Assembly: GCA_031416075.1 (NCBI GenBank)
Contig: JANOSY010000059.1
Span: forward strand, 1 to 22,271
DNA: 22,271 nt
Origin: Candidatus Tenderia sp.
GTDB taxonomy: Bacteria > Pseudomonadota > Gammaproteobacteria > Tenderiales > Tenderiaceae
Reading direction: 5' to 3'
In this document: piece after piece, positions 1-22,271 of the stretch
Layout: the number at the start of each line of letters is the position of its first letter
Position numbering within the stretch: position 1 is the stretch's first letter
Notes under the pieces: generated by a model
What the model was told of the DNA's origin: nothing
Databases searched by the model: none
What the model saw: only the letters and a program-made list of their open reading frames with translations
Program-made: the position numbers and the translations under genes

Positions 1-142
1 CGTAGGCTTTAGACTCACCACCAAATTTCTTTGATTGTATAACGGTCAGTGCCGCTGTCAATGTCGTTTTACCGTGATCGACATGACCGATGGTGCCCAC
101 GTTTACGTGGGGCTTAGTACGTTCAAACTTTGCCTTGGACAT
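1..142 (-). CDS. tuf: Elongation factor Tu, 5' part (runs off the window start)
   Basis: Manual translation of the reverse strand from ATG at 142 gives [32 protein letters not shown], the EF-Tu N-terminus with the G1 motif. AGAGGG RBS upstream; lies downstream of the tRNA cluster. Confidence 0.98.
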
Positions 143-237
143 TAGAGCGCCCTCTTTAATCTAAAAAGTAATTTACAGTTGACCAAACCCAAAACCACTA
201 TTGCGACTACAATACCCGCGCAATCAATACAAAAACC

Positions 238-312
<75 letters not shown>

Positions 313-392
313 GCTATACCTTAAAACACTACTACAACCGGAAATTTTACACTCCACAGCTTTGGAGACAAATCCGGTTGTGACTTGAATTT

Positions 393-466
393 TGGAGCGG
401 GTGGCGGGAATCGAACCCGCGCTATCAGCTTGGAAGGCTGAAGTTCTACCATTGAACTACACCCGC
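393..466 (-). tRNA. tRNA-Gly(TCC)
   Basis: Reverse complement GCGGGTGTAGTTCAATGGTAGAACTTCAGCCTTCCAAGCTGATAGCGCGGGTTCGATTCCCGCCACCCGCTCCA; anticodon TCC, encoded CCA. Confidence 0.97.
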
Positions 467-533
467 CCAGTTACTACACTCACTTGGCGCACCAGCCATC
501 AAACCCGGCCAAGGCTGCTGCGACTTTAAATTC

Positions 534-618
<85 letters not shown>

Positions 619-626
619 ACTAAGAA

Positions 627-662
627 GGCGGCTATTTTGGATTAGCAGCTCCATTCTGTCAA
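627..662 (-). promoter_or_regulatory. sigma70 promoter of the tRNA-tuf operon with GC-rich discriminator
   Basis: Minus strand TTGACA (657-662), 17-nt spacer, CAAAAT (634-639), then AGCCGCC just before tRNA-Tyr; typical stable-RNA promoter. Confidence 0.8.
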
Positions 663-785
663 CAGCAATCACTGACAAACTTTAAGATTATCGCCAATAC
701 GGCAAAACAGCCTGCTTAGGTGCTTTAACCGGCCAAGATCAAGCTGTTATGATGCAGCATCAGAACATTTTCAGGGTTAAAAACG

Positions 786-1808
786 ATGAGCAACGGCACT
801 ATCCTAGTCACTGGCGGCGCGGGCTATATCGGCAGCCATGTTGTTAAACAGCTGTTAAACCAGGGGCGAAAAGTGGTTGTGCTGGATGATCTGTCGACCG
901 GCTTCTGCCAGAGTGTACTGGGGGCAGAGCTGATTGTAGGCAGCACAGGCGACGCAGCACTGGTGAGTCAGACACTAGCCCAACATACTATAGGGGCTGT
1001 CATGCACTTTGCGGCCCATACTATCGTGCCCGAGTCGGTCAGCAACCCCCTCAAATATTATAAAAACAATACCTGCAGCAGCCGGACGCTGCTCAATTGC
1101 TGCGCTGACCAAGGCATTGAGCACTTTATATTCTCCTCCACCGCCGCCGTTTACGGCATGCCTGCGGGTGGGTTGGCGCGGGAGGACTCCCCCCTCAACC
1201 CTATCAACCCCTACGGCACCTCCAAACTGATGACGGAGTGGATGTTGCGCGATCTATCGGCCGCTACGCCGTTGCGCCACGTAGTACTGCGCTACTTCAA
1301 CGTTGCTGGCTGCGATACGGATGGCTTGATCGGTCAATCTACCCGTCACGCCACGCTGCTCACCAAGGTCGCCTGCGAGGCGGCGGTGGGCAAACGGGAG
1401 AAGGTGCTGATTTTTGGCACCGATTACAATACCCATGACGGCACCGGGGTGCGTGATTACATTCATGTCGAGGATCTGGCCGACGCCCATCTTAAGGCGC
1501 TGACTTATCTGGAAAACGGGGGCGACTCCAGCACCTTTAACTGCGGTTATGGCCACGGCTATAGTGTTCGCGAAGTGTTGAAGATGGTTGAGAAGATCAA
1601 CGGCGCACCGCTGAATATTGAAGAGATGCCACGTCGTGCCGGCGACCCGCCACAGTTGATTGCCGACGCCAGCCGCATCCGCGCCACACTTGGCTGGACC
1701 CCGGTCCACGACAATCTGGAGACCATTGTGACCACTGCCCTGAATTGGGAGAAAAGATTGCTGACAGACGACTTTCGTGACCCCATTACCACTAGCGGTC
1801 ACTCATAA
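786..1808 (+). CDS. galE: UDP-glucose 4-epimerase
   Basis: TGGAGYIGSH Rossmann motif, FSSTAAVYG, YGTSK (YxxxK), LRYFNVAG, GTGVRDYIHVEDLA. Confidence 0.93.
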   Translation: MSNGTILVTGGAGYIGSHVVKQLLNQGRKVVVLDDLSTGFCQSVLGAELIVGSTGDAALVSQTLAQHTIGAVMHFAAHTIVPESVSNPLKYYKNNTCSSRTLLNCCADQGIEHFIFSSTAAVYGMPAGGLAREDSPLNPINPYGTSKLMTEWMLRDLSAATPLRHVVLRYFNVAGCDTDGLIGQSTRHATLLTKVACEAAVGKREKVLIFGTDYNTHDGTGVRDYIHVEDLADAHLKALTYLENGGDSSTFNCGYGHGYSVREVLKMVEKINGAPLNIEEMPRRAGDPPQLIADASRIRATLGWTPVHDNLETIVTTALNWEKRLLTDDFRDPITTSGHS

Positions 1809-1856
1809 AACAGACATGCTATTTATATACACCTCATATACGCCTCTTTGTAACAC

Positions 1857-1887
1857 CCCTGGCGACGGCTAGAGACCATCGCCAGGG
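1857..1887. terminator. Hairpin between convergent galE and ilvD
   Basis: CCCTGGCGACGG-ctagaga-CCATCGCCAGGG inverted repeat, 7 nt after the ilvD stop. Confidence 0.6.
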
Positions 1888-1894
1888 AGACTCT

Positions 1895-3745
1895 TTAACG
1901 CTTCACTTGACTCACATCACGTACCGCGCCGCGCGAAGCGCTGGTTGTCATGGCCGCATAGGCCCACAGCGCATCACTCACCTGACGCTGACGATTGACC
2001 GGCTTCCACGCCGCATCACCTTTGGCCTCCATCGCCTGACGTCGTGTCGCCAACAGCTCATCGGAGATCGCTACGTTGATGGTGCGATTCGGGATATCTA
2101 TCTCGATGAGATCACCCTCTTCAATCAGACCGATGGCACCACCCTCTGCCGCCTCCGGTGAGGCGTGACCGATCGACAGGCCAGAAGTACCACCCGAGAA
2201 ACGACCATCGGTAAACAGCGCACACGCCTTACCCAGCCCTTTCGACTTCAGATAGCTGGTGGGATACAACATCTCCTGCATGCCCGGACCACCACGCGGC
2301 CCTTCGTAACGGATAATGACCACATCACCCTCTTTAATCTTGTCACCCAGGATCGCCTCAACCGTTGCATCCTGGCTCTCAAAGATGCGCGCCGGGCCGG
2401 AGAACTTAAGGATCGAATCATCAACGCCGGCAGTCTTTACCACACAACCATCCACGGCGATATTGCCGTGCAGGACCGCCAGCCCACCCTCACTGCTGTA
2501 GGCGTGCGCCATGTCACGGATACACCCGTTGACACGATCCAGGTCGAGCGTCGGCCAGCGTTTGGCTTGGCTGAACGCCTGCTGGGTTCGCACGTTACCG
2601 GGACCGGCACGATAGAAGCTATGCAGCTCATCATCATCATTACGGCGGATATCCCAGCGCTCCAGCGCCTCCGCCAGCGTCTTGGCGTGGGCCATCGGCA
2701 CATCCATATTGAGCAGACCACCACGAGCCAGCTCACCCAGAATCGCCATCACGCCACCAGCACGGTGCACATCTTCCATATGATAGAGCTGGGTAGACGG
2801 CGCGACCTTGCAGAGTTGCGGCACCTTGCGTGAGATGCGGTCGATATCGGCAACATTGAAGTCCACCTGCCCCTCCTCCGCTGCCGCCAACAGATGCAGG
2901 ATGGTATTGGTCGAACCACCCATGGCCACGTCGAGACAGACGGCATTTTCAAAGGCCGCCTTGGTGGCGATAGAACGTGGCAGCGCCGACTCATCGTCCT
3001 GCTCGTAATAACGTTTGGCCAACTCAACCACGAGACGACCAGCTCGCAGAAACAGATCCTCACGGTCGGCGTGGGTTGCCAGCATCGAGCCATTACCCGG
3101 CAGCGACAGCCCCAGCGCCTCGGTCAGGCAGTTCATCGAATTGGCGGTAAACATACCGGAACAAGAGCCACAGGTCGGACAGGCCGAGCGCTCCATCGTC
3201 GCCACATCCTCATCAGATTGAGTGGGATCGGCGGCCGAGACCATTGCATCCACCAGATCAAGATGCACCTCTTTACCCCCAATAACCGCCTTGCCTGATT
3301 CCATGGGTCCACCCGAAACAAACACCACGGGGATATTCAGCCGCATCGCCGCATTCAACATACCGGGCGTGATCTTGTCACAGTTGGAGATACAGACGAT
3401 GGCATCCGCGCAGTGGGCGTTCACCATATACTCCACCGAATCGGTGATCAGCTCGCGCGACGGCAGCGAATACAACATGCCGCCGTGGCCCATGGCGATA
3501 CCATCATCAACGGCGATGGTATTAAACTCCTTGGCCACGCCCCCCGCCTTCTCGATCTCACGCGCCACCAGCTGCCCCATATCTTTCAGATGCACATGGC
3601 CCGGCACAAACTGGGTAAAGGAGTTGGCCACCGCAATAATCGGCTTGCCAAAATCCCCATCCTTCATGCCTGTGGCACGCCACAAGGCGCGGGCGCCGGC
3701 CATGTTGCGGCCGCTGGTAGAGGTACGGGAACGGTATTCAGGCAT
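1895..3745 (-). CDS. ilvD: Dihydroxy-acid dehydratase
   Basis: [78 protein letters not shown]; 616 aa. Confidence 0.98.
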
Positions 3746-3868
3746 GGCAATAACCTCGATATCAATATAATTTGGAAAGGGGTCTAAGATAGCAAATTTG
3801 AGTGGCTAGGCGTAGGGCGGGCATCACTTATCTGTCCAGACCATCAATGCAAGACAGGAGACAGAACC

Positions 3869-4654
3869 ATGACAACCACAACCAGAATGCCAGCCCTCTT
3901 TATCGGCCACGGCAACCCCATGTACGCTATCGAACCAAACCACTACACCCATGGCTGGTGCCAGCTGGCACAGACACTACCGCGCCCCAAGGCAATCCTT
4001 GCCATCTCCGCCCACTGGTACATCAACCACACCGCCGTCACCGCCATGACTCAGCCACGCACGATTCATGATTTCGGCGGCTTTCCGCAAGCGTTGTTTG
4101 ATGTGCAATACCCCGCCCCCGGTGCCCCCGCACTGGCGCAACGCATCCAGCAATTGCTGGCACCCGTGGCAGTAAAACTCGACCACGAATGGGGACTCGA
4201 CCACGGCAGCTGGTCGGTACTGATACACACCCACCCAGAGGCCAATATCCCCGTCGTCCAGCTCAGCATCGACGCCACGCAATCCCCCGCCTGGCACTAC
4301 GCATTGGCCAAACAACTCAGACCGCTGCGTGACGAAGGAGTGCTTATCCTTGGCAGCGGCAACATCGTGCACAACCTCGGCCGACTCAACTGGAGCGCCA
4401 ATGCCCCGGCTTACGAATGGGCCGAACGGTTCTCCCACTGGATACAGACAGAGCTACGCAACAACAACCCCAGCGCACTTATCCACTACCTCAGCCAAGA
4501 AGATGCCCCGCTCAGCGTACCCACACCCGAGCACTACCTGCCGCTGCTGTATGTGATTGCACAGCAACAGCCAGGAGAGAAATTTGGGCTGCCGATGGGC
4601 GGGATTGATATGGGGGCGATTGACATGCAGATGGTGACGGTGGGGATGGGGTGA
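3869..4654 (+). CDS. ygiD: 4,5-DOPA extradiol dioxygenase (LigB/YgiD family)
   Basis: MPALFIGHGNPM, ISAHW, TIHDFGGFP, WGLDHGSW, GSGNIVHNL, PTPEHYLPLLY; AGGAG RBS. Confidence 0.92.
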   Translation: MTTTTRMPALFIGHGNPMYAIEPNHYTHGWCQLAQTLPRPKAILAISAHWYINHTAVTAMTQPRTIHDFGGFPQALFDVQYPAPGAPALAQRIQQLLAPVAVKLDHEWGLDHGSWSVLIHTHPEANIPVVQLSIDATQSPAWHYALAKQLRPLRDEGVLILGSGNIVHNLGRLNWSANAPAYEWAERFSHWIQTELRNNNPSALIHYLSQEDAPLSVPTPEHYLPLLYVIAQQQPGEKFGLPMGGIDMGAIDMQMVTVGMG

Positions 4655-4759
4655 CAGAGCAGATCAGGCATCATTCAACAACAAAAAAGAGGGATTTGAA
4701 GACAGGGGACGACACATAAAGAAAAGCCAACAAACTCAAAATACTGCTTCAAAACAGAG

Positions 4760-4789
4760 TTGAGGAGGCCTTCACCACAGCCTCCTCAA
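4760..4789. terminator. Inverted repeat, probable terminator for the parA-small ORF operon (convergent with ygiD)
   Basis: TTGAGGAGGC-N10-GCCTCCTCAA, a perfect 10-bp stem. Confidence 0.6.
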
Positions 4790-4834
4790 ACATCCCCACC
4801 GCCAAACGATACGACAGCGATGTCCGAACGTTAA

Positions 4835-4996
4835 TTAGTCAGGCCATACACGCCGCGAAGGGATGATCGGCAACGGCGCATCCTCTCGTTTGGTTGCCGG
4901 TTTGACCGGAGCTACCGGTTCGGTTGTGGTTTTGTCTGCCTGCTGCGCCTTAGCCTGACGTACACTGCCGGCCAGTTTTGATCCTATTTGACTCAT
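4835..4996 (-). CDS. 53-aa McdB-like ParA partner protein (not in ORF track)
   Basis: Manual translation MSQIGSKLAGSVRQAKAQQADKTTTEPVAPVKPATKREDAPLPIIPSRRVWPD*. Starts 2 nt after the parA stop, with a GAGGAGG RBS in the parA 3' end. Basic N-terminus, P/T/A-rich middle and C-terminal VWPD, as in alpha-carboxysome McdB. Confidence 0.85.
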   Translation of the reverse strand: MSQIGSKLAGSVRQAKAQQADKTTTEPVAPVKPATKREDAPLPIIPSRRVWPD

Positions 4997-4998
4997 GG

Positions 4999-5631
4999 TT
5001 ATATAACCTCCTCGATGATGGACTCAATCTCCTGGGCAGCCGCTTCGCCGCGTTTGCCCAGACAAAAAACACTGGCACCTTCAATGGCTGATGTTCGATA
5101 CACCGCCCGGCGACGCAAACCGCCTTTGAGCGATGGAATGTCAAACTCAGCCAGTGCCTGCTGCATGCCGCGTGATAACGCATTACGCGGTTCGAGCTGG
5201 TTGATGACTAAATAGGCCCCCAGCTTAGGGTTGCCCAGTTTGGCCTGCTCAATGGTCTGAGCCAACCGCACACTGGCCCACAGGTCAATCGGCGAGGGCA
5301 ATACCGGTATCAGTATAGTATCTGACGCTGACATGGCCAACCGCGTGGTCTCAGTCTCCAGCGTGGGTGGGCAGTCGATCACTACGTACTGGTAGTCCTG
5401 GCGAAAACGGTTGACCTCACGCGCCAGATTACCCGCCACGGCAATCACCGAGACTGGAAACGGGCGGTTATCGGGGGCTAGCCCGGTCCACTGCCCTGCC
5501 GACCCTTGTGGGTCTGCGTCGATCACCAGTGTGCGTCCACGCCGCGCCAATCCGGCGGCAAAGTTCATGCTCAGGGTTGTTTTGCCTGTGCCGCCTTTCT
5601 GATTTGAAACTGCAAAAACCTTTGCTAACAT
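4999..5631 (-). CDS. ParA/MinD-family ATPase (McdA-like), 210 aa
   Basis: Deviant Walker A KGGTGKTT, IDADPQGS, Walker B VVIDCPP, basic C-terminal patch RRRAVYR. Start placed at ATG 5631 (MLAKVFAV) instead of the ORF-track GTG 5724. Confidence 0.92.
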   Translation of the reverse strand: MLAKVFAVSNQKGGTGKTTLSMNFAAGLARRGRTLVIDADPQGSAGQWTGLAPDNRPFPVSVIAVAGNLAREVNRFRQDYQYVVIDCPPTLETETTRLAMSASDTILIPVLPSPIDLWASVRLAQTIEQAKLGNPKLGAYLVINQLEPRNALSRGMQQALAEFDIPSLKGGLRRRAVYRTSAIEGASVFCLGKRGEAAAQEIESIIEEVI

Positions 5632-5662
5632 ACAATGTTTCCAGTTTGGCCGGTGAGACAGG

Positions 5663-5671
5663 ATTCTAGCA
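5663..5671 (-). promoter_or_regulatory. Candidate extended -10 promoter for the parA operon
   Basis: Minus strand TGCTAGAAT (TGn + TAGAAT) about 30 nt upstream of the parA ATG. Confidence 0.45.
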
Positions 5672-5749
5672 TGGGCTTGCCGTCCGGCAGTGTAATTATG
5701 GTGCGATGGTGGCCCACCGGGCACACAGCCCGATCCTGGGATCTGCCAA

Positions 5750-6988
5750 CTAAATCACGCCGGGAATAAAACGGTATTTCACCCGCTTCATGTACTCACG
5801 ATACTCCGCATGTTTACGTAGGTGGCGCTCCTCTGTGTAGGCACGCAATATATAGAGTACATTCCACGCCAGATGACCAATAATCAGCTGTGGCGATGCC
5901 CAGAACTGAGCGTAAAAGGCGGTCTGCAGCCACCAGAGCGAGAGCTTGCAGACAGTGCCAGGATGACGAATGATGCCATAAGGCCCCCGCGTCTGTAGCC
6001 GTTTTAGTGTGATGTTGACCCCTGACGGCCCAAGGGAGACGTCTGAATAGATCAGCGCCAACAGCAACACAATCTCAACCATCTTGAAGATGTAGAGACC
6101 GGTCTGCTCGGCAAACACAAAACTTTCCGGCGCAACATTGGCAATAAACGGCCCAAAGGGGAAGAGTGTGCCGGTCACCTGATTCAGGGGCTCATAACAG
6201 GCCATGCAGACCAGCCAGCCACCCACGGTCATATCAATGGAACGGGTACGGTTTTCCGCCCAGCGCGACTCGATACTGTAACCGGCACTGGCAACCAGCG
6301 CATCCATAAACCAGAGTATGGACGATAGCCAGACCAGAACCGTCATCAGGTTGTAATTATTAAAGTTATCCGCTGAAAAGCGAATGGCACTGTCCATGGT
6401 GATGTAGATCTGCACCACCATAAAGGGGATGAAGTAGGCGCGCATCACCAGATTTAATAATACCTTGCGGTTATAGGCTTTATCCAACACCGCAAACCGC
6501 CGGTTCCCCCGCACCATAAAACCGAGACTGATCTGCTTCAGGATATGCAGCAGCCTTACCGCCGGGTCGTAAAAATCCTCAACCCGTGACGCCTTAAATA
6601 TCAGGGTCAACAAAAAATAGGGGATGCCGGCAACCAAATAGATATTCAGCAACGCGTCCAGAAACTCCATGCTTTTGTCATAGCGCTGATAGTAGGGATG
6701 GCTGCCAAGAAACTTAATGCCTATAAAAAGCACCACCATCCAGACCACATACCGCGCCACCGCCCGCCGCAGCAGCGGCACCACACGGATATTCTTATCT
6801 ACATAGAAGTGGCTTAAGCCGCGCCACTGGCGGATAAAATTAGCAGCTCCCCAAAAAAGCACCATTGCAAAAATGGGCAAAAAGAACCACTCATCCAGAC
6901 CGCCAAACGTCTTAAAACCGAAATAGGAGAGTGCCGTGGCCATTACCGCCATCAGTACATAGGCGTGGGGGGAGATATTGCTATTCAT
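5750..6988 (-). CDS. Polytopic membrane protein with C-terminal isoprenylcysteine carboxyl methyltransferase (ICMT/PEMT)-like domain
   Basis: Many hydrophobic segments; C-terminal LQTRGPYGIIRHP, RAYTEERHL and YREYMKRVKYRFIP motifs typical of the ICMT/PEMT family. ATG 6988 is preceded by AGGT at 6 nt; alternative TTG start at 6994. Confidence 0.8.
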   Translation of the reverse strand: MNSNISPHAYVLMAVMATALSYFGFKTFGGLDEWFFLPIFAMVLFWGAANFIRQWRGLSHFYVDKNIRVVPLLRRAVARYVVWMVVLFIGIKFLGSHPYYQRYDKSMEFLDALLNIYLVAGIPYFLLTLIFKASRVEDFYDPAVRLLHILKQISLGFMVRGNRRFAVLDKAYNRKVLLNLVMRAYFIPFMVVQIYITMDSAIRFSADNFNNYNLMTVLVWLSSILWFMDALVASAGYSIESRWAENRTRSIDMTVGGWLVCMACYEPLNQVTGTLFPFGPFIANVAPESFVFAEQTGLYIFKMVEIVLLLALIYSDVSLGPSGVNITLKRLQTRGPYGIIRHPGTVCKLSLWWLQTAFYAQFWASPQLIIGHLAWNVLYILRAYTEERHLRKHAEYREYMKRVKYRFIPGVI

Positions 6989-7230
6989 TTTCAAACCTGT
7001 CGATCAACAAAACACCCCTCAGGGACCCGTTGCGAGCGTTGGCGCATTAATATCCTCTGCATACTATCAGCTACCGAGGGCAGCGCCCCATCCTTCAAAC
7101 ATTTATATCAACGCCAGTGCCAGGCAGCGGTCTACCCAGCCGTCCGTAGATAACCGGGGGCAATCCCGTGACAAATACCGTAAAATAAACCCTCTCTATC
7201 GCGATGCAGACCACCACACCGGAGCCACCG

Positions 7231-8166
7231 ATGCACACCGCCTCAAACAGACTGGCCAAGCTGGAAAAAAAACTGTTGCACTATACCGGCAAGGCCATTG
7301 CCGATTTCAATATGATTCAAAAGGGCGACAAAGTGATGCTCTGCCTCTCGGGCGGCAAGGACAGCTTCACCCTACTTTATATCCTTAACCTGCTACGGCA
7401 ACACAGTAACAACAAATTCGAACTCTTCTCATTCACCCTCGATCAAGGCCAACCCGGCTGGAATGATACAAAACTACACGAATGGATGCAGGAGCACCGC
7501 ATCCCCTACGAGGTCCACAGACAAGATACCTACTCGGTGGTGATCGATAAAGTGCCGGAAGGCAAAACCTACTGTTCGCTCTGTTCGCGTCTGCGGCGTG
7601 GCTCTATTTACACCTACGCCGCCAAACATGGCTATACCAAGGTTGCCCTGGGGCACCACAGAGACGACATGATCACCACGCTGATGATGTCGATCCTCTA
7701 CAACGGCGAGATCAAGTCGATGCCGCCCAAACTGCTCAGCGACAACAAACAACAGATTGTCATCCGCCCCCTCGCCTACTGTCAGGAGGAGGATATCGCC
7801 GAATATGCAGCGTTGCGCGAGTTCCCCATCATCCCCTGCAACCTGTGTGGCTCCCAGGAGAACCTAGCCCGCCAGCGCACCAAACAGCTGCTGAAAAATC
7901 TGGCTCAGGAGAATGAAAAGATCCCCAGCAATATCCTACATGCCCTTCAGGCGCTCCAACCCAGCCAACTGATGGATAAACGATATTGGGATTTCAAAGG
8001 GTTAGAGTCACTGCGCCAGAACGGGGAGTTAGCCAACATTAACGAACCCGTAAACATCGAGCCATTGATGATGACCGATGGCGATGACCCCCTTCCTCAG
8101 CAACAACACAATGACGGGGCAGCCATACAATTTCAACAATCAGCCAGATCACAACATAACCAATAA
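7231..8166 (+). CDS. ttcA: tRNA 2-thiocytidine(32) synthetase
   Basis: PP-loop [44 protein letters not shown] favours ATG 7231 (ORF track starts at 7204). Confidence 0.95.
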
Positions 8167-8170
8167 ACAA

Positions 8171-8202
8171 AAAAGGGGATCCGCAACTGCGAATCCCCTT
8201 TT
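8171..8202. terminator. Bidirectional rho-independent terminator
   Basis: AAAAGGGGAT-ccgcaactgcga-ATCCCCTTTT with A/T tails on both sides, between ttcA and the convergent micro-peptides. Confidence 0.85.
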
Positions 8203-8260
8203 CCATTTAACACACCGAACAGAAAAACGTCATCCGGCGTTCAATATCAAATATAAATAG

Positions 8261-8371
8261 TTAGGCCATCACCTGCCCTGCAAACAGGACCATGGAGATC
8301 ACCACACCCAAGGAAGCAACAATGAAGGGCAGCGAATGCACCATCAGCTGGTTGTCCGTTCCAGTATTCAT
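8261..8371 (-). CDS. 36-aa single-TM small protein (not in ORF track)
   Basis: MNTGTDNQLMVHSLPFIVASLGVVISMVLFAGQVMA*; AGGA RBS-like motifs upstream; similar to the upstream 27-aa peptide. Confidence 0.65.
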   Translation of the reverse strand: MNTGTDNQLMVHSLPFIVASLGVVISMVLFAGQVMA

Positions 8372-8401
8372 ATCCTGATTTTTCCTGTTATACGATGAGG
8401 C

Positions 8402-8485
8402 CTAAGCCATTGCCACGCTGGCAAACAGCGCAACAGAAACAACGATACCAACCAAAGATGCAACAAGTGCCAATGTTTTTTCCAT
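8402..8485 (-). CDS. 27-aa single-TM small protein
   Basis: MEKTLALVASLVGIVVSVALFASVAMA*; GGAGAG RBS 8 nt before ATG 8485. This is the C-terminal part of ORF-track 8402..8596. Confidence 0.7.
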   Translation of the reverse strand: MEKTLALVASLVGIVVSVALFASVAMA

Positions 8486-8581
8486 GATAGTTTCTCTCCA
8501 AAGATTTAGATGTTTATAGTTGGGTTTCCCCCGAAACCCAGACGCCAGAGATAGTAGCTCTGGCTGTCCAGAACAGAAACA

Positions 8582-8629
8582 TAGCAAAATAGTCATCTAT
8601 GTTTCAACTATTTTTTAGCAAAATAGTCA
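8582..8629. promoter_or_regulatory. Direct repeat and palindrome, candidate transcription-factor operator
   Basis: TAGCAAAATAGTCA occurs exactly at 8582-8595 and 8616-8629; the second copy is also part of the inverted repeat ACTATTTT-N5-AAAATAGT. Confidence 0.55.
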
Positions 8630-8798
8630 GAATTAAAGTCATTGAAAACTGTAGGGTTTTTTATTTGCATTGGGCCACACTGCCTCAATTCACGCTACAC
8701 GGATGGTGGAAAAAGAATATAAAAGGCACACTATAGGGCAGACATAAACAGCAAGCGCTGTTTCAGGATCAAAGCGTTAAGAATCTAGGAACAATGCC

Positions 8799-10127
8799 GT
8801 GACCACCATCGATGAACTCAAGAGCGACACCCCCTTTGTAAGCTGGTTTCGTCAATCCGCACCCTACATCCACGCCTTTCGTGGCTGCACCTTTGTGATC
8901 GCCTTTGACGGTGCAGCGGTCGCCAGTAGCGAATTTCCCAGTCTAATTCACGATATCGCCCTGCTTAACAGCCTCGACATACGCACGGTGTTGGTCCACG
9001 GCGCACGACCACAGATAGAGACACGCCTTGCGGAGCGTGGTGCCACACTCGAATACATCAATGGCCTGCGTGTCACCAATGATGAGGCCTTGATTTGCGT
9101 TAAGGAGGCGGCGGGCAGTGTACGGGTAGAGATTGAGGCGCTGCTCTCCATGGGGGTGGCCAACTCGCCCATGTCCGGTGCCCGCATCCGCGTGGCCTCC
9201 GGTAACTTTGTGGCGGCCAAACCGGTCGGGGTGCGCGAAGGCATTGACTACTGCCATACCGGCGAAGTGCGGCGTATTGATGCCGACGGCATTCGCCAAC
9301 GGCTCGACGACGATGCCATTGTGTTGCTGTCACCGTTGGGATACTCCCCCACCGGCGAGATATTCAACCTGACAACCAATGAGATCGCCACCGCTGCGGC
9401 CATTGCACTAAAAGCGGACAAGCTGCTCTTTTTAACGGAGGCAGAAGGTATTTACGATTTGGGCCAACAGCTGTTGCGTGAACTGAGTATCGAGGCGGCC
9501 CAGCAGCTACTAACCCGTCATCAGAGCAGTGAACTGGAGCTTCAGTATCTGCGCCATGCTGTCCATGCCTGTCAACAGGGTGTCAAACGTACCCACCTGA
9601 TCGATCGCAGTGTTGATGGCGGGCTATTGCAGGAGCTATTTACCCGCGACGGCATCGGCACCCTTATTACAGCCGGTATCTATGAAAAGATCCGCCTTGC
9701 CACTATTGATGATGTAGGAGGCATTTTCGAGCTGATCGAACCTCTGGAGAATGAGGGGGTGTTAGTGCGCCGCTCCCGTGAACAGTTGGAGCTGGAGATC
9801 GGAAACTTCACCGTTGCCGAACGCGACGGCACCATCATCGGCTGTGCCGCGCTCTATCCATTTAAGAGTGACCGAATCGGTGAGCTTGCCTGCCTGGCCA
9901 TTCACCCCATTTATCGCAATACGGGACGCGGTGACGAGCTGCTCGCCACCCTTGAAAAGCACGCCAAACAGAGTGGCATTGACCGGCTCTTTATTCTCAC
10001 CACCCATACCTCGCAATGGTTTCAGGAGCGCGGCTACGAACCCGCCACTCTAGAGAGCCTACCCATAGAAAAGCAGGTACTGTATAACTACCAACGCAAA
10101 TCCAAGGCATTTATTAAGACCCTATAA
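8799..10127 (+). CDS. argA: Amino-acid N-acetyltransferase (N-acetylglutamate synthase)
   Basis: FVSWFRQSAPYIHAFRG, VHGARPQI, LSPLGYSPTGEIFN, ELFTRDGIGT, C-terminal GNAT domain (ELACLAI, LTTHTSQWFQERG, YNYQRKSK); GTG start with AGGA RBS. Confidence 0.97.
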   Translation: MTTIDELKSDTPFVSWFRQSAPYIHAFRGCTFVIAFDGAAVASSEFPSLIHDIALLNSLDIRTVLVHGARPQIETRLAERGATLEYINGLRVTNDEALICVKEAAGSVRVEIEALLSMGVANSPMSGARIRVASGNFVAAKPVGVREGIDYCHTGEVRRIDADGIRQRLDDDAIVLLSPLGYSPTGEIFNLTTNEIATAAAIALKADKLLFLTEAEGIYDLGQQLLRELSIEAAQQLLTRHQSSELELQYLRHAVHACQQGVKRTHLIDRSVDGGLLQELFTRDGIGTLITAGIYEKIRLATIDDVGGIFELIEPLENEGVLVRRSREQLELEIGNFTVAERDGTIIGCAALYPFKSDRIGELACLAIHPIYRNTGRGDELLATLEKHAKQSGIDRLFILTTHTSQWFQERGYEPATLESLPIEKQVLYNYQRKSKAFIKTL

Positions 10128-10183
10128 CCATTATTAAAGAAGAAAGAGAGTGCCCCTCAATATTCCACAATCTGCCTGATCTA

Positions 10184-10226
10184 GTACCAAGGTACAATTA
10201 ACGACCTGGCCAACCATCGGTAAACT
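10184..10226 (+). promoter_or_regulatory. Operator box GTACCAAGGTAC abutting a candidate sigma70 promoter of the PEP-CTERM gene
   Basis: Palindrome GTACC-AA-GGTAC at 10184-10195; TTAACG (10198-10203), 17 nt, TAAACT (10221-10226). Same layout as 11792-11834. Confidence 0.6.
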
Positions 10227-10261
10227 TCCTTCACACCACACAATCTGAAGGAAATAACATA

Positions 10262-10945
10262 ATGATCAAACAAGCCATGGTTGGATTTGCCCTACTCACC
10301 AGCTGCACAATAGCGCAGGCTCTTCCGGTAGTGCAGTTCTCTGACTTTATCAATGACGGCACACGTAGCAACTTCAACGGCTTTGAGAGCATTCCTAACG
10401 ATGGCACAATGTATACCAATGGTAGCGCCTATATCGAAGATGGAGTTATGGTGCAGCAGATTAACGGTGATTCCGGAAACGACATCTGGGTTACCTACAC
10501 CGGCTCACATCATCAAGGCGGTTACAGCTGGTATCCAAACGGCGGTGACAATGGTTACACCCAGATATCCCGTAGCGGTGGATTAAACTTCGAAGATGTA
10601 GGAATGATCATCGGTAGCGGTTTTGGCCTGGCCAGCAACGTTTTTTATGAGCTACTCAGCAATGGTGTCTCTGTGCTTTCCGGCTCCTTTACCCCCACAT
10701 CTAACCAGTACCTGGGTTTTTCCGGTGGTGGTTTTGACAAAATCCTTCTTGCTGACTGCTCACAGTGTGACTCATTCACCACCTCCGTCACCGATGGCCA
10801 TTTCCAGGCACTGGCCCTGGACAGCATCGAACTCTCCGGTACGGTTCCAGAGCCAACTTCATTAGCACTGTTGGCGGCAGGATTGATGGGGCTGGGCTGG
10901 CGCAATCGTAAGACATCACTGAACAGCACAACCATTACTGCGTAA
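10262..10945 (+). CDS. PEP-CTERM sorting-domain exported protein
   Basis: N-terminal signal peptide (MIKQAMVGFALLTSCTIAQA), G/S/N/D-rich body, C-terminal VPEPTSLALLAAGLMGLGW-RNRK (PEP motif, TM helix, basic tail). Confidence 0.93.
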   Translation: MIKQAMVGFALLTSCTIAQALPVVQFSDFINDGTRSNFNGFESIPNDGTMYTNGSAYIEDGVMVQQINGDSGNDIWVTYTGSHHQGGYSWYPNGGDNGYTQISRSGGLNFEDVGMIIGSGFGLASNVFYELLSNGVSVLSGSFTPTSNQYLGFSGGGFDKILLADCSQCDSFTTSVTDGHFQALALDSIELSGTVPEPTSLALLAAGLMGLGWRNRKTSLNSTTITA

Positions 10946-10965
10946 TAACATTTCACAATAACAAT

Positions 10966-10996
10966 AATAAATGGGCCAGGGAGTGGCTCACTTATT
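10966..10996. terminator. Hairpin between the convergent PEP-CTERM and LuxR genes
   Basis: AATAAATGGGCCA-gggag-TGGCTCACTTATT, an imperfect inverted repeat followed by T-rich sequence on the minus strand. Confidence 0.45.
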
Positions 10997-11037
10997 AATC
11001 CGGTCAAACGATCGGCAACCCCCCCTTCCCTCAACAA

Positions 11038-11700
11038 TCAGAAACTATTTCTCAGGGCCAGTGCCAACATCAACCGATTGTCAATATTGAGCTTTTGAAA
11101 AATATTCCCCAGATGGGCCTTAATGGTTCTCTCCGAGACATCCAATTTCCGGGCAATCAGCTTGTTATTCAGCCCTTCAGTAATCAACTTGGCCACTTCA
11201 CACTCACGCTGCGTAAGAGACTCCAACGATAGCTGTTTTTCAAGCGGCACTGTTGCAGCATCCGGAATCAAAATACCGGCAATCATCTTTGCGATCAGTC
11301 TACGTGGCAACCATGCTTCCCCCGCAAGCAACGAAGCAACCGCCTTTTGTAACATATTTGCCTCAACCCCTTGCAAACAGCAGCCACGTACACCGCAATA
11401 GATCCACTCAAGATCGATCATATCCGGGTCGTCATCTACCATCATCAATATTGAGTTATTGCTTATACGACCAAGTTCCACCAGCAAGGAATCACGTCCG
11501 CTGTGTATCAGCGCACTATCACAGATAAACAATGATGGTCTGATAGCTGATTCAGAATATAAAAAAGAGTCCAAAGCCGTGCGATCAGCCGCGCATTCCA
11601 CACGATAATCAGGCAACGCGGCAGACCAGCTGTTCAGTAACGCTGAATTAGCACTGGCAACTACAATGGCCGTAGCCCTGGAGGCCTCTTTTTTATTCAT
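11038..11700 (-). CDS. NarL/LuxR-family transcriptional regulator with degenerate receiver domain
   Basis: C-terminal LTQRECEVAKLITEGLNNKLIARKLDVSERTIKAHLGNIFQKLNI (LuxR HTH); N-terminal REC-like region (LFICD, GVRGC, AGEAWLPR). Confidence 0.9.
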   Translation of the reverse strand: MNKKEASRATAIVVASANSALLNSWSAALPDYRVECAADRTALDSFLYSESAIRPSLFICDSALIHSGRDSLLVELGRISNNSILMMVDDDPDMIDLEWIYCGVRGCCLQGVEANMLQKAVASLLAGEAWLPRRLIAKMIAGILIPDAATVPLEKQLSLESLTQRECEVAKLITEGLNNKLIARKLDVSERTIKAHLGNIFQKLNIDNRLMLALALRNSF

Positions 11701-11791
11701 GGGAAAATAACGTCATTCACTGGATGCTCCTCATCCTTCTCCAAACGCTATCGGCAGACATGGGGCGCTATTGAATCAGTTTCACACCTAT

Positions 11792-11834
11792 GCACCAAGG
11801 TACAATTGCCTAATTCAGCGTATACCGCTAGAGT
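11792..11834 (+). promoter_or_regulatory. Second copy of the operator box plus candidate promoter of the receiver-only gene
   Basis: GCACCAAGGTACAATT; TTGCCT (11806-11811), 17 nt, TAGAGT (11829-11834). Confidence 0.6.
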
Positions 11835-11860
11835 TAGTGGCAGTGTAGGGCTATGGGGTT

Positions 11861-12295
11861 ATGAATATGAATACTAAAGTTGCATGCATCAGCACCGATA
11901 CATCACTTGCGTCACATCTGAATGCCATTGATGGGTTTGAGCTTGATGTTGGTTCGCCGCAGGAGGCACGCCCATTACTTCACAAGACCCATCATGATGT
12001 GGTGGTGCTGGATATCCGCAACCACCACGCTGCGTTGTCATTGATAGAAGCGATACGCCGCTGGCAGCCCGGTGTGCGCATTCTTCTGCTGGTGGATGAC
12101 AACAGCGACGAGCAGACATTAATGCAGCTGATATTTGCTGGGGCACTGGGATATCTCAATCAGGCGGATATCCCATCGCGCCTGCATACGGCCGTACTCG
12201 CTATTCAACAAAATCAGGCGTGGGTGCCACGGCACATCGTCTCTCATTTTATCAACGCACTTTCAACACTAAAACAGCACACTGCCCTACGTTAA
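11861..12295 (+). CDS. Stand-alone NarL-type receiver-domain protein (no HTH)
   Basis: HDVVVLDIR, PGVRILLL, AGALGYL, AIQQNQAWVPR; ends where the HTH would begin. Confidence 0.8.
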   Translation: MNMNTKVACISTDTSLASHLNAIDGFELDVGSPQEARPLLHKTHHDVVVLDIRNHHAALSLIEAIRRWQPGVRILLLVDDNSDEQTLMQLIFAGALGYLNQADIPSRLHTAVLAIQQNQAWVPRHIVSHFINALSTLKQHTALR

Positions 12296-12308
12296 AAATA
12301 TACACCTA

Positions 12309-12509
12309 TCAATAGTGTGGCGGGGGCGTCTCATCGGATTGGGCGCGAACAAACTCTGCACCGGAATCTATCTGCTGAGTCATACGTCTCATTTCAACCT
12401 GTAAGCGATCAATCTGATCCTGCTGTTTAATTACCACCTGATTCAACTCTTCCACCGTCTGTTCCAGATACACCATGCGTATCTCCACATCCTCAATTCG
12501 TTTTTCCAT
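12309..12509 (-). CDS. slyX: SlyX family protein
   Basis: RIEDVEIRMVYLEQTVEELNQVV coiled coil and the diagnostic C-terminal ETPPPHY. Confidence 0.93.
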   Translation of the reverse strand: MEKRIEDVEIRMVYLEQTVEELNQVVIKQQDQIDRLQVEMRRMTQQIDSGAEFVRAQSDETPPPHY

Positions 12510-12585
12510 TACTGCCTCGTTATAGATATAAGGGGGACCAGTGCCCTGCGCGTACCGTTAAATGGTGGACAATGAAATATCAGGA

Positions 12586-13374
12586 TTAAAGCAGATATAT
12601 ATCAAAGCGAGTACTTTTGCCTTCCATGACCAGATTGGGTTTAGGGCCAGCAATTGTCTCCGATTTACGTGGTCGCTTGACCACAACCCGTTTACGGGCC
12701 ACCCCCAATGCTGACTGCAACAGCTCTGCATCATCACTATCAAGCCCCACCAGGTCACGAAACAGGCGCATCTCTTTTTTTACCTCAGCCGCCTTGATCC
12801 GCTCGGGATGCATCGGGTCAACATAGATCACATCAGGCCGTTCGCTCTCGGCCAATGTTAATAGCCATTGCCTGGCATCGGCTACTGTCAGAGAGAGCCG
12901 CTCAATAATCGTCGCAACCTCATCATCACACTGACCACGCCTCATGCCATCACGCAAGAGTGCCGCCACCACCGGCGAGCGCTCAACCATCTGCACATGA
13001 CAACCAAGCTGCGCCAAAATAAATGAGTCACGCCCTAAACCGGCCGTGGCGTCCACCACACTGGGGAAAAACCCTTTTTTAATACCAACGGCCTTGGCCA
13101 CCAGCTGGCTACGCCCACCACCATAGCGACGACGATGCCCCATGGCACCATCAACAAAATCGACATAAACCGGCCCGGATGCCTGAGGACCAAGCGGCTG
13201 CAGCTGCAATTTTTCGGGCGTAAATTGCAGTACAAGCTCACACGATGGGGGGAGGGTTGATAGATCCTGCACCAAGGGCAGACCCAGTTCAAATGCCAAC
13301 GCGTCAGCCTCTGACAGCCGCATTACATCACCCACCAACACCGCCATCTTCTCTGCTGTTATGATTGTAGTCAC
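12586..13374 (-). CDS. rsmJ: 16S rRNA m2G1516 methyltransferase RsmJ (YhiQ)
   Basis: VYVDFV, AKAVG, VVDATAGLGRDSFILA, VERSPVV, DVIYVDPM, VKKEM, RVVVKRP, STRFDIY. Confidence 0.92.
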   Translation of the reverse strand: MTTIITAEKMAVLVGDVMRLSEADALAFELGLPLVQDLSTLPPSCELVLQFTPEKLQLQPLGPQASGPVYVDFVDGAMGHRRRYGGGRSQLVAKAVGIKKGFFPSVVDATAGLGRDSFILAQLGCHVQMVERSPVVAALLRDGMRRGQCDDEVATIIERLSLTVADARQWLLTLAESERPDVIYVDPMHPERIKAAEVKKEMRLFRDLVGLDSDDAELLQSALGVARKRVVVKRPRKSETIAGPKPNLVMEGKSTRFDIYLL

Positions 13375-13494
13375 TACCTATACTCACCCGATCTACGCTT
13401 TATGCAAACCACTTGTCTGATATCCTTACAGAGTCCTTGTCTTAACACCTCAGACTACCGACAATGACCTATCTGCATTTAAAAGGTACTCATC

Positions 13495-13908
13495 ATGTCC
13501 ATCCAGCAAAACCATATCAGCCGTAAAAGCCTTCGCATTATTGAGTATGGCGGTCTATTTATTATCACCATCGCCACGCTTGTCGCCGGTTTCCAAGAGA
13601 TTATGCATATGATCAACGCCGGCAAAGTAACCCTGTCCGACTTGCTACTGCTGTTTCTCTACCTGGAGGTGGTTGCCATGGTCAGTGTCTATCTGGAGTC
13701 TGGCAAACTGCCCATTCGTATGCCTATTTACATCGCCATTGTCGCCCTTGCCCGTTATTTAACACTCGACATCAAGGACATGGATAGCTGGAAGGTCGTC
13801 TCCATCTCGACCACTATTGTGCTTCTAACATTGGCGGTACTGGCTATCCGCTATGGGCACATGAAGTTCCCCTATTCGGCCATGCACAGTAACGAACACA
13901 AAGATTAG
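13495..13908 (+). CDS. psiE: Phosphate-starvation-inducible PsiE family membrane protein
   Basis: Four TM segments; DLLLLFLYLEV and GKLPIRMPIYIAIVALARY motifs. Confidence 0.85.
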   Translation: MSIQQNHISRKSLRIIEYGGLFIITIATLVAGFQEIMHMINAGKVTLSDLLLLFLYLEVVAMVSVYLESGKLPIRMPIYIAIVALARYLTLDIKDMDSWKVVSISTTIVLLTLAVLAIRYGHMKFPYSAMHSNEHKD

Positions 13909-14717
13909 AACAACGGCGCTCCGGAAAGATAGCTGCGCCAATTGTGACGTCCATCACCAAACGCAAGAAACGGTGGATTGAGTAACGAGTCTTTGCTGTT
14001 ATAACGCAGTGGATTCAGATCAAGATCGGTGAGTGCCCCGCCGGCTTCCTCCAGAATGCACTGCGCCGCAGCGGTATCCCACTCACCGGTCGGTCCCAAC
14101 CGGGCATAAAGATCAGCACGCCCTTCAGAGATGTAACAGGATTTAAGCGAGCTGCCCAACGTCAACACATGGGATTCACTAAAGTTACTCAGCAACACCT
14201 TGAAACGGTCACTATGACAGGCGCGACTCCCGGCAATGGTAATGTGCCCCCCTTTCCAGTCACGCGTCCTAATCTGCTGGGCAGCACAACCTTTCACCTG
14301 TTTGTATGCACCGCGACCTTGTGCCGCAAAATAACATTCACCGGTCACCGGCACGTGAATCACACCCAGCACCGGCTGGCCTGAGTCGATCAGGGCGATA
14401 TTGATCGTAAACTCACCATTGCCTTTAATAAACTCACGGGTACCATCCAACGGGTCGACCAGCCAGTAACGCTGCCACTGTTGCCGCTCTTCAAAGGGGA
14501 CCCACTCACCCTCCTCAGATAACACTGGCCACTCTGGAGTCAAGGCCGCCAATCCCTGAACAATCACCGCATTGGCAGCAAAGTCAGCCTCCGTCACCGG
14601 ACTATCATCTGCCTTCTGCTCGACACAAAAGGTACGGCTATAAACGGCCATGATAGAGACCGCTGCCAATTCGGCAATCGCCTGCACCTCACTGATCAAC
14701 GCGGCTTCAGAGCTCAC
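13905..14717 (-). CDS. cysQ: 3'(2'),5'-bisphosphate nucleotidase
   Basis: KADDSPVTEAD, LSEEG, YWLVDPLDGTREF, GSSLK, YARLGPTGEWDTAAAQC, YNSKDSLLNP. Confidence 0.95.
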   Translation of the reverse strand: MSSEAALISEVQAIAELAAVSIMAVYSRTFCVEQKADDSPVTEADFAANAVIVQGLAALTPEWPVLSEEGEWVPFEERQQWQRYWLVDPLDGTREFIKGNGEFTINIALIDSGQPVLGVIHVPVTGECYFAAQGRGAYKQVKGCAAQQIRTRDWKGGHITIAGSRACHSDRFKVLLSNFSESHVLTLGSSLKSCYISEGRADLYARLGPTGEWDTAAAQCILEEAGGALTDLDLNPLRYNSKDSLLNPPFLAFGDGRHNWRSYLSGAPLF

Positions 14718-15265
14718 ACAGCGCCCCCGGCAAGCAGTTCACGCACCATAAAGAGCGCTGCGATGCTACGCGCCTCGGTACAATCATCACGTTGCAATAG
14801 TGCCGCCAGTTGAGAAAGCTTCCATGGCACCACCTCAATCTCCTCCGGCTCATCACCCTCCGCAGTCTGTACAAACAGATCTCGTGCCAATACAACCTGG
14901 GTTTGATGATTCATGTATGAAGGAGAGAGGGAGAGCGCGGCCAAGTGCTCCAGCGAACGTGCTCCGTAACCGACCTCCTCCATCAACTCACGGTTAGCAG
15001 CAAGCAGCAGATCCTCTCCCGCTTCAATTCGCCCTTTGGGTAGCCCTAACTCATAACGATGAACACCGGCAGAGTATTCACGGATCAGCAACACCGTGTC
15101 GTCATCAAGCATCGGCACGATCAATACCGCGCCACCAGAACTGCTCCGCAGACGCTCATACTGCACCTCAACTCCGTTTGCAAAACGGAGATCAACGGAC
15201 TCGACATGAAAAAGTCGCGTCCGGGCAACGGTAGCTGTGGCTAGTATTTCAGGCATTTTACGCAT
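14714..15265 (-). CDS. nudE: ADP compounds hydrolase NudE
   Basis: DLRFANG, YERL, LIREY, Nudix box PKGRIEAGEDLLLAANRELMEEVGYGA, EGDEPE, EARSIAAL; 4-nt overlap with cysQ. Confidence 0.93.
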   Translation of the reverse strand: MRKMPEILATATVARTRLFHVESVDLRFANGVEVQYERLRSSSGGAVLIVPMLDDDTVLLIREYSAGVHRYELGLPKGRIEAGEDLLLAANRELMEEVGYGARSLEHLAALSLSPSYMNHQTQVVLARDLFVQTAEGDEPEEIEVVPWKLSQLAALLQRDDCTEARSIAALFMVRELLAGGAV

Positions 15266-15307
15266 AATCTGTCCCCATTATAGCCTGAGAGAGCGACATA
15301 ACGCGCC

Positions 15308-15997
15308 ATGAAAAAGATAAACTGGAGTGAGATCAACACCGTCCTGCTGGATATGGATGGCACCCTGCTGGACCTGCATTACGACACCCAATTCTGGCAA
15401 GTTCAGGTGCCGGAACGTTACGCCCGCAACCATGGCCTGGATATCACTATCGCCAAACAGCAGCTGGCCCCCCTCTTTGACAAACATATTGGCACCCTCA
15501 ACTGGTACTGTCTCGACTTCTGGAGCCAAGCGCTAGAACTCGACATTGTTGAAATGAAACGGGAAGCTGCACATCTCATCGCCATCAAGGAGGGGGCGTT
15601 ACTGTTTTTAAACCAATTAAAGCAGTCGGGGAAACGTACAGTCCTTGTCACCAATGCACACCCTGGCAGCCTGGCCTTAAAGCTCGAACATACACAGCTC
15701 GACAATCACCTCGACCACATCATCTCCGCCCACGAACTGGGCTTGCCTAAGGAGAGCCCACTCTTCTGGGGCAAGCTACAAGAGATAGAGGATTACCAGC
15801 CAGAACAGACACTATTGGTTGATGACAATCTGCATGCCCTCCGCACTGCGCGAGAGTTTGGCATTCGCCATCTGCTGGCCGCCTGCCATCCCGACAGCCA
15901 ACAACCACCACGCCATACTGATGAATTTCCAACATTTCATCACTTTGACGAAATCACGTCAGGCGCAAATTCAATTTATCAGTACTGCCACCCCTGA
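15308..15997 (+). CDS. yrfG: HAD-family GMP/IMP nucleotidase
   Basis: VLLDMDGTLLDLHYD, GTLNWYCLDFWS, LVTNAH, PKE, VDD; divergent from nudE as in other gammaproteobacteria. Confidence 0.92.
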   Translation: MKKINWSEINTVLLDMDGTLLDLHYDTQFWQVQVPERYARNHGLDITIAKQQLAPLFDKHIGTLNWYCLDFWSQALELDIVEMKREAAHLIAIKEGALLFLNQLKQSGKRTVLVTNAHPGSLALKLEHTQLDNHLDHIISAHELGLPKESPLFWGKLQEIEDYQPEQTLLVDDNLHALRTAREFGIRHLLAACHPDSQQPPRHTDEFPTFHHFDEITSGANSIYQYCHP

Positions 15998-16025
15998 AAC
16001 CCGACCGAATGATCTATGGGGGCTG

Positions 16026-16457
16026 CTAGCCCTCCGCAGCCTGTTTGGCCTTCCACTGATCCCATTTTTTATAACGCTTTTTACAATATGCCAACAGTGA
16101 TTCATAGCCATCAAAATAGTGCTTAAACCCCTCTTCTGCCGGGGCGTCATATTCACAATAGTCGTTAGTATGTGTGCGGCAGACAGCGGGGCGCACCTCG
16201 TAAATACCACACCGGCCGTCTGGTAACAGGTGGTTGCAGGCGTTATCAACCAACAAAAACCAACCATCTTCATCCTTGTACAACCGCACATTTTTATGGG
16301 ACACCTGCCACAACAGGTAGTCAAAGTCGGTTTTACTTTTTGGTGTCTCAATCTTATGTGTAATATAACTACAGCACTTACTGCCGACACAAAAACTGCA
16401 CTTATTCTCGGCGGTGATTTCAACTTTTTCCACTTTAATGGGAATGGTTTTTTTCAT
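16026..16457 (-). CDS. YkgJ-family cysteine-cluster (zinc/iron-chelating) protein
   Basis: CSFCVGSKCC ... CNHL ... CGIYEVRPAVCR ... CEY pattern. Confidence 0.85.
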   Translation of the reverse strand: MKKTIPIKVEKVEITAENKCSFCVGSKCCSYITHKIETPKSKTDFDYLLWQVSHKNVRLYKDEDGWFLLVDNACNHLLPDGRCGIYEVRPAVCRTHTNDYCEYDAPAEEGFKHYFDGYESLLAYCKKRYKKWDQWKAKQAAEG

Positions 16458-16526
16458 TGTTCGACCTGATTAATTCATACACGATGACAAAACTACCCAG
16501 CACTCTACGGAACATTGGTTGCCCTT

Positions 16527-17426
16527 TCAACTCAAACCAAAACCAGTGCGCCCCTGAAGCCCACCTGAGTGTACTGCCAACAACGTTGTACCACGGTCAA
16601 AATGGCCTTTAGCGGCCAATCCATACAGTGCAAAAAAGAGTTTTCCTGTGTAAACGGGGTCGAGCAAAATACCATGCATCTGCTCAAAACGTTGCATAAA
16701 AACGAACAATTCCGGTGTAACCTTGGCATACCCTCTATGATGATAATCATACTCTATACGCCAATTGCTCTGCCGTTGCGCGATACTTTGCCACACCCAA
16801 TGTTCTACCGCATTACCCAGAAAACCGGCCCCTTTCAGCACAGCCACACCCAACGCCTGCTGCTGGCCGTTAAGGGCCGCCACCACACCCGCAAAACTCC
16901 CGCCCGTACCACAGGCACACGCAACGATGTCAAACGGCTCTGTCACACCCTCCAACATTTCGCGACACCCCTGTACCGCCAGTGCATTTGTACCCCCCTC
17001 AGGGAGCAGATAAAACTGACCAAACTGTTGTTGTAGCCGCTTAAGCAGTACAGACGACTCTTTCTCCCGATAATCGACACGATTGAGATAGTGCAAGGTC
17101 ATGCCATGCGCCACTGCAAATTGAAGAGTTGCATTCAGCGGCTGGCACGCCTCACCCCGAATCACACCAATGGTTTTAAAACCATACTCATCACCTGCGG
17201 CTGCCAATGCGTAAATATGGTTGGAGTAGGCCCCGCCAAAACTGAGCAGCGTCTTCTGCCCCTGCTGTCGTGCTGCCAATAGGTTGTATTTAAGTTTGTA
17301 CCATTTATTGCCTGAAATAGTGGCGTGTACAAGGTCGCTGCGCTTCACCAGTAGTCTTACACCACACTGATCAAGCAGCGGGTCTCTAATTTCCTGGATG
17401 GGTGTTGCCTGGGGGGTTAATAACAT
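16527..17426 (-). CDS. ACC deaminase / D-cysteine desulfhydrase family PLP enzyme
   Basis: KRSDL, SGNKWYKL (PLP lysine), SFGGAYSNH, PEGG, CGTGG, LDPVYTGK, HSGGLQG. Confidence 0.9.
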   Translation of the reverse strand: MLLTPQATPIQEIRDPLLDQCGVRLLVKRSDLVHATISGNKWYKLKYNLLAARQQGQKTLLSFGGAYSNHIYALAAAGDEYGFKTIGVIRGEACQPLNATLQFAVAHGMTLHYLNRVDYREKESSVLLKRLQQQFGQFYLLPEGGTNALAVQGCREMLEGVTEPFDIVACACGTGGSFAGVVAALNGQQQALGVAVLKGAGFLGNAVEHWVWQSIAQRQSNWRIEYDYHHRGYAKVTPELFVFMQRFEQMHGILLDPVYTGKLFFALYGLAAKGHFDRGTTLLAVHSGGLQGRTGFGLS

Positions 17427-17441
17427 CGGGCATATAATAAA

Positions 17442-19088
17442 CTACAAATCCTGCAACTGCTCGATAAGCGGTCCAATATGCCGCTCATAATGACGCCAAC
17501 GCTGAACCGACCGTTTGTAGATTGGCTGACGTACCTGGTCATAACTGCTGGTGACAGTCAGGCGGGGGTTTTCATAGTGCCTCATACACTCGTCTTCCCA
17601 TGGCAGATCAAGAAAGGTTAACAGCGCTGCGGTTGTCTGTTCTTGTTGCTCAATAAAGTCTTCATACTGCAACGTAAAAAATGACAGCTTAAGACTCTCC
17701 TTCCAATGCTGCATCAGGTCATGATAACTGCGGTAATAGCTGGCAACCGCATCAAGATCATAGGAGTAGTCATGCCCTTGGTTAAAGGATTGAAAATAAC
17801 AGGAGAGACAAACATCAACCGGGTCACGTACACAGTGAATAATACGGGCTTCGGGAAACAGCCGGGCAATTAACCCCAGATGCAAAAAGTTTTGTGGCAT
17901 CTTGTCAGTCACATATCTTGCCGTGCTATTAAGCCCATTGATATTTTCCAGGTACTGGCCCGCATAAAGGTCAATCTCATCGGCATCCAGGCCCGCCACC
18001 TTCACCCCATAAATACCATCCGGCCCTGCGGCCTGCTGGGCAATCTGGTTAATATAATAGAGTTCTCCTGCAGCAAACACCTGTGAATGACAATCCAGGA
18101 TCTGCTCCACCAGACTAGTGCCTGAGCGTGGCATACCCAAAATAAAAATAGGACGTGCAGCGACACCAGAAGGTTTGGCTGTTCTCTCAAAAAAATCTCT
18201 TGTCAAAATATCTGTGGTGTGGCTGATAAACTGTTGCAGCTCTCCGGCATCAAATCCTTGAAACTTATAACGGTTGGCCTTCTGAAAATGGGCAAACGCA
18301 TTGTCAAAATCAGACTCATGATCATATAAACGGCCAAGATTAAAATGGAGTTCGGCCAACTCATCCGCCGTGAGCAGTTTCGCCTGTGTCTGCAATAATT
18401 TTCGGGTTAACTTAATCACCTTGTTATTAGCACCGGCAGGGCGGGCAATCAACGCATATGCCGTCACCATGTGGTAAGTAGGGGCATGTTTCGCCAGAAG
18501 CACATCCAGTATCTTCTGAGCAGTCTGCCACTCCCCCATACGGGCGTATGCCATTGCTTCAGTAGCATACGGCTTGGGATTGTTTGGGAAGTATTGTTTA
18601 ACATGGGCGCAATGGCCCAACAGCTCTTGATATCGATGGGCGCTGTATAACAGCTTACCTAATAGCTCCAATAGCTGCACATCCGCAGGCGAGCGCTGCA
18701 ACATCAACTGATACAGGGCTATCGCCTCATCAAAACGTTCAGCCGCTGCATAAGCAGCCGCCAGTTTAAATTTGCTCTCCGGAACGTCGGGGTGAAGCTC
18801 GACCATCCTCTGGTAATAGAGCACTGCCTCGTCGTTATACCCCGCATATAGCAGAGTCCCCGCCAGATTGTTAAGCGCCTGTTCCCAATCGGGCTTGAGT
18901 TCAACCGCTTTTTTAAGATTATTAATCGCCTCATCAATTTGGCCGGTTTTTTTCTGAATATTGGCCAGATTGTAATAGCCGAGTGGGAAAGAGGCATCGA
19001 TGGCAATCGCCTCTCGATAAAGGACGATGGCCCGACCAAAGTCGCCTTTCATGGCAAACTCCGTTCCCTCGCGCAACCTACGCATCAT
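17442..19088 (-). CDS. TPR-repeat sulfotransferase family protein
   Basis: N-terminal TPRs (YYNLANI, ALNNLAG, LHFNLGRL) and a sulfotransferase domain (PIFILGMPRSGTSLVEQIL, DKMPQNF, RDPVDVCLSCY, YEDF, SSYDQVRQPIY). Confidence 0.92.
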   Translation of the reverse strand: MMRRLREGTEFAMKGDFGRAIVLYREAIAIDASFPLGYYNLANIQKKTGQIDEAINNLKKAVELKPDWEQALNNLAGTLLYAGYNDEAVLYYQRMVELHPDVPESKFKLAAAYAAAERFDEAIALYQLMLQRSPADVQLLELLGKLLYSAHRYQELLGHCAHVKQYFPNNPKPYATEAMAYARMGEWQTAQKILDVLLAKHAPTYHMVTAYALIARPAGANNKVIKLTRKLLQTQAKLLTADELAELHFNLGRLYDHESDFDNAFAHFQKANRYKFQGFDAGELQQFISHTTDILTRDFFERTAKPSGVAARPIFILGMPRSGTSLVEQILDCHSQVFAAGELYYINQIAQQAAGPDGIYGVKVAGLDADEIDLYAGQYLENINGLNSTARYVTDKMPQNFLHLGLIARLFPEARIIHCVRDPVDVCLSCYFQSFNQGHDYSYDLDAVASYYRSYHDLMQHWKESLKLSFFTLQYEDFIEQQEQTTAALLTFLDLPWEDECMRHYENPRLTVTSSYDQVRQPIYKRSVQRWRHYERHIGPLIEQLQDL

Positions 19089-19311
19089 AGTAGCGCCCTA
19101 CCAGACTAATATAATATGGAGCTGCATACTGTTTGCACCTCGCTGTATAAACCCAACCACAACCCGTTACCCAGTCAAAGGCCAGCAATGCATACCTTTG
19201 CTACTCGTTACCTATGTACCTTCCCAAGGATAACGGCGGCTCTACAGGTTTTCATTAACAGCCCCAAAACAGGCTATTGGTGGGTATTCAGAAATAGGCC
19301 CCGTCAAACGC

Positions 19312-20094
19312 TCATTTAAAGGCGGGACGTTTTATCGACCACTCACGAAACGCTTCTGTACAACGCATATAAATATCCGTTTGGAACGCTTTCTCAAATC
19401 GGACATCAATCACATACGCCTTGGCGCGCAGCTGCATTGCCAAAACCTCTGCCACTGCCACCTCTGCAACGACAATGGTGACAGGCCGATTTAAATAAAC
19501 ATAGCGGCTAGCGACTACAATCTCATATAACAAATCACGTGCCACATGAAAATCAAAGACCAACATCATCTCCAACGCACCGGCATTACCGGATGCAACC
19601 ACATCGGTCATAAAGCGGTTATTGGGTATGGTGATCACATTGTCATCCAACGTTACAAGCCGTACCGCCCGCAAACCAATACTGGTAATTTCACCATAGG
19701 TATCACCAAACGTAACCCGGCCCCCAACCTGAAACGGTCTATCAAACAGCAGAATAAATCCAGCAATCACCGATGCCACCAAATCTTTAAGTGAGAACCC
19801 TATCGCCACAGCGGCACTACTAGTAATCGCAATCATTAACTCTTTTGGCGGACGTAGAATAACGTACACCAGATAACTACTGCCAAACACGTAGATCATA
19901 AAGACAGAGATCGTGACAACCTGGGATATCAACATCCGCCGAAAGGGCAACTTGCTGTAGATCATCTCCCCCAGTTTTTCGAGCGCCTTCACAAACAATA
20001 CCAAGCCAATCAGCGACAACAATAACAGCAGGACATTATCCATACTGAAGATGCCCGATATTTGCAGCAGATTATCCATCCCGGTGCTATCCAT
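19312..20094 (-). CDS. MscS-family small-conductance mechanosensitive channel (possibly degenerate)
   Basis: Three TMs then AIGFSLKD, FDRPFQVG, GEITSIGLRAVRL, DDNVITIPNN. Start set at ATG 20094, overlapping the stop of the upstream remnant, rather than GTG 20226. Confidence 0.8.
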   Translation of the reverse strand: MDSTGMDNLLQISGIFSMDNVLLLLLSLIGLVLFVKALEKLGEMIYSKLPFRRMLISQVVTISVFMIYVFGSSYLVYVILRPPKELMIAITSSAAVAIGFSLKDLVASVIAGFILLFDRPFQVGGRVTFGDTYGEITSIGLRAVRLVTLDDNVITIPNNRFMTDVVASGNAGALEMMLVFDFHVARDLLYEIVVASRYVYLNRPVTIVVAEVAVAEVLAMQLRAKAYVIDVRFEKAFQTDIYMRCTEAFREWSIKRPAFK

Positions 20095-20440
20095 AGATAA
20101 AGTTCTTTCTGGCAAGAAGTTGATTGAGGCACGACTGGGCATTGGGTGTGTTATGGAAACGGCCATTGGCATTTTCTGCCAACGCACGCACCTCCAGACC
20201 AATCTTAATCGCGCCACCCACCACACCTTCAGACAGATTGGTGGCCTGCATCACCTCACTGACTGATCTGTTTTCATACCGCATAATCTCAGCGTAGACA
20301 AACCAGGCATCATCACCTGCATTCTCCAGCCCTTTCACAGGTTTATAACGCGGCACCCCACAGGAAGTTTTTTGTGTGGCAACGGCTTCAGCGAGGCCAG
20401 CCAGAGCGCCATAGCGGCACGTGGATTACCATTCGAATGC
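20087..20440 (-). pseudogene. 3' remnant of an ATP-binding (AAA-like) protein gene, frameshifted
   Basis: One frame reads HSNGNPRAAMALWLASLKPLPHKKLPVG and switches at the GGGG near 20356 to VPRYKPVKGLE...LLARKNFIYG*. No N-terminal part is present. The family call is from recalled resemblance to MscS-adjacent ATPases. Confidence 0.55.
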
Positions 20441-20483
20441 CTATTAAAAAGCATTAAAACACACATTAGGGGCTGGTCTCGAT

Positions 20484-21404
20484 ATGGATATCAATCACTC
20501 AACAGAAATATGGCTTAATGTTTATCTAACTATGTTTGCTGGTCTCGGTTTTTTTTGTCGGTATCAACCTGTTGAGCGAACATCTAAAAAGCTATGGCAA
20601 ACCTTACGTCAGAAAAATAGTGCACACCTTGGCAAGTACCGACATACGCGCCATCTTCAATGGTGCATTAGCCGGTGCCGTCACCAACAGTGGAAAAGCA
20701 GTCACATTCAGCCTGACAGGAATAGTCTCTTCAGGATTAATCAACTCAAGAAAATCCCTGCCACTCATCATTGGTGCCAGCTTCGGCTCCGCACTTCTTG
20801 TACTCTGGGTATCAATAGATTTCAAACTCGTTGACATGATCATGCTTGGCATCGCTGGCCTCTATTTTCAGTTTGGCCAGAAAACGTCATCCAAAGCAAA
20901 ATTCATTGGCGGTGTATTATTAGGATTAGGGCTAATATTTTTCGGCCTAGAGCTGCTAAAAACAGGCGCATCAACGTTCAAGCAAGATGCCGCATTTATG
21001 AGCTTCATTGGCTCTACACACAACTACTGGATAATATCGCTGCTCCTTGGCACAGCCGCAGCTTTTGTTACCCAGTCCGGCTCCACCATCGCCATTATTG
21101 CAATATCATTTTTTGATACCGGCCTGTTAAGTTTTGAACAGGCGATAATGTTTGTCTATGGCACCAACATCGGATCGGGCATTAGCACCGCACTACTCGG
21201 ACTGGGGGTACAAGGCACCTCTCGGCAACTAGTAATATTCCATGCCCTGATAAAAATCATCGGGGCACTCATACTGGTACCACTGCTTTACATCGAATTT
21301 TACGGCGGCGTCCCGCTGATGAAAAAACTGGCCAGTTTTTTTGCCCTCAACCAAGGTGCACAAATAGGCGTTATATACGTCTTATACGAAGTTGTATCCG
21401 GGGC
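20484..21404 (+). pseudogene. Na/Pi cotransporter family (NptA/YjbB-like) gene, frameshifted and IS-truncated
   Basis: ATG 20484 reads ...MFAGLGFF and must change frame in the T8 run (20549-20556) to continue FFVGINLLSEHLK. Motifs NSGKAVT, IIGASFGS, LGLGLIFFGLELLK, TQSGST, GTNIGS. The reading frame runs into an IS end at 21405. Confidence 0.8.
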
Positions 21405-22271
21405 CTCAGTCATCCCCTCATTTTTTAGCTTAAACAAAGCCAAGCATTGCACTCCATGCACGCTGCTCACGCAGCATTTCCGAGAATTTTTGCATGATAG
21501 GCGCAAGCCATTTCTCTGGCATGTTCGGGATCAACCCGTAAATCATCCAGCCTTGGCGGAATAGCGAATGCGTTCGGTGCTTCACCGTGTTCGTTTTTAG
21601 CAGGCGGTCGTAACCAACGCTTTCACCAGCAGCACCTAACAGTGTCAATAATACGATGGCAAAAGCGGAGAGCAGAAATAGTCTATCGCGCCGCGCTGTA
21701 CTCGACGTACGCGTGGCGTACATGCCCATGCCAAAGCGGGGGTCCTTGGTGTCTCGGAAATAGGTCTCTATACCCCAGCGCTTACCGTAGTAATTGATAA
21801 GCTCGGCAGCTTTTGCATCGGTTGCGCTTGACGCTAGACACCACGCTTCTTTCATCTCTTTTGCCCAGACGCAAACCACCGTCGGTACTGCACACTCCTC
21901 GGCTGTGATCTTCGCGTTGCGTAAGGTTTTCGGGCGGCCTGTCGGTGTCACCCAGTCAGCCGTTTGACGCCGCTCGCCATCACTGGCGGTAATCCAGATA
22001 TTCTTTTTTAAACGGATGAGATAATCGAACTTTAGCTCGTCGCGCAGGAATTCAAACAGGCGTGTATCGCCAAATCCGCGATCAGCGATTACGGTGACTT
22101 TTACCCCTGCCGGTAGAACTTCATGTAAACGGCTCAATACTTCATCTTCGTAGTCATTGCGGCGTGCTTTCAACGCGCTCTTTTCTACCGTTTTCCACAC
22201 CAGCGGGGTTGCGCGGCCGTGATTGGTCAGTAAGTTCAGTGCGATCATGGTGTGGCCATCATCATCAAAAT
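21405..22271 (-). mobile_element. IS4-family insertion sequence (IS10-like), partial
   Basis: Terminal sequence CTCAGTCATCCCCTCATTTTTT from 21405 resembles the IS10 end (CTGAGAGATCCCCTCATAATTT). It contains a transposase, and the other end lies outside the window. Confidence 0.85.
21430..22271 (-). CDS. IS4-family DDE transposase, 5'-truncated by the window end
   Basis: Frame is open to the window end (..FDDDGHTMIAL); IADRGF and YGKRWGIETYFRDTK (YREK signature). Confidence 0.93.
   Translation of the reverse strand, partial: FDDDGHTMIALNLLTNHGRATPLVWKTVEKSALKARRNDYEDEVLSRLHEVLPAGVKVTVIADRGFGDTRLFEFLRDELKFDYLIRLKKNIWITASDGERRQTADWVTPTGRPKTLRNAKITAEECAVPTVVCVWAKEMKEAWCLASSATDAKAAELINYYGKRWGIETYFRDTKDPRFGMGMYATRTSSTARRDRLFLLSAFAIVLLTLLGAAGESVGYDRLLKTNTVKHRTHSLFRQGWMIYGLIPNMPEKWLAPIMQKFSEMLREQRAWSAMLGFV

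Follow-up and report, generated by a model that had tools for sequence, protein, structure and literature searches.

A ParA-type ATPase and its 53-residue WPD partner in Candidatus Tenderia: a probable alpha-McdAB pair encoded apart from the carboxysome genes

Introduction

CO2-fixing carboxysomes are kept at intervals along the bacterial chromosome by the ATPase McdA and a very small disordered adaptor protein, McdB. The locus described here raises the question of what such a pair would position when no organelle genes lie beside it: in a Candidatus Tenderia contig, the gene of a ParA-type ATPase is followed directly by a very short open reading frame (ORF) whose product ends in RRVWPD. The window, which is the whole stretch of DNA that was analysed (22,271 nt), is contig C59 of a 3.49-Mb assembly of 95 contigs that is 99.98% complete. 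An initial annotation of the window had proposed an orphan McdAB-like positioning pair, whose cargo would be either carboxysomes, through action in trans on an operon located elsewhere, or something novel and unknown.

The alpha-McdAB system is itself already known and its genomic layout has been published. MacCready et al. 2021, who analysed 250 genomes, report that all alpha-McdBs end in V(I)WPD and are hydrophilic, disordered, rich in A, P, K, S and T and 51-169 aa long (PMC8359340). In their scheme those encoded beside mcdA are Type 1 and carry a charged N-terminus, whereas Type 2 proteins are orphaned in the carboxysome (cso) operon and keep V(I)WPD, with the charged N-terminus absent (PMC8359340). 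Arrangement (iii), one of the three that they describe, combines an orphan mcdB in the operon with a second mcdB beside mcdA at a distant locus (PMC8359340). The alpha-McdA hallmarks given by the same source are a deviant Walker A box with the signature lysine, A' and B boxes, and three specific regions, with a central Trp in region 1 (PMC8359340). Basalla et al. [quoted passage not shown]

Results

A signature-lysine ParA coupled to a 53-aa ORF

We found the genes as first read: a 210-aa ParA with the motif KGGTGKTT, a GAGGAGG site and, after a 2-nt gap, a 53-aa ORF ending in RRVWPD (Table 1). On the minus strand the ATPase gene runs from an ATG at 5631 to a TAA at 5001-4999, and the ATG of the small ORF follows at 4996, giving the small gene directly downstream that is expected of an alpha-mcdA. 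An alternative GTG at 5724 would open a 241-aa ParA frame; since the relatives are 206-219 aa long and their alignments begin at residue 1-5, the ATG at 5631, and not the GTG, is the likely start.

The ATPase matches the NCBIfam model NF041546 ('ParA family partition ATPase') at 202 bits against a cut-off of 180, over 203 positions (residues 6-208), with no additional domain beyond that span. Models of MinD, RepA, SopA and VirC1 scored far under their cut-offs (45.7 bits against 212.9 for minD), and a search for an adjoining parB, as would accompany a Soj-type ATPase, found none, in line with the initial annotation, which saw neither a parB next to the gene nor an obvious MinD membrane helix. 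The closest solved structure is the plasmid ParF (PDB 4dzz, E 1.8e-20), and ParA 5u1g is also among the best PDB matches. In public sources the ATPase is named only ParA or AAA: the best 120 of 4107 homologues (70-100% identical) are called 'ParA family partition ATPase', 'AAA family ATPase' and similar, and the name McdA is absent among these 120. Further ParA/MinD paralogs of the genome lie on contigs C89, C90, C73 and C44, the last being a 104-aa fragment.

At the level of single residues, K12 and K17 lie within KGGTGKTT, giving the signature-lysine Walker A box of an alpha-McdA. The aspartates D38/D40 and D86, whose columns we take to be the Walker A' and B boxes, are invariant throughout the clade of ParAs partnered by WPD ORFs (below) and its outgroups. 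Eight residues (C87, Q145, E147, S153, R174, R179, E184 and G192) are either invariant in the WPD clade or shared by 90% or more of its members, and are rare outside it; the ParA of the window has all eight. It also has W48, a residue shared by 9/9 ParAs of the sister clade and by 0/3 of the paralogs from its own genome.

Table 1. Features of the two loci. Positions are those of the window, except for the last row, which is on contig C66.
Feature	Position	Strand	Remarks
ygiD-type DOPA-dioxygenase gene	3869-4654	+	convergent
Intrinsic-terminator-like hairpin and T-rich tail	4750-4789	-	arms 4789-4780 / 4769-4760
Putative mcdB (Type 1), 53-aa disordered-type adaptor	4835-4996	-	basic N-terminal motif (K7-L8 ... 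R13 ... K16); C-terminal RRVWPD
Putative mcdA, 210-aa ParA-type ATPase	4999-5631	-	deviant Walker A KGGTGKTT, Lys12; alpha-McdA clade
Shine-Dalgarno-like GAGGAGG	5007-5013	-	read directly; 10 nt before mcdB ATG, within mcdA 3' end
Possible extended -10 element TGCTAGAAT	5663-5671	-	by eye only; 31 nt upstream of mcdA ATG; no -35 match
414-aa membrane protein gene	5750-6994	-	weak PEMT-like match, below cut-off
Putative orphan mcdB (Type 2), 51 aa	C66:8895-9050	-	ATG behind GAAGGA; between ferritin-like and SbtA-like genes

The 53-aa protein has no match in Pfam or NCBIfam, and we compared it with the published description of Type 1 alpha-McdBs. Its first 20 residues hold three basic residues (K7, R13 and K16) and no acidic one, A, P, K, S and T make up 27 of its 53 residues, its GRAVY is -0.67, and it contains one aromatic residue; its end conforms to R(V/I)WPD. 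Among 45 aligned Type 1 partners, only L8, R49, W51, P52 and D53 are invariant, with K7 in 37/45. The motif K-L-x2-S-V-R occurs in 42/45 of them and in 0/7 orphan WPD ORFs. Between these ends the partners are indel-rich and unalignable, so that length and sequence vary freely, as would be expected if two short linear motifs were connected by a disordered linker. The pLDDT of 49-50 that the 53-aa protein received in the complex runs described below is, with the indel-rich middle, consistent with disorder. Seven loci were left out of the alignments: L026 and L033 because the start of mcdB was uncertain, L050 and L053 for a start codon other than ATG, and L020, L022 and L055 for a truncated ParA or missing downstream sequence.

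Scanned in all six frames, the whole genome contains two frames ending in RR[VI]WPD, against 0.013 expected from six-frame composition. One is the 53-aa ORF and the other is an ORF inside the cso locus described below. With the looser ending [VIL]WPD the genome yields three frames, namely these two and a 14-residue junk frame.

Flanking sequence and transcription

The pair had been thought to possess its own promoter and terminator, and of these the terminator stands as a sequence pattern. A G+C-rich hairpin of 10-11 bp (4789-4760 on the minus strand), followed by CTCTGTTTTG, begins 46 nt past the mcdB stop and sits between mcdB and the convergent ygiD-like gene. It is retained in both the MFE and the centroid structures, and its inverted repeat of 10 nt is 100% complementary. 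The promoter fared otherwise: a minus-strand scan for the sigma-70 consensus found no site in the 118 nt that separate mcdA from the upstream gene (5632-5749), the nearest thing being the element picked out by eye in Table 1. Since the scan found no such site, mcdA may be co-transcribed with the upstream 414-aa gene.

As first stated, the window holds no cso or shell genes. Apart from those in Table 1 its genes are housekeeping ones (an ilvD-type dehydratase, an epimerase, a PP-loop ATPase, an amino-acid kinase/GNAT protein and others), no ParB or ribbon-helix-helix gene was found beside the pair, and a repeat search of the flanks found no iteron or centromere-like array. The 414-aa membrane protein gene and the ygiD-like gene were not found in the flanks (about 1.5 kb) of any of the other 60 ParA loci that we collected (below), and the genomic location therefore gives no clue to function.

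A complete cso locus on another contig

A search of the genome for cso and other microcompartment (BMC) loci, as the initial annotation had suggested, located a complete alpha-carboxysome locus on contig C66, with its genes on one strand. It encodes the large and small subunits of RuBisCO, CsoS2, CsoSCA, a EutN/CcmL (CsoS4-type) vertex protein abutted by an 83-aa ORF, two CsoS1-type BMC shell proteins, a ferritin-like protein and a CsoS1D-like protein, along with an SbtA-like/P-II pair and a LysR regulator. The genome has three BMC-domain matches, all of them on C66, and the genome search found no ParA homologue on that contig. The full, ParA-less cso locus supports the reading that the pair works in trans for a carboxysome operon encoded elsewhere, and it removes both the 'orphan' reading and that of an unknown or novel cargo.

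The C66 locus also contains the second RRVWPD frame of the genome, a 51-aa ORF that has its final octapeptide, PSRRVWPD, in common with the 53-aa protein in the window. Its first 20 residues comprise two basic and two acidic ones and lack the KLxxSVR motif, as in the Type 2 alpha-McdBs described above. The same combination recurs among the closest relatives: in the subclade of ParAs encoded at distant loci (below), the cso locus of 6/7 other genomes contains an orphan WPD ORF that lacks this motif, and in the seventh the cso locus is cut after 7 kb. We therefore regard the split Type 1 / Type 2 layout as conserved in the lineage.

Distribution among 301 genomes

We used a sample of 301 genomes of the class, that of the window included, to examine how far the ATPase, its small partner and carboxysome genes occur together. 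Matches to the ParA at E<=1e-30 were found at 61 places in 58 of the 301 genomes, and matches to CsoS2_M in 54. A small ORF ending in WPD lies directly downstream on the same strand at 51 of the 61 ParA places (49 identified by script and two more, with non-ATG starts, by eye). At nine places (34-40% identity) there is no WPD ORF, and at the one that is left a contig end cuts the locus before any downstream sequence. The Trp is preceded by V in 32 of the 51 ORFs and by I in 15; T stands there in two, and C and R in one each.

The distance from each pair to the best CsoS2 match of its genome shows where these genes usually reside. Thirty-three of the 51 pairs lie 4.5-6.3 kb from that match on the same contig, and one shares its contig with the match at a distance of 1.8 Mb. 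In 14 cases pair and match are on different contigs, and three pairs belong to genomes without CsoS2_M. In-operon relatives of the ParA of the window reach 61-71% identity (L015, L018, L021 and L022); relatives within cso operons, in a genome that has an alpha-carboxysome, are what is expected of an alpha-McdA.

Altogether 50 genomes carry the pair, of which 47 have CsoS2_M and the other three have BMC-domain genes 1-6 kb from the ParA. Because of these nearby BMC genes and the short contigs on which they lie, the cso loci of the three appear to be cut by assembly breaks. Carboxysome genes thus accompany the pair in 50/50 pair-bearing genomes, a count that describes the sample without a statistical test and overstates the case, as the sampled genomes are kin and not independent. 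The system is not universal, since 7 of the 54 CsoS2 genomes have no ParA match at E<=1e-30, in agreement with the McdA prevalence of about 91% reported in PMC8359340. In G169, a 100% complete genome from the family of the window's own, the ParA, CsoS2 and BMC genes are absent together.

ParA phylogeny

We built a quick IQ-TREE phylogeny (LG+G4, with SH-aLRT as its sole support measure) of 63 rows, comprising 60 ParA places and three paralogs from the genome of the window as outgroup; L022, with a truncated ParA of 160 aa, and the 104-aa C44 fragment were dropped. A single clade of 51 rows, with an SH-aLRT of 92, which is below the 95 mark, unites the ParAs with a WPD partner and the one whose locus is cut by a contig end. 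The nine ParAs without a WPD partner form its sister clade (SH-aLRT 97). A motif search found a downstream ORF of about 75-95 aa at 5/9 of the sister-clade places; when these five partners were scanned, two reached the RHH_10 cut-off and three gave only sub-cut-off matches to RHH_10, ParG, ParD or FitA-like models. The check on phylogeny proposed at the outset thus places the ParA of the window in the WPD clade, apart from a sister clade whose partners, in the cases checked, are ParG-like.

Within the WPD clade, the ParA of the window belongs to a clade of four rows inside one of eight (SH-aLRT 96 for both). All members of the eight-row clade are encoded away from CsoS2, and the nearest rows outside it are in-operon McdAs at 61-69% identity. 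We accordingly treat the ATPase as a likely alpha-McdA, an assignment supported by operon context and the published motifs.

Predicted McdA-McdB complex

Two copies of McdA with two of ATP and one McdB were modelled together, using alignments of 45 rows for each protein. The median score was 0.32 against 0.00 for the best control, with contacts agreeing between runs to at least 47% and a partner pLDDT of at least 49, an outcome classed by the test as 'weak support'. Of 80 solved complexes 58 attained the pass mark of this test, as did 2 of 110 mismatched pairs; scores at or below 0.60 were obtained by only 7 of those 80 solved complexes and by both passing mismatches. By the test's own account, a pass of this kind is false more often than true where the pairing was not already likely. 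Since the pairing was indeed likely beforehand, and a similar AF3 model is already in print, the prediction adds little here.

Discussion

What, then, would the pair position? We think it very probable that it is an alpha-McdAB pair, made up of mcdA and a Type 1 mcdB, that acts in trans on the carboxysomes encoded on C66. This identification rests on a genome that encodes an alpha-carboxysome, a ParA clade found mostly in cso operons, and a partner with the published alpha-McdB hallmarks, and on the same grounds the earlier proposal of an McdAB-like positioning pair is supported. With its charged N-terminus beside mcdA and a paralog without the motif in the cso locus, the genome reproduces arrangement (iii) feature by feature.

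By homology to the H. neapolitanus system, ATP-bound McdA dimers would bind DNA and coat the nucleoid, and the 53-aa McdB would bind the carboxysome shell through its C-terminal RRVWPD. The basic N-terminal helix of McdB (K7, R13 and K16) may then dock at the McdA dimer junction and free McdA from the DNA, and by analogy McdB is expected to stimulate the ATPase of McdA. The resulting McdA gradients would space the carboxysomes and partition them at division in the manner of a Brownian ratchet, as published. The Type 2 paralog shares the putative shell-binding tail and lacks the candidate McdA-binding N-terminus, and is likely to take up the same sites on the shell but not to engage McdA.

The likeness to known alpha-McdAB systems, those of H. 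neapolitanus and other proteobacteria, is close. Here as there, a signature-lysine ParA precedes a small, hydrophilic, A/P/K/S/T-rich protein (PMC8359340) with a basic N-terminus and a C-terminal RVWPD (PMC8359340), and as in arrangement (iii) a second mcdB without the basic N-terminus lies in the cso operon of an alpha-carboxysome genome (PMC8359340). With 53 aa the protein is close to the minimum of the published size range of 51-169 aa (PMC8359340), and its basic residues are at 7, 13 and 16, as against lysines 7, 13 and 17 in the Hn protein (PMC12139897). The pair described here, flanked by the gene of a 414-aa membrane protein and by the ygiD-like gene, is on a contig without cso genes. 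In this it differs from the mcdAB pair of H. neapolitanus, which we take to lie inside the cso operon.

With the beta-McdAB system of cyanobacteria (Synechococcus elongatus PCC 7942; MacCready 2018, 2020) the pair shares a ParA-type ATPase, here predicted to work on the nucleoid, and an adaptor with an invariant C-terminal tryptophan, and as here the beta mcdAB genes are often distant from the carboxysome genes (PMC8359340). The beta-McdBs, however, are described as proteins of 132-394 aa with a coiled coil, Q-rich stretches and a degenerate C-terminal motif (PMC11321042; PMC8359340). The beta system differs further in that its cargo is the beta-carboxysome and its Type 1 McdA is without the signature lysine.

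A plasmid-like alternative has to be weighed against this identification, namely that the ParA is a type Ib (ParF-like) DNA-partition ATPase of an integrated plasmid or other mobile element and the small protein a novel centromere-binding or adaptor partner in segregating DNA. Like ParF of TP228 (PDB 4dzz; about 206 aa), the ATPase is a small ParA without an N-terminal HTH; ParF is its closest solved structure, with ParA 5u1g also among the best matches, the ATPase of the window scores above the cut-off of the partition model NF041546, and the ParAs whose partners, where checked, are ParG-like form the closest sister clade in the sample. The unconserved position of the locus, whose flanking genes were not found beside the ParA at any of the other 60 loci, points the same way. 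Even the basic N-terminus has a counterpart, as the basic N-terminal tail of ParG contacts its ATPase. That contact is also cited in PMC12139897. Yet the small partner here, unlike ParG, has no signal of a ribbon-helix-helix domain or of a ParB fold, no iterons or centromere-like repeats accompany it among its housekeeping neighbours, the ParAs with ParG-like downstream ORFs (5/9 places) fall in a separate clade, and the WPD clade tracks carboxysome genes in 50/50 genomes. The probable cargo, too, is a protein organelle and not DNA. We therefore consider a ParF-like partition function highly improbable.

Another way to read the locus is that the pair does position an organelle, such as another microcompartment, an encapsulin or a storage granule, while the carboxysome is served otherwise. 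The distance from the cso locus and the separate terminator would suit such a role, and McdAB-like genes do occur near other BMC types (PMC8359340). Against it, the only three BMC-domain matches of the genome are in the C66 cso locus, the eight-residue tail is identical to that of the cso-encoded paralog, the non-carboxysome McdB-like proteins described in PMC8359340 end in Tyr and not in R(V/I)WPD, and the same-family genome G169, which lacks carboxysome genes, lacks the ParA as well; we give this reading very little credence. Nor do we find it credible that the 53-aa ORF is a chance open frame, with the ParA working alone or with an unlinked partner. The ORF is below usual gene-calling lengths and has no family match, but an ORF at the same position, with the N-terminal motif and an R-x-WPD end, follows 51/52 ParAs of the clade (the 52nd is cut by a contig end), its ends are conserved despite the freely variable middle, and a strong Shine-Dalgarno site and 2-nt coupling precede it.

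The separation of the two mcdB genes invites a further thought. Type 2 would be produced along with the shell proteins from the cso locus, and Type 1 along with McdA from a locus that has a terminator, and possibly a promoter, of its own. With such separate transcription units the number of Type 1 relative to Type 2 proteins on a carboxysome might be adjusted without regard to how many carboxysomes are made, although we regard this as speculative and rather unlikely to hold. If it did, the ratio would tune how tightly carboxysomes are coupled to the nucleoid, perhaps in response to the supply of CO2. The idea of a Type 1:Type 2 ratio has already been raised (PMC8359340), and the only new element suggested here is that placing the two genes apart would uncouple their regulation, a separation that the whole eight-row distant-locus subclade retains.

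Every question that the pair raises has been asked before in work on McdAB, and the main value of the finding is one of annotation. The 53-aa and 51-aa genes are below the usual gene-calling size and match no Pfam or NCBIfam family, and recognising the pair would give a function to three genes. The 53-aa McdB would also approach a minimal natural adaptor, with an McdA-binding end of roughly 17 residues and a shell-binding end of roughly 10, and as such may serve the engineering of organelle positioning. For the organism and its relatives, the finding implies that carboxysome positioning in this lineage very probably uses a split Type 1 / Type 2 McdB layout.

Related ParAs and possibly transferred pairs

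The closest neighbours of the McdAB clade, in which the ParA is followed by a small ORF ending in WPD, form a sister clade of nine places in nine genomes (L062-L070), whose ParAs are ~207-215 aa long and share 34-40% identity with the ParA of the window. A motif search located a small downstream ORF at five of the nine places, with ribbon-helix-helix/ParG-like matches, two of the five exceeding the RHH_10 cut-off. The sister-clade loci thus resemble type Ib partition modules of the classical kind. In two genomes (G195 and G243), a sister-clade ParA occurs together with an McdAB pair.

Within the McdAB clade, two off-operon McdA-McdB pairs, L032 (G165, contig C56) and L055 (G057, contig C5), lie in genomes of different families, yet their McdB sequences are identical and their McdA branch lengths in the tree are near zero. 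This likeness suggests that the two-gene module was recently exchanged by horizontal transfer, or else that the assemblies are cross-contaminated. G165 carries an additional, in-operon pair (L043).

At another McdA locus (L019; G110, contig C61) no stop interrupts the frame over more than 700 codons preceding the aligned part; the open frame measured 972 aa in one search and 708 aa in another. A fusion, the lack of an upstream stop, or a G+C-rich frame with few stops could account for this. At L072 (G289, contig C22), a further ParA-like P-loop motif follows the orphan mcdB at a distance of ~6.6 kb downstream and shares its strand with the cso locus.

Gene context in the window and in the cso locus

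The multi-pass membrane protein encoded next to mcdA gave no match among NCBIfam models, and its sole Pfam signal is a sub-threshold, C-terminal PEMT-like one (E 5e-4; 20.8 bits vs a cut-off of 25). Its gene may be co-transcribed with mcdAB. Elsewhere, the window encodes a PEP-CTERM-tagged protein as well as a TPR-sulfotransferase fusion, a hint of surface biology connected with exopolysaccharide or exosortase; they have no relation to the mcdAB finding.

Locations of the genes discussed
Feature	Location	Strand	Context
414-aa multi-pass membrane protein	window 5750-6994	-	directly upstream of mcdA
PEP-CTERM-tagged 227-aa protein	window 10262-10945	+	
TPR-sulfotransferase fusion protein	window 17442-19088	-	
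SbtA-like Na+/bicarbonate transporter and P-II-like genes	G000:C66:7351-8752 (= L078:3351-4752)	-	inside cso locus

In the cso locus of the same genome (contig C66), the SbtA-like gene matches Sbt_1 (E 6e-113), and the SbtA-like/P-II-like pair is flanked by the Type 2 mcdB, an orphan paralog, and a LysR regulator. Thus, the carboxysome operon has an inorganic-carbon uptake module embedded in it.

Follow-up and report, generated by a model that had tools for sequence, protein, structure and literature searches.

The interval between the ttcA and argA genes in the stretch of Candidatus Tenderia DNA analyzed here (22,271 nt, referred to as the window) is, as read from the sequence, a short self-contained operon of ∼0.4 kb comprising a promoter, a leader, two small open reading frames (smORFs) that we call A and B, and an intrinsic terminator. 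We consider the locus self-contained because the promoter, leader, and terminator are conserved along with the ORFs. Both A and B are very probably protein-coding. The interpretation that this operon specifies two paralogous inner-membrane microproteins acting as accessory or regulatory subunits has, in our estimate, an even chance of being correct. The genes and the elements immediately surrounding them are the following.

Positions 7204–8166, plus strand: ttcA, a member of the PP-loop family (E 6e-13).
Positions 8164–8209, minus strand: predicted intrinsic terminator, an inverted repeat with 22-nt arms that gives a GC-rich hairpin followed by TTTTTTGTTT and directly adjoins the stop of ttcA, which is on the opposite strand.
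Positions 8261–8371 including the TAA stop (8264–8371 without it), minus strand: smORF B, 36 aa, MNTGTDNQLMVHSLPFIVASLGVVISMVLFAGQVMA.
Positions 8372–8401, minus strand: A–B spacer of 30 nt, which carries the AGGA ribosome-binding sites for B.
Positions 8402–8485 including the TAG stop (8405–8485 without it), minus strand: smORF A, 27 aa, MEKTLALVASLVGIVVSVALFASVAMA.
Positions 8494–8499, minus strand: Shine-Dalgarno sequence of smORF A, GGAGAG, 8 nt 5′ of the ATG (CTCTCC on the plus strand).
Positions 8799–10127, plus strand: argA, with amino-acid kinase (AA_kinase) and GNAT domains.

A sequence-only reading of this DNA had described two consecutive smORFs on the minus strand, each with its own ribosome-binding site, that end at a shared bidirectional terminator. 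Both frames are present at the coordinates listed, and both ribosome-binding sites can be read directly from the sequence: GGAGAG for A and, for B, an AGGA located 11 nt 5′ of the ATG with a second AGGA only 1 nt 5′ of it. At the Shine-Dalgarno position of A, GGAG or GAGG is retained across the aligned loci of relatives, and the distance from the A stop to the B start is 28 to 51 nt in 13 loci. There is no terminator between A and B. The proposal of a bidirectional terminator held for one strand and less well for the other. Terminator-like hairpins were called on the minus strand only (two overlapping calls versus a mean of 0.8 in shuffled sequences), and an equivalent A-tract/hairpin/T-run arrangement, a strong predicted terminator, is found 3′ of the B stop in all 13 loci, with the hairpin starting about 25 to 55 nt downstream. 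On the plus strand the hairpin, which begins at the ttcA stop, has only TTTT after it; its service to ttcA is plausible but weaker. The genome that contains the window (3.49 Mb, 99.98% complete) has a single locus, and further copies of the family are absent from it. The C terminus of ttcA itself (8040–8166) is a Q/P/D-rich tail that varies in length and sequence among relatives and ends in ...QADPF in one genus. Elsewhere in the window, positions 10262–10945 (plus strand), just 3′ of argA, encode a PEP-CTERM protein (E 3.8e-8) that adjoins a LuxR/GerE-type regulator (11038–11700, minus strand); two ORFs, 5750–6994 (minus strand, 414 aa) and 11861–12295 (plus strand, 144 aa), are without a Pfam match at E ≤ 1e-5; and the window end (21430–22248, minus strand) encodes a DDE transposase (DDE_Tnp_1, E 1.4e-16).

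The coding character of A and B is indicated by their pattern of change among relatives. Over 13 genomes the mean pairwise pS and pN were 0.57 and 0.21, respectively, for A and 0.59 and 0.24, respectively, for the 27-codon core of B (pS about 0.57–0.62). All six frames were compared for 10 representatives of the 13 loci (the near-duplicates G003, G011, and G012 were left out), and the annotated frame had the lowest pN/pS for both A (0.35) and B (0.42), with the other five ranging from 0.52 to 2.3; the non-annotated frames contained stops in 4 to 10 of the 10 sequences, one frame of B excepted. Variable columns at the first, second, and third codon positions numbered 19, 15, and 24 of 27 for A and 20, 10, and 26 of 27 for B, so that the third position dominates. 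Smorf A is 27 aa long with a conserved start and stop in 12 of the 13 loci of the order, and in the 13th its frame opens farther upstream (33 aa from the first ATG, 25 aa from an internal ATG). For B, 11 of these loci have a length of 36 aa and the remaining 2 a length of 32 aa. Two loci have Ile or Val in place of the internal Met10 of B, and the upstream ATG is therefore the conserved start. Two metagenome loci, L081 and L082 (3123–3224), have a B without the N-terminal extension MYREIKKP; their only possible start, the Met equivalent to residue 10, yields a B of 27 aa. Strain variants detected in four DNA runs were the same as in G003, namely G32 and L9 (synonymous) and Q8R in B, and V16I and V12A in A. 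Selection on the protein pattern, as had been suggested from the two peptides alone, is thus borne out as purifying selection, with pN well below pS in relatives, and the ORFs are conserved there in the same ttcA–argA interval.

These results also bear on the alternative that the interval functions as a small RNA or as a regulatory region of argA, the ORFs being incidental. Such a role could account for the conservation of the leader and promoter DNA, and the Rfam search did return one match, to sraL (8436–8573, minus strand), although at 16.9 bits against a gathering threshold of 39 (E 0.37) it is below threshold and at chance level. The predominance of third-position variation, the lowest pN/pS values in precisely the annotated frames, and a start, stop, and length that are fixed over 13 loci all speak for protein coding, and we regard the non-coding explanation as very improbable. 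In the expression table of a metatranscriptome paper on Ca. Tenderia electrophaga, the best-studied member of the order, argA (Tel_03930) and ttcA (Tel_03935) carry consecutive tags and are 652 bp apart with no gene between them (PMC5371394); as far as these entries go, the table consequently gives no value for the interval.

The two peptides are related to each other. When aligned without gaps, A and B share 9 of 23 residues, the same count as in the sequence-only reading, and 10 of 27 over the full core; the probability that composition-preserving shuffles reach this identity was P = 0.0017 for the 23-mer and P = 0.0004 for the 27-mer. A profile of A matched a profile of B from end to end (hhalign probability 98.3%, E 2e-14), and the alignment of 26 A and B sequences is free of internal gaps. 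We conclude that the ORFs are true paralogues, as had been supposed. B corresponds to an A-type core with a 9-residue N-terminal extension, which reads MYTGIKKP... or MYREIKKP... in most genera and MNTGTDNQL in the genus of the window. The earlier description of the products as transmembrane peptides is likewise supported by hydropathy and structure prediction: each has one strongly hydrophobic stretch (17-residue Kyte-Doolittle means of 2.76 and 2.52 for the two peptides), and AlphaFold2 modeled B as a single helix spanning residues 3–35 (pLDDT 83.5). The hydrophobic core, which begins at residue 5 in A, is flanked by 4–13 residues on its N-terminal side and 6 on its C-terminal side. Cys is absent from the A and B of the window, and neither has a signal-peptidase or lipobox site. 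Of 16 sequences, 13 have a charge of +1 to +3 in the N-terminal flank of B, while the C-terminal flanks are 0 or −1, a distribution that fits an N-in/C-out orientation under the positive-inside rule; the N-terminal flank of A has a net charge of −1 to +1, mostly 0, and so provides a weak topology signal for that peptide.

Conservation is concentrated in the C-terminal half, presumably in the outer leaflet. In A it forms the block L12-G-I-V-V-S-V-A-L-F-A22 (80–99%), which is followed by (Q/E)-x-M-A. The G-x3-S residues of A, G13 and S17, through which the sequence-only reading had suggested that the peptides could dimerize, are invariant in 10 of 10 rows and sit within this contiguous block, not on one helix face; the conservation in A has a low helical moment and almost no helical periodicity. 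This pattern looks like that of a helix contacted all round, beyond a mere greasy anchor, and the contiguous L12–A22 block with its low helical moment argues for specific contacts over generic hydrophobicity. Adjacent genes, small helical peptides, and small-xxx-small motifs are likewise what an exported two-peptide bacteriocin or a pair of signaling peptides would offer. The peptides are uniformly hydrophobic, not amphipathic, and have no processing site and no double-glycine leader of the class IIb bacteriocin kind; genes for an ABC transporter, immunity, or modification are absent from the window, and the locus lies in core-genome synteny. We judge export of this kind to be exceedingly unlikely.

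The locus is widespread in its order and rare beyond it. With peptide A as the query, 12 of the 16 other genomes of the same family were positive, and 44 genomes representing 44 other families gave a single doubtful match (E 0.23, within a frame of 449 aa). Of the 17 genomes in the order, that of the window included, 15 had the locus according to the A+B profile; the two misses are genomes that are 77% and 85% complete, and the high-quality genomes were positive in 7 of 7 cases. All 13 loci that were read have A and B in tandem and divergent from an argA-like ORF, and 12 have a convergent ttcA-like ORF (judged by N- and C-terminal sequence, not by Pfam). L015 (G006) is the only locus of the order lacking the latter, and a 217-aa ORF on the same strand as the smORFs is present there past B. 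From metagenomes, 371 stretches matched a pattern and 6 passed tblastn, and the same gene order was seen in all 6 of these confirmed loci. A profile search of 1.84 billion protein representatives returned 17 clusters, every one of which has a length of 27–64 aa and clearly belongs to this family.

When 401 genomes sampled evenly from the class were searched, 12 had a match at E ≤ 0.01, of which 3 were in the order, 7 were spurious (inside frames of 121–1041 aa), and 2 were small ORFs. One of the small ORFs (G267; 27 aa, E 4e-12) is at a contig end and the other is in G281 (28 aa, E 8e-4); both occur as single copies and are divergent from argA. In G281, ilvD is downstream and directly adjacent, and in the window it is 4.5 kb away. 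Among relatives of G267 the profile matched 1 of 41, which was G267 itself, and its argA is 63% identical to that of the window, thus no closer than the argA of other families in the class, for which identities go up to 67%. A search next to argA in 28 other families of the class (the control recovered both ORFs in their own locus; L066 was left out) showed a family-like smORF divergent from argA in 0 of 28 and an unrelated hydrophobic ORF in 1 of 28. The recurring link to argA may be inherited synteny or may reflect functional coupling. A departure from the usual arrangement occurs in G002 (L088:1–800), a member of the genus of the window, where the B type is missing and two A-type ORFs of 25 aa are found in tandem units 353–355 nt apart. 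Each unit has a promoter, a leader with a G-rich-loop hairpin, a Shine-Dalgarno sequence, and an ORF, with DNA identities of 85% and 82%. The encoded peptides end in ...ARL, not QxMA, and the ancestral ...GTAATGGCCTAA end persists, read out of frame. As G002 is without B and without QxMA, the C-terminal motif and the A/B pairing are not indispensable.

The predicted regulatory elements 5′ of A are the following.

Positions 8486–8571, minus strand: 5′ untranslated leader of ∼86 nt, with its start placed ∼7 nt past the −10 and containing hairpins 1 and 2.
Positions 8522–8539, minus strand: hairpin 2, in which a 7-bp stem (GGGUUUC/GAAACCC) closes an invariant GGGG loop, ∼36 nt 5′ of the A start.
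Positions 8540–8569, minus strand: hairpin 1, in the leader.
Positions 8578–8607, minus strand: putative sigma-70-type promoter, with a −35 of TTGAAA (8602–8607), an 18-nt spacer ending in TGC, and a −10 of TATGTT (8578–8583).
Positions 8612–8645, minus strand: A/T-rich block 5′ of the −35, TTTAAT-N2-TGA-N4-TTT-N2-TAAAAA.
Positions 8582–8595 and 8616–8629, as read on the plus strand: exact 14-nt direct repeat TAGCAAAATAGTCA, 34 nt from start to start.

A consensus scan of positions 8100–8850 detected a single promoter-like site, and none on the plus strand. Because shuffled sequences average 1.4 such sites, a single one is no more than chance would give, and support for the promoter comes from its conservation in relatives. 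Among 14 aligned loci, the −35 has TTG in 14 and TTGAAA in 10; the extended −10, which is TGCTATGTT here (TG, with C at −13), is of the TGCTA(T/A)G(G/T)T type with C at −13 in 13. A sigma-32 reading of the CTTGAAA −35 was ruled out since the −10 is unlike CCCCATnT, the sigma-32 consensus. The A/T-rich block, a possible UP-like element or operator, is conserved within the order (13 loci) and in part also in G267; in the 3.49-Mb genome a perfect copy of its pattern occurs only here, and two other matches have 2 mismatches. One copy of the 14-nt repeat overlaps the promoter spacer and extended −10 and the other is within the A/T-rich block upstream of the −35, a placement in which the repeat may be an operator, and elsewhere in the genome it has one match only, with 1 mismatch. 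With both elements essentially unique to the locus, a regulon search of the same genome found no co-regulated genes. More conserved blocks lie between the smORF promoter and argA (8690–8798 and the aligned loci). On the smORF strand they read ...TTTTGCACC... and, immediately before the start of argA, TAAG(T/C)CTTTGA; they are presumably argA promoter or leader signals.

A C at −13 is a preference of sigma-S, and its occurrence in nearly every aligned TGCTAnGnT element, the presence of an rpoS orthologue (409 bits versus a cut-off of 378.7), and the absence of a partner gene nearby would suit membrane peptides that act autonomously in stress or stationary phase, altering the bulk membrane from a sigma-S-type promoter and requiring no protein partner. 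The sigma-S assignment of the promoter is, however, only putative, and both the contiguous block and the C-terminal (Q/E)xMA argue for specific contacts. We consider such autonomous action unlikely.

The leader is predicted to be strongly folded, with an RNAfold energy of −28.6 kcal/mol (z = −3.3; 0 of 200 shuffles were as stable), and its inferred length is 61–86 nt across the 13 loci. Pair counting for hairpin 2 on a loop-anchored alignment of 13 sequences (12 distinct) showed compensatory changes at 6 of the 7 pairs. The share of paired cells was 82.1%, whereas shuffles gave 63.5% and none of 500 was as high; the best register was slide 0. From the leaders as aligned by MAFFT alone, RNAalifold predicted 0 pairs, and hairpin 2 is found in the single-sequence minimum free energy fold of 9 of the 13 loci. 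The GGAGAG of A is unpaired or weakly paired in the minimum free energy and centroid folds, as is its counterpart in the other 12 loci. Hairpin 2 is SD-like or GGA-containing, and its candidate ligands are CsrA, a small RNA, and the ribosome. The csrA gene is present in the genome; the motif recognized by CsrA is GGA in a loop, to which GGGG(A) is only a partial fit, and the CsrA idea stays speculation.

A long structured 5′ untranslated region that is conserved along with the ORF, together with a product of 27 aa and a single transmembrane helix, is also what a type I toxin-like locus would show, and DinQ is itself 27 aa. According to this explanation the peptides would depolarize the membrane or form pores, their synthesis would be repressed at the leader by an unseen small RNA, and the copies would be comparable to those of ibs, ldr, and zor. 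Type I toxin loci often expand by tandem duplication of the unit, as the entire unit has done in G002, and the family is narrow, as judged from its 17 clusters. Yet the locus occurs once per genome in a core-gene synteny that is fixed over the order, and the Shine-Dalgarno sequence is unsequestered in the predicted folds. The opposite strand is without a promoter-like site in 8100–8850, and no repeat suggestive of an antisense or divergent complementary RNA was detected, the sole direct repeat (14 nt) being in the promoter and outside the predicted transcript; this antisense check is computational only, and a trans RNA could still be encoded elsewhere. A contiguous and strongly conserved block would, moreover, be unusual where hydrophobicity alone suffices. 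A toxin role is, in our view, doubtful.

We favor instead the proposal that one operon would give rise to two paralogous single-pass inner-membrane microproteins, both inserted with the N terminus in the cytoplasm and the C terminus in the periplasm. The peptides would pack together or on a partner through L-G-(I/V)-V-(V/I)-S-V-A-L-F-A, the block in the outer leaflet, and through (Q/E)-x-M-A at the C terminus. They would serve a larger membrane protein or complex as small subunits with an accessory or regulatory role, with the GGGG-loop leader hairpin tuning their synthesis post-transcriptionally. On this analysis A and B probably associate with each other. Most characterized bacterial membrane proteins of ≤50 aa work as accessory or regulatory subunits (CydX, AcrZ, KdpF, and MgtS), and the subunit interpretation draws on this precedent together with the protein-level conservation, the contiguous block, the single locus in core synteny, and the open ribosome-binding site. 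No partner gene is linked to the locus, and the neighboring ttcA and argA encode cytoplasmic enzymes. The functional part of the proposal, namely the accessory or regulatory subunit role, we place at even odds or marginally below. A more specific version, in which A and B form an order-specific heteromeric module with its own GGGG-loop RNA control that acts as an as yet unseen subunit or assembly factor of the membrane respiratory or electron-uptake machinery of Tenderiales, appears improbable; if it were true, the adjacency to argA in three separate gammaproteobacterial families would represent shared control of a bidirectional regulatory region and not mere inheritance.

Proteins of 27–36 aa are missing from most annotations, and here an order of uncultured sediment chemolithoautotrophs keeps a pair of them as a core locus with promoter, leader, and terminator. 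The pair is a well-delimited and testable addition to the small-protein catalogue, and it illustrates cleanly how microprotein families evolve, here through duplication of an ORF (A to B) as well as of the whole unit (G002). No long-standing question is opened by it, and there are many orphan families of this sort.

The two peptides were compared with known families of small membrane proteins. Neither had a match near any cut-off in Pfam or NCBIfam. When the 26 members were searched, CcoM (NF041600) matched 3 at E 0.54–0.7 and ∼10 bits versus a cut-off of 40, MgtS (NF033842) matched 1 at E 0.013, the Pfam MgtS-like model matched 1 at E 0.14, and KdpF (TIGR02115) matched 1 at E 0.97; the AcrZ and CydX models gave zero matches. 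The best hit of a PDB profile search was mitochondrial cytochrome c oxidase subunit 6A1 (E 0.66, 13 bits), which is at chance level. That protein is also a single-transmembrane accessory subunit, and an 18-residue stretch of it aligns to the start of the core, but a relationship is not evidenced. The best score in the ESM Atlas was 0.84, which is under the 0.9 level used for leads, and a full-text literature search found no paper on this pair. The statement in the sequence-only reading that the family was not recognized and is not CydX, KdpF, AcrZ, MgtS, or Ibs-like agrees with these searches, in which no curated family of Pfam, NCBIfam, or the PDB was matched.

In their general character A and B resemble CydX, CcoM, KdpF, AcrZ, and MgtS, which are 27–37 aa long with one transmembrane helix and almost no soluble part, have conserved small residues in the helix, and have their own Shine-Dalgarno sequences. 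They differ from these proteins in having no sequence relationship to them, in forming a paralogous pair, and in not being located beside an oxidase, kdp, acr, or mgt gene; the 22-kb window contains no oxidase genes. With the type I toxins DinQ, TisB, Ibs, and ZorO they share a small hydrophobic transmembrane peptide, a long structured 5′ untranslated region, and duplication of the unit in one genome, whereas they depart from them in the lack of an antisense or divergent complementary RNA signal, the open Shine-Dalgarno sequence, the one locus per genome, the order-wide synteny, and the strongly conserved block. A preprint on Tenderiales describes, in the part concerned with the cbb3 genes, two STMD proteins of ∼35 aa beside those genes (10.1101/2022.05.06.490989). 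Like A and B, these are single-transmembrane proteins that are conserved within the order and rare outside it, but they are encoded in the cco region and not between argA and ttcA (10.1101/2022.05.06.490989). Since the genome of the window has no further copy of the family, the STMD proteins, as presented in that part of the preprint, and A/B are not detectably related. We conclude that A and B constitute a new and narrow family within a known kind of gene.
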